Below are positions 1 to 64,000 of a DNA stretch of 64,000 nucleotides, piece by piece. The notes beneath the pieces were generated by a model. The model did no database searches. It was not told the DNA's origin and saw nothing but the letters and a program-made list of their open reading frames with translations. Position numbers and translations under genes: made by a program. Where the stretch lies: positions 18,972 through 82,971 of IMG/VR virus record IMGVR_UViG_3300046004_000818. One strand, 5' to 3'. Numbering within the stretch: the stretch's first letter is position 1; each line of letters starts with the position of its first letter. This stretch comes from a virus.

Positions 1-192
1 CTAGCTTTTCCAGCTTATCTTTTGAAGATAAGGATACTCTGGCTATAATATTTGCCATCAGCTTCATGACACCCTTTCTTAGTATTTGTAATACATTGTA
101 TCACAATTTATCCTGAAATTTAGCTACGTAGTTTATACTTGTGCAATTTTTGACGCAGCTAGCTCAGCTAGATAGGTGTATCATCAAAACCT

Positions 193-690
193 ATGCCAAT
201 TACTTCGTTCACAACCTTTGACGAGATTCGCGCAGCTTTGGGAGTATCTGCCACAGAGCTTCCAGACAGTATTATAGGTCAGGAACAATATAGCACACTT
301 GCAGTCTTAGACCTTGAGGCTGTCAATTCTGGCATACCTGCACTGTACTCTACGATTTTTGCACTTCCCGAGGCTAACCGATCTGCTGCTGAACAGCGGT
401 ACTACTTGTTAGTAAGATTGTTCATAACCTACGCAATAGCTCGCAACCTCTTAACCTCGTTACCCCTGTTCTCAGTATCTCGGTTATCTGACGGTCGTGC
501 AGAATTTACTCGTCAACCTGACATATTTGAAGATGTGCGTCTAGGTGTTCAAGGTATGTTCAATACCTTGCGTACCAAGCTCACTACTTCTTATGTAGGT
601 CTTGCTCCCCTTGAAGAGGCTTACAAACAAGCTAGCTTCAACTTCACAGTGTCTACGGGGCTGGGCCTAGACCCTGTGACAAATGCCTAG
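193..690 (+). CDS. putative head-tail adaptor/connector protein
   Basis: 165-aa ORF, first gene of the neck cluster upstream of the tail tube gene; assigned by size and position. Confidence 0.5.
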   Translation: MPITSFTTFDEIRAALGVSATELPDSIIGQEQYSTLAVLDLEAVNSGIPALYSTIFALPEANRSAAEQRYYLLVRLFITYAIARNLLTSLPLFSVSRLSDGRAEFTRQPDIFEDVRLGVQGMFNTLRTKLTTSYVGLAPLEEAYKQASFNFTVSTGLGLDPVTNA

Positions 691-1522
691 TCTATTTGAT
701 GTTGCCAAGCACTTTGATGATATACCTGCCACTGATGGGTATACTGGAGCAGCTTTATTCAAGGTTCAAACTAGCACTTTCTTAGGTGCTAGTCCAGATG
801 GCTCTGTAGCTCAGAAGCGTGTCTTCTCTATGGACCCCGCCTTGACTATGCCTGTTCGTAGTTGCATAGTCACACTGGGTGAACGCTACATAACAGGTTC
901 CACAATACTGGACGGTATCTACGGTCAAGCTATCCGTAGATCATACTGGGCAAAGCTGGTCACTGATAGCTTTGAGATACTTACACCGGGACAAGCCTGC
1001 CTTGGAACTGCAGGTGTTTCAGCCTATGGTCGTAGAGCATACCTTAAAGATACTGTCAACGGAGTAACAGACTCTGAGTATGACCCTTTCTGGGAAATAT
1101 TCTTTGCCACTTCTGAATCTGTATTCAAAGGTAGCTTTTTCAAATCTGGTACCACGTTCTACCGTGCTAGGTCTCTCCACCTTGATGAAGCAGGCTTCCA
1201 GAACGCCGCTAGCGACGAGATTGATGCAGGGTCAAGGGTAAGTGTCACGTTTGCTCAAACGGGCCTCTACGACCCAATAAACGATTCCTACGCTGCCGGG
1301 AGCCTCACTACTACGGGTTTCTTAGTCGATAGATATAAGATTTACGATCTGCTATCGTCTGCAGACAAGTTGAACCACGCAGGGGATATGACCTTGGTGG
1401 TAGCATCGAGTGCAGTTACTCCAGTGATAGGCCGTAACATTACTGTTGCTAGTCAGAACTACAGCATCCTTAATCGCACATCTGAGCAAGACGCTTGGAA
1501 CCTCCATGTACGGAGGGTGTGA
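683..1522 (+). CDS. putative virion neck/head-closure protein
   Basis: 279-aa ORF overlapping both neighbours; beta-rich C-terminus (YDPINDSY...WNLHVRR) resembles head-closure proteins; synteny. Confidence 0.45.
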   Translation: MPSLFDVAKHFDDIPATDGYTGAALFKVQTSTFLGASPDGSVAQKRVFSMDPALTMPVRSCIVTLGERYITGSTILDGIYGQAIRRSYWAKLVTDSFEILTPGQACLGTAGVSAYGRRAYLKDTVNGVTDSEYDPFWEIFFATSESVFKGSFFKSGTTFYRARSLHLDEAGFQNAASDEIDAGSRVSVTFAQTGLYDPINDSYAAGSLTTTGFLVDRYKIYDLLSSADKLNHAGDMTLVVASSAVTPVIGRNITVASQNYSILNRTSEQDAWNLHVRRV

Positions 1523-2025
1523 TGGGAAAGATGTTTGAGTTCAAAGGTCTGAACAACTTTAGAAATTCTATAGAAGGTAGGAAAGCCTCTATAGAGAAGA
1601 GGGCAAATGCAGCCTTCAGAGAGTATGTGGCAGATGTTTTAACGGAACTATCTCTTAACACACCTCAGTGGTCAGGAGACTTAGCTGCATCTTGGCGCGT
1701 GAAAGCTCAAGGTAGCAGTGGTACTAGGTCAGTGCGTACTGCAGGATACTATGGGCAAACTCCCTTTAAGCAAAATCCATATGATTCTCCTGCTCCCTTC
1801 CGCAAAGGATCAATGCCAGCGGTCGATTATGCGTTAGCCAGAAACACAGATGTTATAAACACTATCTACTATAACACTAGGGTGACTATTTACAATGACA
1901 ACCCTACTGGAGATACCATTACAGAATCTGGCTTAAGGCCGGGTAACTTCATACCCGGAGATATAATGGCTATAGCTCACGTTACCTATAAGTTTAGAAT
2001 AGCAGGAGCAGGTACATGGAACTAG
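1522..2025 (+). CDS. HK97 gp10-like neck/tail completion protein
   Basis: TPQWSGDLAASW resembles the TPxxTGxLxxSW motif; ATG at 1522 overlaps the upstream TGA, with GGAGG RBS. Confidence 0.55.
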   Translation: MGKMFEFKGLNNFRNSIEGRKASIEKRANAAFREYVADVLTELSLNTPQWSGDLAASWRVKAQGSSGTRSVRTAGYYGQTPFKQNPYDSPAPFRKGSMPAVDYALARNTDVINTIYYNTRVTIYNDNPTGDTITESGLRPGNFIPGDIMAIAHVTYKFRIAGAGTWN

Positions 2026-2423
2026 CAAGACAAGCGATAGTTACCGCTGTAGAGGCTGTGAAGGCTGGTGCACCTGTAGCTGGCCTTATCATCGAATACG
2101 ATAACCGTATCATTGTTGATACGCAGACACAGACCAAACCATTTTTCTGTGTGAACATGGTGTTAATGAACGGGCGTCAAGCAGACCTGAATGCCAAACC
2201 TATCCATAGGTTCAATGGTCAAATACATATAGCTGCTGCAGTTAAGGACGGAGCAGGGTCTTCAGACGCCTTGAAATTACTTGACTACTTCTACCCACTA
2301 CTGCATCAGAGAGCTTTAGGTAGCATCCGTACACATATGGCTAAACCTGCTCCAATGAAACCACATCTTGGCTGGTGTTACTACCCTATGCTAATCCCTT
2401 TCTGGTTTGACAAAACTTACTAA
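2016..2423 (+). CDS. tail terminator protein
   Basis: 135 aa immediately upstream of the tail tube gene; typical size and position. Confidence 0.6.
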   Translation: MELARQAIVTAVEAVKAGAPVAGLIIEYDNRIIVDTQTQTKPFFCVNMVLMNGRQADLNAKPIHRFNGQIHIAAAVKDGAGSSDALKLLDYFYPLLHQRALGSIRTHMAKPAPMKPHLGWCYYPMLIPFWFDKTY

Positions 2424-2523
2424 GTGTTAGAACTGTCATACAAGAAACCACCCGAGTATTAAGAGTCAGTCCCCTCTGCCCTGAGATACAGAGTATTATC
2501 CCTCAACTTTCTGGAGAAACATT

Positions 2524-3744
2524 ATGCCCTTAGCATCTAGCTCACTTGTCCAAGTACGATACATTGCCGAAGCCACTTTTGGCGTGATCCCCGGCGCTGG
2601 TAATCCGAAGAACCTACGAATCACTGGTGAGTCCTTGAACTACGACATTTCCAAGGAATCGTCCAAGGAAATCAATAGTACCCGTACCGTATCCTCTGTC
2701 ACTGCTACCACGGCCTCTGCCAATGGCGGCGTCAATGGCGAACTGTCCTATCAGGAATGGGATACCTTGATGGCGGCTACCTTGCAGTCTACTTGGACTG
2801 TTTTCGGTACCAATGGTGTTTCTGGTGCTTCGTCTAGCATTGCCTACACTGCCACAACTCTGACAGCCTCGGTTGCTACCGCTGGTAACGACTCTTGGGC
2901 CAGCCTGAAGAAGGGTCAATGGTTCCGTGTTGTTCACGCAGCTTCGCCCAACGATGGTAAGCTGTTCCGTGTGTCTAGCTCTGTAGCTCCAAGCACTACA
3001 GTGATCACCTTGGATGCCGGTACTCCAGCTAGTGTAGCAGCTACTTTGGTTGGTGGCTTCATTCAGACTCGTCGCCTGACTCACGGTGTTATTCAGACCA
3101 GCTATGTGATCGAACGTGCCAATACCGACATTAGTCAGTTCTTGGCCTACACTGGTATGACTCCTAGCAAGATGACCATTCAGGTCCAGTCTGCCAGTCT
3201 GTCGTCTATCAGCTTCGACTTCATGGGCAAGTCTGCTACTCGCGGTGCAGCTACACAGTTGCCGGGTTCCCCTGTCAACTCTTACGCCTTTGATGTGCAG
3301 TCTGGTGTGTCCGGTTCGTCTTGTGCCCTGTGGGAAGGTGGCGCACCTATCACTGGTACCTTCGTCAAGTCTGTGCAGTTGACCTATGACAACGCTCTGC
3401 GTAGTCAGGAAGCTATCTGCACCTTGGGCGCTGTAGCTATCGGCTCCGGTACGATCAATCTGACTGGTACTCTGTCGGTGTACTTCGCAGATGGCACCTT
3501 GTTTGACAAGTTCAAAACCAATACCAATTCCAGCTTGGCCTTCTCCAGCCTTGATACCGCTGGTAACGGTTACGTCTTCTCTATGCCAGTGGTCAATATC
3601 ACTAGCTGGAAGGTATCTGCTGGTTCTAAGGATCAGGACATGATGATTGATATCAACTTCACTGCTCTGCGTGACGCTGCCAATGCTGATGCTACCTTGC
3701 AAAAGGCCTTCTTCATTGACTCTGTTGGCGTAGCTACTAGCTAA
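2524..3744 (+). CDS. major tail tube protein
   Basis: 406 aa, S/T/G/A-rich; N-terminal YIAEATFGVIP...LRITGESL motif typical of siphophage tube proteins; GGAG RBS, strongly biased codons, followed by a terminator and the chaperone gene. Confidence 0.85.
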   Translation: MPLASSSLVQVRYIAEATFGVIPGAGNPKNLRITGESLNYDISKESSKEINSTRTVSSVTATTASANGGVNGELSYQEWDTLMAATLQSTWTVFGTNGVSGASSSIAYTATTLTASVATAGNDSWASLKKGQWFRVVHAASPNDGKLFRVSSSVAPSTTVITLDAGTPASVAATLVGGFIQTRRLTHGVIQTSYVIERANTDISQFLAYTGMTPSKMTIQVQSASLSSISFDFMGKSATRGAATQLPGSPVNSYAFDVQSGVSGSSCALWEGGAPITGTFVKSVQLTYDNALRSQEAICTLGAVAIGSGTINLTGTLSVYFADGTLFDKFKTNTNSSLAFSSLDTAGNGYVFSMPVVNITSWKVSAGSKDQDMMIDINFTALRDAANADATLQKAFFIDSVGVATS

Positions 3745-3793
3745 TCTAGGTAACTAGCAACACTATCTCCCGGTTGGTTGGTGGTGTGATTAG

Positions 3794-3823
3794 CCCGGTG
3801 GACGAAAGTTCACCGGGTTTTTC
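3794..3823 (+). terminator. intrinsic terminator after tail tube gene
   Basis: CCCGGTGGAC-GAAA-GTTCACCGGG followed by TTTTT. Confidence 0.85.
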
Positions 3824-3872
3824 TATTTTCTGATGTAGAATCTTGGTTCCACTAACCAACTAGGATAAACCT

Positions 3873-4289
3873 ATGTCAAACGCTATTGACTTCTTCAACA
3901 CCTTCGCCACTGACTCTGTAAAAGAGTCTAAGGGAACTGAAACCACGATGCCCGGTTGCGGCGATACCAAGTTCATAGTAGCCCGTGCTGGTAATGTCGA
4001 ATATAACCGTTTGCTCTCTAGCCTCTACAAGCGCAATCGTGCACTGCTTGACAGCAAGGGTGAGACAGCCAATGCTAAGTCTGACGAAATCTTGGCAGAA
4101 GTCTATGCCAAAACAATTCTCTTGGGCTGGTCTGGCACCCTCTTGATTAAGGGCGTAGCTACTGCTTATAGCGAACAAGCTGCTAAGGGCTTGCTGTTGC
4201 TCAAAGACTTCCGCGCTGTGGTGGAGTCTGTAGCATCCGACATGAACACCTTCAAGGCAGTTCAGGATGATGAAGACGCAAAAAACTAA
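3873..4289 (+). CDS. tail assembly chaperone (lambda gpG-like)
   Basis: 138 aa between tube and tape measure genes; VARAGN and ILLGW motifs; ends ...AKN at a slippery site. Confidence 0.85.
   Translation: MSNAIDFFNTFATDSVKESKGTETTMPGCGDTKFIVARAGNVEYNRLLSSLYKRNRALLDSKGETANAKSDEILAEVYAKTILLGWSGTLLIKGVATAYSEQAAKGLLLLKDFRAVVESVASDMNTFKAVQDDEDAKN
4280..4286 (+). other. -1 programmed ribosomal frameshift site A AAA AAC
   Basis: GCA AAA AAC TAA; the -1 frame is open (KLTAYLEWSVKWGG...) and in frame with ORF 4346-4630. Confidence 0.85.
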
Positions 4290-4630
4290 CAGCCTATCTT
4301 GAGTGGTCTGTTAAATGGGGTGGAGAGGTAAAATCTCTCCAACAGATGCAGGAAGAAACAGGCATAACCCCAAAGGCCCTTCTTGATAGGCCCTCCTTGG
4401 ATCAGCGATGGTTCTTTGCTAAATCTGTATTTGATGATCTAAGCGGTAGTAGGAACTATACGGCAGGTGGTCCAGCTAACATACCGTACACTGTGTATAG
4501 TATGTATGCCCATGATAGAGGCTTCTCGCAGTTAGACTTAATAGATGTGTGGGAAGACTTGTCACTTATTGACAGTATCTGGCTTACCAAAGTAGTAGAA
4601 AAGCAAGCAGCACAACGAAAGAGCACCTGA
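4280..4630 (+). CDS. tail assembly chaperone frameshift extension (gpT-like)
   Basis: open -1 frame from the slippery site to the stop at 4630, directly upstream of the tape measure gene. Confidence 0.8.
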   Translation, partial: KKLTAYLEWSVKWGGEVKSLQQMQEETGITPKALLDRPSLDQRWFFAKSVFDDLSGSRNYTAGGPANIPYTVYSMYAHDRGFSQLDLIDVWEDLSLIDSIWLTKVVEKQAAQRKST

Positions 4631-4647
4631 TGGTGCTCTTTTTATTT
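4618..4647 (+). terminator. intrinsic terminator
   Basis: AAAGAGCACC-TGAT-GGTGCTCTTT then TTATTT. Confidence 0.75.
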
Positions 4648-4693
4648 GTAGGTTAAGGTAAAATGCTGTAAGCATTTTTTGGAGCGAACAGCA

Positions 4694-7600
4694 ATGTCAG
4701 ACAATATCGGTCTTCAACTTGACCCTCCAAAGGGTGTTACCGAAACTATAACAGCCCTGACAGAGTTGGTCACGGCTGTTAACGGTGCTGAAAAGAAGCT
4801 AAACAATAATACCAACTTTGGCAAGCTCGGTATAGAAGAGGCCTTAGCTAAACTACCAAAGTCTTTAGGTGCTGTGGCTACAGCCCTCAAAGCTGCTATG
4901 TATAGTGTCAACCAAGTATTGACTGGCGGCAATGCTGAGACTGTGGATATAGTAAGGTCTGTCAATAGGGCTATACAGCAAGTTTTTGAGCAACGACTAG
5001 CTGTTGTCGGCACCATGACAGACAGGGAGATAGCCAGTTGGCGCAAGTATGGTGTAAGTATCAACGGTCTACAGAAGGCACAGTTAGCCGATAACAAAGC
5101 TAATGTTGCTGCTTTAGTAGCCGCTAGATCAGAGTTCGTAGCTATAGCTACCGCAGCAGATTCCAGAATGAATGCTGGTGGGTTGACATATGACAAAGCA
5201 AGAGATACTGCAGAAGCTAATGCTTATAAGAACCGACTAGCTCAAGCGCTTATATTTGATAAGTCTAGAGAAGCAGCTATGGTAGCTGCTGCGGCAAACT
5301 TTCAGAATATAGCCACAGCATCCAATGAGAAGATGTTGTCTCAGGCTATGATTTTCGACAAAGCCAGAGATGCTCAACTAGCTAGGTCTTATGATACGCA
5401 ACTCGCCCAAGCTTTGGTATATGACAGGGCAAGAGATGCACAGATGGCTAAGTCTTATGAGACACAGCTTTCTCAAGCTTTACTGTTTGATAAAGCAAGA
5501 GATGCTCAGATAGCTAAGTCTTATGAAGACAAACTTGCTCAAGCCTTGCTCTATGACAAGGCAAGAGATGCGCAGGTAGCTAAATCTTATGAGACACAGC
5601 TTGCTCAAGCTTTAACCTATGATAGAGCTAGAGATGCTCAGATAGCTAAGGCTTATGAGACCAAGCTAGCGCAAGCTCTGATCTACGACAAGGTTAGGGA
5701 TGCTCAGATAGCCAAGTCATATGAGACACAGCTTGCTCAGGCTATGATCTTTGATAAGGCTAGGGATGCTCAGATAGCTAAGTCTTATGAGACTAGGCTT
5801 ACACAAGCATTGGCCTTTGATAAAGCAAGAGATGCTCAGTTAGCTAAATCTTACGAGACACAGCTTGCACAGGCCTTGATCTATGATAAGGCTAGGGATG
5901 CTCAGATAGCTAAGTCTTACGAGACTAGGGCTGCTCAAGCTTTGGCTTATGACAAGGCAAGAGATGCTCAGATAGCTAAGTCTTACGAGACACGGATGGC
6001 TAAAGAACTTGCTGCTATAAAGATGCAGGAAGAGTTGGATAAGTTATCATATGAAAAACGCTTAGCTTTTATGGCTAAGTTTAATGCAGCCGTAGCCAAT
6101 GGTAAAGCCTTTGGCGGCATAAACTTTACGTCTATGGAAGCCGCAATCAGTGGTATAAGTCGAGGCTTTGGAGGCATAGCAACTACCATAGCTCACCTCA
6201 TACCTTTTGTGACTGCATTTGTCACAGCAGCCACCACCCTCAAGACCTTGAAAGTAGGTGCTGAGTTTGAGCAAAGCCTGTTTGTTATAAAGGAATTGGC
6301 TGGTAACTCCACAGAGGAAGTTAAAGGCTTATCTGATAGTATGCTGGAACTGTCTAAGACAGGGGTGTACGGTCCACTACAAATGGCTAAAGGTTTGGAG
6401 ATACTGACCTTGGCAGGTCTGAATGCTAAGGATGCTTTCACAGCCCTCCAGCCTACATTGAACTTCTCGCTAGCTGGTGGTGTGAATCTAGATGCTGCGG
6501 CTTCAACATTAGTCGCAGTAGCTACTGCTTATGGTTACAGTGCTGAAGCATTTAGCACTGTTGGAGACATGATAGCCAAGACCGCTGCAGATTCTATGGC
6601 CTCTGTTCAAGGTCTAACAGAGTCCTTCAAGGCTGCTTCGGTTGTTGCTCAGTTGTACGGTGTGTCCTTGGAAGATACGTCCTATATGCTAAAGTCTTTG
6701 GCACAGATAGGTATTCAAGGCTCAGCCGCAGGAACCTCTGTACGTAACTTCTATACAGAGATCACCAAACAATCTGGTAAAGCTTTTGAGACCTTGAAGA
6801 AGCTAAAAGTAGAGATATACGATACTGAGGGGCTTAAGTCTACATTGGAAATATTCAAGGAATTAGCCTTGTCTATGGATAACTTAGACAAGCGTTCTAA
6901 ACAAGCAGCAATGGCTGCTCTAACAAATGAGCGCGGCGGCAAGACTGGTATAGGTGTCATGGAGACAGCTAGGACCGATATAATTAAAGAGCTTAATAAG
7001 CAGGAGCGAGAACACAACCAGCTTACTGGCGAGAACATTACACTGACCACTACAGCTACATTAAGTCTTAAACAGCTTAGTGATGGCTACGACTCTCTCA
7101 TAGCCAAGCAGAAGAAGTTTGCAAAAGAAGCTGCAGGCTTTACATTCCTAGCGGCTCTAGAGAACCAGCTTACCACTATGGGTAGCTATAAAGGATTACT
7201 GGCTAGTCTGGAAGGAGATTTCGCTAGAGCCTTTGGAGTTGCTAGCGATTCAGTATTCTTGTTGTCTGTGGAACTTAGGAAGGCTCTCAACTCTGACGAG
7301 TTCAATGCAGCCTTACAGACTCTGACAGGTGCCTTGATAGGCATGGCTACATCTTTCGCTAAAGCAGTAAGCTACATAAATACTAACACTACAGAGACTG
7401 TAGCAGCAGTGGCTATACTAGGTACTGTATTTACAGCAGTAGGTATCGCATCTAACGCTGCCGCTATAGGGATAGATTTAGCTACCATAAGCCTTACCGG
7501 AGTAAGTTTGGCTATAGAGGGTACTACAGTACAGTTAGGAGTCATGAACACGGTATTTGCACTAGGCCCAGGCAAGATACTGCTACTGATTGCCTCTATT

Positions 7601-10600
7601 GGATTGCTGGTATATGAGATAGGCAAGATTGCAGGAGCTTGGGTAGACGCAGAAAGCGCTAGAGATAAAGCTTTACGGAAAGAGAAGGAGGCTACTGAGA
7701 CTTCCATAGCTGCTTTAAGAGCTAAGGCTGACCAGACTAAATCCTCTATGGAAGCAGAGTTGGAGCGTCTTACTAAGTCTAATCAACTACGGTCTGAGGG
7801 AGCTACTCAACATGAGGCTGACCAAAAACTATTTGGTGAAGCAGCTAAATCACGTATAGAGCAACTCCACAAGGAGAACCTGAGCTTGATAGCTAAGCGT
7901 TCACTTTTGGAAGAGATACAGTTGCTTGAGACTAACCACATGACTGTAGATGCTGGTGGTAACACTACCGCAGCTAAGTCAGTGGCAGAGATAGCCTTTG
8001 AGGTGTCGGCTAGGCAAGCCAAAGCTATAGCCGCAGAAACTGCAGCATACCAAGCTGAGATAACTGCTGTTGACGCCTTAGTAGAGAAGCTAAGACTTGC
8101 TTATGTGGAAAAGGCTAGACTGGACAAAGTGAAGCCTAAGCCTCAAGGTCCAGATTCGGCAGACTTCCCTTCTGGTGGCAGATTTGGAGGCGGGGGTAAA
8201 GGCAAGCCTGATGGCACTAAATCAGAGCTTGAAAGCCTCATCGCTTCCATAGAGAAGTTTAATAGTGTTTCAGACGCTATGGCTGAGTCTAGCAAGAAAG
8301 CTACAGAAGCCCAGACGTTTGAAGCAGGTAGCATGGCTACCTTGCACAAGATAACCAATAACTACACTGGAGACAAGGCTAAACTGGTTGAGGTGGAAAA
8401 CTCTATAGCTGCAGCAGCAGAACGCCGTAAAGCCATACAAGCTGACAATTCAGGTGCTAGCTATATAGCCTCTTTGCAGAACCTAAACAACGAGCTAGAT
8501 AAGCAGGTAGAGACTCACGCTAAACTAACCGCTGCCGAGAAGATTGCAGAGGCCAGCAAGAAGGGTCTTCAGGAAGGTACTATCGCCTTGACCTATTGGG
8601 AAAAGGTATATGCAGAAGCTCTTATGGATAGGGCCAAGGCCTTGGAGAAGCTGAGAGGCCTAGAGGCCCAAGCAGCTAAAGCAGGTGGAGAACTGAAGAC
8701 AGCCACATCTAATGCAAAAGTGTATATGGATACGCTTAAGCAACAACTGCAAGCTGAGACAGAGTTGGAAGCGGCTAGGGATGCAGCTATCCAAAAAGGT
8801 CCACAGTTCGTGGCTAGACTAGAAGCAGAAACTGCAGCTAGGTCAAAGAATGCTGGCAGTATTGTCAAATTGACTGAGAAGATAGACGCACTCAAACTTA
8901 AAGAGAGAGAACTTAAAGCTGAGAAAGGTGTGTTGTCTCCAGAAGATTTGAAGACATTGAAAGAAGCAGAAGACCAGCTAAGTGAAATGACAACTGATCT
9001 TGATGAGATTATCAAGAAGGCAGGGGAGCTGGCTGAGAAGAAGTGGCTCACTATAGACCGTGACCGTATAGCTGGTGATCTAGCTGGTGCAGTAATGACT
9101 GGTTTAACTACAGGTGGTCAAGAGGGTGCCAGAGCCTTACGTGATATTTTGGTCAAGGAGTTTATTACCAACCCTATCCAAGTATGGATCAAGGCTACTA
9201 TCAGTGAGATTATGGGAGGTAGCTCTACAGGTAATGGCCTCACCAACTCATCAGGCGGTTCTCTCACAGGCTTCAAGTCTGTTGACTCCATCCTTGGTGC
9301 TGCTAATAAGATGGCAGACACTTATCTGCACGGTGCTAGTAAGTCCTTGGGTGGCTTCGCTACATCTAGCATTGGTGAGTCCCTTGGTCTAAGCTCTAGG
9401 GCCGAAGATATGATGGGCAACACTATGGGCAACAGCCTGACCACGGCAGGAGAGCTTTTCCAAGCTATGCCCATCGGTGGTATGATTACTGCCTACACTA
9501 AAGGTGGAGCATCAGGCTTCCTGCAAGGTGCTGCTAACATCGGTATATCTGGTGCTGTCACTGGCGGCCTAGCTGCTGCCAGTGCTGGTACAGGTGTAGC
9601 TGCTGGTGCTATGAGTGGGGCTGGTGCAGCCTTGTCTGCTGTACCCGGTTGGGGTTGGGCTATCATGGCAGGACTTGCTATCCTTGGCAATAAGGGTGAG
9701 TATGTCAAGTCTACTGGTGCTTCTGAGCAGACATTTGCCCAAGACGGTACAAGCACTATAGCCGCGCAAAGTGGTGACCATCCGTTTGGTGGCGGTCTGA
9801 ATGCTGGAGCAGAAGCTAATGCATCAGCCGACAAGATCACAACAGGTATGTATAATACCTACACTGATGTAGCTAAGGCACTTGGCATAGGTGTTAAGGA
9901 TGTTAAATTCTCCTACGGGCAGAACAACTCAGATGGAGGCAAGACTTCCATCGGTGGTGGTAGCTACACCTCTATGGAGTTTAAGACCAGTGATGAAGCG
10001 ATCAAGCTAGAGGCATCTAGAGCTGTGCTAGCAGCCTTGAAGGACTCTGATCTACCCACATACCTATCTGGTATGTTTGACAACATAGACCTGTCTGCCC
10101 TGTCTCAAGTAGACGCTGACAGGCTTATGCAAGATGCTAAGGGCTTCAAGGCTATAGCTGATGCTGCTGACTCCCTACCATTCAACAGTCTTACCAAAGC
10201 CAGCCATGCTACACTGGTAGCTTTGACCGCTGCTTCTGGAGGCTTGGATAAACTTACATCGAACCTTACCAGCTACTACGCTAACTACTACACTGATGCT
10301 GAGCGTAACGCTAAGTCTACTAACAGTTTGGGAGACGAGTTTAAGAAGCTAGGTCTGGAGATGCCTAAGACTAAGCAAGCGTTTAGAGAGCTTGTTGAAG
10401 CACAAGACCTGACTACCGAATCAGGTAGAAAGGCTGCTGCTGGACTCTACACCTTGAATGATGTGTTTGCCAAGACTGTAGTGGACACTGGTCAACTGGC
10501 TTTGGATGCTGCTATCAAAGCTGCAGAAGCTGCCACAGAGTCTATGGACATAACTAGGGTTACGGCCTCTGTACTTCCAGCTACTGTTAGAGAGTACACA

Positions 10601-11305
10601 GCTTACTCTAAACTGCTGGCTAGTGGTGCAAGCATAACTCAGAGAGCCTTGAACTTCGACGGTTCAGTAGCTCAAGCTACAGCACTGTCTAGCTCTATGC
10701 AGTCTATGTTCTCTGCCTCCTTGGAACTGGTCACCCAGATCAAGGAGCAGGCTCTGGTTGCTAGTGAAACCTTTGCTGCTTCTCGCGCCACTGTGTTACT
10801 AGATACCTTGAGCATAGACCAGAAGTATGCTTACTGGGATTCCAAGTGGAACACAGACATGGAGGCGCTAAAGACTGCTATAGATCCAGTAGACATTAAG
10901 CTGTTAGCTGCTGATGTTAACAAGTCTATCATGAGTGGTTGGGCCTTGCTAACTGCAGAACAGAAGCTGGGCAGTCGTGCAGAGTTTGATAAACTACTGG
11001 CTGATGCTAATACCTTGGTGGCTGATCGGTACGATACTGCAGAAGGTAGTGTAGACACATCAACTAATGAGGCACTTGTAAGCACACTAAGCTCTGTTCT
11101 TGCAGATGATGCTGCAGCACGTAAAGCTACTAACGCTCAGTTGGCTGAGATACTTCGGATAGGTACCTCTGCTATCGTAGAAGCTGCTGCTGTTCTTCGG
11201 GATGCGGCTGCTAAGCCTAAGCAAGTTGAGGTCACAGTGACTACACAGAGAGCAGCAACAAGTGAGGTAACCTATACTGGTTATGATTTTGGAGGTAATG
11301 GCTAA
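4694..11305 (+). CDS. tail tape measure protein
   Basis: ~2200 aa, Ala-rich and helical; TP901-type core (FEQSL...GIQGSAAGTSVRN); follows the chaperone pair; likely ATG at 4694 after GGAG. Confidence 0.95.
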   Translation: MSDNIGLQLDPPKGVTETITALTELVTAVNGAEKKLNNNTNFGKLGIEEALAKLPKSLGAVATALKAAMYSVNQVLTGGNAETVDIVRSVNRAIQQVFEQRLAVVGTMTDREIASWRKYGVSINGLQKAQLADNKANVAALVAARSEFVAIATAADSRMNAGGLTYDKARDTAEANAYKNRLAQALIFDKSREAAMVAAAANFQNIATASNEKMLSQAMIFDKARDAQLARSYDTQLAQALVYDRARDAQMAKSYETQLSQALLFDKARDAQIAKSYEDKLAQALLYDKARDAQVAKSYETQLAQALTYDRARDAQIAKAYETKLAQALIYDKVRDAQIAKSYETQLAQAMIFDKARDAQIAKSYETRLTQALAFDKARDAQLAKSYETQLAQALIYDKARDAQIAKSYETRAAQALAYDKARDAQIAKSYETRMAKELAAIKMQEELDKLSYEKRLAFMAKFNAAVANGKAFGGINFTSMEAAISGISRGFGGIATTIAHLIPFVTAFVTAATTLKTLKVGAEFEQSLFVIKELAGNSTEEVKGLSDSMLELSKTGVYGPLQMAKGLEILTLAGLNAKDAFTALQPTLNFSLAGGVNLDAAASTLVAVATAYGYSAEAFSTVGDMIAKTAADSMASVQGLTESFKAASVVAQLYGVSLEDTSYMLKSLAQIGIQGSAAGTSVRNFYTEITKQSGKAFETLKKLKVEIYDTEGLKSTLEIFKELALSMDNLDKRSKQAAMAALTNERGGKTGIGVMETARTDIIKELNKQEREHNQLTGENITLTTTATLSLKQLSDGYDSLIAKQKKFAKEAAGFTFLAALENQLTTMGSYKGLLASLEGDFARAFGVASDSVFLLSVELRKALNSDEFNAALQTLTGALIGMATSFAKAVSYINTNTTETVAAVAILGTVFTAVGIASNAAAIGIDLATISLTGVSLAIEGTTVQLGVMNTVFALGPGKILLLIASIGLLVYEIGKIAGAWVDAESARDKALRKEKEATETSIAALRAKADQTKSSMEAELERLTKSNQLRSEGATQHEADQKLFGEAAKSRIEQLHKENLSLIAKRSLLEEIQLLETNHMTVDAGGNTTAAKSVAEIAFEVSARQAKAIAAETAAYQAEITAVDALVEKLRLAYVEKARLDKVKPKPQGPDSADFPSGGRFGGGGKGKPDGTKSELESLIASIEKFNSVSDAMAESSKKATEAQTFEAGSMATLHKITNNYTGDKAKLVEVENSIAAAAERRKAIQADNSGASYIASLQNLNNELDKQVETHAKLTAAEKIAEASKKGLQEGTIALTYWEKVYAEALMDRAKALEKLRGLEAQAAKAGGELKTATSNAKVYMDTLKQQLQAETELEAARDAAIQKGPQFVARLEAETAARSKNAGSIVKLTEKIDALKLKERELKAEKGVLSPEDLKTLKEAEDQLSEMTTDLDEIIKKAGELAEKKWLTIDRDRIAGDLAGAVMTGLTTGGQEGARALRDILVKEFITNPIQVWIKATISEIMGGSSTGNGLTNSSGGSLTGFKSVDSILGAANKMADTYLHGASKSLGGFATSSIGESLGLSSRAEDMMGNTMGNSLTTAGELFQAMPIGGMITAYTKGGASGFLQGAANIGISGAVTGGLAAASAGTGVAAGAMSGAGAALSAVPGWGWAIMAGLAILGNKGEYVKSTGASEQTFAQDGTSTIAAQSGDHPFGGGLNAGAEANASADKITTGMYNTYTDVAKALGIGVKDVKFSYGQNNSDGGKTSIGGGSYTSMEFKTSDEAIKLEASRAVLAALKDSDLPTYLSGMFDNIDLSALSQVDADRLMQDAKGFKAIADAADSLPFNSLTKASHATLVALTAASGGLDKLTSNLTSYYANYYTDAERNAKSTNSLGDEFKKLGLEMPKTKQAFRELVEAQDLTTESGRKAAAGLYTLNDVFAKTVVDTGQLALDAAIKAAEAATESMDITRVTASVLPATVREYTAYSKLLASGASITQRALNFDGSVAQATALSSSMQSMFSASLELVTQIKEQALVASETFAASRATVLLDTLSIDQKYAYWDSKWNTDMEALKTAIDPVDIKLLAADVNKSIMSGWALLTAEQKLGSRAEFDKLLADANTLVADRYDTAEGSVDTSTNEALVSTLSSVLADDAAARKATNAQLAEILRIGTSAIVEAAAVLRDAAAKPKQVEVTVTTQRAATSEVTYTGYDFGGNG
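5335..6000 (+). repeat. 66-bp (22-aa) tandem repeat, ~10 copies, inside tape measure gene
   Basis: consensus ARDAQIAKSYETQLAQALIYDK; 10 RDAQ cores counted. Confidence 0.95.
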
Positions 11306-11823
11306 TGAGAGTGCTAACGTCAGGGCTTATAGCAGAGCTAGGCTTGATAATCACTAGACCGGGGTACTTGGTCAGTATCGGCTTCGATACGACCTTGTAT
11401 ATGTCCAGCCTAGGGACAGTTACTTGGGACGGACATACGTGGATAGCTGATGACATAAAGGTAGAAGCCTTGGTTAGAGAGCAGAGTGTGGTTAAGTCAG
11501 CCCAGATAAGTATAGGTAACCTGGAGAGTACCTATACTTCACTGATACTTAATCAGGGTATCTCTGATAAACCTGTATCCATCTATTCTGTCTACGCAGG
11601 GGCACCGACTGAAACAGTTCTTGAGTTTAGCGGGGTTGGTGATTCAGCAGAGATTGGTGATAGAATCGTACTCAATCTTATCGGGGAAGCTACCCAAAAT
11701 AGTTTCGCACCTCGTAGAAGAATTGGCCCTGCTGTAGGTATCAATCAAATATTACCAGCAAATACTGTAATTGATCTAGGTGGTTTAGGTTTACCGTACA
11801 TACTTGAGAAGTACTCAATCTAA
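11305..11823 (+). CDS. minor tail/tail tip protein (gpL-like)
   Basis: 172 aa directly after TMP; VTWDGHTW motif typical of tail hub proteins. Confidence 0.55.
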   Translation: MRVLTSGLIAELGLIITRPGYLVSIGFDTTLYMSSLGTVTWDGHTWIADDIKVEALVREQSVVKSAQISIGNLESTYTSLILNQGISDKPVSIYSVYAGAPTETVLEFSGVGDSAEIGDRIVLNLIGEATQNSFAPRRRIGPAVGINQILPANTVIDLGGLGLPYILEKYSI

Positions 11824-12146
11824 TGGCTTACCCTACACTCAACATATCCTACGGGGCTACTCAAGACCTGCAAACGGATAGGCAGATAGAACGAGCTACC
11901 AACGGCTCCGTTCGTGGACGGATATTCTATACAGCGCCTAAATCTGTTTTCAGGTTTAACCATGAGTTCTTGACTCCTGCACAGCTAACGACATTTAAGG
12001 CATTCCATTTAGCCAACCTAACCTCTAGCTTCTCTTTTCTCTGGCCTGAGGGGGCAGTTACATATACCTGCATATTTGGCTCAGAGCCAAAGTATACGCC
12101 CACAGCATATGGTGCGCTGGTTAGTGTAGAACTATTGGAGATATAG
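11823..12146 (+). CDS. distal tail protein (gpM/Dit-like)
   Basis: 107 aa with FKAFH...SFSFLWP pattern; tail tip position. Confidence 0.55.
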   Translation: MAYPTLNISYGATQDLQTDRQIERATNGSVRGRIFYTAPKSVFRFNHEFLTPAQLTTFKAFHLANLTSSFSFLWPEGAVTYTCIFGSEPKYTPTAYGALVSVELLEI

Positions 12147-15100
12147 TGGCAAGCTTATTCGGATTCCCTCCCTTGGTTTGGCAGGTGCCAGTAACACCTT
12201 CGTCTACGCTCAACGCTTCTGCTACTCCTACCGCAGAAGCTAACATGCAAGTTGCTGCATCTTATGCACCTATCCGTGTGATATACGGAACTGTAAGGCT
12301 TGGTGCACAAGTTGTCAATGTAGTTGATTACGGTGGTTACTGGTATGTACAGGTGGTGTGGGGTGAAGGTCCAATCACAGCTATCAGTGCTGTGATGTTC
12401 AACGATGCAGACCCCAACGATCCAGCTAAGGGTGCGACCTGTGTGGTAACTAACTACTCAGGCACCTCTGGTCAGTTGGTTAATGCTGATCTAGTGGCGG
12501 CCTTCGCTGCTAAGGGTGTTGTATATACAGACACTCTTCCCGATATTGCCTACAGTGTATTGCGTATATCCAAGGCTGGTACCAGTGGGATGCCTACTGT
12601 TACGGCCTTGATCCAAGGTCGTGCAGTCTATGATCCTCGCACTACACTCACAGCTTACAGTGACAACCCTGCTTTGATCGTTGCAGACTTCGTTACCAAT
12701 AGCGTCTATGGTATGGGACTTACTGTAGATTGGCCCAGTGTCACTACAGTTGCAAATCTATGCGATGCTATAGTTGGCAGTGAAAAGCGTCGTAGGTTGA
12801 GCCTAGCCTTGGACACCGTTCAGCCTGTGTCTACGTGGCTGGATACTCTGGCTACCTATGCAGGTTGCTGGGCCTTGAAAGAGGGTACGAAAGTCACCTT
12901 GATACCAGATTCGACAGTTGGAGTTAGCCGTACCTACGCTCACGCTTCAGGCCAGATAGCTAAACTGACAGCGTTGAAGCAACGAGGCATAGCTGCTATG
13001 CCTACAGCTATAGAGATAAGGTATACAGACACCACTGCCATACCTTGGAAGGACGCTTCCCAATGGGCTTATTTGCCCGGTGTGCTGGCTGGCACCTATC
13101 CGCGCCGCGAGTCGCAGATTGCCTTGCCGGGGATACAGTCCCCTTCCCAAGCGTATCGGGAGGCTGTAGAGCGTTTGAACAAGCTGACAAACGCTGATCT
13201 ATCGTGTACGTTAGAGGTATTTGATGAGTCCCTTGACTTACAGCCCGGTGATAGAGTGCAGGTTACACACCCTATAGGTCTGACTGCTAAAGATTTCAGG
13301 GTACAGCGTGTAACTTCTAACTATGGCAGACACAAGCTAGACCTACTTGAGTATGACCCAAGTGTGTACTCTAACGCCATAGTGGTTGGTTCGTCTACAC
13401 CTAATACGCTACTACCTGATCCGATGATCCCCCCAACTGCCATCACAGGCTTGGCGGCGGTAGAGACTATCTACAAGGCTGGTGACGGTACTGTGTCTTC
13501 CAGACTTAGTATTGCTTGGGATACTTTGTCAGACATTTGGCAGATACGCTACAGTGTCACTCTTTACCGTATGGATGATGCCATAGGCGGTGGGCTGCTT
13601 AAGGTAATCAATGGTTATAGTGATGTTAACAGCTTCGTGTTTGCACCACTTGAAGATAACTACTATTACCGTGTAGAAGTAATAGCTGAACGTGTGCGTA
13701 CAGGTGTGCAAAGTGCTGTGGCTACCACAGTCGTGCAAGCACTTGGTAAGCTATTGCCGCCAGCCAATGTTACTGGATTTACAGCTACAGCAGGTAAGTC
13801 TGGACTGGTACTGAACTGGTCCCCTGTGGTTGACATAGACATGAAGGGGTATCGTCTTAAATCTGGTTCGTGGGCAGGTACTACGCTATATGATGTAACA
13901 TCTACATCCGTAAACCTTGGTTATGTGGTGGCAGGAACTACTAACTACTATATCAAGGCCCTTGATTTTTCGGGTAACGAGTCTACAGCTACTGCAACTG
14001 TAAGCAGTACAATCACTGCACCAGTTGCAGTAACTGGGCTTAGCTCTACTGTAGATACAGCTACTGTCTTGCTTACATGGAACCCTAGTAGTGCTATCTG
14101 GCCTATTGATCGCTATGAGGTTAGGTATGGTACATCGTGGGCAGCAGGTACTACTGTAGCCACACTCAATGATACTAACTGCAGGGTATCAGCATCTTGG
14201 GCAGGTTCGAGTAGGACATTCTGGGTTAGTGCTTATGACGCAGCAGGTAATATCTCCACAGCATCCAGCCGTGCTGTAGCTCTCACAAAGTACTCTCCGG
14301 TTACTACACTCGGAGTCACCCTTCTAGGTGCAGACTTAAAACTAACATGGTCAGCAGCTACTGGTGGCAGTCTAATGTTAGATTGCTACGAGATTCGGGT
14401 CGGCTCCACGTTCGCTGGAGCAGAACTTCTTGGTACGTCGTCCACAACGGCGTTCACAATCCCTTACCGCTGGAGTGCCAATCAAACATTTTGGATAGCC
14501 CCCAGAGATATGCTTGGTAATAATAGTTCTGGTACTGAGGCTAGTTCAGTCTTTAACTACAGTCTGCCAGCCGCACCAGCAGTAGCCTCTAAACTTATAG
14601 GTGTAAAAGCTGAACTGACTTGGACTACCCCAAGTGCTATTTTGCCTGTAGCAAAATACTCTGTTCGCTATGGCGCGTCATGGGCAGCAGGCGCTGCCAC
14701 TGAAGTCTTAGTAGCAGTCACCAGTCTACGTGTAGCTATTGACTGGGTTCCTGGCACTAGAACATACTATGTAGCCGCTATAGATGTGAATGGTAATGTT
14801 GGAACAGCGTCTGTCGGTACTGGTATTCTTCTTAACGCACCATACGCACCTACGATTGACACCGTGGCCTCATCTGTAGGAGGTGTGCTACTTGACCAAT
14901 ATCGTTTGGCTTGGGATGTGATAACCCCAGATACTACACAAGTACCTATAGATTACTACGTTATAGGTTATGATGCTGTTACCTTAGACAGGACGTTTAG
15001 TTCTACCTATATGGCTACGGCTGATTGGTCAGGGACCAGAACCTTCTGGGTGAAAGCTGTGGATGTGCTCGGTAACATTGGTCCTGACAGCAGCCAGACT

Positions 15101-16309
15101 TTAACCATTAACATACCTACTGCACCTAGCATAACCTCACAGGTTATTGACAACAATGTTCTGCTGTACTGGGCAGGTAGTACAGCTACATTGCCCATAG
15201 CCACTTACGAACTTCGTAAGGGTGCTTCATGGGCTGGCGGTAGTTTGATAGGACAGAAGTCTGGGGGATTTACGACTGTGCTTGAGACAGCAGCAGGAAC
15301 CTATACCTATTGGGTAGCTGCTATAGACTCTGCTGGAAATGTCGGTACTCCTTCTAGTCTGGTAGTCAGCGTATCGCAGCCTCCTGACTACATACTGAAT
15401 ACTGAATGGACTTCAAACTTTGGAGGCACCAAGGTAAATGCTACCGTTGATACTGACGGAAGTTATCTATTTGGAGTAGATACTACAGAGACATGGCAGA
15501 GTCACTTCACTTCCAGAACTTGGGCTGGCCCCAATGATCAGGTAACAGATAGTACGCATGGTGGACCCTTCCCCTACTACATACAGCCGGGATTGCAGCC
15601 AGCAAGCTACACTGAAACTTTCAACTATGGAGCCATCCTGCCGGGTACAAAGGTAACAGTACTGACTGCTGGTGCAGCAGTCTCTGGAACTCCTGTGGTA
15701 AGTATAACCATATCTACAAGCCCTGACAGTACGACTTGGACTGATTACCCCGGTCTGTCATCTGTGTATGCTACAAACTTCCAGTATGTCAAGGTAGCCT
15801 TAACCTTCACAGGCGGCATATACGATCTTAGCTTGCTGCGGGTTACGTTGGACTCCAAGATCAAGAATGCCGCAGGTTCAAAGGCTTGCTTGTCTACAGA
15901 TATACTAGGTACAGCTATAAATTTTAATGTGGAGTTTGTAGATGTTAGCGCCATTAACATAACTCCGTTAAGTACAACTGCGGTTACCGCTATGTACGAC
16001 TACCTAGACGCTTATGTTGCTGGCACATACTCAGTGGTATCCAATGTCTGCACAGTTACTACAGGTAGTGTTCACGGACTTGTAGTTGGGCAGAATGTAA
16101 AGCTTACAACTTCGACAGGTACTGGTATCAGTGCAGTCTACACAGTGGTTACCAGACCAAGCAGCACTCAGTTCACTGTGGCAATGACAACTGCAAACAC
16201 TTCAGGAAATTTAACCACATACGCCCAAGGTTTCAGAGTATACTTGTTCGACGCTGCTGGCACCACAAGGCTCTCTAAGACCGTTTCGTGGGCTGTCCGA
16301 GGATACTAA
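12146..16309 (+). CDS. central tail fibre / tip attachment protein (gpJ-like) with fibronectin type III-like repeats
   Basis: 1387 aa; PIRVIYG, YSDNPA and LQPGDRVQVTH motifs; repeated YEVRYGxSWAAG...FWVxAxDxxGN modules. Confidence 0.85.
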   Translation: MASLFGFPPLVWQVPVTPSSTLNASATPTAEANMQVAASYAPIRVIYGTVRLGAQVVNVVDYGGYWYVQVVWGEGPITAISAVMFNDADPNDPAKGATCVVTNYSGTSGQLVNADLVAAFAAKGVVYTDTLPDIAYSVLRISKAGTSGMPTVTALIQGRAVYDPRTTLTAYSDNPALIVADFVTNSVYGMGLTVDWPSVTTVANLCDAIVGSEKRRRLSLALDTVQPVSTWLDTLATYAGCWALKEGTKVTLIPDSTVGVSRTYAHASGQIAKLTALKQRGIAAMPTAIEIRYTDTTAIPWKDASQWAYLPGVLAGTYPRRESQIALPGIQSPSQAYREAVERLNKLTNADLSCTLEVFDESLDLQPGDRVQVTHPIGLTAKDFRVQRVTSNYGRHKLDLLEYDPSVYSNAIVVGSSTPNTLLPDPMIPPTAITGLAAVETIYKAGDGTVSSRLSIAWDTLSDIWQIRYSVTLYRMDDAIGGGLLKVINGYSDVNSFVFAPLEDNYYYRVEVIAERVRTGVQSAVATTVVQALGKLLPPANVTGFTATAGKSGLVLNWSPVVDIDMKGYRLKSGSWAGTTLYDVTSTSVNLGYVVAGTTNYYIKALDFSGNESTATATVSSTITAPVAVTGLSSTVDTATVLLTWNPSSAIWPIDRYEVRYGTSWAAGTTVATLNDTNCRVSASWAGSSRTFWVSAYDAAGNISTASSRAVALTKYSPVTTLGVTLLGADLKLTWSAATGGSLMLDCYEIRVGSTFAGAELLGTSSTTAFTIPYRWSANQTFWIAPRDMLGNNSSGTEASSVFNYSLPAAPAVASKLIGVKAELTWTTPSAILPVAKYSVRYGASWAAGAATEVLVAVTSLRVAIDWVPGTRTYYVAAIDVNGNVGTASVGTGILLNAPYAPTIDTVASSVGGVLLDQYRLAWDVITPDTTQVPIDYYVIGYDAVTLDRTFSSTYMATADWSGTRTFWVKAVDVLGNIGPDSSQTLTINIPTAPSITSQVIDNNVLLYWAGSTATLPIATYELRKGASWAGGSLIGQKSGGFTTVLETAAGTYTYWVAAIDSAGNVGTPSSLVVSVSQPPDYILNTEWTSNFGGTKVNATVDTDGSYLFGVDTTETWQSHFTSRTWAGPNDQVTDSTHGGPFPYYIQPGLQPASYTETFNYGAILPGTKVTVLTAGAAVSGTPVVSITISTSPDSTTWTDYPGLSSVYATNFQYVKVALTFTGGIYDLSLLRVTLDSKIKNAAGSKACLSTDILGTAINFNVEFVDVSAINITPLSTTAVTAMYDYLDAYVAGTYSVVSNVCTVTTGSVHGLVVGQNVKLTTSTGTGISAVYTVVTRPSSTQFTVAMTTANTSGNLTTYAQGFRVYLFDAAGTTRLSKTVSWAVRGY

Positions 16310-17440
16310 ATGTCTGACCACTCTCTTCCTACACTAGCCTCAACGTATGCTAACTTCCTATCCCAATTAGGGAGTAGGCTTGATGACTCTGTTAAACAAA
16401 GTCGTTCAGACACTGTAACGCTTACTAACCCTCCCGTAGGTACTGTTCGCTGGAACACAGCCACTTCCAAATGGGAGCATAACACAGGTACTGTTGGTGT
16501 GCCTGTCTGGTCTGCGTTAACTACTACCTACGGTATCAACGTAGCTACTGCTAACGCTTGGGCAACTGGTAGAACCATAGCCACTACTGGTGATGCTACT
16601 GGTACCAGTGCAGCCTTCACTGGGGCAGCCAACCTCAGTTTCGCTCTCACACTTGCCACGGTAAATGCCAATGTAGGAGCCTTCGGCTCTGTCACTTCTG
16701 TGCCTGTCATCACTGTGAATGCTAAAGGTCTGGTGACTGCGGTAAGCACAGCAACACTTGGCAATATAGCTACACAAGCTGCAAGCTCTGTAGCAATCAC
16801 TGGCGGTAGTATTACCAACGTCACCCACGGCACAGGAAACACTTGGAGTGGTACAGCCATACCTATCACCTATGGTGGTACAGGTGGTAGCACAGCTACT
16901 GGTACAGGCTCTGTAGTGCTTGCTACAAGTCCTACACTTGTAACTCCACTACTCGGCACACCCACTTCCGGTAACTTCTCAACTGGTACATTCACTTGGC
17001 CTACGTTCAATCAGAACACAACTGGTAGCAGCGCAAGCTGTACTGGTAATGCTGCCACTGCCTACGGCAAGGCTGAAGGAGCCCTGAGTGTACTTTACGC
17101 AGCTACATCAGGAACTGCTGGCAATATCACAGGTGTAGCTGCTATCGCCAATGGTGGCAGCGGTGCTGCTTCTGGTAAATTGACTGCTACTATTAGTACA
17201 AACACTGCCGCAGTCAATGGTACTACATACACATTCGCTGGTGTATGCGTCTTGACCCTAGCAGCAAGTCCTACTGTAGGTAATTGGGTCGGATTTAGCA
17301 ACCCTACTACAGCTACTGGTGCTAGTATTGATCCTAATGGGAAGAAGATCATGAACACAACAGGTGTTATGTATCTGGACATAACAGCTGGTAGTACACT
17401 TGTTTATAGTGGTGCAACTTATGGGTGGGTCTTAATATGA
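16310..17440 (+). CDS. tail fibre protein
   Basis: 376 aa, T/G/A-rich; ITVNAKGLVTA, GGTG and VVLATSPTLVTP fibre motifs. Confidence 0.75.
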   Translation: MSDHSLPTLASTYANFLSQLGSRLDDSVKQSRSDTVTLTNPPVGTVRWNTATSKWEHNTGTVGVPVWSALTTTYGINVATANAWATGRTIATTGDATGTSAAFTGAANLSFALTLATVNANVGAFGSVTSVPVITVNAKGLVTAVSTATLGNIATQAASSVAITGGSITNVTHGTGNTWSGTAIPITYGGTGGSTATGTGSVVLATSPTLVTPLLGTPTSGNFSTGTFTWPTFNQNTTGSSASCTGNAATAYGKAEGALSVLYAATSGTAGNITGVAAIANGGSGAASGKLTATISTNTAAVNGTTYTFAGVCVLTLAASPTVGNWVGFSNPTTATGASIDPNGKKIMNTTGVMYLDITAGSTLVYSGATYGWVLI

Positions 17441-18489
17441 GTAATTTATCAGATTTCCTTGGTGGAAATAGTGTAATCAAGGGTTACACTGAGTCAGCCA
17501 TCATCAGTACATCACAGATAGTGACAGTACCTGCTGGTACAAAGCGTATTGAGGCTTTGCTATGTGGTGGTGGCGGTGCTGGTGGTTATAATGGTGGTGG
17601 CTTTGGTGGCTTACAGGTGTACGCTATACCTGTAACTGGGTCATCATTAGATGTAGTTATCGGTGCTGGCGGTAGTGGTAGTACTACCACTAGTGTTGGT
17701 AACCGTGGAGGTACCACTAAAGTATCCTCTAACGGTATTACTTACGCTGCTGTAGGGGGTGGCGGTGGTGGTTCATCCAGCAATGTGCTGAGTTCTGCCG
17801 ATGGCAAGTTTGGAGGTAGTGGTGGCGGGTGTTCTTCATACACAAATGCAGGTTGCTCAGGGAGCAGTGGGGGTGCACCATTCAACCCACAGCTATTTTT
17901 GTTCAACCCCTTGGATTTGATAGACTATAATCCAAATCTGTATAGTGGGGTACAGGCAAACTCCACAATCACTATGTGGAGTACTAACGCCTTCGCTTCT
18001 CGCCCTCCAGGGAGTCCAGCACTGACTAACCTTACTGCTGGGTATGAGACAGGAGTCCACCCAAGTTCTTGTGGTATGGGGTATGGCGGTGGAGGGGGTA
18101 TTGGTGGCACTACCAGTGGTAATTTTGTAAACTACCCCCCTGCCCAAGGAGGTGGTAGCGGCCATAGTGTCTATTATGCCTCTCTTCCCGGCAGTCTTGG
18201 TGGGGGTGGTGCATATGGTTACACGGGAGCTACTGCTGGTGCAGGAGGTAGTCTTACATCTATCATTGTGTGGGGACTTACAGGTCATGCTGGTGGTGCC
18301 GGTGGTACAGGATTCGCGTCTGCTGGTGGCGGTGGCGGTGGTGGTATGCTTGGAGTAGGTACTGCTGGTGTGTCAGCTAGTAATGGTGCTGGCGGTGCTG
18401 GCGGTGCTGGAGGCGGCGGCGGAGGTGGCGGTGCCACCTCTAACGCATCAGGCGGCAATGGCTTCGCACGTTTCCGTTTCTATTATTAA
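17437..18489 (+). CDS. glycine-rich tail fibre/adhesin protein
   Basis: VTVPAGTKRIEALLCGGGGAG start, poly-Gly tracts and C-terminal GGNGFARF; ATG at 17437 overlaps the upstream stop. Confidence 0.7.
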   Translation: MSNLSDFLGGNSVIKGYTESAIISTSQIVTVPAGTKRIEALLCGGGGAGGYNGGGFGGLQVYAIPVTGSSLDVVIGAGGSGSTTTSVGNRGGTTKVSSNGITYAAVGGGGGGSSSNVLSSADGKFGGSGGGCSSYTNAGCSGSSGGAPFNPQLFLFNPLDLIDYNPNLYSGVQANSTITMWSTNAFASRPPGSPALTNLTAGYETGVHPSSCGMGYGGGGGIGGTTSGNFVNYPPAQGGGSGHSVYYASLPGSLGGGGAYGYTGATAGAGGSLTSIIVWGLTGHAGGAGGTGFASAGGGGGGGMLGVGTAGVSASNGAGGAGGAGGGGGGGGATSNASGGNGFARFRFYY

Positions 18490-18497
18490 GGACTGAT

Positions 18498-18986
18498 ATG
18501 CCAAACTATTTTGTAATTGTTGACGGTAAGGTGGATAACGTAGCTGTAGCAGATGCTCCACTAGACGCTAGTTGGGTACTGTCTGATGGTATCCACGGTG
18601 TAGGTTGTCTCTATAACAACGGTGTACTCAGTCGCCCACCTGAGCCTGAAGCCCTTCCAGAAGTTCCCAAACCCTACTTGCACTTCATTGATCTAGGCCC
18701 ATTCAATGATCGCTTTGGTGCTAAAAAGTTAGCTGTTTTAATGTCTTCTGACGCTATCGTGAAGGCATTTAACAGTGACAAATCTGACCGTCGCTGGATC
18801 GACCTTGAACGCCTTGATGTACGTGCTGCTGTGTTCTACATGGCTGGTGTGCCTTTGACTGTCGCCCCCGGCCAAACTGTAACTATGGCCTCTCCTATAC
18901 TTACAGTGGAAGAGGCTACTGCCATCATGGACACTCCAGTATCTTCGGCAGAGCAGCTTGGACTTGTAAAGGCGTACTTCTCATGA
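18498..18986 (+). CDS. putative tail fibre assembly protein
   Basis: YFVIVDGKVDNV...GCLYNNGVLSRPP pattern typical of genes following Gly-rich fibres. Confidence 0.55.
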   Translation: MPNYFVIVDGKVDNVAVADAPLDASWVLSDGIHGVGCLYNNGVLSRPPEPEALPEVPKPYLHFIDLGPFNDRFGAKKLAVLMSSDAIVKAFNSDKSDRRWIDLERLDVRAAVFYMAGVPLTVAPGQTVTMASPILTVEEATAIMDTPVSSAEQLGLVKAYFS

Positions 18987-19486
18987 ACTACTTAGAAGCT
19001 AGGTCCAAGATCAAATCCGGTGACTTACTGGCTTGGTCACACCGTGGCTGGGGTACTTGGCATGATATCAAGATTCAAGCTGTGCGTTTCTTCACACAGT
19101 CTGAGTACAGCCATGTAGCTACAGCTTGGTGTGTAGGTGACCGGGTGTTTGTTATAGAGGCGGTACAACCTCTTGTGCGTATCTACCCACTATCCAAGCT
19201 TGGTGAGTTCTATTGGTTGCCGCTTAACTGCAACTGGAATGACAAGGCACTTGACTATGCCTTGTCAAAGGTAGGTGAGTCCTATTCACAGATGCAGGCT
19301 ATTACAGCTTTCTTCAAGACCTTGGAAAAAGAAGACTCTCTTTGGGAGTGTGCCGAACTAGCTGCTAGAGTCTCAGCCTTAGCTGGCTTCGACCTTGGTA
19401 CAGTCTATACTCCGAGCAAAGTGGTACAGAGGGCGCTTGAGCAAGGGGCAGTAACCCACCTGATAACCTCAAAAACCTCTACCTAG
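18983..19486 (+). CDS. permuted papain-like NlpC/P60 amidase (YiiX/YebB-like)
   Basis: KSGDLL, YSHVA, VIEA, VGESY and WECAEL...TP motifs (His before Cys). Confidence 0.8.
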   Translation: MNYLEARSKIKSGDLLAWSHRGWGTWHDIKIQAVRFFTQSEYSHVATAWCVGDRVFVIEAVQPLVRIYPLSKLGEFYWLPLNCNWNDKALDYALSKVGESYSQMQAITAFFKTLEKEDSLWECAELAARVSALAGFDLGTVYTPSKVVQRALEQGAVTHLITSKTST

Positions 19487-19540
19487 TGAGGGTACAATGG
19501 TGCACCTGAGTAAGGCCGCACCATGTTCAAAACCCATCCC

Positions 19541-19576
19541 TTGACGCCCCTGATTCGCATTCGACATACTATGTCG
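19541..19576 (+). promoter_or_regulatory. putative sigma70 promoter with overlapping palindrome upstream of lysis genes
   Basis: TTGACG-18 bp-CATACT; palindrome CGACATA-C-TATGTCG covers the -10. Confidence 0.45.
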
Positions 19577-19604
19577 GACGGAGATAGTCTTAGGACAAGA
19601 AAAG

Positions 19605-20018
19605 ATGCTTAACTGGTACGTTAAACTAAAACGAATCTTACTGATAGATGATACACTGTCAGTAAGATTTTTCTTTGCTATGTGCAGCTTTGGTTATGGT
19701 GTTGATATATGGTACGACCATGCCAAAGATCAGTCTTACCACTTGCTGTATAGCCTTGCCCCTCACTGGACTACCCCAGAAAGCTTCTGGGGTACGTTGT
19801 TTGTGTTCTATTCCATCATGCTTCTAAAAGGCATTACAGGTCAGTATGGTTACTGGCATCTAATCTTTGAGGCTATACTAGGTTGGTCCATTTGGACAGT
19901 TATGGCTATAGTTAACGTTACTATCACAGGTTATCCAGAAGCCTCAATAGGTGGGGCTATTGTAGCCACATGGTTATTAGTTAGGTATCCTACACACTGG
20001 AAGCAGCCCCATGACTGA
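19605..20018 (+). CDS. multi-pass membrane protein, possible holin/antiholin
   Basis: 137 aa with ~4 hydrophobic segments; in the lysis cassette. Confidence 0.5.
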   Translation: MLNWYVKLKRILLIDDTLSVRFFFAMCSFGYGVDIWYDHAKDQSYHLLYSLAPHWTTPESFWGTLFVFYSIMLLKGITGQYGYWHLIFEAILGWSIWTVMAIVNVTITGYPEASIGGAIVATWLLVRYPTHWKQPHD

Positions 20019-20316
20019 AACTGCGCTTTATCAAATTGGTGGTGGCTTTGGAGGTCTCGGCGCTCTAGTCCTGCTTATACGCTTGGTATATGTGCAATGG
20101 GTTAAGCAGAACCCCGGCATTCAACAAGCTGGAGCAAGTGTAGACATTTACATACTACTGCGTAAAGAGCTTAAAGTGCTCAGCAGAGAGATGCGCTTGA
20201 TGAAGAAGCAAGTAGCGTTACTGGAACACCTATGCCTTGAGAAGGGTATCAACGTACACGAGATATACACCAAGGCCGGGATATTCGATGAGGTCGAGGA
20301 AGACGATGACAAGTAA
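20011..20316 (+). CDS. single-pass membrane protein with coiled coil, possible holin/antiholin
   Basis: N-terminal TM segment, coiled coil, acidic tail; directly upstream of the endolysin. Confidence 0.5.
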   Translation: MTETALYQIGGGFGGLGALVLLIRLVYVQWVKQNPGIQQAGASVDIYILLRKELKVLSREMRLMKKQVALLEHLCLEKGINVHEIYTKAGIFDEVEEDDDK

Positions 20317-20325
20317 GGAGTTGCT

Positions 20326-20724
20326 ATGCAGATTCAAGTTCTAAGAGAGCAGCAGGTAGGCAATGCTACTATAGGCAGTTTGCTTATCGACGGTGCTTTC
20401 CAATGCTACACCCTTGAAGACATAGTGCGTGATGGTCCCAAGGTGATGCACGAGACAGCGATTCCTGCTGGTACCTACAAAGTAATCATCAACTTTAGCA
20501 CTCGCTTCAAGCGTGAACTGCCTCTGCTTTTAGATGTGCCAAACTTTACTGGTGTTCGTATCCATCCCGGCAATACTGCAGCCAACACATCAGGCTGTAT
20601 CCTTGTAGGTACTGCAAAGTCACAGAACAGCATCCTTAACTCTGTTAAGGCCTTTACGCCCTTGTATGAGAAGATGCTCTCTGCTTGGATCAAAAAAGAA
20701 CCTATAGTCCTCAATGTCAAATGA
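20326..20724 (+). CDS. putative endolysin (DUF5675-like)
   Basis: CYTLED, TAIPAGTY, IHPGNT and GCILVG motifs; flanked by membrane protein and spanin genes. Confidence 0.8.
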   Translation: MQIQVLREQQVGNATIGSLLIDGAFQCYTLEDIVRDGPKVMHETAIPAGTYKVIINFSTRFKRELPLLLDVPNFTGVRIHPGNTAANTSGCILVGTAKSQNSILNSVKAFTPLYEKMLSAWIKKEPIVLNVK

Positions 20725-21047
20725 GCTACCTAGTACTCTACGGACCTACAATAGGACTGCTATTCCTAGCAGTCTTTGCTGTGTCCTTGGTAACCTCATG
20801 GCAAAGGCATCACCCCAAGTTCGATCTGTCGGACATACTGACGGGTGATAATGGTAGAGTTAGCTTGTCTAAGCTAGGTGAGGCGTCTGCACTTGTGGTC
20901 AGTACATGGGGCTTTGTTGTATTAACACAACAAGGTAAGCTCTCTGAGAGCTATTTTATAGGTTACATGACTGTCTGGACAGGTGCTAGAATACTCAAAG
21001 CCAAGATAGAGAGCAAATCAAATGAACCCACTAGCCCTAATTCCTAA
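20721..21047 (+). CDS. putative holin
   Basis: 108 aa with 2-3 TM segments between endolysin and spanin; ATG overlaps the endolysin stop. Confidence 0.5.
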   Translation: MSYLVLYGPTIGLLFLAVFAVSLVTSWQRHHPKFDLSDILTGDNGRVSLSKLGEASALVVSTWGFVVLTQQGKLSESYFIGYMTVWTGARILKAKIESKSNEPTSPNS

Positions 21048-21531
21048 ATCTGCTTACGCAGTAGTCATAGCCATGCTAATGGCTACTAGCTGTAGCCTGC
21101 ACTGGGATAACCAAGGGTTGGTGGTAGATATAGCTAAAGAGAAAGTAGTGGTGGCAGACTTGAAAGCTGCTATCAAAACTGCTGACGCTAAGGCTGCTGC
21201 AGAGTCTGCCACCCTGACCAAGAAAGTACTAGAGGCCCAAAATGCTGCAAAGAAACGTGAAGCTATCCTGCTTGCTGATGCTAAGTCTGCCAACACTGCT
21301 CTTGATGGGTTGCGCTTGTCCATCGCCACCGCCAAGTCCTCCTACAATATCGCTAACGTACCCACCTATGCCAGTACTGAGCTTACAGATACCAGCCTCA
21401 AGCTACTCGACCAATGCTCAGAAAGATACACAGTCTTGGCAGCAACAACTGATATCTACGCCAGCTATATCCAAGAAGTAACACAGGCGTGGCCTGTGTT
21501 ACCTATGGTTAAAGCTGTATCACCTGAGTAG
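21022..21531 (+). CDS. i-spanin (Rz-like)
   Basis: N-terminal TM segment plus Ala/Lys coiled coil; contains an out-of-frame lipoprotein ORF. Confidence 0.8.
   Translation: MNPLALIPKSAYAVVIAMLMATSCSLHWDNQGLVVDIAKEKVVVADLKAAIKTADAKAAAESATLTKKVLEAQNAAKKREAILLADAKSANTALDGLRLSIATAKSSYNIANVPTYASTELTDTSLKLLDQCSERYTVLAATTDIYASYIQEVTQAWPVLPMVKAVSPE
21242..21481 (+). CDS. o-spanin (Rz1-like lipoprotein), embedded in Rz
   Basis: signal peptide and lipobox LLMGC followed by a Pro-rich segment; +1 frame inside Rz. Confidence 0.8.
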   Translation: MLQRNVKLSCLLMLSLPTLLLMGCACPSPPPSPPTISLTYPPMPVLSLQIPASSYSTNAQKDTQSWQQQLISTPAISKK

Positions 21532-23557
21532 CAAACGCATCTGCTAGGTTGCTGTGGGTTACAACAACCACTTGATCGTAACCTGTAGCAGCTAGCAACC
21601 CCAACATAGCAGTCTCCCGTTCTTCATCCATACCTGCTGCTGGTTCATCCAGCAGCAGGTAGTCAATGGATGGCAGGAACGTCTTGCTTAAAGCCATGCG
21701 TATTGCAAGGCCCAAGGCATCTAGGGTCGATCCAGACAATCCACCTACAGGTTTGCCGCCTACAGCAAAAGAGTTGGAAGACCTTGTAACGATGCTAGGC
21801 TCTCCCCTGATCTGACTAAAGTAGGTAGAGACAGATGCAAGCACGATAGCCCAGAGTCTACCTGCTACTATTGGCCTAGCTTCACGTAGCTTCTTGATAA
21901 GAGCATTGTTTTTCTGCATCTCTTTTAGGGATTCTTCCAACTTCGCCTTAGACTCCATACTTGCTAGATAGTACCCAAGCTCAGTGTCATGCTTCTGTTG
22001 AGCCTGTTCAAGAGCATTGGCCGCATCCTTGTAGGCACCTAGGGCGGTGTTCACCTCTTGCTGCTTGAGCTTAATGGCTAACCGGGTAGCTTCCTTCTGC
22101 GCTAGCAAGCCTTGTGCCAAAATCTTTGCAGGAGTGTCAACCACCAGACCTTTGGTCTCAGTTAACAGCTTTCCCTGCCTATCTGCCAGTTCAGCATACA
22201 CACCCTTGGCCTTGTCATACTCACGCTGTAGCCGTTCACCCTCACGAATCTCAGCCACATAATCAGGCCAAACCTCAACCTGCTTGGGGACTTCGCCCAC
22301 CCAAGTCAACATCCTTGGGTACCTCTGGTCACCACGTTTCGTGAACTTCTCTGTAGCCCTATGCACAGCTTCTAATTGTGTATTTAGTTTTTGTAAATTT
22401 GTAAGAAATACTCTACGAGCTTTCTTTACCTCTAGGTCAACTGTGATTGAAGCTACCTGATCTTCAGCCTCCTTGATCTTGATAGCATTGGCGGCGTTCT
22501 TTGTGACCACCTCTGGTACATCGCTCAGGTCTTTACCGCACAGACCACAAGCTGTCTCAGTGATGATCAAAGCCTTTGCAGTAGCAGCAGCTAGCTTGTA
22601 ATGGACTATGGCATCAGTCATAAAGCCGATAGCAGCCTCGTTAGCTTTCCACTCCTTGTCAAAGTCATCTACTTGAGTAGTCACTGAGGTTGACTCCCAG
22701 AAGACCTTAAAGGCTTTCTCTTTGATAGTATGCTCCCGCATTGCTTCCAAGCCCCGCTTGGCACCCTCTATATCTACGGTAGGTGGTGTAGGTTCCACCA
22801 ATCTGTCCATAAGCTGATCCATCTCTATGGTGATCTGCTCCCAACGCTGCTCGGCTTTCACCACATCGGCAATGATAGCTCTCTGTGCTTGTTCATCAAT
22901 GGTGTCGTTTTCTTCCAGTGTTTCCAACTCTGTCTTAGCTAGCTGAAGTGCTGCTTTGGTGAAAGCAACTGTTGGCTCTAGGTCTTCTGTATCCAGCACA
23001 GGTTTCTTCAGATCATACAGCGGTGTAAGTGTATCAGTGATTTGCTTGGTGTTGCCGCTAGGTAGTTGATCCTGAATCTTTGATATGAGCATATCAAGCA
23101 GGTCGATGTTAGCCAGCTTCTCAATCAGCGGTACAGCCTCACCAGTTTCCAAGGCTCCACGTAGTCCACCTTGAGAGGCCACCATCAGCTTTGTAGCTGC
23201 GTCTGCATTGACACCGAACAGACGTTCAACATACTTGGTTACTTCTGCTTGTCCATTAGCAGTCTCCGTGCCGTTGGTGATCACTGCACCTGACTTGGAA
23301 CGCACTATCGTATAGGAGACTTGCTCGAATGTGAAAGTCAGTTCTACCTTGAGAGAACCCTCTGGCTTCTCGTAGGTAACGGTTTCTGCCAAGGTCATAG
23401 GTAACGCTCTAGCACCGAACATGGCGTACACAACTGCATGATACAAAGTGCTCTTTCCGGCCTCGTTCGCACCCTTAAGCGCAACTAACCCATCTTGAAA
23501 TTGCACAGTCAGGTCTTCGTGCTTCTTAAAGTTCTTGAGTGTGAGTTTAGTAATCAT
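21509..23557 (-). CDS. SbcC/Rad50-like SMC ATPase
   Basis: Walker A GANEAGKS, coiled coils with CGLC zinc hook, LSG signature, LLLDEP Walker B, VVTH. Confidence 0.93.
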   Translation of the reverse strand: MITKLTLKNFKKHEDLTVQFQDGLVALKGANEAGKSTLYHAVVYAMFGARALPMTLAETVTYEKPEGSLKVELTFTFEQVSYTIVRSKSGAVITNGTETANGQAEVTKYVERLFGVNADAATKLMVASQGGLRGALETGEAVPLIEKLANIDLLDMLISKIQDQLPSGNTKQITDTLTPLYDLKKPVLDTEDLEPTVAFTKAALQLAKTELETLEENDTIDEQAQRAIIADVVKAEQRWEQITIEMDQLMDRLVEPTPPTVDIEGAKRGLEAMREHTIKEKAFKVFWESTSVTTQVDDFDKEWKANEAAIGFMTDAIVHYKLAAATAKALIITETACGLCGKDLSDVPEVVTKNAANAIKIKEAEDQVASITVDLEVKKARRVFLTNLQKLNTQLEAVHRATEKFTKRGDQRYPRMLTWVGEVPKQVEVWPDYVAEIREGERLQREYDKAKGVYAELADRQGKLLTETKGLVVDTPAKILAQGLLAQKEATRLAIKLKQQEVNTALGAYKDAANALEQAQQKHDTELGYYLASMESKAKLEESLKEMQKNNALIKKLREARPIVAGRLWAIVLASVSTYFSQIRGEPSIVTRSSNSFAVGGKPVGGLSGSTLDALGLAIRMALSKTFLPSIDYLLLDEPAAGMDEERETAMLGLLAATGYDQVVVVTHSNLADAFATQVIQL

Positions 23558-23745
23558 AGTTTAGCAATCACAAGTTGAAGAGCTTGGGCTGCTGTAAAGC
23601 CCTCGTTGACAAAAGCAGTGTACTGCATATAGGCATGTTTAGCTGCGAATACCATACGCTGTCTGTTGACAGGTGTACCTAGCTCTGCCATAGCCTCCTT
23701 AAGTAGCTGTGCCATCTTAACAGAATCTTGTTCACTCATTGCCAT
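23554..23745 (-). CDS. small hypothetical protein
   Basis: ends EGFTAAQALQLV, a pattern common in small phage proteins; fills the gap between sbcD and sbcC. Confidence 0.55.
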   Translation of the reverse strand: MAMSEQDSVKMAQLLKEAMAELGTPVNRQRMVFAAKHAYMQYTAFVNEGFTAAQALQLVIAKL

Positions 23746-23749
23746 AGTA

Positions 23750-24760
23750 TTACTCCAAGTTGTGCAAAATTGCAATCTCAGCGGGGTCCAGAACCTCGCC
23801 CAAAGCGGCCCAAACATCAAATGCGCGTACTGATTCAAGTGAGTCGCTGAAGCCTTCCAGACCCTCGTTTGACGCGATCTGGACAGCGTTTGTCACGACC
23901 AAAGCGGGGCTGATCGAACGGAACTTAGCGACTGCGCTAACCACCTGTGCAGCTTGCTCTGCCGTAGCATTGCCAACCATACGAACAAACTTATGGTTGG
24001 TTACTACTGGGTCTGTCCATAGCTGCTCAGTGTACTCACCGCTTTTGTCCATCACTATGTAGTGACCAACCACACCTTCTTCGTCAATACTGGTTCCATA
24101 TTTATAGGAACAACCCTGCCAATCAGATACCGATGTGGCAATCTGATTACCCGGAAGCCGTATCTTGCCTACATGCTTGTGCTGATGCTCATGCCCACAG
24201 ATGATATGCTTAGCCTTGCTAGCTTCTACCTGTTCCTTGGTTATGTTCAAGGACTGATCCGATTGTGCAGCAAACTTGTTGTCATAGTTGACATGCAAGA
24301 ATAGGTAGTCACATTCAGGCACACCTTCCAAAGCTGCATCAAAGGCTTCCTGATTTGGAAGGTGAGGGATCACATAGCCGTAAGGCGTATCAGTAGGTTC
24401 CTTGATAAGGACTACACGACCAGCATAGCTGCTACGCAAATAGTGTAACATAGTTGCTACTAGGTCAAGGCTTGAGGCCACTCCGCTAGTCTTGCTAAGG
24501 TCATGGTTACCTGCCACTAGGTACATATTGCCTGTGGTTCTGTCCAACCAGCTAAGCAGTAGCCTGATAGTCTCTATCGCATCAGAGATATTGACCTCAA
24601 ACTTATCGAACAGATCACCCAAGATCATCAGGTCACCTTGATGCGGCAGCAATGCACCGAACTGTGTAAGCACATAGTTCTTCAGAATCCCCTTGGTCAG
24701 TACAGTGGTACCTGCACTACGTTCCACACCAATGTGGGTATCATTAAGAATGGTTAACAT
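23750..24760 (-). CDS. SbcD/Mre11-like metallophosphoesterase nuclease
   Basis: DTHIG, GDLFD, GNHD and GHEH motifs; adjacent to SbcC. Confidence 0.92.
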   Translation of the reverse strand: MLTILNDTHIGVERSAGTTVLTKGILKNYVLTQFGALLPHQGDLMILGDLFDKFEVNISDAIETIRLLLSWLDRTTGNMYLVAGNHDLSKTSGVASSLDLVATMLHYLRSSYAGRVVLIKEPTDTPYGYVIPHLPNQEAFDAALEGVPECDYLFLHVNYDNKFAAQSDQSLNITKEQVEASKAKHIICGHEHQHKHVGKIRLPGNQIATSVSDWQGCSYKYGTSIDEEGVVGHYIVMDKSGEYTEQLWTDPVVTNHKFVRMVGNATAEQAAQVVSAVAKFRSISPALVVTNAVQIASNEGLEGFSDSLESVRAFDVWAALGEVLDPAEIAILHNLE

Positions 24761-25153
24761 TTGTAACCTCCACTAATATATACTGTTTAACATCTTGAAA
24801 AGGTTCCAAGACTTCTACCAGAGTAGGTTCTTCTGTGTAGTAGGTAGCTGTGATTACTACAGCACTACCGGGATTGAACTCTATCTTTAGACTTGCTAAA
24901 TCTTTGGTAGTCAAGCCCAACCCTTTAGCAAGATCATAGCCCATTTTGTCTGATGTAGCTAGCATGTTATGCTCACTTTCATGTCGTTAGTCCTATCTTC
25001 CAGCAATTTATTCACCATAGCCAGTAGCTCAAAAGCTTGCTCCCTAGTAACTACTATATCCAAACTGATAGGTACATAGTCAGCGTTGTTCCTGCCAAGG
25101 TCCATAGTAACTGTTCTTATGTGAGTTCTACCCTTGCTCAAGTCTATTTGCAT
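24744..25153 (-). CDS. two small hypothetical proteins (24744-24965 and 24959-25153)
   Basis: overlapping ORFs tiling the operon. Confidence 0.5.
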
Positions 25154-25611
25154 TTTAGCGCCTCCCAATTTACGATTAAACCTTGGAGAAGATCAGGCAT
25201 TGTGTACGCCCTTGTGTTTCTAAAATCCCACGAACCTTTGTTAAGAGTCCCGAACCAATCAAGCGGCATCAGCCTCCAGACCTCTGTCGTGCTGTGGTAC
25301 ACGATAACACCACAGATGCTGCCAGCTATTTGGCGCTTCCGCATCCTAGCTCTTTGATCTAGCTCAAAATTACCTACAGGTAATCTGTAGTCATGCGCTA
25401 CTTCCTTGACCTCAAGAAGTAGGTTACGACCTTGGTGGTACAAGACGAAATCCCCGCACCGGGGATTTGCCATTTTACCCATTGATGATCTGGCATCATA
25501 GATACGTTCGTAGGTGAAGTTAGGTAGCGACAGGTCCAGCTTCTTGAACTCCTTGTCTAGCTTTCCTTCCCCCACTTTTCCCCGGTTTGCTTCTGACATA
25601 TTGTTCTCCAT
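25144..25611 (-). CDS. PD-(D/E)XK Holliday junction resolvase (RecU/T5 D14-like)
   Basis: NRGKxxE, GDF and LLEVKE motifs; replication context. Confidence 0.7.
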   Translation of the reverse strand: MENNMSEANRGKVGEGKLDKEFKKLDLSLPNFTYERIYDARSSMGKMANPRCGDFVLYHQGRNLLLEVKEVAHDYRLPVGNFELDQRARMRKRQIAGSICGVIVYHSTTEVWRLMPLDWFGTLNKGSWDFRNTRAYTMPDLLQGLIVNWEALKCK

Positions 25612-25801
25612 CTCTTCTCTCGTTGACTTCTACAAAGGTGTGTCCCTTGGAAGTTTTAACTGGTGTATCCGCTGCCACCTGTGCGGTCAGTCCGTATTTA
25701 TAAATCCTAGTGGTCAGGGTATGTGCGTTGATATTGGCTCTTGCAGCTATCTCCTTAAGAGATAGCTGCTCACCGTTATACATATAACGGATGGGGATCA
25801 T
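25520..25801 (-). CDS. small HTH DNA-binding protein resembling an HNH endonuclease C-terminal domain
   Basis: YNGEQLSLKEIA..NINAHTLTTRI..G aligns by eye with the C-terminus of ORF 46764-47417. Confidence 0.55.
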   Translation of the reverse strand: MIPIRYMYNGEQLSLKEIAARANINAHTLTTRIYKYGLTAQVAADTPVKTSKGHTFVEVNERRDGEQYVRSKPGKSGGRKARQGVQEAGPVAT

Positions 25802-26106
25802 GCTGTGTAATCGTCAGGTGCGCTTACAACGTAATACAAAGTAACCCTTGAAGGATTCAAGGGGCTTGCATGTTTGCCTAACCACTCTTTTAGCTCGGCT
25901 AACCCTGTCATGTCATTACAGTTGTCTATAAACAACCGTGAGCTAAGCTCAGTTATTGGTGTTTTAGTATGCCTAATCTCTTTAAGGGCTTCATCAAGAG
26001 TCATTATCAGCCCATGCGGTTCTAGCGCTCTTTGAAGCTCGTACAGTGCCTCTGTTTTGCCGCTACCTGATACGCCTTGTATCCGAATACATTTTACATT
26101 AGCCAT
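25798..26106 (-). CDS. small P-loop protein
   Basis: GVSGSGKT Walker A and LFID; only 102 aa. Confidence 0.55.
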   Translation of the reverse strand: MANVKCIRIQGVSGSGKTEALYELQRALEPHGLIMTLDEALKEIRHTKTPITELSSRLFIDNCNDMTGLAELKEWLGKHASPLNPSRVTLYYVVSAPDDYTA

Positions 26107-26122
26107 GTTGGTTCCTTGTGAA

Positions 26123-26181
26123 GTTGATTGCCGTTGATTGTCATTGATTGCAGCTATAGAACTATAGAACTATAGCTGCAA
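26123..26181. repeat. three TTGATTG repeats (10-bp period) plus inverted repeat TTGCAGCTATAG...CTATAGCTGCAA
   Basis: read directly in the intergenic gap downstream of thyX. Confidence 0.85.
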
Positions 26182-26186
26182 CTTCA

Positions 26187-26864
26187 TTATAGCCAGTGCC
26201 TTTCAAATGCTGCAACTGCTACCGGCACAATCGGCCTGATAAGCTCTAGCATTCCTTCGGCGTACACCCGAATCTCATACTGAGCGTGGGGGTGTATCCG
26301 CAGTTTGATGAACTTCATCAGGTTCAAGAGGTTGACTGTGCCGAAGCAATGGCTGTAGGTGTTGACAGGTAGCACACCTCTAGCCAGTTCACGAGGACAG
26401 CCCATAGCAATCATGCGATTGTAGAGGTTGAAAGCCGAGGCACACTGATCGACAATGGCAAGCTGCAGGTCCATAGCTAGTGGGTGCATCGTGTCAGTAC
26501 GCATCTGCTTGTTTGTCTCTGACTGTGTCGTGATCTGAGAAAGCTCAGGTACATAGTACTCTTCTGGAAGAGGAGTGTAACGTGCACTGACTTCGTTATA
26601 TGCCCATGTCCTATGACGGTGCCACTGGCGGAAAACGAAGATCGGAGCCTTGATATCGAATGTAAAGGTCACCGACTCAAATGGGCTAGTGTGGTGATTT
26701 TTGACCAGATAGTCTATCAGTTTGGTATCTTTACCTTCGTCATCTCCAGACCTCCATTCAGCGTCATAGCTGACTCGTGCATTACGCACGATAGAGAGGT
26801 CATTGCCCATCGACTCTACAAGCCGAAGATGACCGTGGTTAAGTAGTTTGATTGTTTGTGTCAT
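26187..26864 (-). CDS. thyX: FAD-dependent thymidylate synthase
   Basis: HTSPFE, RQWHRHRTWAYNEVSARY (RHRx7SxR), ARGVLP and HAQYEIR. Confidence 0.97.
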   Translation of the reverse strand: MTQTIKLLNHGHLRLVESMGNDLSIVRNARVSYDAEWRSGDDEGKDTKLIDYLVKNHHTSPFESVTFTFDIKAPIFVFRQWHRHRTWAYNEVSARYTPLPEEYYVPELSQITTQSETNKQMRTDTMHPLAMDLQLAIVDQCASAFNLYNRMIAMGCPRELARGVLPVNTYSHCFGTVNLLNLMKFIKLRIHPHAQYEIRVYAEGMLELIRPIVPVAVAAFERHWL

Positions 26865-26865
26865 G

Positions 26866-29800
26866 TTATTCCTTAGTAAGTTCTTTCAATCCACCATCAA
26901 TAGCTTCCTTAGTAGGAAAGCTGCCTATCTCAATCTGCACACCAAATGAAGGTCCAAAAGATATGCTAGACTCTACAGGTACAGTCATATCGGCATACTG
27001 TTCAACCATGCACTGATGCATAGCAGGGATGAACTTATACAGATCATCTATAGTGCAGCTAGCTACTACTTCATCGTGCACAGGGCCGATGATTTCGCAA
27101 TCAAACAACTGCTCCAACCTAGCCTTGAACATACGGCCTTCTGCCAGCTTGGTCATCTCTGCACAGCTACCTTGAATCTTCGTGTTCACAGCTTGACGCT
27201 CAGCCTTGCTGTTCTCATAACGATCCCGAGAAGTCAGTGCAGGTTGTAAGTGGCGAACTGCACCGAGCTTAGTACGGACATAGCCGATACGCTTGGCCTC
27301 TGCAATGACCTCTTCCTTCCACTCAGCCACTTCTGGAAAGGCAGCTTCCTTGGCGTCGATGTAAGCCTGAGCAGCATCTTCCGAGATAAGCATTGTTGCA
27401 GCTAGCTTCGGAGCCATAGCCCCGTATTCCACAGTGAAGTTAACCTTCTTACCTAACGTACGATAACCTTTGACTGACTTGTACATCGGAGATGTATGGT
27501 CAGCTAGCAACTGTGCAAACAGTTCGTAGGTCCACTCAATCGCAGGTTCTTCCCGCATGGCGATACCAAGACCTGTCAGGCAGTGCATATCCTTGAGGTT
27601 GTCACCAACAAAACAGTCCAGCATATTCTGGTCACGGCTGTAGTCAGCAATCACACGCAATTCCTGAGCAGCAAAGTCCATAGAGATTACTACTGCGTTC
27701 TTCTTGTGCGGTATGATGACCTCACGGAACCTAGCTGCCTGACCCTCTATCTTAGGATGCTTAGGCATCTGTTGCATGTTCGGTGCATTGGAACTAGCAC
27801 GGCGAGTGTTAGTGGCACACTGGTTATGCGAACTGTGGATACGGCCTGTCTTCCAGTGCACAAAGTAGGGGTAGGTCTTATAGTATAGACCACGCCGTGT
27901 CTCTACCATCTTCATCAGTTTCAAGGCGTTGAGTACAGGCTTCTGCTCTGGTGTAGCGTCTTGTGCTTCAGCATAGGCAAAGGCCAGTGCATCAGTCTTT
28001 GGTGACCCTTGAGTAGCTCCAGCTTTTCTAGCGAGAGGCGTAGGCTTGTTATAGACCCGAATAGGTAGACCCATAGTCTCATACATCAGACCCTGCATCT
28101 GCTTGGGGCTACCCGTATTGAAGATAGGCTTGGCAGACCAGAAACTACCTACATAGTTTGTAAGAGCTTCCCAGTTACCACTGGACACAAGCTCTGCCAA
28201 TACTGGCCCACCCTGCTCTCGCATAGCCTCTGCCAGCCGATCCAGCTTGCGTACTGCTGTCTCCAAGGGTTTCTTGTAGACAATCTCAAAGGCTTCCTTC
28301 AACTGTGCTGGTGTCACCTCTGCTGTATACACAGGCTTAACAGTACCAGCCCAACCCTTGCTAACAAGGTAGTCATTGAAGATTGCCTCTGCATTGTTGT
28401 AGGTCTGGTCATCTATGGCCTCCAACTCTTTGGACTTAGCTACGTCACACTTAGTCCCGTGGATGAAGGACTGTACGTGACCATACATAGCGTCTATCTC
28501 TACATCAAGGTAGACTTTCCAATGGTGTTCAAGCTGCATATGCAGCTTAGCAAAGTTGTGGAAGGAGACTGTGCAGATAGTGTCATCGCAACCGTAGTCC
28601 TTGACATGAGCGCCTGTCAGTTCCCGCATCTTGTACTGCACACCGTCGATGGTAGTAACAGTTTTGTAATCTACTTGGTCGTAGTTGAACCAACGTTTTG
28701 AGAGTTTCTTGAGTCCTCGGCTTTCATTTTCATCAACATAAGACGCCTCAAGGATAGTATCAAGCACGTTCGGTAACAAGCCTTCAGAACCATTGTCTTC
28801 CCAACCCTTCGACCACCCGTTATATAGTACAGTACCTTCGAAGGAGAAGTTGTGGATGATGAACTGTGTACCGGCATCTGCTAACTCCTTGATGAAAGCT
28901 TTTAGGTCTTCACTGGATACATTGTCGGTAGCTGTATGATCTACCGAGATATAGGCAGTGTGCTGCAGATTACGCCCATAGGTCAAGGACATACCTGTAA
29001 GCTCTGAACCGATCACATCAACACCAGCACCCTCTTCCTTACCTTGTGCTTGCAGCCACTCATCTGACTCATCTGGTGTAGATGTTTCAATGTCTAGGCC
29101 CACATACTCGCTGACCCCTATTAGCGGCCTAGCTTTTTGTTTGAAGGCTTCCCAGTTAGAAGCAGTAATCAGTTTGGCTGTGTAGTTCCAGTGAGCTAGA
29201 CGCTCATCCTTCACCTCGCCACGGATCAAGCCCGGTGTAAATTGCAGAGGATTCTGCAATGTGTTGACCCACTCAGGGTAGATTCGAGCCAGTTTGTAGG
29301 ACAGCAGGAAGTCTTCACGACCTTTGTAGATTTTGTCTACCATCTTGTTGTCTAGCTCTGGTATCAGATCATCAAGGCTACCGATCCTAGCCATACGGTC
29401 TAGCTCTGCCATACCATCTACACCAAACTCCTTGTAGAAGTCAGGCCACGCCTTGTCAACTCCAAACTGCTTGATGCCTGTAATACTGTCACTAGTGTCA
29501 CCGACCAGAGCTTTGTAAACAGTTACAAAGCGTGTAGGGAAATCACCATACTTGTTCTCACCCTTGACACCGTTAATCAGAACAGTTATCTCAGCACCGT
29601 AAGCATTGGTGCCGTTGAGTACTGTCATGTCTCCGTCGTTAGTAGAGATAAACAAATCTTCCTCAGAGTTGACAGCCAGATAACCAAGTATATCGTCACC
29701 TTCTACGCTATCTTGTGTAACGGAACAGGCACCGAGCGACCCGAAAACCTGCTGCAAGCGGTCACGAAGGGCTTGAAATTCAATGTAGGCATCGACAGCC

Positions 29801-30069
29801 CTATTGCCCCGTTTGGCCTTGTAGGTGGACGATATGGCAAGCCTTGGAGCCTTTGACTCCATACCCTCAAAGACCATGATCATATCCTTGGGCTGCAAGT
29901 TGCAGTTGCGGAGAGTGGCTACCACATGGTTAACAGCATTCTCATAACCATAAGCTGCTGTATTAACCTGTATCAACCGTCCGTTGTGTGGAATCTTACT
30001 GCCTTCTACGTCTATACCCACCGATAGGCAGGTCCAGATCACTGATGACATATCAAATGCGATTCTCAT
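26866..30069 (-). CDS. polA: family A DNA polymerase with fused 5'-3' and 3'-5' exonuclease domains
   Basis: EGDD and LVGDTSDSITGI (5'-3' exo); DIET and HNFSFE (3'-5' exo); motif A DFAAQELR, motif B RxxxKxxNFxxxYG, motif C VHDE. Confidence 0.96.
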   Translation of the reverse strand: MRIAFDMSSVIWTCLSVGIDVEGSKIPHNGRLIQVNTAAYGYENAVNHVVATLRNCNLQPKDMIMVFEGMESKAPRLAISSTYKAKRGNRAVDAYIEFQALRDRLQQVFGSLGACSVTQDSVEGDDILGYLAVNSEEDLFISTNDGDMTVLNGTNAYGAEITVLINGVKGENKYGDFPTRFVTVYKALVGDTSDSITGIKQFGVDKAWPDFYKEFGVDGMAELDRMARIGSLDDLIPELDNKMVDKIYKGREDFLLSYKLARIYPEWVNTLQNPLQFTPGLIRGEVKDERLAHWNYTAKLITASNWEAFKQKARPLIGVSEYVGLDIETSTPDESDEWLQAQGKEEGAGVDVIGSELTGMSLTYGRNLQHTAYISVDHTATDNVSSEDLKAFIKELADAGTQFIIHNFSFEGTVLYNGWSKGWEDNGSEGLLPNVLDTILEASYVDENESRGLKKLSKRWFNYDQVDYKTVTTIDGVQYKMRELTGAHVKDYGCDDTICTVSFHNFAKLHMQLEHHWKVYLDVEIDAMYGHVQSFIHGTKCDVAKSKELEAIDDQTYNNAEAIFNDYLVSKGWAGTVKPVYTAEVTPAQLKEAFEIVYKKPLETAVRKLDRLAEAMREQGGPVLAELVSSGNWEALTNYVGSFWSAKPIFNTGSPKQMQGLMYETMGLPIRVYNKPTPLARKAGATQGSPKTDALAFAYAEAQDATPEQKPVLNALKLMKMVETRRGLYYKTYPYFVHWKTGRIHSSHNQCATNTRRASSNAPNMQQMPKHPKIEGQAARFREVIIPHKKNAVVISMDFAAQELRVIADYSRDQNMLDCFVGDNLKDMHCLTGLGIAMREEPAIEWTYELFAQLLADHTSPMYKSVKGYRTLGKKVNFTVEYGAMAPKLAATMLISEDAAQAYIDAKEAAFPEVAEWKEEVIAEAKRIGYVRTKLGAVRHLQPALTSRDRYENSKAERQAVNTKIQGSCAEMTKLAEGRMFKARLEQLFDCEIIGPVHDEVVASCTIDDLYKFIPAMHQCMVEQYADMTVPVESSISFGPSFGVQIEIGSFPTKEAIDGGLKELTKE

Positions 30070-30085
30070 TTTCTTCCTTAGATGT

Positions 30086-30109
30086 TAAAGAAGCCCTCCG
30101 AAGAGGGCT
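30086..30109 (-). terminator. UUCG-loop hairpin terminator
   Basis: minus strand AGCCCTC-TTCG-GAGGGCT then TCTTT; same core as 43822-43849. Confidence 0.65.
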
Positions 30110-30113
30110 GTAC

Positions 30114-30595
30114 TTAGTATTTCGGAGCCTGCTTGTCTGGGCCGGGGGTACTGGAGTTGTCCAACTCCATTGGAGCGATGGTAGGTACTGTCTCTAGACG
30201 TTGCTCATCAAACCAGTTGGCATCCCGCAGCTTCCCCTCCTTATCCACTGTTGGATTTAGCAATACCTGATGGCAACCTGTTAGGTACTCCACTCGACCT
30301 GTGGCCATGCCCTCAAAGCCTGTAACCTTATCTTTGTATGTCCAGCCTAATGTGATCATAATAACTCCTATTATTCAAACGGGTTGACTTGCTGCTCTTG
30401 CCCGAAGTAGACAGCTTGCCCAATCACAATGATAACTAGGCATATACCTGCTACTACGTCTGCCCACAAAGGCAGACGGAAGACCTGACTATACAGCACA
30501 TATAACAAGGTCATATTCAGACCTGACAAACGTGTGGGTAGTGCCTTGTGTGACACTACCTGACGCTTCTTCTCAACTGGTTTGTTGATTTGCAT
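30114..30595 (-). CDS. two small hypothetical proteins (30114-30359; 30371-30595, membrane)
   Basis: GGAG RBS for the first; two TM segments in the second. Confidence 0.6.
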
Positions 30596-31121
30596 TTTTA
30601 GTATCCTCTATGGTAAAGTGCCTAGGAACTGGATGATCCTTATACAGTACTCGCATATGCTGCATCTGCGCTTGCACATCCTTATAGGCACTACGGATAG
30701 AGTAGCTAGGTGGACGATCATCCACTAGTACTCCCATTTCTGTGGCCTCTAGGAGAATACTGCAACACGCCATAATGTTACCAAGGTGGTGTGTTCCATC
30801 CACAGGATCGTGACTCTCGCCACTGACGTAGGCATCTATATGCCGACCCATAGCAGAGACATAGATGGAAGCCCTTGCACCAGCATCACGCCAATTCCAA
30901 GCACCATACTTTACTTGCCCACAGAACTGTGCAGAAGCCCAATGAGCCTTGGCAATGGGTGATAACAACCACAAAGGTACTTTGTCACCAGCTATAGCGT
31001 CCTTGGGGTTAGTTGGTTTGATAGTAGCACCAATAGGTGCTGTACCAGCAGCTTGAGCCAAGCCCATAGCTGCCCTACCTGTATCAGAGGTTCTGTCTGC
31101 CATAGTTTGACATTTACTCAT
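30573..31121 (-). CDS. DUF5664-like dATP/dGTP diphosphohydrolase domain protein
   Basis: TNPKDAI..K.PL.LL, G..KYG.WNWR, A..RH, D..HHLG and DDRP motifs. Confidence 0.8.
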   Translation of the reverse strand: MSKCQTMADRTSDTGRAAMGLAQAAGTAPIGATIKPTNPKDAIAGDKVPLWLLSPIAKAHWASAQFCGQVKYGAWNWRDAGARASIYVSAMGRHIDAYVSGESHDPVDGTHHLGNIMACCSILLEATEMGVLVDDRPPSYSIRSAYKDVQAQMQHMRVLYKDHPVPRHFTIEDTKNANQQTS

Positions 31122-31555
31122 ACACCTGTACTCCCAAAGCCGCTAGTACCTCTGGCAGTATTGCCCAACTCATCTGATTCTTCCAACTCATACTGTGGAA
31201 GCTGCACTATCATGGCCTGAGCCACCCGCTCACCATTGCCGATGAAGAACGGAAGATCACCTTCGTTAATGAGCTTGACCATAACCTCACCACGGTAGTC
31301 AGAGTCAATGACTCCTGTGCAGTTAGCAAGACGTACACCTGACTTGAATCCATGCCCACTACGGCTATACACCATCATGACATGGCCTTCTGGTACCTCA
31401 AAGGCTAAGCCTGTAGCCACTATCTTAGCTTCTCGCGGTGCGATGCAGATCGGCGCACCTCTCACAAGGCTTACCAGATCAAAGCAAGCTGCACCGTCTG
31501 AGGCAAACCGTGGCGCAGAAGCACCCTCTTCTAGCTTCTTATACTTGAGTCTCAT
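31118..31555 (-). CDS. dut: trimeric dUTPase
   Basis: ACFDL, RSG, GVIDSDYRGE, RVAQ and RGxxGFGSTG motifs. Confidence 0.97.
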   Translation of the reverse strand: MRLKYKKLEEGASAPRFASDGAACFDLVSLVRGAPICIAPREAKIVATGLAFEVPEGHVMMVYSRSGHGFKSGVRLANCTGVIDSDYRGEVMVKLINEGDLPFFIGNGERVAQAMIVQLPQYELEESDELGNTARGTSGFGSTGV

Positions 31556-32208
31556 ACTAACCTCATCTTTTCTAGTGAATATTTAATATCTTTATGCCAG
31601 TCTGGTTGTTCCATCATCCAGCGTCTATAGCCGACAGGTATATCAGCAAATAACTTTCCTTTGTGCATACCGAAAGGCATACGCTGAATCATCTTTGGTT
31701 TGCTTTCAAGCTCTACCAAGGCTGGTAAGGTTCGACCAGATAGCTTCAAGATCAGTTGTAGCAACTCATAGGTAGTGCGACAGTCACCCATCGCGCTATG
31801 TGATTGCTGCTTAGATAGCTTTAACTCCTGCTGGAGTGTGGCTAACTTGTGATTGGTTGTACCCTTGATCCAAGCCCTTGAAAGAGCTAAGGTACATACG
31901 TCAGCATTGAAAACTACGTGTTCACCTGTAACCCGCATATCATAGGAACAGTTGTGACCAATCCATACAAATGGTTGGGGGACCAACGCACATATCTCAG
32001 CATTGCTAGGTAGACCTGCAACAGCTTCGTTGGTAATACCGTGAATGTCAACAGCGCCTTGTTCCATAGGCATCTGAGGGTCTGTGCGATGGACTTGCTC
32101 ATCCAAGATGTTCATGTTCTCATCTACCTGTATCCATGCAATCTCACAGGCTTTGATAGGTGAACGGAGTCCCGATGTTTCGGTATCAAGAATTATATAG
32201 TTTGTCAT
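31552..32208 (-). CDS. DEDDh 3'-5' exonuclease (exonuclease X-like)
   Basis: LDTETSG, GHNxxYD, HSAMGD and C-terminal MPFGMHKG..Y..W. Confidence 0.9.
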   Translation of the reverse strand: MTNYIILDTETSGLRSPIKACEIAWIQVDENMNILDEQVHRTDPQMPMEQGAVDIHGITNEAVAGLPSNAEICALVPQPFVWIGHNCSYDMRVTGEHVVFNADVCTLALSRAWIKGTTNHKLATLQQELKLSKQQSHSAMGDCRTTYELLQLILKLSGRTLPALVELESKPKMIQRMPFGMHKGKLFADIPVGYRRWMMEQPDWHKDIKYSLEKMRLV

Positions 32209-32702
32209 GTTCTAGCAAATGTTCCGTAGTTTAGTTTAGCAGCTTCATCATAGGCAGTTTTAGCTGCCTCAATGGAGTCATAAGTGCCTAGGCTCTTGGA
32301 CTTGGAGTTTAAGGTTATCTTTGCCTCCCATCTACCCAAAGCTTTCGCTGGATATACGCCCTTGACGCCTGACTTACTATGCTTCCAACCCACACCATTG
32401 CGGTTATTTTCGGCTCTGCTGGCTTCTCTCAGATTCAGCCAAGCATTATCACTACGGTTACCGTTTGCATGGTCTAAAGTTTCTCTAGGCCACTCTCCAG
32501 TAACTAAACACCAGATAAGTCTATGAACTAAATAACTCTTGCCATCAACAGATACTGAATAGTACCCTGCATTGTGTGTGCTATGTGCAAGTTTCCCACC
32601 TACAGCATTATACTGTTTAGTATAGTTACGTCTAAGGCCTCCTTCAACTATACTATAGTTGAAGAGTTCCAAAAGCCTAACCTGTGTAGGTGGGTTGCTC
32701 AT
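32205..32702 (-). mobile_element. free-standing HNH homing endonuclease with AP2 domain
   Basis: VHRLIW, DHANGNRSDNAWLNLR, SGVKGV...LGTYDSIEAA..YD. Confidence 0.9.
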
Positions 32703-32713
32703 AACAGCATCAC

Positions 32714-33373
32714 TTAGTCAGCTTTGGGTAGATCATCCGAGAAATCATCCTCGGCCCTAGATGTACCGCCCAAGCTCTGACCACGATCCCAGAACAGGAC
32801 ATTGCCCAGACCAAAGCTAACACCACGCTTACCAGAGAAGTCGTAGCCATAGGCATTCAGGCTCACCTTGAAGTAGTCACCTGAACCGCACTCGGCTGGA
32901 TCAATGATTTCGTTGCTATCGCGGTCCAAGATTTTCGGCTTGAACTTTGAGGCAACAGCCATAACCCAATGGCCTTTGCACTCTTCCCCAAACTCTTCCC
33001 CATTGCTAGGGCGGGGCAGATCACCATCATGCAGAGTGGTGTCGATCTTGGCGGGACGCTTGCCGGGGAACTTGAGATTGATAGCAGTCTCACGGGCTGC
33101 TTCGATCTTAGCGAGGGTAGCTTTGTCATCCTTGGGAATCAGGATGGTCATGCCGAACTTAGGAGTATCGCCTTCCTTAGCGTTCTTCGGCAGTTCAGCC
33201 TTGAACAACTTGCAGTAAGAACCGCGAATAACACCTGTTACGACTTTAGTGGAGGGAGTATTAGTAGCCATTTTATTTCCTTGAATTGCCTTAGTTACCT
33301 GAGAAGCGGGTTGAGTTTTAGAATATGTGGCGTCTTCCACATCTTCAAATTTAGGTGCATTTAATAGACCCAT
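32714..33373 (-). CDS. single-stranded DNA-binding protein (DUF2815/gp2.5-like)
   Basis: RGSY..LF, KF...ILIPK, LHDGD, GVSFGLGNV and acidic C-tail; second in-frame start at 33271. Confidence 0.85.
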   Translation of the reverse strand: MGLLNAPKFEDVEDATYSKTQPASQVTKAIQGNKMATNTPSTKVVTGVIRGSYCKLFKAELPKNAKEGDTPKFGMTILIPKDDKATLAKIEAARETAINLKFPGKRPAKIDTTLHDGDLPRPSNGEEFGEECKGHWVMAVASKFKPKILDRDSNEIIDPAECGSGDYFKVSLNAYGYDFSGKRGVSFGLGNVLFWDRGQSLGGTSRAEDDFSDDLPKAD

Positions 33374-33479
33374 AGTAGTTCCTTTATTACCTAGATTACC
33401 TTATGTCGTTCTATTCCGACTGTCAACTTAGCAGAGTGCTAAGATTTTATTGTAGCAGACTTTTGCAAATCTGACACAA

Positions 33480-33779
33480 TTATTTCTTGAATGCAGCGAT
33501 GCGCTCACCTAGCACTTCGGTATATTTGTCCATGTAGCCTTTCTGCAACAGAAGCCGTGCCTGTTCATCTACACTTAATGCAGCAAACACAGGGCTAACC
33601 ATTATGAACTCTGCCAAGGCGTCAATCTTTTTATCCAACTCTTCCTTCTCTATTACAACACGCACTTGATGTGGCTGTAGTGTCGAAGGCTTAGGGCATG
33701 GCCCACTGTAGCCGTGAAATTTAAACATAGACTCAAGCTCAGGCATTGGCTCTCCACATATCTCACAATTATGTACCAT
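33480..33779 (-). CDS. crAss001_48-like protein with N-terminal Cys/His motif
   Basis: PHQVRVVIEKEELDKKI.AL..FI...LLLQ..M..Y..VL.ERI pattern; CEIC...H...C N-terminus. Confidence 0.65.
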   Translation of the reverse strand: MVHNCEICGEPMPELESMFKFHGYSGPCPKPSTLQPHQVRVVIEKEELDKKIDALAEFIMVSPVFAALSVDEQARLLLQKGYMDKYTEVLGERIAAFKK

Positions 33780-33792
33780 AGTCTCTCCTTAG

Positions 33793-36654
33793 TTACTTTA
33801 GTTGAAACGCATAAACACCATTCCGTTGCATAGCGTCGTAATCTAACAACAACGACTCCTGTCTCACCTGTGTTGTCCCCTGCTCACCCATTATGTATAG
33901 AGGACTATCCTTCATAGCCTGAACGAAACTAGCATCACCCATAAACAAGGGCAACACATTGATGTTACGGCAATGCAGCCTGTACTTGTTGTACGCAAGC
34001 CTACCAATGATGTTCAGCACAGCTTTACCGCCCATGTCCTTAACCTCAAAGTCAACATGGTTGTTGAGCCTACATGGGTGATCTGCTGCGAACCGTGACA
34101 TATCAGACAACATTTCAAAGACCTTGATAAACTCTGGTACAGAATTCTTAACGATCTTATCCATTTCGGTATAGATATGTGGTATCAGTCCCAAGACCTT
34201 CTCTGCCAAACTATCTTCAGCCTTGGGTAGAAATAGAGCTACCACTTCAGCAAACTTAATTAGACCAAACTCAGTCACAGCATAGTTGAATATAGAACGC
34301 TCATTCATGTTCTGTTTAATGAACAAGGTGTTAGCGTCACAAGTTTCTAAGCTATCCTCTGGTTGGATACTAAGCGCCTTAGTTACCCTGTCCAGTATAG
34401 GTTGGAACTCAGCATTGAAACTCTCAATGGTTGTCTGGCTCACAATGCTAGCTGCTAAGTGCTGACCAATGATAGCAAGGCACTTTACATTGGCTTGAAA
34501 CTTATCCCATGATGGTTTCGTCCGTCCTGCCAGTCGCCCATTCTGGCGTTTAAGGGTCACCAAAACAGTTCGGTGCAGAATGGCACCCTCTGTCTCCATC
34601 GCTTCGGCTAGGAAGGCTGTAGGCCCGGTCAGATCGACTTGGCTCAAGCCCTTGAAAGACGGTGTGGCGCGGTTGCCGCCGCCGCGAGAAACTGCATGAC
34701 CGTTATAGCTTGAACGGAAGTAGCTACGCATATCTTCTAACTTTTGCTGGCTCATTGTATGAGGCTTGTACTCATCAATGATAACAGGAATAGAAGCACT
34801 ACCTGACATGATAGAGGTAATAGCAAAGTTACTGGAACTAGCAGTTGTTACTACAGGTTTTTGGTTCAGATAGAACATATGCAACATGGACTCTAGCATA
34901 CGACTCTTACCTGTACCTGCTGGCCCTGCCACATGAAGCAGTGGAAACTGGTTATGTTCCAGTCGGAACAGTTGGGTGTAGAAAGAAGCGGTAATCCACC
35001 CAATTATCTTAGCCAGTGATGGCGCTTCTTGACAACCCAACAAGCCTTCAAGCATAGACTGCATACGTTCTACGTTACCGGGGTCCAATGCTACAAACTT
35101 AGGCCATGACGGTGCATTAGCTAAGTCGGTCTTGAGTAGTGGCGCTGGTCCTGGGTCTGGAGCCAACTCTACCCGTAGCCCTAGATCATACAGATGCTTG
35201 GGAATACGGACTTCATTAGCATCTGCCCAAACTAAAAAAGGCTTACGAGCTTCCACTATATTAGACTGCGGCATACATAGTACATCAAGACCCTCTGAGG
35301 TTGTGGCATAGCTAGTAGCTGTACCTAGTTTAATCTCTTTAAGCATATGTGTGTAGATATAACGTGAGTGTATATCGCTCCCTGTGAATGAAACACCTCG
35401 GTCATTGATCGCCTTATGTAGTGCGCTATTGCTAGCGAATGAGTCACGTTCCAGCTTGATAGCAGATGACCGATTGCCTGTAACAATAGTGGCTTTGATA
35501 ACTGCAATAGCCTCTGTCTCAGGGTCCAACAACGCTGACACGTTCTTGAAACACGCATCCATTATGTGACGGTCACCCTGCTCAGTAGCAGCATAGTAGT
35601 TATTGTTCTTGATAAAAATACCACTGGTATCTTCTGTAGTGAACTCTTCTTGGTCATCATCTTCGCTGAACTCATTGCGAGTCTCAAGCATAGACTGGAT
35701 AGGTCCAATAGCATAGTCGTACCCTACACCATCCTCAAGATAGTTGTACATCCTGCGTAGCTCATGCTCACGCTTGCCAGCAGAGTTGTACCTATAGCCA
35801 TCTCCTGTGTGGTTCTCAATAAGACCTTGACATTGTGCTATTAGTTCGTCTTCTGATAACTTCGCTTCTAGCGCATAGATACCAAGCTGAATGGCTATCT
35901 TGTTGAAACCTATACCTTCTTTGACATTCTCCCCCTTCATCAATTGCTTGATGATTGGTAGATGCCTACGCAAGGTAGCAGCATCTACAGGCTTAGTTCT
36001 GATCTTCTTCAAGGCCCGTAGCTTCTGTTCAATACCTGCATAGAGGATAGCGAACTGAGGCCTGAAGGTCGGAGTAGCCGTTATCAACGGTCGTGGAGTC
36101 TTGCACAACTCTGCGTAGCTCTCAGGTGTCAGTGCAGCTAGCTCTGCTGGTGTGATCTGAACCTTATAGTTGGAATTGTCTCTGACATTGTAATGTGTGC
36201 GAAACATGCGCCCCTTACGAGCACTGTATACGGCAAAGTCCAAGGTGGGTACTGCTAATTTAAATGCCAGTTCCTTGTAGATAGCTGGTAACTTATTAAC
36301 TGCTGCTACCTTCTCCATGAATACTACTGGTGGCACCAGTATATGCAAGCCCTTCTTGCCAGACAGGAAGATTTCCATATCTGAGTCTTGCAGATCATAC
36401 TTCTTCAACTTAACTACAAGTGACTTCGCGCCTTCTATAGACTCTTCTAGCTCTGTGGAGTCTAGGTCGAAGTATAACGGCCCCAAATACTTGGCCCCCT
36501 CTACCATTGGCTTTGGTGAGTCCTTAGCCAACAAGGTGTCGCAAGCTAGTACAGTTATGAACGTAGGCTTTAACTTGTCAAAGTCAATAGTATCGTGGCA
36601 TGTTACCCAATCTTCTGTGCCACCAACTAGCTGGTAGCTTCTATAGAGAGTCAT
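33793..36654 (-). CDS. AEP primase(-polymerase) fused to helicase
   Basis: YFDLD and SGKKGLH (AEP motifs I and II); Walker A GPAGTGKS and Walker B IIDE. Confidence 0.88.
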   Translation of the reverse strand: MTLYRSYQLVGGTEDWVTCHDTIDFDKLKPTFITVLACDTLLAKDSPKPMVEGAKYLGPLYFDLDSTELEESIEGAKSLVVKLKKYDLQDSDMEIFLSGKKGLHILVPPVVFMEKVAAVNKLPAIYKELAFKLAVPTLDFAVYSARKGRMFRTHYNVRDNSNYKVQITPAELAALTPESYAELCKTPRPLITATPTFRPQFAILYAGIEQKLRALKKIRTKPVDAATLRRHLPIIKQLMKGENVKEGIGFNKIAIQLGIYALEAKLSEDELIAQCQGLIENHTGDGYRYNSAGKREHELRRMYNYLEDGVGYDYAIGPIQSMLETRNEFSEDDDQEEFTTEDTSGIFIKNNNYYAATEQGDRHIMDACFKNVSALLDPETEAIAVIKATIVTGNRSSAIKLERDSFASNSALHKAINDRGVSFTGSDIHSRYIYTHMLKEIKLGTATSYATTSEGLDVLCMPQSNIVEARKPFLVWADANEVRIPKHLYDLGLRVELAPDPGPAPLLKTDLANAPSWPKFVALDPGNVERMQSMLEGLLGCQEAPSLAKIIGWITASFYTQLFRLEHNQFPLLHVAGPAGTGKSRMLESMLHMFYLNQKPVVTTASSSNFAITSIMSGSASIPVIIDEYKPHTMSQQKLEDMRSYFRSSYNGHAVSRGGGNRATPSFKGLSQVDLTGPTAFLAEAMETEGAILHRTVLVTLKRQNGRLAGRTKPSWDKFQANVKCLAIIGQHLAASIVSQTTIESFNAEFQPILDRVTKALSIQPEDSLETCDANTLFIKQNMNERSIFNYAVTEFGLIKFAEVVALFLPKAEDSLAEKVLGLIPHIYTEMDKIVKNSVPEFIKVFEMLSDMSRFAADHPCRLNNHVDFEVKDMGGKAVLNIIGRLAYNKYRLHCRNINVLPLFMGDASFVQAMKDSPLYIMGEQGTTQVRQESLLLDYDAMQRNGVYAFQLK

Positions 36655-36670
36655 CTGCTTCTTTCTTATT

Positions 36671-36830
36671 AGCGTAGCTTACTGTTAGAAGAACCCCATT
36701 TTCGGTGAAAGTTACCGGACAACCCAAGAACCTGACGGTTTGAGATTACGGCTCGAAAATGGGGTTCATCTAACAGCAAGCAAACGCTTGCGGGGTTGTC
36801 GGAATGCGCCTTTCACAGCGGGTGTAATCT
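36671..36830 (-). ncRNA. candidate structured leader RNA upstream of primase (C4/CI-like architecture)
   Basis: 28-bp inverted repeat with 2 mismatches (36677-36704 / 36754-36781) and three 7-8 nt loop segments complementary to boxes at 36793-36830. Confidence 0.55.
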
Positions 36831-36834
36831 TACA

Positions 36835-38235
36835 TCAGTTTCGACCATAAAAAACGTCCCGCAAAGATGTTTTTGTCTGCTCCACGGTGTCGGTCAGGTC
36901 GATGTTAGCTGCTAGGCGCTTGATGATACTGTCTTGGATAGTGCCTTGAGCATCTGCAAACCTCATGGTAGGAGGTACTGTCTGGCCTACCCTATCTATT
37001 CGTCCACAGCTTTGACTCATATACAAAGGAGATGTAGGTATCTCCAAGTGTAAAGATTCTGAGCAAACAAACTGAGGGTTTAGACCTGCGCCAGCACTCT
37101 GGTACTGAAACACGCCTATACGCACACTTGGATCGTTCATGAACTTGTCTACGTTCTTGGCACTATCTACTTCACTGTATGCTCCTACAGCACTATAGCC
37201 TAACTCCTTCAGATACTTTAGTACCGAACGGCTGGTCATAACGTATATAGTCCAAATGATTAGTTTACTCTTGGTAGGGTCCAAGCATTCTGTCTGCTCA
37301 ATGGTCATGTCAATCAAGTCGTAGCAGGCACTGCGTTTTGTAGGGTCGCCAGCGAAGTGGCCCCAGTTGCATATGATCTGCTGAGCCGCATGGTAGAGCC
37401 GAGTAGCAGTGGTTGCGTCTATCTTACTACCATCATCCAGCAATAACAACTGTTCTTCCAACAACTTCTCATACAGCTTCATGTGCTCTGGGTCAAGCTC
37501 ATAACTGGTGTCTGGGTATATAGGTGCCAACGAGTAACCATGCACCTCCTTTTTCGTCCTATGCACAGACTTGATTGCAAAGTTCTCAGCAAGCATTGGG
37601 AGGTTCTGGTAAGCCTTGATAGAGCCAAAGAAGTCTCGCTCAGCTACGTGCATTTGCTCAAAGTGAGCATAGCTTCTGTATATTTCAGGACTACGCAACT
37701 TGATGAATGTATAGCAGTCTGTGGGCTTACTGGTAGGTGTACCTGTTAGCATCTGCAGTCGGCGGTTCTTGCTGAACGTACCTACACATGTATATAGTTT
37801 TGACTTAACGTTCTTAATTGACTGTGCTTCGTCTACTATAAGTTCCACATGAAGACCTTGAAGCTCTGCAAATACACGCTCGAAATCTCTGCGGAAGATA
37901 TCAGATGACATTAGTACCCAACGCTTATCAGCAAGAGTCATCTTCTTGCGAATAGGTGGGGTACCTTTGTACATCAGCACACGCTCACTGACACGCTCTA
38001 ACCACCGTTTCCACCCTAGCAAGAGAATGGGAGGCATGATTACAACAGTGACCTGTGGCTCACTGATTAAAGATACGGCTGTGGATATGACAGTTTTGCC
38101 ACACCCAACCTCATAGCGATTCAAACTCTTGTTCCATTGCAGGAAGGTCTCTACGTCTTGTACCTGCAAATCCTTAAGCGCGAATCCAGCCTTCTCTTCA
38201 AATCTGTAGGCTTCGTTAAAAGCTTTGTATGTCAT
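36835..38235 (-). CDS. SNF2-family (SF2) helicase
   Basis: EVGCGKT, IVDEAQ, LTGTP, GAGLN and QxxGRIDRVGQ motifs. Confidence 0.92.
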   Translation of the reverse strand: MTYKAFNEAYRFEEKAGFALKDLQVQDVETFLQWNKSLNRYEVGCGKTVISTAVSLISEPQVTVVIMPPILLLGWKRWLERVSERVLMYKGTPPIRKKMTLADKRWVLMSSDIFRRDFERVFAELQGLHVELIVDEAQSIKNVKSKLYTCVGTFSKNRRLQMLTGTPTSKPTDCYTFIKLRSPEIYRSYAHFEQMHVAERDFFGSIKAYQNLPMLAENFAIKSVHRTKKEVHGYSLAPIYPDTSYELDPEHMKLYEKLLEEQLLLLDDGSKIDATTATRLYHAAQQIICNWGHFAGDPTKRSACYDLIDMTIEQTECLDPTKSKLIIWTIYVMTSRSVLKYLKELGYSAVGAYSEVDSAKNVDKFMNDPSVRIGVFQYQSAGAGLNPQFVCSESLHLEIPTSPLYMSQSCGRIDRVGQTVPPTMRFADAQGTIQDSIIKRLAANIDLTDTVEQTKTSLRDVFYGRN

Positions 38236-39237
38236 AGTGGCTTTAGCCCTGCTTCCTCAAGCAGGCTCTCTAGGCTTTGCTGCAGAATCGAACTGACATA
38301 TGGAATCTGATCCCGACTGAACAATGTCTGTATATGGTAGTTACCGATACTGATGTGCATTGTGAAGTGACCATCCACAGGTGGTTTGAGTACCCGTTCC
38401 AGAAAGTCCAACCTGTCTAGCATCACTACTAGCTCTGGTGCCGTACAGCCGCCATGATTGTTGAGTCTGTCGCGCAAATCTTTTGTGTTAGTCATACTGA
38501 TCTCTCTTCAAGGTTTACACCGGCTTCAGCTACTGCAAGCAAAACAGTTCTTACAGCAGGAGGTAGACACTTGTTGTCTGTCTCTACCAACCTGTAAAAA
38601 CCTCTAGGCCGCAGGAAACATAACCAATCTCCAATAGGCACATCATTTAATACATGGTGTGTATGGGCTTGGTAGTAGGTAAACCTGCCGATGATGCTAG
38701 TCTGCTCTGCCACAGTCTCACACTTACCGCCAACGTCTGCCCATGCAAGGTTGAAGGCTCCGTAGTTCTTGGGAGCTATCAACCCTATGCCTTTCGTCTT
38801 GCCTCCTTCCGCTGGCAGGACATACTCGGTAGGATGTTTTGGTGACCAGTGGTAGTTGGCCAGTCGATCACACATCTTTCTTATCTGTTGAATAGTAGCT
38901 TCTTCCATAACGATGGTCCTTCTTTATTTTCTCTAGTCGGGACAGTTTCTACTATCTCCGCTGGAGTCAGGTTGACTCCCAGTAAATCCAAGGTCTTTCG
39001 TTGCACCTCTAGCGACATTTCTGCACCCATCGTACCCCAATTGATGCAGTGCATTAAACGTAACGCACTATAGTCAGCTGTTCGCATGAGGCCGCTGATA
39101 CCTAGCAGCTTGCCTACCTCATCGACAACACAGATATCGAAATGGTTACCTTGAAACATCTTCTTCAAAGAGATAATGATAGCTGCTTTCTGAAAGCCTG
39201 ACAGGTCAGGCTCATCCATTAGTTCTGATGCGTTCAT
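38232..39237 (-). CDS. three hypothetical proteins (38232-38495, 38492-38908, 38881-39237)
   Basis: ORFs with overlapping start/stop codons tiling the operon. Confidence 0.6.
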
Positions 39238-40091
39238 GCTATATCCTTCCAGCGATAAAAGCGACCATGCCGGGGAACGTCCTTCTCACCTATAGGCAGA
39301 TGACGGAACGTACACATCTTTCCGATGTACTTGTCTTTATTAAGCAACACTTCCCGACGCTGATCGTGATTTAGCTTCCCGGCGCTAATGTTGAAGACCT
39401 TAGTACCCATTTGGATTACAAAGCCTCCTGCCATACCATTGCCTACAAGGTTTTCGGCATGGGTGCTACGGGCTGTACGCCCTAACTCATTGGTAAAAGT
39501 AGGGTTATTGTTAGTCATGGCTTCAAATACATCGACTACAATACCGTCTGAGTCCAGAAACGGTTTGAACTTCAACATATCCTGCGACTTTGCAGTGGCT
39601 CTGCCTTCTTTGTAGAGGGCAGAGCCATTCCGCAAAATGGCACCCTCATAGCCTAGCTCCAACTGGTCAGCGTAGAACCTATCAAGATCATCTTGACTGT
39701 TCAGGATAGTTTGTGGCAGCACCTTGATATAAGAGGGCAAGGTCATGCCTAATAAGCGGTTGTACCGATCTGAATATGGTAGTACCTTGTCCATCACATC
39801 GAAGGCGTAGAACATAATGTCAGTGATGTGGCGATCTTCTGTTCTGACCGCTGAGCTAGTTACATGGTATACATCATGTGCAGTGGGGTCACCGCAGATA
39901 AACTCACCATCAAGCCCTTGAGTAGCAGCCATCAGTTCTCGCAACCGGAAGTTGGGGATAGGTTTCAAGCTGCGTGTGACACATGTTCCATACTGCGTCA
40001 CACCACGGATACCATCTAGCTTTGAACTAGCAAACTTGGGAAACGTGAGTGGATACTTTGCGTCTGGTTCAGATGCGAGGTTTGGTTTCAT
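39234..40091 (-). CDS. ATP-dependent DNA ligase
   Basis: KLDGIR, DGE, AFD, YEGAILR, LKFKP and PRHGRF motifs. Confidence 0.95.
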   Translation of the reverse strand: MKPNLASEPDAKYPLTFPKFASSKLDGIRGVTQYGTCVTRSLKPIPNFRLRELMAATQGLDGEFICGDPTAHDVYHVTSSAVRTEDRHITDIMFYAFDVMDKVLPYSDRYNRLLGMTLPSYIKVLPQTILNSQDDLDRFYADQLELGYEGAILRNGSALYKEGRATAKSQDMLKFKPFLDSDGIVVDVFEAMTNNNPTFTNELGRTARSTHAENLVGNGMAGGFVIQMGTKVFNISAGKLNHDQRREVLLNKDKYIGKMCTFRHLPIGEKDVPRHGRFYRWKDIA

Positions 40092-43000
40092 AGTTTTCCT
40101 TGGTTAGTGGTTGCTCGATGCCAGTCTGAATCTCTTGGAGCCTCTTTCTTCAATACGGATATTAGTTCGTCAATCTTTTTCTGAGCCTCGTTAACCTTGT
40201 TCATGCAATGTGTTTCACGGTTACGGGCCTCTGACGCAAGCTGCTTCGCATGTCTATGCTCGTCAGTAGCTACCGCGAATGCACAGATAGCTTCATCAAG
40301 AAGTTTGTTTAGGCTTTTCATTCTCAGTCCTTAGTTAACGATCACCGAAGGCTTGATGATCAAAGTCCATGTCCATAGCGAAGTCAAACTCTTCTTCATC
40401 ATCAAACTCTTTGGTAGTGAAGTCCACAGCGTTACGCAGCTTGGAAGGGAGTGCCTTTACAGTCTCAGCTAACGTGGCTTTCCTAGGCTGTAGCTTCAGT
40501 CTATCTAGCTGCTTGTACTCGTCCCGGTCAACCTTGCAGATGATCCACTTGTACTCATAGGGAGCATTAGGATCAAGCCTAGGCGTCTTGTGCACCTGAG
40601 TGATAGTGACAATCTTTGTCTCACCTCGGGCATCTACCACCGCTTGGTCACCCACCTTGAAATCTTCGATGTGGGTCTTGTAGGTGTACTGTTTGCTAGA
40701 GCCGGGAAACCTAGCCATTACCGTCGTGTAGTCTATAGGTAACATAGTACTCTCCTTTAGTGATTAGGTAAGCTAACCTCTAGCTGAAGCTTGACAAGCC
40801 CTAACTTCACATTGATAGCCCACAGTTCAAAGAAGCCCATAGTAGTTAGGAAGCTAACATCATAACCCCACTTGTCGTAAGCAAACCATGCCACGAATAC
40901 TAGCCATAGCATATTACTCCACTCAGCCTTTATGAGATCTAACATAATCTTACTCCTTTGCTAAATGCGCCGTAGGGTGCTGCACATAATCATCCCCATA
41001 GCGAGATGGAAGTGCTAGGAAGTCGTAAGCCCCACGGCGCGGGGTGCTTACTTTCAACTCATCGCCTTGATAACTACCTTCCGGTACAGTATACTCCTTT
41101 TTTGCCGCAATTGTCAAAGTCTTCGATCTGACATTCTGGCTGGCAAGGAAGTTGAGCATCACCCTGCCCTCGGAAGTTAGTGAGTACTTACTATCAAAGT
41201 AAGAAACATGGCCCTCGTGCTCTAGCACATCAAGGCACTCACGCTGGAACTCAGTGATACTTAGCATCCGTTTGAGAGGGTGCACCAAGGTATCCCATAC
41301 CCTGTCTACGGTATAGTTGCCGATAGACAGGACTAATAGCACCTGTTGCTGAAGCCCACCGGGGAGGTATTCGTTACCTCGCAAATCTAGTTCTGACATA
41401 TCAATCCTTTTTAGTTGTTGGTAGTGGTGCCCAACCTACCCAAAAGTCATCGTCAGGTTTCCCTGAGTAGTGACCATACTGAGCTACACCACCTCTGCCT
41501 TTTAGCTGTACCTTGACACCTCTAGGACAGGTAGCCATAGGTTGCCAGTGGTACTTAGTATCCACCGCTACAGTATCAGTGGAATCTAGTTTAAACTCCT
41601 GACTCATCATTACCCTTCCGTTGTTTTTCCAACACATTAAGTAGCCACTGCACTTGCTCAGCACTACCTCTTGTCTGGTTTTCAAAGTAGTCACATAAAA
41701 TACGTAGCCGTTCTATCTCTTCACCAAGCATCTTATAACGCTTGGCCTCGACAGACTTGGCCTTGTACTCAGGCGTATCTATCAATTGGGTACATTCAAG
41801 CAAGGCCTGAATGTACCATTCTCTAGGTGTTAGTAGAGGGTTTAGATACACGCTTAGCATCTTTCTTCTCCTGCCGCAGCTTGTCTATGGCAAGATTGTG
41901 GGCCATGACCTGCAAGCTGTTAGCTATTCGGGGTGATTTCGGGGATGCCTGTCCCGGCGGCTCCAGCCTTGTCCCCATCACCGTCATTATCGTTGTCGCT
42001 AGTGTCGGCTGTGTCTTCATCTTCAAGCTCCGTCAGTTTGTTGATTAACTCATCTGCATAGTAGCTAGCCATTTCTGCTACTAGTGTGCCAGAGATAGGT
42101 GACTCCGAGAAACTGCCTCTGGTAATCAGGGCTTGCATAGCAAGGCTAGCGAAGTGCTGCCTGATAGTTATTCCCGTGTATACCTCACAGAAGCCGGGCG
42201 CAATCTTGGTTCCATTGTACCCTTCTATATCACGGTCAGTATGGTTATTCTCCAATGTAGATGGATGAATAGGAAAGTCACAGTGCATCTTTAACTCCTT
42301 TAGAAATGGTGGTCATCCTGAATGCTCCTAGATCAGTGACCTTCTTCAGCTTACGATTCTCAGCATCCTCAAGCACTTGATAGCCTCTAGCTAACTTTGT
42401 ACTGAGGGTCTTCACTGGCATTGGTTGGGCCTTGAACTCAAGACCTGTAGCTTTCATAGCAGTATATAGAAGGTTGCTTAACAATCCTAGCTCTGTAATG
42501 TCTAGGTGAACGGCTTGTGTTTTCATGTTAGTCTGATGATGATGAACTGTCTGAACTGCTAGAGCTATCGGAGCTACTAGAACTACTATCACCCCATGAG
42601 CCACTGGCTCCGCCTCCACCGAAGTCACCTCCGCCACCACTACGGATAGGTTCAGGGCTAGGTGTATAGAGGCGATCTGGACCTGACTCTGGAAAGGCAT
42701 AGCTACACACCGGGTCAGAGCTAGGTTCAACTCTTGTAGAAGACCTGAACTCACGGCGATCCACAGCACTATTAGCTTCCCGCTTCTCTAGGGGTACAGC
42801 GGGTGGCCTCTTGGGAGGGTAGCTAGGTTTGTAGTAGCCTGTAACGCTTTTACGCAAGCGTTCTACCTTGGCATTGGCTTCTTCAATAAGCTGAACACAG
42901 ATAAGGCAGGGCGGTTGAGGCCCATTGAAGACAAGCCTTTGATAGGTATGTCCTGCACGACAGGTGTGGTTGTAGCCGAAGATCATTTCCAGAGTCTCCT

Positions 43001-43799
43001 AATGGTTAAAAGATTGTAGGCCATAGTGCCTAACATACACACTAGCATGACTATACTAATTAGACCTAAAACAAAAAGCCCTAGGATGCCTAGGTATATG
43101 TCAAACACTTCTTTAAGCGGGTTGTCGCTTCCAGTATAGGCAATCAGTAGCAATGCCGTGACAAGGCTAAAGATTAGGAGCCCTATTAACATGGCTGGCC
43201 TCCAAGGTGTTTTGCAGTTGTGCTTCTTTGCGGGTAGCTTTATCAGCATCTAACTGAATGTCAACAAAAGGGTTCTTAACCCCGAAGATTTCCTTGACCT
43301 TAGCCTCAGAGGGGATAAAAGGTTTCAAGGCGGCGAGGATAGTTGGATGGATGTGATCGTTGCTCATAGCTTTTTTCCTACAATAAAACTTAGAACAATA
43401 AACAGTACAGCGGCGACCATGCAAGCTGTACCCATATAAGACCTAAAGCGTGGTGTCAGATTGTGGGATAGGTACACAGCACCCAGGATGAGAAAGAGGT
43501 CTACGCTACTCATGGTGTTCCTTTCTGCACAAGCGTGCCGCAGCACTTCTGCTGGTCAATCTCGGTGTCTACCTGAAGGACCATTTGTTGTTTCATTTCC
43601 GCACCTTCTCTTTCGGTGGAGTCTTGAACCACCAGACGTAGCAGACATTGTTAACCTGCTCTTTGTTAGCCTGGATAAAATCCGTTACATCAAATGGGAC
43701 TGGTTTGGGAGCGTGTTCAAGGCCTAGTCTGTAGCATAGCCAACCAGTTGAAGCTATTGCATACATAGCTAAGGCTAGCCAAGTGAAAGCATATCGCAT
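40088..43799 (-). CDS. cluster of ~13 small hypothetical/membrane proteins
   Basis: tiled minus-strand ORFs with GGAG RBSs; includes a DUF551-like WQPMATCP protein (41401), a RQHFASLAMQ protein (41920) and a Gly/Ser/Asp-tailed protein (42528-42986). Confidence 0.6.
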
Positions 43800-43821
43800 C
43801 TCTATTCCTTTCAAGAGTGAC

Positions 43822-43849
43822 AAAAAGGCCCTCCGAAGAGGGCCTTTTT
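43822..43849. terminator. bidirectional intrinsic terminator
   Basis: AAAAAGGCCCTC-CGAA-GAGGGCCTTTTT. Confidence 0.9.
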
Positions 43850-43868
43850 AGACTAGCTACGCAATAGC

Positions 43869-44141
43869 TTAGGCAGCAGGAGCGTCTGCCACTTTCCACA
43901 CGCCGACTGCATCAGTACCGTCAGCTTGCTTGAAGGTACGCACAGAGAATTTGGACTTGTCACCAGAGCGAGCACGGTAGGCAACCAGAGCCGAAGTGAT
44001 ACGGGACTGAGCCTTGGCGCGGTCAATCACTTCATTGTCGATGATGGCAGGGCCACCAACAGTCAGGGAGCCGAAGGGGTACTTGCTGGTAACAGCGCGA
44101 GTGGTCTTAGGGATAGCGATTTGAACGAGTTCGATAGACAT
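43869..44141 (-). CDS. small basic putative DNA-binding protein, monocistronic
   Basis: SKYPF...FSVR...VGVW pattern; has its own promoter and terminator; biased codons. Confidence 0.6.
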   Translation of the reverse strand: MSIELVQIAIPKTTRAVTSKYPFGSLTVGGPAIIDNEVIDRAKAQSRITSALVAYRARSGDKSKFSVRTFKQADGTDAVGVWKVADAPAA

Positions 44142-44176
44142 GATAAATTTCCTTTTAGGATGGTTGGTGAGATTCA

Positions 44177-44206
44177 ATTATAAGCACAGAAATACACGAA
44201 ATACAA
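44177..44206 (-). promoter_or_regulatory. sigma70-type promoter
   Basis: TTGTAT-18 bp-TATAAT on the minus strand. Confidence 0.7.
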
Positions 44207-44218
44207 AAGTTTTCAGAT

Positions 44219-46710
44219 TTATTTCTTCATAGTTGAGTCCTCCGTTGAAAATTGACCTTTCGTGGTCGTGTTGTTGCTCTGTGACAACAGCCGCTCATGT
44301 CGAGCGACCATATCAGAGTAGTAGGTAATCATCAAGGTAGCGTAAGAGGCGTTAGATTCTACCTCCATGAGCTTACACCGAGCTACAGCTAACTGTCGTT
44401 GTGCCACCATCAGGTGGTTGGGAGTGGTTAACTTATCCCATAGTTTTGTCAGCATATCTAGTTCCTCACGATACTGATTGGTTTACCTTCACCCTCTTGA
44501 ATCAAGTGGATGAAGGTTTGGTTATCCACACTGGCAGAATACTCTAACCAGCCGGGTCGTTGGCAAGCGCGTAGGTCTATAGCTCTACGAGGTGGAGCTT
44601 GAACCATCACCTCCTTGGAGCCTACAGGTATGTGCTTGATAAGCTCTCCAAGTGCCATCATATCAAGACAGGGGCCGAAGACTTGTATCTTTAACATTTC
44701 TCAACCTCCAGCTTATCGTCAGGCTGTAGTGGGTAGTGGTTATACATAGTACCATCATACCTTCTAAAGGTTACAAGCACAGTTTCTTTCTTGAAAAAGT
44801 CTACTCCAGAGCTTACTGTATGCACCTCACACAGTTCAGGCATCGCATGAGCACCGTAACCCATATCACAGTTAAGCCGCATGCCGGACTTAAGCTCTTT
44901 AGCTTTTATTGTGGTTAACATGCTAGCCCCAACTCTGCACTCTTGATCTTAGCTTTCGGAGGCTCTATCTTCTGCAACCACGATTGAGCAAAGTCTGCTT
45001 CACCTGTCACTATATAGGTGCCAGCGTCAGTTAGCTGCTTGATAAACTCTCCTTTGCATCTCCAGATACGACCGTACTGGCTATGCTCCCCTTGGAGGGA
45101 TATGACTGTAACAGTCAAGTCAAGGTTGGGGCTTTTGCGTTGCCCTAGCCCACCGACTACGATGCATAGATCACCTGCTTGTATTGGCTTCATTCTATCA
45201 CCTCCGCATAGACAATCTTAATACACTTGAAACAGCAGCTAGCGTTCCAAGGTTCTGTTTCGTGAAAACGAGGACGTTCGTCTTCTTCGTCTTCCCATGT
45301 TAGCCATCCGATCTTCATCCTATAAACCCCGGTGCGTCAAGTAGGTTGAGCTTGCTGCTCTTGCTACTCAGGTTTTTGATAGCAGACTGGTACTTTTTAT
45401 CGAACTCAGTCAGCGCCATTTCCTCGGCCTCTTCCAGATTGGAAGCTGTTACCTGTACTGTAGCGTAGCCTGTAAACTCTACGTCAAAACGATAACTGGC
45501 TGTGACCTTCGGCTTGAACTTCCGTTGGTTGCAGCAGTCGCAAGGCTTGTACTGGTAGCCGCAGTCTTTCTCAACTGGGCAAGTAGAACAGTGTCCATTC
45601 ATTGTATCATCTCCGGTGATGGTAGCAAGCTGCTACCGTGTCTGATGTGTCGAACCAGGGCTTCAAGTGCTACTAACAAGTGCTGCTTTCCCGGTTCACC
45701 ATTAGCCATCAAGTACTCAGGCAGTCCCTCAAGCTCTATGGGAACTGTCTTGTCTGTCAAGGGCCATATTACTGTATGCACTGGTGCCATCAGAAGTCCT
45801 TTGGAATAGAAGCATAGTACTCGGGGAAAGGCGTAAGGGCTATACGCTTAGCCACCTTGTAAGCAGCTAGGATATCCGCCACCTCTTCCCTGTACTCTTT
45901 CAAGGACTCCTTGGCCGCTGTTTGGTCTTCTCGTATGGCTTCCTCTGGGGTGCGGAAGTACATTCCACAACTCAGGTTAGACACAAAGCGTCTGCCATCT
46001 TTCTGGCGTCCTGATACTTGCTCTGTGGCAGCGTTGTAGCTTTCTACGGTACAGCGTTCTAGCTTTCCGCCCCAGAACGTGTAGACGTACTCAATCTCTG
46101 GCTTTGTAAACATAGCTTCTCTCCTTTATTAAAATGTGACAACTCTTTCCAGTCGCCACGATGGATACCGTGGACCACGCGGTATTTGCCAGAGGCTTTT
46201 GCTGCTTCATTAGCAGAAGCCTCTGTGTAGTGGTGGCTCATACGTCTGCCACCTTTCTGCGCCGTTACGAACGGCGCTTCTGTGTTAAACAGCTTGCTCA
46301 TTGGGAGGTGTCAGCCTTAGAATCTCGAACGTAGTACCGTCCTTGACCGTGCTGATGTAGCTCTTATGCCCCCACAACCTACTGGCTGCACCGCAAACTG
46401 CACGTTGCAAAGCAATGGCATGGGCCTTGGTCGGACTCTTGTACTCCCAAGACTCACCGTTAGCTAACAGCGGCAGCACATCAAGGTAGCCGGTGTCCTT
46501 GAAGTCGTTGACCTTATGAAAGCCTGCCTTCTTCACTGGCTTCTGGTTAAGCTCTAGGCCATTGATGTGCATCACACCGTCTGCTGTTTGCATAGCAAAC
46601 TTGCAGCCACCAGAAGTATGCTCTTTGCCTTTGTAGACAATAGCATACTCTGCACCGATTGTAGATAGCAGCAATGCTGCACGACGAAATGCCGATTCGC
46701 GAACGTCCAT
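44219..46710 (-). CDS. cluster of ~10 small hypothetical proteins
   Basis: tiled ORFs, including an unlisted 42-aa ORF at 45190-45318 (MKIGWLTWED...). Confidence 0.6.
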
Positions 46711-46763
46711 AAAATTCCCCTTAATGGTTAAAAAATGTAGCCGTAGCTACAGGTGGTGTGTTA

Positions 46764-47417
46764 CTACGGTAACTGTGGAACCGTAGACAGAGCTTTTTCT
46801 ACTGACCATCCTCTGCGTAGTCTACCGTGGAGTGTCCCTGGATTTAGACCTACCAGGTGTGCCCATTGCGATACTGTGCGCCGTTCTCCATTATGCTCAA
46901 GCCATACGTTGGCTGACGTATTATTTTGTTGCACATCACTGGTAGTCCATTGACAGTTATCAGGTCCGTAAGGTTGAGAATTGTCTATACGATCTAAGCT
47001 ATGATCGACACTTGGTCTTGACCCTACAGCCTCATAAAATACAGAGAAGTCTTTCCAGCTTTCTGGTGGTGTACGATCTTTGTATAGGTGGTACCTCTTG
47101 TCTTTGGGGTTTGTACACCTAGCCCACATACTTTTCCAAACTTCGTACTCTGGTACACCAGTCATACCATGTTTCGTATGTACCTCCCTGACTCTCTCCT
47201 TTTGGAGACAACCACAGCTAGTTGTATTTCCGCTTGGTAGAGCGCTACCTCTCACTGTAATTGCATTTCCACAACTACATTGACAGATGTACTGTGTAGG
47301 TTGCCTTTTAGATGCTACCCTAGTCACGGCTGTAAGGCGTCCAAAGACCTTCCCGCTTAAATCCTTGGCATTTAAGCGTAAGGGCGTCGAGACTGTTGTA
47401 GAATTGGCGTTGTCCAT
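46764..47417 (-). mobile_element. free-standing HNH-type homing endonuclease
   Basis: FGRLT..CQCSCG..SCGC, W.SM..RC, HSLDRIDN...Y.PDNC.W...QQNN and C-terminal HTH; ATG at 47417 after AGGAG. Confidence 0.88.
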
Positions 47418-47498
47418 TGCTGTTTGCTCCTGACGCAAAAGTGATAGAAAGTGGTCACGGAAACCTGCAAAGTTTCCGTGACTGCGCCAATTCTAGCA
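47399..47498 (-). promoter_or_regulatory. extended -10 promoter and leader hairpins of the HNH gene
   Basis: TGCTAGAAT on minus strand; hairpin GTCACGGAAAC/GTTTCCGTGAC; 11-bp inverted repeat TAGAATTGGCG/CGCCAATTCTA. Confidence 0.5.
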
Positions 47499-47504
47499 CA
47501 ACTT

Positions 47505-48548
47505 CTAAGCTCTAGCATCCAGAATCTCCACCATATCGGAGATAGCAGCATCCCACTCTGCTTGCAGCGCCTTGACCTTCTTGCTGACTGTCTTCACTGC
47601 ATTCAAGGCGTCACGCTCGCCCTCTGCCTTCTTGATAGCGGCGATCAGTTGTTGGTCGGTCATCTCGGTCACGTTGTTGCCGTAGACGTAGGTGATTGTT
47701 TCGATGGCTTTCATGGTATTTTCCTTTTGAAGTGGTTGAATTGTGCACGTTTGCGGTGTGCTTCCCGATAGCTGTAAGAAGGCATAGGCCGATGCGTCGT
47801 CAACAGGGCCACTGTTCCAGCTTGAGGCATTGAAATCGCCGTTGTTAATAAGCATGTTACCTTTGTGAATAAGCACATTAGACCATGCCTTGACACTTGG
47901 TTCCTTCGCTTCCTTCTGCTCCTGCATCATAAACCAATCCCTAACTTTCTGAGCCTGCCATCCAAATGCTTCATGGATATGAAAGAGATCGGAGTAGGAT
48001 TTGTACATAACATCTCCACCTAGCCGCTTCCAGGAGAGTATGGTAACCTTGTTGACAATAAGGTTGCCTAAGTTTTTCGACAAAGCTGCCTGCTGCTCAT
48101 CATGATAGTTATCAACTACGACACTTAGTACAAGGTTCTTGAACCTGCTGAACTGCTTATTGCTTACAGCAGACTGAGCTAAAGAATCAGCTTCTACCTT
48201 TTTGCAAAGCCTGTAAAGCATCTCTGGCTCTGTTGCTGAGTCTACCTCTGAGACAGTAGCAGGACGTTTACCAAGTCTAAACAGTGTAGCCTCTTTTAGA
48301 CCCCTCGCTGCTTCACCAAGCTGACTTAGCACTGCTAGATGACCAGTGCAGTTGCCCCCGCTTAAGTAATCCCACGTAGTAGCTACGACAGTCCTCAATG
48401 GAGTACCTACTTGCATATCATGCAAGGGTACACCTTGCAAAGTGTCGTAGACACCCTGCTTGAACTTTTCGTAGCCCATGTCTATAGGTAAGTGTGAGCA
48501 TTGCTGCACACACTTAATCAGCAGATTAACCGCTGCTTTGGTTATCAT
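47505..48548 (-). CDS. hypothetical protein with probable internal start (69-aa coiled-coil C-terminal product)
   Basis: 347-aa ORF; in-frame ATG at 47714 preceded by AAGGAAAA. Confidence 0.6.
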   Translation of the reverse strand: MITKAAVNLLIKCVQQCSHLPIDMGYEKFKQGVYDTLQGVPLHDMQVGTPLRTVVATTWDYLSGGNCTGHLAVLSQLGEAARGLKEATLFRLGKRPATVSEVDSATEPEMLYRLCKKVEADSLAQSAVSNKQFSRFKNLVLSVVVDNYHDEQQAALSKNLGNLIVNKVTILSWKRLGGDVMYKSYSDLFHIHEAFGWQAQKVRDWFMMQEQKEAKEPSVKAWSNVLIHKGNMLINNGDFNASSWNSGPVDDASAYAFLQLSGSTPQTCTIQPLQKENTMKAIETITYVYGNNVTEMTDQQLIAAIKKAEGERDALNAVKTVSKKVKALQAEWDAAISDMVEILDARA

Positions 48549-48751
48549 CTAACTTCTCCTTCTGTATAAAGTCGCGGTTCTTGAGCCTGACAGACCCAAT
48601 TACCACGTTACCGTCACCATAGATGATCTTCCAAACACGCTTAGGTGTTGTCTTATACCCTTGTGCGGCACAACCTAGTAGTGTTCGGAGGGTCACCCCT
48701 ATATCTGGCACCTTCAAGGTGGCATTCACTGTGTCGATGATTACTGACATA

Positions 48752-49939
48752 TTACATTCCAAGCAGGTACTGGAGGCGGGTGACTTTAGCACGCTCTGCG
48801 TCTAGGTCACACAGCAGCCGAACGATACCGTTCGTCATGTCTGCATCACCACCACAGTAATCGTCTATGTCTTCCCGCGACATGGTTTCGAAGTCGAAGT
48901 CCAAGGTTGGTTCTTCTGGTTCGATAAATAGGGAGGGCTTACCAGAAGTTGTACCAGTGTTCTTGGTCTCTTGCCCCTTCCCAAAAGAATAGTCTCTCAT
49001 ACCTTTCCACGACTCTGACTGTTTGTAGGCCACCTCTGCCACCGGCACACGTTCTGGCTTCAGCGCTGCCCAGTCGAGTTTGATAGCAGCCTGTGTAAGC
49101 AGGTTCAGGTGGTTCCAATCTTGGTACTCGCTGGAACTATGCTGCATAGCGTAGCCAACACCGATGTTGATGCATTCAGGGATGATGGAGTTGTACACCT
49201 TGCTATCTGTGAACACACCCTTGGTGGATATCTCATACTTGAGGCCCAGATCGGTCAAGGCTTTTGCCAGTGCCTTGCCGTAGCCGACTGAGGCACAGGG
49301 CGTACCACCTTGGGTGATGATGACTTCATCACTGTTAGGCCGGTCAAAGGCGATACAGGCACTGAATTGCTTCAACCACTCTGGATGCTTGGCTTTCATA
49401 GCATTGGCAGAAATGCCGCCACGTTCTTCGCCACGGTGGAAGATGTAGGTGCCACCTACCTTGGCCTCTATCATCTTGAGCATGATGTAGATACCGGCAC
49501 CGTCATCTGCACCCAGACACCCTGACTTCTTGTCTGCAAGGAAGATGTGCTGGAAAGCTTCGTCGAAGAACACACTCTGCAGTGACCCGTCAGACTCATG
49601 GGTAGAGTGCATAGTGTCAACGTGACAGGAGAACAGAGTCTTGAAGCCTGATCCGATTTGCACAGTGACAGCACCTTCTGCCATAGCCACAGGCTTGTGG
49701 CCTAGCTTTTCAAGGTGTTCGTGCAACCACTTGACAAAGTTCAGTTCTCCGGTGGAGTTGTGTGCACGTTTAGTACACAGGATGGCGGCAATCAGTGGGT
49801 CCATTACGGTTACCTCAGTTGGTGGTGGGGGTTTGGGTACTGGCTTAGACAGACCTATCTTAGCCACTTTGGTAGGTTCAACGAGAAGGCTACCTTGAAG
49901 AGCTTTGACTTCTTCAGGTGTGAGTGTTGCTAGTGTCAT
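48752..49939 (-). CDS. M28/M20-family zinc metallopeptidase
   Basis: SCHVDT, LGADDGAG, GEERG, AFDR, FTD and GY..QH motifs. Confidence 0.88.
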   Translation of the reverse strand: MTLATLTPEEVKALQGSLLVEPTKVAKIGLSKPVPKPPPPTEVTVMDPLIAAILCTKRAHNSTGELNFVKWLHEHLEKLGHKPVAMAEGAVTVQIGSGFKTLFSCHVDTMHSTHESDGSLQSVFFDEAFQHIFLADKKSGCLGADDGAGIYIMLKMIEAKVGGTYIFHRGEERGGISANAMKAKHPEWLKQFSACIAFDRPNSDEVIITQGGTPCASVGYGKALAKALTDLGLKYEISTKGVFTDSKVYNSIIPECINIGVGYAMQHSSSEYQDWNHLNLLTQAAIKLDWAALKPERVPVAEVAYKQSESWKGMRDYSFGKGQETKNTGTTSGKPSLFIEPEEPTLDFDFETMSREDIDDYCGGDADMTNGIVRLLCDLDAERAKVTRLQYLLGM

Positions 49940-49948
49940 GGTAACTCC

Positions 49949-52039
49949 TTAAGCGTAGGTGCTGGTATTGTCGCTAAGGGCAGAGAGAACAGTAGCGGCA
50001 GGAAGTATGGCGCTGTACATACTTCCCGTACCCACTATCGTAGTTGCAGTCCTTAGCCACTCGGCTGTGCTAGTCCCTCCAGTTGGCAGGGACACGGTAG
50101 CACCTGTGACAGGCTCTGGCTCGACACAGGTATTCATGGACACATCATGCTGTCCATTGTAGTCAATGGCTTCTGCTTCTGCCAAGAAGGTGCTGTAGTA
50201 CCTGTTCAGTTGCTTCAACGTCTTCATAGCTGTGCTATCGCTCAAACCGCTAGACTCAAGGTAGCTGATAGACAGTGCATACATCTCGGGCCATGCTGGA
50301 AGTCCCCTCCAGTTGTACTCATACAACGCTTTACCTTTGTAAATTATGTAGTCAGATACATAACCCTTGAGGGTACTTATCACGATCTCATACACACTGT
50401 AGCCCTCCCTGACTCTGTCCTCAATGTGTGCAACCAAGTACGGATAGGAGTTGTCATCTCCCGGATGGAAACTCTCTGATCTCAGATGCCAGAAGTAGGT
50501 ACCAAAGAGTCGAGTACGCTCAACATTGCGCTTGAACTCCCATGTACCGTCGTAGAGGTGGCGAATATCGTGCACCCCTTCCACAACCTTTCGGCCTGTG
50601 GAAGTCTTCTCCACCTTGGTAAGTGTGTCAGCATAAAGTACCACACCCTTGCTGATAGAGTGAATTTTCGTCCAGCCCTTGTCAACCTCTTGCTGGTGCA
50701 CCCACCCAAGCTGACCGGCAACCACAGCCTGTACAGCATCTGCACCTTTTATCAGGTACTCGCCAGACTGCTTATAACCATCTGAAGCTTCAACCTCCCA
50801 ACTCATGGCTGGAAGTATCCAATCCTGCTCGTCTGGGTAGTGTCGTGCATCCAGCTTCCTGAAACCTGCCCACTTGCGTTGGTCCTCTGTGTCTGGGAAC
50901 GTGCGTCCACCGTGGTAGAACGTAACAATGTCAGCCGTTGTCCTATACAGGTTGGGATAGCCGCCCTGCCCATTCCGAATGTGTATGTCGATACCTGCAT
51001 CGTACACCTCTTCACAGACCATGACCTTCTTGGTATAGTCATCCTTGAGGTAGAACGGATGCAACTTGTCAACCAAGCAGTTGACCATCTTGCCTGACAC
51101 AGCGCAAGCCTTGTGGAATTGACTTGTAGTTACATCAATAAAATTGTAATAACCACCAGTAGAGGTGCAGACACGTATAGCTTCTGACCCACAGGCTGAA
51201 CGTATGCCTTCTATCCTGTCTGGATAGACGCTCATCAACTTACCGTCAAGTAGTACCACGCTGCTGCGTGAGGGGCTGCCCACAGTACCTTCACCGTCAA
51301 GGTAGGGCATCACATAGCCCTTACTGTAGCCCAGCTTGATCTTCTTGAACTCGGCCCCATGCCAACAACCCGGCTTAAAGTCTGCACGTCTGAGCCGCTT
51401 CTCCAGCTTCTGGTCACCGTAGATGCGAATGTAACGCTTATCAGTCTCAGAGGGCATGTAGACCATACTGCGTCCGGTAATGGCCCCAGATGCACTGCGT
51501 ACGATAGCTATGCCTATGTTAGGCATGTCATAGACCTCTGTAGGATGGTGGCCTTCTACGTTGAAGGCGTGAGTGTCTTTGGTCATGCATGAACCTACAC
51601 CCGAGCTTAGCTCGTTGTAGACCTTAGCAATGTCTGCACCGTACAACAGTTCCACCTCACCTGTGACTTCACCTAGGTGGTCGGCAACTAGCTGGCCTAC
51701 CTCTTCGTCCTTGTAGTGAGGATAGTACTTGGCAATGAATTTACCAAGAGTAGTCTTCAACTGCCTGTCGGCTTCACCTGAAGCCTTGTCAGGTGTGTAA
51801 GCAATGTAGTTGGGGTCTTCCTTGCTAACGTGCAAGGCAAACTGCGGCAGCTTCTTGTTGAAGTTAGTGATTACTTCTGAAGGTGGTGGATAGATGCCCT
51901 TCTCTATACGCAACCACTCACGGCGCAACCACCAAGGGATGTAGTAGTCTGTCCCGGCAGCGTTGAGAATCTTCTGATTAACCCTACCGAATGGGGCTAA
52001 CTGTGCCTCACTGGTGATCTTGTCTTCAAGACTTGCCAT
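49949..52039 (-). CDS. large hypothetical phage protein (SCM / RIYG / MPYLD motifs)
   Basis: ~696 aa from ATG 52039 with AAGGAG RBS; function not recognised. Confidence 0.7.
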   Translation of the reverse strand: MASLEDKITSEAQLAPFGRVNQKILNAAGTDYYIPWWLRREWLRIEKGIYPPPSEVITNFNKKLPQFALHVSKEDPNYIAYTPDKASGEADRQLKTTLGKFIAKYYPHYKDEEVGQLVADHLGEVTGEVELLYGADIAKVYNELSSGVGSCMTKDTHAFNVEGHHPTEVYDMPNIGIAIVRSASGAITGRSMVYMPSETDKRYIRIYGDQKLEKRLRRADFKPGCWHGAEFKKIKLGYSKGYVMPYLDGEGTVGSPSRSSVVLLDGKLMSVYPDRIEGIRSACGSEAIRVCTSTGGYYNFIDVTTSQFHKACAVSGKMVNCLVDKLHPFYLKDDYTKKVMVCEEVYDAGIDIHIRNGQGGYPNLYRTTADIVTFYHGGRTFPDTEDQRKWAGFRKLDARHYPDEQDWILPAMSWEVEASDGYKQSGEYLIKGADAVQAVVAGQLGWVHQQEVDKGWTKIHSISKGVVLYADTLTKVEKTSTGRKVVEGVHDIRHLYDGTWEFKRNVERTRLFGTYFWHLRSESFHPGDDNSYPYLVAHIEDRVREGYSVYEIVISTLKGYVSDYIIYKGKALYEYNWRGLPAWPEMYALSISYLESSGLSDSTAMKTLKQLNRYYSTFLAEAEAIDYNGQHDVSMNTCVEPEPVTGATVSLPTGGTSTAEWLRTATTIVGTGSMYSAILPAATVLSALSDNTSTYA

Positions 52040-52539
52040 GTTCTTTCTCCTTGTAAAAAGCGATAGCTTCAATAGCTATCTGTTCAAGGTCGTGCTTAGC
52101 GTGCTGCTCTTCCACAACCTTTGCGGTAACACGTTTTGGTTGTGTCCACTCAAGCCTCTTGCTGAAGTCCTCATACATAGCGTGAGTCTCCCAGATACCG
52201 TCGATCTTACACACGGTAGCCTGTGTGACTAGCATACCGTTGTAGTTCTTAGCTGTACGCAGATTGAGGCGACGTTTGTCACCTAACTCTTTTGAACTGG
52301 TAGTTTGCCAGTTGCCTCGGCTGTCTTTTGAGGTAAACATGTTATACCTCCAGCCCTTTAAGGACCAGCGTGCGCCCTATGACTACCAACCACAGCCCAT
52401 AGAAGACAGTGGCATAGCTAAGATGCGCCTCTACTGGCGCGATCTGGTTGTAAGGAAACCAGATCAATACAGCAATCGCTGCAGTAAGTGCTACAAATCT
52501 GCACATTGCTTCAAGTAGCTTTAATAGTGTGTTATACAT
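52026..52539 (-). CDS. two small hypothetical proteins (52026-52340; 52342-52539, membrane)
   Basis: GGAGG/AGGAG RBSs; tiled ORFs. Confidence 0.6.
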
Positions 52540-52560
52540 GGTTCACTCCTTTGGAAAATT

Positions 52561-52615
52561 CGGACATGGGAATTCCCATGTCCGGTTTAAGCCCGATACG
52601 GGAATCCCGTATCGG
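52561..52615. repeat. two adjacent related palindromes
   Basis: CGGACATGGGAATTCCCATGTCCG (perfect, 24 bp) and CCGATACGGGA-A-TCCCGTATCGG (23 bp). Confidence 0.9.
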
Positions 52616-52625
52616 ATGAAGGCTC

Positions 52626-53183
52626 TTACTTCTTAGCAGCCTTCTTTGCCACTGTCTTCGTAGCAGGTTTTACAACCTGTTTAGCAATGGCCTTAAGAGG
52701 CTTTGTAGGTGCCTTTGCAGCCACTTTAGCTTTGGCTGGTGCCTTGGCCTTGACCGACGCTTTTGGCGCGGCCTTGGCTGTTTTTGTAGCCACCTTTGTG
52801 GCTTTTGCGGGGGCTTTCACCACCTTAGTAGCCGCTTTCGTGGCCTTTACAGGCGCCTTCTTCGGGGCAGCTTTCTTGGCAGCAGGCTTTGCCTTTGGCG
52901 CAGCTTTGGCCTTCGGAGCAGCCACAGTCTCGACAGGTGTAGCCACAACAGGTGCCGGGCGACCGTCATCCAAGGGCAACTTCGTACGCTTGTCACGGAT
53001 GACGCAGTACAGAGGGTTGTCAGGGTTCTCGATGAAGAACACCAACTTCTTGCCGCGAGTCGATGGGTTCGCTGCATGGATAGCGGCGAAGATACGGCGC
53101 TTTTCAGATTTCCGAGCATAGCGATCCATGCCACGGGTTTTCAAGAGGGCTTCGGCTTGTTGGGTTGTGATAGTCATTTGCAT
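52626..53183 (-). CDS. histone H1-like Lys/Ala/Pro-rich DNA-binding protein
   Basis: ~75-aa globular N-terminus plus ~100-aa KAAPK/AKA tail. Confidence 0.8.
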   Translation of the reverse strand: MQMTITTQQAEALLKTRGMDRYARKSEKRRIFAAIHAANPSTRGKKLVFFIENPDNPLYCVIRDKRTKLPLDDGRPAPVVATPVETVAAPKAKAAPKAKPAAKKAAPKKAPVKATKAATKVVKAPAKATKVATKTAKAAPKASVKAKAPAKAKVAAKAPTKPLKAIAKQVVKPATKTVAKKAAKK

Positions 53184-53386
53184 GATACGTTTTCCTATTA
53201 AAAAGGATGGAGTCAAATTACCTAGAGGCGTCTAGGCAGCGTTCGCTAGAGTCAACTAGCAGAAGGGTTGAGGCACTAGCCCCGCACTGGTAGCGGGGTT
53301 TCTAGTATGCGTTCAGGGCTCTAAGTAACTCAGACTCAAGAGCCTCTACAGTGTCAGGTTGTAATTTCATGGTTACTCCTTAATTA

Positions 53387-53550
53387 GGTTGCGGCCCACC
53401 GTCACTAGGTGCCTAGCCTTATCGAAGCACAGCTTGTAAGAAGGGCCTTGGTAGTCGTGGGCCGCAAACATAAGGTTGCAGTCTGCAATACTAGGTGCCC
53501 TAGAGTAAACAATTCTCATATGAGGCCTTGGCAAATGCAGACTGCAAACC
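53387..53550. ncRNA. two tandem covarying stem-loop units (candidate small RNA array)
   Basis: each unit is closed by a perfect 11-12 bp stem of different sequence and contains CTAGGTGCC and GGCCTTGG. Confidence 0.55.
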
Positions 53551-53551
53551 G

Positions 53552-53875
53552 TTAGGTGTTGACCACTACGACAGTCTTACCTGCCAGCGGGTTAGACATA
53601 GCGGCGTAGGCTTCAAGTGCAGCCTTGCACTCGTCGGGAGTGAGAGGGCGAATCTCAATATCGCCTTTGTGGTTGGGATCATAACTATTGTCCCACAGAT
53701 GTGGGTGATCTGTTGTCTGAGCCTTGAGGTAAGGCATCACAGAATCCATCACCCTTGGAATCATGTGAGTCATAATGCCACCCTCACCGATCAACCATTC
53801 AAGGTCTTCGTAAACGTGGCCGATATTGGTGTGAAGGCGACCTGTTGTAAGGTTGCGTAGACGTTGGATACCCAT
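53552..53875 (-). CDS. hypothetical protein
   Basis: 107 aa, AGGAG RBS, LTTGRLH motif. Confidence 0.65.
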   Translation of the reverse strand: MGIQRLRNLTTGRLHTNIGHVYEDLEWLIGEGGIMTHMIPRVMDSVMPYLKAQTTDHPHLWDNSYDPNHKGDIEIRPLTPDECKAALEAYAAMSNPLAGKTVVVVNT

Positions 53876-54358
53876 GTTGTTACTCCTATAAAAAGTGGTT
53901 ATGCTTTCAGCAAGTGGCCCCTATCAGCTAGAGGCCACTAACCGAAAGTTATAATTTCTTGGCGGGAAGGCAGTACCCCCCCGAAGCACTGCCACCCATA
54001 GGGCATATGCCCCAGTCAATCTGGCGCACCATACGGCGCCTGATGTCGGCTTCTACACTACTTACCTCTTGTGCTTCGGGACACGCAAAGCTGAGTAACA
54101 AGCCGACCATTATGTAGAGTGTTGGCATAGTTAACTGTGAGTGTAGCCGTCAGGCTCAACACCCAAGATCATGCCGCAATAGGGGACCATAGCGCACCCA
54201 GGTCCGGGCTGCACAAGGCGGCGAAATGTTCGATAAGAGATTTTGCGCTCAGTACGATTCCAGATACGGTGTACTGCTTCGCGCTGAAGGCGTGTGAGGA
54301 CTAACATAAAAATGCTCCTATAAAAATACAGCATGACGCTGTGGTTGAAATAACTAAC

Positions 54359-54437
54359 TGGTGGGACTAATAGGATTTGAACCTATGACCAATAAATTAT
54401 GAGTTTACTGCTCTAAACCTGCCTGAGCTATAGTCCC
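54359..54437 (-). tRNA. tRNA with CAT anticodon, most likely tRNA-Ile2 (lysidine-type)
   Basis: GGGACTA-TA-GCTC...GAGC-A-GTAAA-CTCATAA-TTTAT-TGGTC-ATAGG-TTCAAAT-CCTAT-TAGTCCC-ACCA; full cloverleaf with encoded CCA; variable loop TGGTC resembles Ile2, though Met is not excluded. Confidence 0.92.
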
Positions 54438-54471
54438 ACTAGGTAGTGATTTCCAGTGCTTCATCACCGTA

Positions 54472-57400
54472 TTACGGGTTATACCCAAATCTGCAGCTAT
54501 AGAGTAGGATGTACCACCTGCGGCTCTTAGCCGCAAAATAGCTTCTACGTCTGCTTTCACTGTGCCTGTAAGAACCGGGCTCAAACCTTGAGTCGAGCAT
54601 ACCGTGTATCCAGTTACGGAACATGGCACACTCTTCTTCTGTGATCTCTCGTCTCTCAAGTGCCCCATAAGCTAGGCCACAGAAGTATCTGCTAGGGCTC
54701 TCTCTGCCTGTGTGCAAAATCTGCAGGCACACTTGTGCCCGGCGAACCTGCTCGCTAATCTGAGACATTGGTCTCTCCTTTAAAAATAATTTGCCAACCA
54801 CCCGCTTAAGACTCTCGCAAACTCTGATGCTGATACCCGTCCTGATCTAGATACATTAGTATCATATTTGATACGGCTGTATAGATACTCGTCCTCGATC
54901 CTGATACACGTTTGTAGTACGGTGTGTAACTGCTGCGATGGTTGGCGAAACTGGTTAGGACTTGTCATATGCTGCAAGGACTAGGCCCACAGCAGCAGCT
55001 ATACCAAGTGCTGGAAGCCTTCGGCGCGGTCTCGGTGTGCGGTTAAGGCCTTGTGCCTCTCGCTTAATCTGCGCCTCTTGGTAGAGTAGCTCCCTCTCGA
55101 TTTGGCGCTTTCGGAAGACCTCAGCCTTTATAGCTGCTTCCTGTTCGTTGCGTTCAAGGGCTTCAGCTATGCGCTGCTCCTTTGTGCCTCTTTGCTTAGC
55201 TTGTCCCATGTGTACCTCCTATGGGTGGTTACCGTTGAACCAAGGTCTGTACTGACCTTGTAGAAACGTGCCTAATACCTCGTACTGTTCGGCAGGGTAT
55301 GGAGGGTAGTCTTTACCACACACTGACATAACCTCTGCGATAGCAAGGGTACCTGCATCCTTGAAGGATGTAGCTGATATGTTCTTGGCTATGTACTGCA
55401 AGTCCTGTAGGCTGTTGTAGCCCTCCACCTGACTTATCAGATTGACAGGACGCATGACGATAACATCAAACTTAGGCATTTTCGAGTATCTCCTTTAGTT
55501 CTTTCAAATGAGACTCCACCGAAGCTATCTTGCCTTTAAGCTGAGCAAGTCGTGTCTCACGCTCATAACTTTTCTCTTTACGCTTGGTGGTAATTATCCA
55601 CGTTACATGAAGATCATACACACCCTTAGGTGCAGTCTTGAGTATCTCATCACAAATCTCTTCAGCAGATTCAGAACTGCGCCGATAACACGCTTCATCA
55701 GTGATGATATGGAAGGGTTTCTTAACCTTCTTAGGCTTTACAGGCTCAGGGTTGTAACCGTGTGGGTTACGGGTGTAACCATCAAACGCTCCCATTTCCA
55801 TCCTCCCACAGTACACGCACATTGTTGCACCAAGGGCTTTCCTCATAGCGCATACGATACTCATGTGGATACACGATAGCGTGCTGCTCCTGCCCCTCAG
55901 GTGTTGTGTAGATGACAACCTTAGCGGCTTTTGGATCGTCATAGTAGTGACCATCGGCGGCGATAATCTCTTTGGCTGTCTGTGCTGTTATTGATCCCAT
56001 GTTAGCTCTCCTTAGTAAACCAGTAAGTCATACGGTGTGCAGTGGTCATCCCGCAACTCCAAGTAGTTGAGCTGGTGGCAGATAAACAACCGATGACGGT
56101 TATCCATATAGGCATCACAAGGTGTGAGCCATTGTGATTGAGTCACACTCTCAGCAACTGAGACTATGTGATTGCGTGCAGACTTTGAGTCCTCACACCC
56201 AAGGTAGTAGAAGAAAAGGTCTTCGATACCCATGTTAACGCTCCATCAAGGTTAGCTTGTAGAACCTGCATACGCTTATATCTACATCAGCATAGGCGAT
56301 TGTGTAGTCCTCGCCAGTGTTCTCGTTGGAGCAGGTAAAGTCTTCTCCAAGGCAATACTGCATACGTAACCATATGTCATCACCGCCTACATAGAAGCAA
56401 GCATCTTTAGCTAGACGCTTTACCGCCTCTTCCGAAGTCTCAAGCTTTGGTGGAGTGAGTGGAAACTTGTGGTGATCACCTGCACCCTGATAGTGGGTAA
56501 AGCCCTGATTGACTGCCCATACAAGGGCGGCTTGTTTGACGGAGGGTACTTCAGAGGCATGGCACTGGTACTCTTTCAGGCTCTTGCCTCTGTAGCACAG
56601 AGACACATAGTTACCCTTCGCCTGACCCCATAACGTACCCCATGCGAGAATGACGGTCTTCATACCCGATTCTCGATCTCTGTAATGCACTCTTGTGCAG
56701 CAGCTTTCCACGCTGCATGGGTAATAACCCCGTCCGTCCAAGGTTCGGACTCGACTATCTGCTTTGAATACTGCGAGATAGCCTCAATGATGAATGCCTG
56801 TTTGAGGGCACCCACTTGACTGTACTCCATCATGTGAGTAACTAGTTGCACATTGGTTTGTGGTTTCTTAGCCATTGAAAAATACTCCTTTAAAAACTAA
56901 CACCAGCCTTCTTCAGCGTAAAACTTACGCCGAAACAGAATGAACCAAGTGAAGGGGACTGGTGTGAACCCTTGCTTCTGCGCTCTCTCCAGATGATCCC
57001 AATAATCCTGTCTGAGTCTCATTACCAAACTCCTGTTTAAGCTTCTCATATAGCTTGCGCCTTTCTTTTAGGTCAAAGGCCTCACGCTTCATACGATATG
57101 CCATTTCTAGGCCCGTTTCAAGGCGGGGATAGCTGACTGTGCCTTCTATATCGGTGTCCTCAAACCGATGAACGACACGAAACGTAACCATAGGTATAAC
57201 CTTAGGTGGGCACTCTGCCTGAATACCTCGTAGCTGGTCTATAAAATCAGCTAGAGGTGTATCTCCGAAGGTGGGAGGGTCGAAGTATATTTCTTCGACT
57301 GTCATTTGTGGTGTCATTAAAAGTCCTCCGGTACAATAAAGCCAGCACCACGTACAAGGGCTATAGCTTCCTTTGGTAGGTCGTACAGCCCATCGTAGTC

Positions 57401-57984
57401 TACAAGGGTATTGCCCTCAAAGATGAGGCCTATTTGATAGACCTCATCGAGTGATGGTATATGCCACTCTATACAGTAGTGCACATCAGAGGCCGGGAAA
57501 GGCCAGCTTGTGCTTGTCTCACGATACAAGGTCATCGTCGATTGATGAGTGCCGATAGGCCGAAGTTCGTGCGAGTTGTCCACCAATGGCGCTGTGAAGG
57601 TGGATTCACCTATTTTGGTTAGCACGACTCTGCCTCTGCGACTAGCATCAGAAACGTCAGCATCTGTGTTCTAGACTCACCATCCGGGAAAAGAGGTAGG
57701 CTATCAACTACAGATAGGTACTTGTACGCTGAACTGAAGTCAAGGTATGAATCGTAGCCGTGGACCTTCCGTTCGATATGCTCCACTAGGTCATCGAACT
57801 CGCTATCCGTCAGTACACGCTCATAAGGTACGTACACCTTAGGGGGCTCAGGAGGCTCAGGTAGATCAAGCGTGTCTAGCCCTTTCAGGTAGGTGTTGTA
57901 GTAGGTGTTGTAGTAAGCTACCGCAATGATGGTAGCTATTACACAGACGATGAAAATCGCCAAGGGCAAGGGATAAACGGGCAT
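54472..57984 (-). CDS. cluster of ~12 small early hypothetical proteins
   Basis: tiled minus-strand ORFs, most with AGGAG RBS. Confidence 0.6.
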
Positions 57985-58003
57985 TTCAGACTCCTTTGAA
58001 GGG

Positions 58004-58759
58004 TTAGGGTAGGGTAGGCTCAGTCGGGTCGATTGGAGGTGTCCAGCCCTCGTTGTGAAGGTCTGGGAAGTCTTCTGGGTTCAAGGGCTTCGCTACGAAT
58101 GGTTTTGAGGCCGGGGGAGCATAGGAAGCGGGTGCAGGGCCATTGCGAAGCCACGTGTTGTGGTCTCGCCAGTAGAGGTAGGCATACAGTTGACCACCTT
58201 CACGCCATTTTGTGCCTGAGCCTTTAGAGCAGGGGCTATAGGCGGTTTCTGTGGGGCTAAAGACGTGTTCGTCAAAGTAGGCGACTGCTTTAGTCGTCTG
58301 GTCATCAGACAGGTCGCCTATATCACAGTAGAAATCGAGCCATTGTGCTGGCACTTTCAAGGCGTAATGCCAGCCTGAGTCGGGTTCTGGGACTTTGTCC
58401 TCTTGTGCTGGCGCTGGTGTGAAGGGTAAGGCCAAGTCTGCCAGATAGAACTTGAATAGGCGACAGTCAGGTGGCACATCGTCTGTAGACTTCAAGACGA
58501 GAATCCTATCTTCATAGACAGCTAGGCGCGGTAGATGCACAAAGAGTTCTTGCGCTAGCTTTGTGTCCTTGGTGCCACACAGAGGGCACTTTACAGCATT
58601 GGCTCGTAGGGCTGTATTCCAGCATTCTCGCTGGGTACCGCAAGCATTACACTTGACGGTGATAAGTCGATTCTTGCCCTTGTACTTAGCAGGCAAGTCA
58701 GTGACAGTAAAGCCATTGAGGCTTGTCCCCGGAGGGATGGTAGTTTTGCGCCCTTTCAT
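58004..58759 (-). CDS. hypothetical protein with N-terminal CxxC...CxxC zinc ribbon and Pro-rich C-terminus
   Basis: CNACG...CPLCG; AAGGA RBS; AT-rich upstream region containing TATAAT. Confidence 0.65.
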   Translation of the reverse strand: MKGRKTTIPPGTSLNGFTVTDLPAKYKGKNRLITVKCNACGTQRECWNTALRANAVKCPLCGTKDTKLAQELFVHLPRLAVYEDRILVLKSTDDVPPDCRLFKFYLADLALPFTPAPAQEDKVPEPDSGWHYALKVPAQWLDFYCDIGDLSDDQTTKAVAYFDEHVFSPTETAYSPCSKGSGTKWREGGQLYAYLYWRDHNTWLRNGPAPASYAPPASKPFVAKPLNPEDFPDLHNEGWTPPIDPTEPTLP

Positions 58760-58940
58760 GGGATTCCTTTCCTTACGGATAAAAAGACTTTATTATATAC
58801 TGGGTTGAGGGGGGTAGGGGTCTCGTAGGAGAAAATTTCATTCAAGGCGAAGGCCTCTGAAAACAAAATAGCCCACACGTAGCTCAAATTTTTATATGTA
58901 TATCTGATTAAGGACATATATATAAGTAATAGGGTCAAAT

Positions 58941-61900
58941 CTAGTAGTTTCGGCCTACATTTAGACGCACTCGGAACCCTCTTGGATCGACTTTGCTAAC
59001 GCTGTAGCTGTATACGCGACAGCCACAGCAGTCGTGGTCGTGTGTGCAGTGAGAAGAGAATTTTTCTCTCAGTGCGTCATAGACTGCGCTGATAGGTGTG
59101 TTTCTTGGTGTGCTGACCTTGAAAGTCATCTTGCACACCTCATCAAAGCCATACAGCGTAGTTACTTTTGGGTTCAAAAATTTCAGCATAATTTTCTCCT
59201 TGAAGATGCGCTTAAGCAAGAGGTTTTAAGGCCTCTTGCTTAAGGGTTATACTTCCCAAGGCTTGATCTGCATAGACCGCCAAGGTGTACGTGGGGCCTT
59301 GTATCCGCTATCGTTATTGACGATGTTGTTCAGGATTTTGGTGGCCTTGATTAACTGGCGCTCGTAGTGCTTCTTGAGAGCAGGTTGGCCCTCTTTGTTG
59401 AAAAGCTTTTGCAGGTCTTTGACCTGTGCCTGTGCCTCTTGGCGGCTGATGCAGATAGTCATTTGCAAAGCTCCTTGCGACGGGCTGCAATAGCTGCTTG
59501 CATGGATGCCTTTGGGTCAATGGCGCGAGGTAGTGTAGGCTTTACCATGCCACTCTTGATAAGGTTGTTGAGGACTGCACGATCATTCTTGTTTACGTTT
59601 GCCATTTTTTAGCTCCTATTAAACTTTCTGTGTACCGATTTCGTCGCAAATGTCTTTTGCCTCTTTGAGGCGTAGCCCATGCTGTTCTTTGAGGAACTTG
59701 ATTGCCGTGACCTTGAGAGGCACTGGCTGGCGGTAGAGGCTGTTAATGATGCTCCACTCTGCCTCTGTAATCTGCAAATACGCTTTTGCGCTCCAGCTTA
59801 CGCTGTAGGTGTATGGATGGTCAGGCATAGCTACCATTGCCAGCACTACCTCTTTGGCCTCCCAAGGTGTCAGGTCGTGCTGGCTCAGGATCAAATCTCT
59901 TGCCAGTTCTGGGTTGTCCTCGCAGAGGGCTTTGGCAATGTTGTAGGTCAGGCTTGACAGCCTAATTTCTCCGAGACTCTTCTCATATATGAACGTACGC
60001 ATGGATAACCTTTCAAAGCAAACAGCCCACGGGATTGTGGGCTGTTAGGTTTGAAACCTAGGTGTTTAGATCTAGGTCTTTATTTTTAGAAAATCGCTGG
60101 AAATTTTCAGGAGTTAACCTGTCCCCAATTATTTTCTGAACCAGAACCGCACGAAGTCGGTCCAGATGTTGCGCTTCTCTTCGTATGGGTAGCCGTAGTC
60201 GTTGTACTTGACCATGTTAGAAGTCCTCGCTTGTAGCCAATAACCCGATAACAATGGACAGAACTATGCCTATACAAGCCATAGTGATTTGTGGGACTGT
60301 AGTAGCCAGCACAAGAAGCTGGATAAGACACACGCCAAGGCCCATTAAAGCGCCTAGCATTGCGAAGAACCTTGCTACTGCTTTCATTTCATGCCTGCCA
60401 TTCTCAGCCACTTGGCTGCTGCATCATTTCCGCATATACCGTCATAAACCATGTTCTGATCTATGCCTGCCTGTGTAATGGTCAGACCATCTACCTCAAG
60501 CTCGTCATCCACATCATCAAAGTCCACACCTTCACAGGTGTTGATGTTGTGCAGGTGCTGAAGCTCTGCGAGGATTGCTGTGGGCAGCAACTCTGCTTGA
60601 TAAGCCAAAGGTTCTGCTGTGTTCTTGAACGACAGCTTACGCTCATGGGGAATGTGAACTACTGGCACAATATACCTTTCAAAAATGCCTGTTGGAAGCA
60701 GTCAGGCTCTGCCTATGTGTGATGTGATGGTCGGCGCGTTGGGTTTCCGGTGTAACCTTAGCCTTGATTTCCGGTGCGATCTTGATCTTACATATAACCG
60801 TCCACTTTGTTATATGCGCTATAGGAGGTTGTTAGTCCTATAGGACAGGCTCTGAGGCCTGTGCTATAAGTTCTAGTAGTGCCCGTCACGCATGACTAGA
60901 GGGTCAAGGCTGTACACGAAACCGTTAGGGCTTGAACTACCTACAGAACTGCCTGCAGGAAGGAAGCAAGTGGCGTCTATGCTTGCGTGATTCTCTTGGA
61001 GAAAATCAAATCTAAGACTATTCTTCACATTGACTGTGCCTGTATGTGAACCGGGCACAGTGATTAACGTCTTGCCATTTGTGAGTAGTTTCATGCTGCA
61101 CCTCGCGCCATGTAGGTGACGACAGCTTTTGCGTCCATTGCAAAGGCGCAGAATTGCGCCCATGTGAGAGGCTTGAAGCCTTCGATGCTGGCATTGACAC
61201 AATGCCTTGCGAATAAGTATTCCACGATATACCTTTCAAAATCTAGGGGTCTGCCTAGTCAGTCTGTGTGAGTACACAAAGGACAGGCTCTAGGCCTGTG
61301 CTTTAGATACTACAAGGAAGGGTCTGCAAGCCTTTCCAAGCGTCCCCACAAAGGACAGGCTCTAGGCCTGTGCTTTAGATACTACAAGGAAGGGCCTGCA
61401 AGCCTCTCCAAGCGTCCCCACTTGAATACTACGTGCTGCACCTCTCGCCCTTCCTTGAGGGCCTCAGAGACAGCTTTAAGCCCTTGCATATAAGCTGCAT
61501 TCAGGGCCTGTTCAGTCAGGCTCAGGCTTGGAATCTGACGCTCCAAGAACGTGCACTGATAAGCCATACTAGACTGCACGTATCTCTACGATACCGTTCC
61601 GCAAGTCTCTGTCTGTGACCACATATTTGTGATCTTTGAGCAGCGTTCTTACTGCTTGCTCATTCTCAGGCAGCATACTCAGATGAACCCGGACATTTCT
61701 GACAAAGTTAATATCAGTGCACAGAGTTGTTAAGAGAATATTTAGAGTGTGCATATGTTCACCTTAACAGATATACACGTTCAACTTACCCGGATTCTCC
61801 CACTCGCAGAATAAGCCCTTGCTTGTCAAGGTATCGTCGATCTTGGGGCTTACACCAAAGATTCCCCAAGATTGGCAGTAGTACTCTGCCCATGTCTCTT

Positions 61901-62018
61901 GGTCGTTTTCTTCAGCACTGATGCTGAAGTTTCCATAAGCTGTGTTGTTGTCATTGACAAACACCGGGCAACCCATTTTTTTCAGCGCATTAAACGCTGC
62001 TACATATACCTTCTTCAT
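58941..62018 (-). CDS. cluster of small early hypothetical proteins separated by hairpins
   Basis: ORFs ending at 58941, 59247, 59619, 60217, 60384, 60873, 61382, 61569 and 61764; several share a TTGAAAGGT leader. Confidence 0.55.
61275..61421. repeat. 72-bp tandem duplication with 2 mismatches
   Basis: copies start at 61275 and 61347. Confidence 0.95.
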
Positions 62019-62087
62019 ACAATACCTTTCAAGTTAAACTACTACCACAAAGTAAAGCCCTGACTAGCAGGGCTTCTGGCTTTGTGG

Positions 62088-62545
62088 CCTGAACTAGGTT
62101 CAAGCCAACTCGGTCTGTCTATCTATCCGTTAGCTGCGCTGACCATTGAAGCGCGTTTAGTCGGTTCACTTTGCCACGCCAACCATTGAGGCGTACTTAC
62201 TACAACCAGTGCAGTAGAAGGGACTCACAGCGAATCCCCTAATGACTTCCATCAAGCTGTCATTAAACTTGTCTCTTACTCTACCCAGAGACTTGATTTA
62301 TCCGTTACACGCCACGGATAACACGGCGTTACATACTTGTCAGGTATGGTTTATCGTATGGTTAACGTATCTCCCATTTAGACTATGCGAGACTGTCTGA
62401 ATCTATAAAGTAAGCGGTTAAGCAAACTATTTTAGAGACAGGTTATCCCCTAGCGGTCGTCAATACGTCCCATTGTGATAAACAACATCATTGATTACTT
62501 ATCTAGTACGGGACTTGGGAGAACTGCCACTGTCAACCCAAGGAT
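62088..62545. ncRNA. candidate structured non-coding RNA (consecutive hairpins)
   Basis: no credible ORF; at least 7 short stem-loops, two of which share the loop ACCATTGA on different stems. Confidence 0.45.
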
Positions 62546-62615
62546 CATAAATAATCGCTGATTTCTACTATTCTTTAGACTGAGTTTGTCCCTATACCCT
62601 ATATTGTAGGGTTCT

Positions 62616-62719
62616 AGAGCCTGACTGCCAGAGCCTGACTGCCAGAGCCTGACTGCCAGAGCCTGACTGCCAGAGCCTGACTGCCAGAGCCTGACTGCCA
62701 GAGCCTGACTGCCAGAGCC
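62616..62719. repeat. perfect 14-bp tandem repeat AGAGCCTGACTGCC x7.4
   Basis: read directly. Confidence 0.97.
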
Positions 62720-62876
62720 AAAATCAATCACCAAACCTGACCTACGTTTAGACCAAAGCAAAGCCAAAGCAGAAGCAAAGACTAAGCAAAGATCAAACCC
62801 TGCCGGGAAATGCTGTAATCAGCATTATTGAAAGCATACAGTCTAATCCTGACTAAGCAGGATTAGGGTTTATGCT

Positions 62877-63623
62877 TTAAGCTGTGACAGACTCCAAAGT
62901 GACTAACAAAGCTTTGGCGGCTTCGGCGGCTTCGCCCATTCCGCTTGCGTCAATTTGCAACATTTTGATTTTGTGGGCGGCTTCGGCTTTGGCTTCGGCT
63001 TCGGCTTTGGCTTCGGCTTTGGCTTTGGCTTTGGCTTCGGCTTTGGCTTTGGCTTTGGCTTCGGTTATAGCCGCTTGGATACTGTCCAGTTGGGCAGTAT
63101 CCAGCATTCCGGCCTCGATCAAGTCATTGAAAGCCGCAACAAACTCCAAAGCTGTAAACGGGCGTACAGTATTGCGGGGAACCAGATCGAGCCGCAATAC
63201 TTCGGCTTCAAATTCAGCCTTGGCCTTGGCTTCGGCCTTGGCCTTGGCTTCGGTTTTCTTTTCTTCGGATTGTGGGACTTTCACTCCCAAGGGTGCCACA
63301 GATTCGGCGAAGCTTGTTTCAGCTTTGCTGATAACGTCAAGCCAATATGCTAAATCCTCTGCCGGTTGATCGTCAAACCCGACACCCTTTGGCGCCAAAT
63401 AGCCGACCTTGATATGATCCGTAGCCGCGCTGATAGCCGCTAATATGACCTTACCCTTGGCAGTCTTGCCACAATTCAGTACGGCATTGTTTAATCCAGT
63501 CCGGTTATTTGACCGAATAAACATTGTGAAAGCTTCGCTGAATGACTCATTCAGCAAAGCTTTAGAAGCTTCATTGTTACCGACGACAGATGCGACGACA
63601 GATGCAAAATTGATTTTAGCCAT
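62877..63623 (-). CDS. probable first early protein with AKA/AEA low-complexity repeats
   Basis: 248 aa, AAGGTAG RBS, downstream of a consensus-like promoter. Confidence 0.75.
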   Translation of the reverse strand: MAKINFASVVASVVGNNEASKALLNESFSEAFTMFIRSNNRTGLNNAVLNCGKTAKGKVILAAISAATDHIKVGYLAPKGVGFDDQPAEDLAYWLDVISKAETSFAESVAPLGVKVPQSEEKKTEAKAKAEAKAKAEFEAEVLRLDLVPRNTVRPFTALEFVAAFNDLIEAGMLDTAQLDSIQAAITEAKAKAKAEAKAKAKAEAKAEAEAKAEAAHKIKMLQIDASGMGEAAEAAKALLVTLESVTA

Positions 63624-63708
63624 GCTGTTTCTACCTTAAAAAATCACCCTATAAACCGGGTGTCGTTTCGGCGCCTAGTTTGGCGTCTATGCTTTTCGGC
63701 ATGGCTTG

Positions 63709-63737
63709 ATTCTAGGTTACAAATTACCATTACTCAA
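63709..63737 (-). promoter_or_regulatory. sigma70-type early promoter
   Basis: TTGAGT-17 bp-TAGAAT on the minus strand. Confidence 0.65.
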
Positions 63738-63784
63738 ATATACATTTCAATTGACTATGCAAGACCAATAGGCAAAGCCTATTG

Positions 63785-64000
<216 letters not shown>

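Follow-up and report, generated by a model that had tools for sequence, protein, structure and literature searches.

What is the role of two long, imperfect hairpins that lie side by side in a single gap of a phage early operon? The source phage is an uncultured lake-water virus without a close relative; its genome is complete (82,971 bp), and tape measure and tail-fibre J matches assign it to the siphoviruses, not related to T7. In the window, i.e. the whole 64,000-nt stretch of DNA analysed here, every credible gene between 21509 and 64000 is encoded on the minus strand, including both genes that flank the hairpins. The gap that holds both units comprises 185 nt and separates the gene of a DUF7736 protein from a 22-codon ORF within a predicted minus-strand operon (Table 1). 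The preliminary description of this locus had proposed that the hairpins represent a new phage small-RNA family.

The neighbouring genes provide few functional hints. The DUF7736 protein has 318 homologues with a top non-self identity of 63%, and its predicted model (pLDDT 81) finds no match in the PDB at an E-value of 0.001 or better. The Lys/Ala-rich protein of 185 amino acids, encoded after the 22-codon ORF, shares 47% identity with homologues in two IMG/VR contigs and belongs to no family in Pfam or PHROG. Among the 42 early-arm proteins, Pfam matches are restricted to the DUF7736 protein and one weak L7/L12 match. The sequence GTTACTCCT, which comprises the Shine-Dalgarno sequence and the spacer of the 22-codon ORF, recurs ahead of the DUF7736 gene, and a tRNA-Met gene predicted by ARAGORN (54359-54437) is located 0.9 kb from the units.

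Table 1. The two units, their parts and the features around them (window coordinates; sequences and order of units in the mRNA sense where stated).
Feature	Position	Strand	Basis or remark
Unit 2, 72-nt imperfect hairpin, first in mRNA sense	53476..53547	-	starts 4 nt past the DUF7736 stop codon
Unit 1, 79-nt imperfect hairpin, second in mRNA sense	53389..53467	-	ends 7 nt short of the next ORF's Shine-Dalgarno sequence
Linker between units, 8 nt, CCUUAUGU in mRNA sense	53468..53475	-	no pairing predicted in the fold of either strand
Invariant core block A, ACTAGGTGCC	unit 1 53404..53413; unit 2 53490-53499		10/10 identical
Invariant core block B, GGCCTTGG	unit 1 53444..53451; unit 2 53524-53531		8/8 identical
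Variable apex	unit 1 53414..53443 (30 nt); unit 2 53500-53523 (24 nt)		unalignable
DUF7736 protein gene, 107 aa, upstream of units	53552..53875	-	Pfam PF24875, E 1.7e-16
22-codon ORF downstream of units	53302..53370	-	Shine-Dalgarno AAGGAG 53376-53381; read from sequence
185-aa protein gene, next after 22-codon ORF	52626..53183	-	N-terminal domain conserved; tail Lys/Ala-rich
Twin-hairpin module, next gap downstream	52561..52615	-	perfect inverted repeats 52593-52615 and 52561-52584; gap sequence and fold
Single 20-pair hairpin, gap upstream of DUF7736 gene	53904..53948	-	inverted-repeat pair and fold

Re-reading of the sequence bears out the coordinates, the letters and the perfect stems of the preliminary description. 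Unit 1 is closed by 11 bp with 100% complementarity (53389-53399 with 53457-53467) and unit 2 by a perfect 12-bp stem (53476-53487 with 53536-53547). RNAalifold predicts 19 pairs common to the two units. In this alignment, 4 of the 11 outer-stem pairs carry changes at both partners and no pair carries a one-sided change, confirming that the stems differ while they continue to pair. When the 3' partners are shifted by 1-3 columns, the share of paired cells falls from 100% to 21-49%. The chance that 8 changes over 22 stem positions form 4 complementary pairs is ~1e-5 by a simple combinatorial estimate; a shuffle control was as good in 36 of 500 cases, which is a weak test with only two sequences.

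Conservation within the units is highly unequal. Each stem arm is identical at 7 of 11 positions and the cores are identical at 18 of 18, while the alignment score of the apices is matched by 1138 of 2000 shuffles and hence at random level. The shared motifs around an unrelated middle of 24-30 nt were therefore described correctly. As far as two sequences can tell, the units are clearly under selection, with closing stems maintained via compensatory change, cores kept, and an apex that has diverged to randomness.

Both units appear to stem from one ancestor. The repeat unit extends to the flanks AGGTTGC and GCAAAC, and a T(T/A)AGGT hexamer is present before unit 1 (53384), between the units (53471) and after unit 2 (53552), as is expected of a tandem duplication. 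Judged by their sequences, units 1 and 2 are genuine paralogues. In the window, exact copies of CTAGGTGCC are found at 53405 and 53491 and at a single other site, 22034, on the minus strand; GGCCTTGG has 9 copies elsewhere in the window, which by our reading are located in Ala-Lys-type coding repeats or other coding DNA. The three hexamers that bracket and separate the units can also be taken as the footprint of slippage duplication. Together with the lack of homologues in the searches described below, this would suit a functionless relic, in which an intergenic hairpin was duplicated in tandem. Such a relic is highly improbable, because all four stem changes are compensatory (4/4) and because 31 invariant block and flank positions beside a random apex, with stems 36% diverged, have a probability of ~8e-7 under neutral divergence.

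Known families and standard elements do not account for the units. At the gathering score, Rfam 15 detects only the tRNA-Met in the whole window, and in 53150-53950 at E-values up to 10 its matches (53202-53306, 53701-53785 and 53869-53915) lie outside the units. ARAGORN likewise predicts only the tRNA-Met in the window, and the permissive Rfam search gives no tRNA match at the units. The original statement that they resemble neither tRNAs nor ribozymes thus holds. The same is true for CRISPR repeats, as the units are ~85 nt long, share exact stretches of at most 10 nt and have no Rfam match; arrays of the CRISPR or type III antitoxin kind, which consist of near-identical direct repeats of ~25-45 nt, can be dismissed on the same grounds of length and shared sequence. 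Palindromic repeats of the REP/BIME and MITE type are also intergenic, hairpin-forming and duplicated, but the units occur in only two adjacent copies within one gap. Furthermore, the two copies have arms that disagree at 4 of 11 positions and yet stay complementary, which is the opposite of the transposase-recognised ends of MITE-type elements. A mobile repeat of the MITE or REP type is accordingly rejected.

A coding role is rejected as well. The 53-codon TTG and 48-codon GTG frames that cross the units look random and the blocks fall in different frames; the block spacing between the units is 86 and 80 nt, neither of which is a multiple of 3, and stop codons interrupt all six frames except the 53-codon TTG frame. 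A consensus scan of 52000-55500 on both strands, directed at sigma-70-type promoter signals and at terminators, detects none beside the units. An intrinsic terminator is ruled out, since neither strand contains a terminator-like site and no T-run follows either stem. The absence of promoter-like and terminator-like sites on both strands also indicates that the units are not self-contained genes.

The search for relatives was based on a covariance model built from the two units (model R1). In the phage's own 82,971-bp genome, with filters off, model R1 finds the units on both strands and 12 other matches, all with E-values of 0.15 or worse. The best of these is a TTGC...GCAA hairpin at 26142-26187. 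No credible match is present in 3 records that share neighbouring genes or in 5 of the 7 records found via the DNA polymerase (L116 and L119 were left out), and 60 DUF7736 loci yield only two matches at E 6.4, both inside a tRNA-Cys gene. The large collections (IMG/VR, JGI metagenomes and GTDB) were searched by exact patterns rather than by model R1. An exact-core scan of IMG/VR returns 38 stretches, none of which has a closing stem by reading of the folds. Longer patterns return 3 stretches from the JGI metagenomes, two of them apparently coding and one without a closing stem, and the GTDB genomes contain 4 stretches, every one in a frame that is open across 150 nt on either side. We regard the hits of these pattern scans as chance matches. 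Blastn against 50,697 cultured-phage records gives no match.

The polymerase relatives lack the DUF7736 gene (5 of 5) and mostly the Lys/Ala-rich protein (4 of 5), so that no syntenic comparison is possible. The 110 nt downstream of DUF7736 genes fold with z-scores below -2 in 10 of the 60 loci, but these regions are heterogeneous and unlike the units. Among sequencing runs listed as containing the phage there is no RNA run, and the best DNA run (share 0.98, labelled lake water metagenome) may be its source sample. When contigs of four other sequencing runs are compared with 52600-54500, 53240-53943 is uncovered and zero variants are seen, which bears neither way on expression or variation.

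These results divide the preliminary description. Paralogy, selected stems and cores, and the absence of a known family stand. The new small-RNA family is not supported, as there are only two copies in a complete genome and no homologues with covariation: the covariance-model search set beforehand as a check retrieves none from related phage records or DUF7736 loci. A self-contained small-RNA gene family likewise lacks support, for want of covarying homologues in these searches and of an own promoter or terminator. The proposed array of variable guides is not supported either, since no apex target in the phage exceeds chance. The longest exact apex matches in the phage genome are 10-11 nt, compared with a shuffle mean of 10.5, the apex duplex energies against 70 translation start regions are within the shuffle range, and no pairing between the apices is above shuffles.

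In appearance, the units come closest to the hairpins that commonly punctuate the early messages of phages. They may constitute a cis-acting module between cistrons that serves the processing or stability of the polycistronic early mRNA from the minus strand, a reading to which we tentatively give a little less than an even chance. It is suggested by the common strand of the flanking genes and of the whole arm (21509-64000), by units that fill their gap exactly, from stop codon to Shine-Dalgarno sequence, and by their lack of own signals although the genome uses canonical U-tract terminators elsewhere, e.g. in the gaps 43728-43868 and 3745-3872. Selection on the stems (4/11 double changes) and on the cores of a non-coding sequence points in the same direction.

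Additional support comes from neighbouring gaps. In the next gap downstream (52561-52615), the layout recurs as a hairpin, an 8-nt linker GCUUAAAC, a second hairpin and then a Shine-Dalgarno sequence. The hairpin upstream of the DUF7736 gene (53904-53948) folds to -30.8 kcal/mol on the minus strand versus -18.5 kcal/mol on the plus strand, with wobble pairs that favour the mRNA strand. The genome as a whole is rich in hairpins, with 20 perfect inverted repeats of at least 11 bp observed and 1.2 expected.

As an mRNA module, the two long imperfect hairpins and their 8-nt single-stranded linker would keep the DUF7736 message insulated from that of the following genes. The operon would be transcribed across the units, and the transcript would then be cut by a host endoribonuclease, which would act in the A/U-containing linker if of the RNase E type and in the two-tier helices if of the RNase III type; the linker at 53468-53475 is the putative endonuclease entry site. 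After cleavage, unit 2 would stay on the upstream message as a protective 3' hairpin, and unit 1 would shield the 5' end of the downstream message as a hairpin immediately before its Shine-Dalgarno sequence, stabilising both. The module would have originated from one hairpin that was duplicated in tandem; selection would have kept the closing stems by compensatory changes and left the apex free to drift. The two short blocks of the second tier, kept by selection, are probably a recognition or cleavage region.

Two well-known principles underlie this proposal. Hairpins at mRNA ends shield transcripts from exonucleases and from 5'-end-dependent decay by RNase E, and RNase E cuts A/U-rich single-stranded linkers beside stem-loops. 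The order of hairpin, short A/U-containing linker and hairpin, found twice in adjacent gaps, corresponds to this arrangement. Protective hairpins, however, need no conserved internal sequence and leave the 18 invariant nucleotides of the units unexplained; plain stability hairpins would not need them.

The closest known counterparts are the RNase III sites in the early gaps of T7, which we take to be the hairpins named R0.3, R0.5, R1, R1.1 and R1.3 and which lack annotation in the RefSeq T7 record. Folded here, they have a lower stem of 8 bp and an upper stem of 10 bp with a 5+5 internal loop in between, and with compensatory change in 9 of 18 pairs. Like these sites, the units are paralogous copies located in a gap of a polycistronic early operon (predicted in their case) whose genes are on the same strand as the sites, and they combine covarying stems with blocks that are conserved where the upper stem starts. 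Their two tiers comprise a lower stem of 11-12 bp, a loop of up to 5+5 and a second tier of 8 pairs. This two-tier shape, which the units show on the plus strand, favours the mRNA module, as does the role of internal-loop sites: according to three reports, internal loops restrict RNase III to one cut and leave a protective 3' hairpin (PMC3867540, PMC1540722, PMC6993053). In contrast to the T7 sites, the units measure 72-79 nt instead of ~50 nt, carry a variable apex of 24-30 nt where T7 has a small loop, are present as two copies in one gap instead of one per gap, and pair their second tier only opposite to the gene strand. A covariance model (R2) of all five T7 hairpins from the early gaps gives 4 matches at E 1-9.3 in the window with filters off, and none at the units on either strand at E-values up to 10; cleavage of the units by RNase III is putative.

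The strand of the second tier is the main caveat to the mRNA module: pairing between the invariant blocks is confined to the strand opposite to the genes, the plus strand. There, RNAalifold recovers the motif helix of the preliminary description with 8 pairs, including two G-U pairs, and one bulged U; the duplex of blocks A and B has -7.9 kcal/mol on this strand, and 3 pairs with -4.0 kcal/mol on the minus (mRNA) strand. Thus, the sequence of 11-12 bp, internal loop and 8 pairs is a property of the plus strand, and the minimum-energy folds of units 1 and 2 on the minus strand have no common second tier. The T7 model, which matches the units on neither strand, and the better fold of the plus-strand gap also speak against the mRNA module. 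The 185-nt gap folds to -75.1 kcal/mol (z -5.4 versus shuffles) on the plus strand and to -65.3 kcal/mol (z -3.1) on the minus strand; the corresponding values are -39.4 and -32.7 kcal/mol for unit 1 and -30.2 and -27.2 kcal/mol for unit 2. However, the strand differences of the other 26 gaps span -15.3 to +13.6 kcal/mol and so encompass the plus-strand advantage of 9.8 kcal/mol, and folding energy therefore gives no strand call.

The same data could indicate that the plus strand is the functional one, such that an antisense transcript contains two T7-like two-tier hairpins and acts on the sense mRNA or as an RNase III substrate. The strand-specific core helix speaks for this, as do the lower energy and stronger z-score of the plus strand. 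In our judgement, the blocks on this strand also bear a loose resemblance to the conserved AAGGU...GGCCUU base of the upper stem in T7 hairpins. Still, neither a promoter-like or terminator-like site near the units nor a credible gene nearby is found on this strand, and the T7 model has no plus-strand match there. The early arm is T-rich on the plus strand (AT skew -0.107), which alone favours G-U pairing, and the energy difference does not stand out from other gaps. A functional plus strand is very unlikely.

The invariant blocks lend themselves to another explanation, in which cleavage at the closing stems frees stable small RNAs from the early transcript, as tRNAs are freed from a precursor, with the blocks as a docking site for a phage or host protein and the apex as a variable module. 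This corresponds to the decoy or scaffold of the preliminary description. Identical cores (18/18) next to a random apex are better explained by a scaffold that a protein recognises than by a hairpin for stability alone. With 72 and 79 nt, the units have the size of tRNAs, and they are close to the tRNA-Met gene; tRNA genes occur within 2.5 kb of the DUF7736 gene in 6 of 60 IMG/VR loci, and in one locus (L001) a tRNA-Arg gene immediately follows the DUF7736 gene, at the place that the units occupy in the source phage. A precedent exists in T4, in which one precursor gives rise to eight tRNAs, an mRNA and the species I and II RNAs, the latter of unknown function (PMC2330249). The likeness to this T4 system consists of a tRNA-bearing stretch of small early genes and of release from a long precursor, which for the units is hypothetical; the species I and II RNAs have no sequence or structure relation to the units and are absent from their Rfam results.

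Against released small RNAs speak the lack of a homologue in the records and databases searched, the lack of tRNA or Rfam similarity at E-values up to 10, apices without targets in the phage, and the failure of a partner protein to emerge from Pfam and PHROG searches of the early-arm proteins or from the comparison of the DUF7736 model with the PDB. Small RNAs cut from the early transcript are therefore unlikely. The more specific proposal, that stable RNAs of ~75 nt are released from the early transcript or the plus strand, that their bulged G-U helix docks a protein and that the apex gives specificity, would define a new class of phage scaffold RNA, seen only here; it is quite unlikely.

Finally, the units could act as DNA, either as protein-binding palindromes or as single-strand hairpins that serve as operators, a recombination point or a replication signal. 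Template-switch correction of quasi-palindromes can keep arms perfect, and could do so here without selection on RNA. The excess of inverted repeats in the genome is compatible with a DNA element, and when folded as DNA both strands are about equal (-19.0 and -18.1 kcal/mol for unit 1, -15.0 and -14.3 kcal/mol for unit 2). CTAG is densest in the 500-nt bin 53000-53499, whose 9 copies are the highest number in the genome, and 5 of the 23 close CTAG pairs of the genome are found at 53222-53503; the Lys/Ala-rich protein of the neighbouring gene is histone-like. Genome-wide, however, close CTAG pairs are not enriched (23 observed, 29 expected), and no promoter that such an element might control was found. 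A protein that reads the arms would preserve their sequence, whereas 4 of 11 positions differ with complementarity kept, and the units are placed relative to a stop codon and a Shine-Dalgarno sequence, which are RNA landmarks. A role as DNA element is thus also rather improbable, on a par with the scaffold RNA.

If the units are an intercistronic mRNA module, they would represent a further case of a common but little-studied phage habit, in which duplicated, covarying hairpins punctuate early operons and set the cut sites and lifetimes of message pieces. Unusual in this case are the size of the units, their two invariant blocks and the pairing of these blocks only on the antisense strand. Should the units instead be released as RNAs with a protein partner, they would constitute a new class of phage RNA.

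The two hairpins (unit 1 and unit 2) align over ~85 nt and have the blocks AGGTTGC, ACTAGGTGCC, GGCCTTGG and GCAAAC in common; the stems and motifs listed in the preliminary description are all present in the sequence at their reported positions. RNAalifold, applied to both units, yields 19 consensus pairs. The closing stem of 11 pairs contains four two-sided and no one-sided changes, and the second helix of eight pairs is invariant. On the plus strand this helix includes a bulged U as well as two G-U pairs, which reproduces the core helix proposed in that description. In a partner-sliding control, the paired cells drop from 100% to 21–49%. Each stem arm is identical at 7/11 positions between the units, with all differences compensated, while the cores, i.e. 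the two invariant blocks of 10 and 8 nt, are identical at 18/18 positions. The apices are unrelated, as had been claimed, and 1138 of 2000 shuffles align as well. Neutral drift after duplication has a probability of ~8e-7 (a crude estimate) of producing this conservation pattern and cannot account for it; therefore, constraint acts on the stems and on both blocks. Judged from the sequence, the element is under selection, in agreement with the selection on structure suggested before. The hexamer T(T/A)AGGT flanks the units before, between and after and appears to mark a tandem duplication as their origin, but the neutral-drift estimate makes it highly improbable that the units are a functionless relic of a duplication.

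No Rfam family matches the units, either at the gathering score or in a permissive search, and tRNA was rejected for lack of similarity, consistent with the earlier failure to recognise a known RNA. The units are not terminators because no U-tract follows either stem; canonical terminators are present elsewhere in the genome. Coding sequence was rejected because the common blocks fall in different frames, and a dispersed repeat because R1, a covariance model built from both units, finds just this pair when run over the complete genome. Its best match apart from the units is a perfect 12-bp hairpin at 26148–26181 (15.6 bits, E 0.15), which lies 2 nt past a stop codon in mRNA sense and, like unit 2, has TTGCAG and CTGCAA as its opening and closing hexamers. 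Of the perfect inverted repeats of at least 9 bp, 56 in all, three start with TTGC.

Searches for relatives gave no credible match. An exact-core scan of IMG/VR returned 38 stretches, many of which repeat the same coding sequences; a closing stem is absent from all of them. A 23-base pattern found three stretches in JGI metagenome contigs, all unrelated, and a mirror pattern found four in GTDB (one genome per species), all within open frames. By blastn against 50,697 phage records, a tRNA is the sole match and none exists for the units. In records or loci of relatives, R1 matches 0 of 3, 0 of 5 and, credibly, 0 of 60. Contigs from other sequencing runs left the element uncovered. The relatives sharing the polymerase lack the genes neighbouring the units, so that they offer no syntenic gap for comparison. 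The new small-RNA family envisaged in the preliminary description therefore shrinks to a pair of neighbours within a single gap of a single genome.

The IMG/VR record of 82,971 bp, whose bases 18972–82971 form the window, carries direct terminal repeats and is rated complete. These repeats include the heptamer ACACCAG, reiterated over genome bases 1–135 at the left end, and its complement at the other end (window 63988–64000). The genome is of the siphovirus type, with a 2208-aa protein matching tape-measure families and a 1387-aa protein matching tail-fibre J, and encodes a family-A DNA polymerase, a primase, a helicase and SbcC/SbcD-like proteins. Structural genes occupy the plus strand up to ~21500 of the window, and from 21509 to 64000 all credible genes are on the minus strand. 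For 42 early proteins, Pfam gave no informative match. The phage is an orphan: the closest non-self homologue of the gene adjoining the units reaches 63% identity among 5.8 billion clusters, and large proteins of the closest phage records show 38–53% identity.

Features around the two units (window coordinates)
Feature	Position	Strand	Remarks
Twin perfect hairpins, arms 11 and 10 bp	52561–52615		behind the Lys/Ala-rich protein gene
185-aa protein gene, Lys/Ala-rich tail	53183 down to 52626	minus	
Gap, 118 nt, three small hairpins	53184–53301		between the 22-codon ORF and the 185-aa protein gene
22-codon ORF	53370 down to 53302	minus	AAGGAG ahead
Unit 1	53389–53467		
Unit 2	53476–53547		
DUF7736 gene	53875 down to 53552	minus	Pfam E 1.7e-16
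20-pair hairpin	53904–53948		between a 59-codon ORF and the DUF7736 gene

In mRNA sense, the DUF7736 gene is followed after 4 nt by unit 2, an 8-nt linker (CCUUAUGU) and unit 1, and then by 7 nt, AAGGAG and the 22-codon ORF. A Shine-Dalgarno-plus-spacer string is common to the leaders of the DUF7736 gene and the small ORF (repeat family D7). No solved structure related to the predicted DUF7736 model was found. The next downstream gap (52540–52625) has the same design: two perfect hairpins joined by an 8-nt linker (GCUUAAAC) and followed by a Shine-Dalgarno sequence. Its twin hairpins have a common GGGA(A/T)TCCC centre and different arms, repeating the unit layout at a smaller scale. The 20-pair hairpin, in the gap upstream of the DUF7736 gene, is far more stable on the mRNA strand than on the other (-30.8 versus -18.5 kcal/mol) and matches R1 weakly (12.5 bits, E 0.93). 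Other hairpins occur farther away. One with arms ACAGGC/GCCTGT and a CTAGA-type loop has three copies in two early gaps (60723–60872, 61203–61381), within a longer ~30-nt repeat. At 36655–36834, a very long hairpin is found in the gap that precedes the primase gene; part of it is a perfect 14-bp repeat whose arms are 49 nt apart (36691–36767), and the gap folds at -66 kcal/mol. At 54328–54342 on the minus strand, a tRNA-Met gene is immediately followed by a terminator-like hairpin and T-run, which overlaps the start of a 67-codon ORF.

The functional strand cannot be called from sequence: the context points to the mRNA strand and the core helix to the opposite one. Pairing between the invariant blocks is confined to the plus strand (8 pairs, -7.9 kcal/mol, versus 3 pairs, -4.0 kcal/mol, on the minus strand). 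The gap also folds better on the plus strand, by 9.8 kcal/mol, and on the minus strand the units lack a common second tier in their folds. A plus-strand RNA is nevertheless very unlikely. No promoter-like or terminator-like site and no plus-strand gene was found for it, the local T-richness of this strand favours G-U pairs, and in the other 26 gaps the two strands often differ as much (-15.3 to +13.6 kcal/mol). Folded as DNA, both strands of the units are alike. A role as DNA-level palindromes is quite unlikely. SbcC-like and SbcD-like proteins (21509–23557 and 23750–24760) occur in the same phage as the 20 perfect inverted repeats counted below.

Released scaffold RNAs have also been considered. 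In 6 of 60 IMG/VR loci (L060, L064, L080, L093, L095, L102), the distance from the DUF7736 gene to a tRNA gene is less than 2.5 kb. In L093 and L095 the gene is inside a cluster of six tRNAs and a tmRNA, and in L001, the same contig as L064, it is flanked by tRNA-Met and tRNA-Arg, the latter directly downstream. Released tRNA-like stable RNAs are thus conceivable, similar to the T4 species I and II RNAs (PMC2330249), but the units lack tRNA similarity, and released scaffold RNAs are an unlikely reading. Within the phage, no target complementary to the apices was found above chance, which leaves the variable-guide idea of the preliminary description without a target there. CTAG is densest in the genome near the units (nine copies in the 500-nt bin 53000–53499) and twofold enriched in early-arm gaps (p 3e-4); close CTAG pairs show no genome-wide enrichment, and no promoter was found near the units' CTAG-dense stretch. 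The 118-nt gap contains five CTAG, and two of its small hairpins have CTAG-based stems; a weak Rfam Trp_leader match at 53202–53306 (20.4 bits, E 0.18) looks spurious.

The five early gaps of T7 fold as two-tier hairpins, in which a 5+5 internal loop separates a lower stem of 8 bp from an upper stem of 10 bp; blocks at the upper-stem base are conserved, and 9/18 pairs covary. The units resemble them in shape and evolutionary pattern, and their plus-strand blocks recall, by eye, the T7 blocks AAGGU and GGCCUU. However, R2, a covariance model of the five T7 hairpins, fails to match the units on both strands. The units may thus function like T7-type RNase III sites but do not belong to that family. 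RNase III substrates span about two helical turns, and internal loops confine cutting to one strand, leaving a protective 3' hairpin, as described in PMC3867540, PMC1540722 and PMC6993053. The whole genome contains 20 perfect inverted repeats with arms of at least 11 bp and spacers of 3–80 nt, versus ~1.2 in Markov-1 simulations. Together with the hairpins in neighbouring gaps, this excess indicates that one or two stable hairpins in the early-operon gaps are a general habit of this phage, and that the units are its largest example. Their most likely function, proposed tentatively, would be that of a module acting in cis on the processing and stability of the early polycistronic mRNA.
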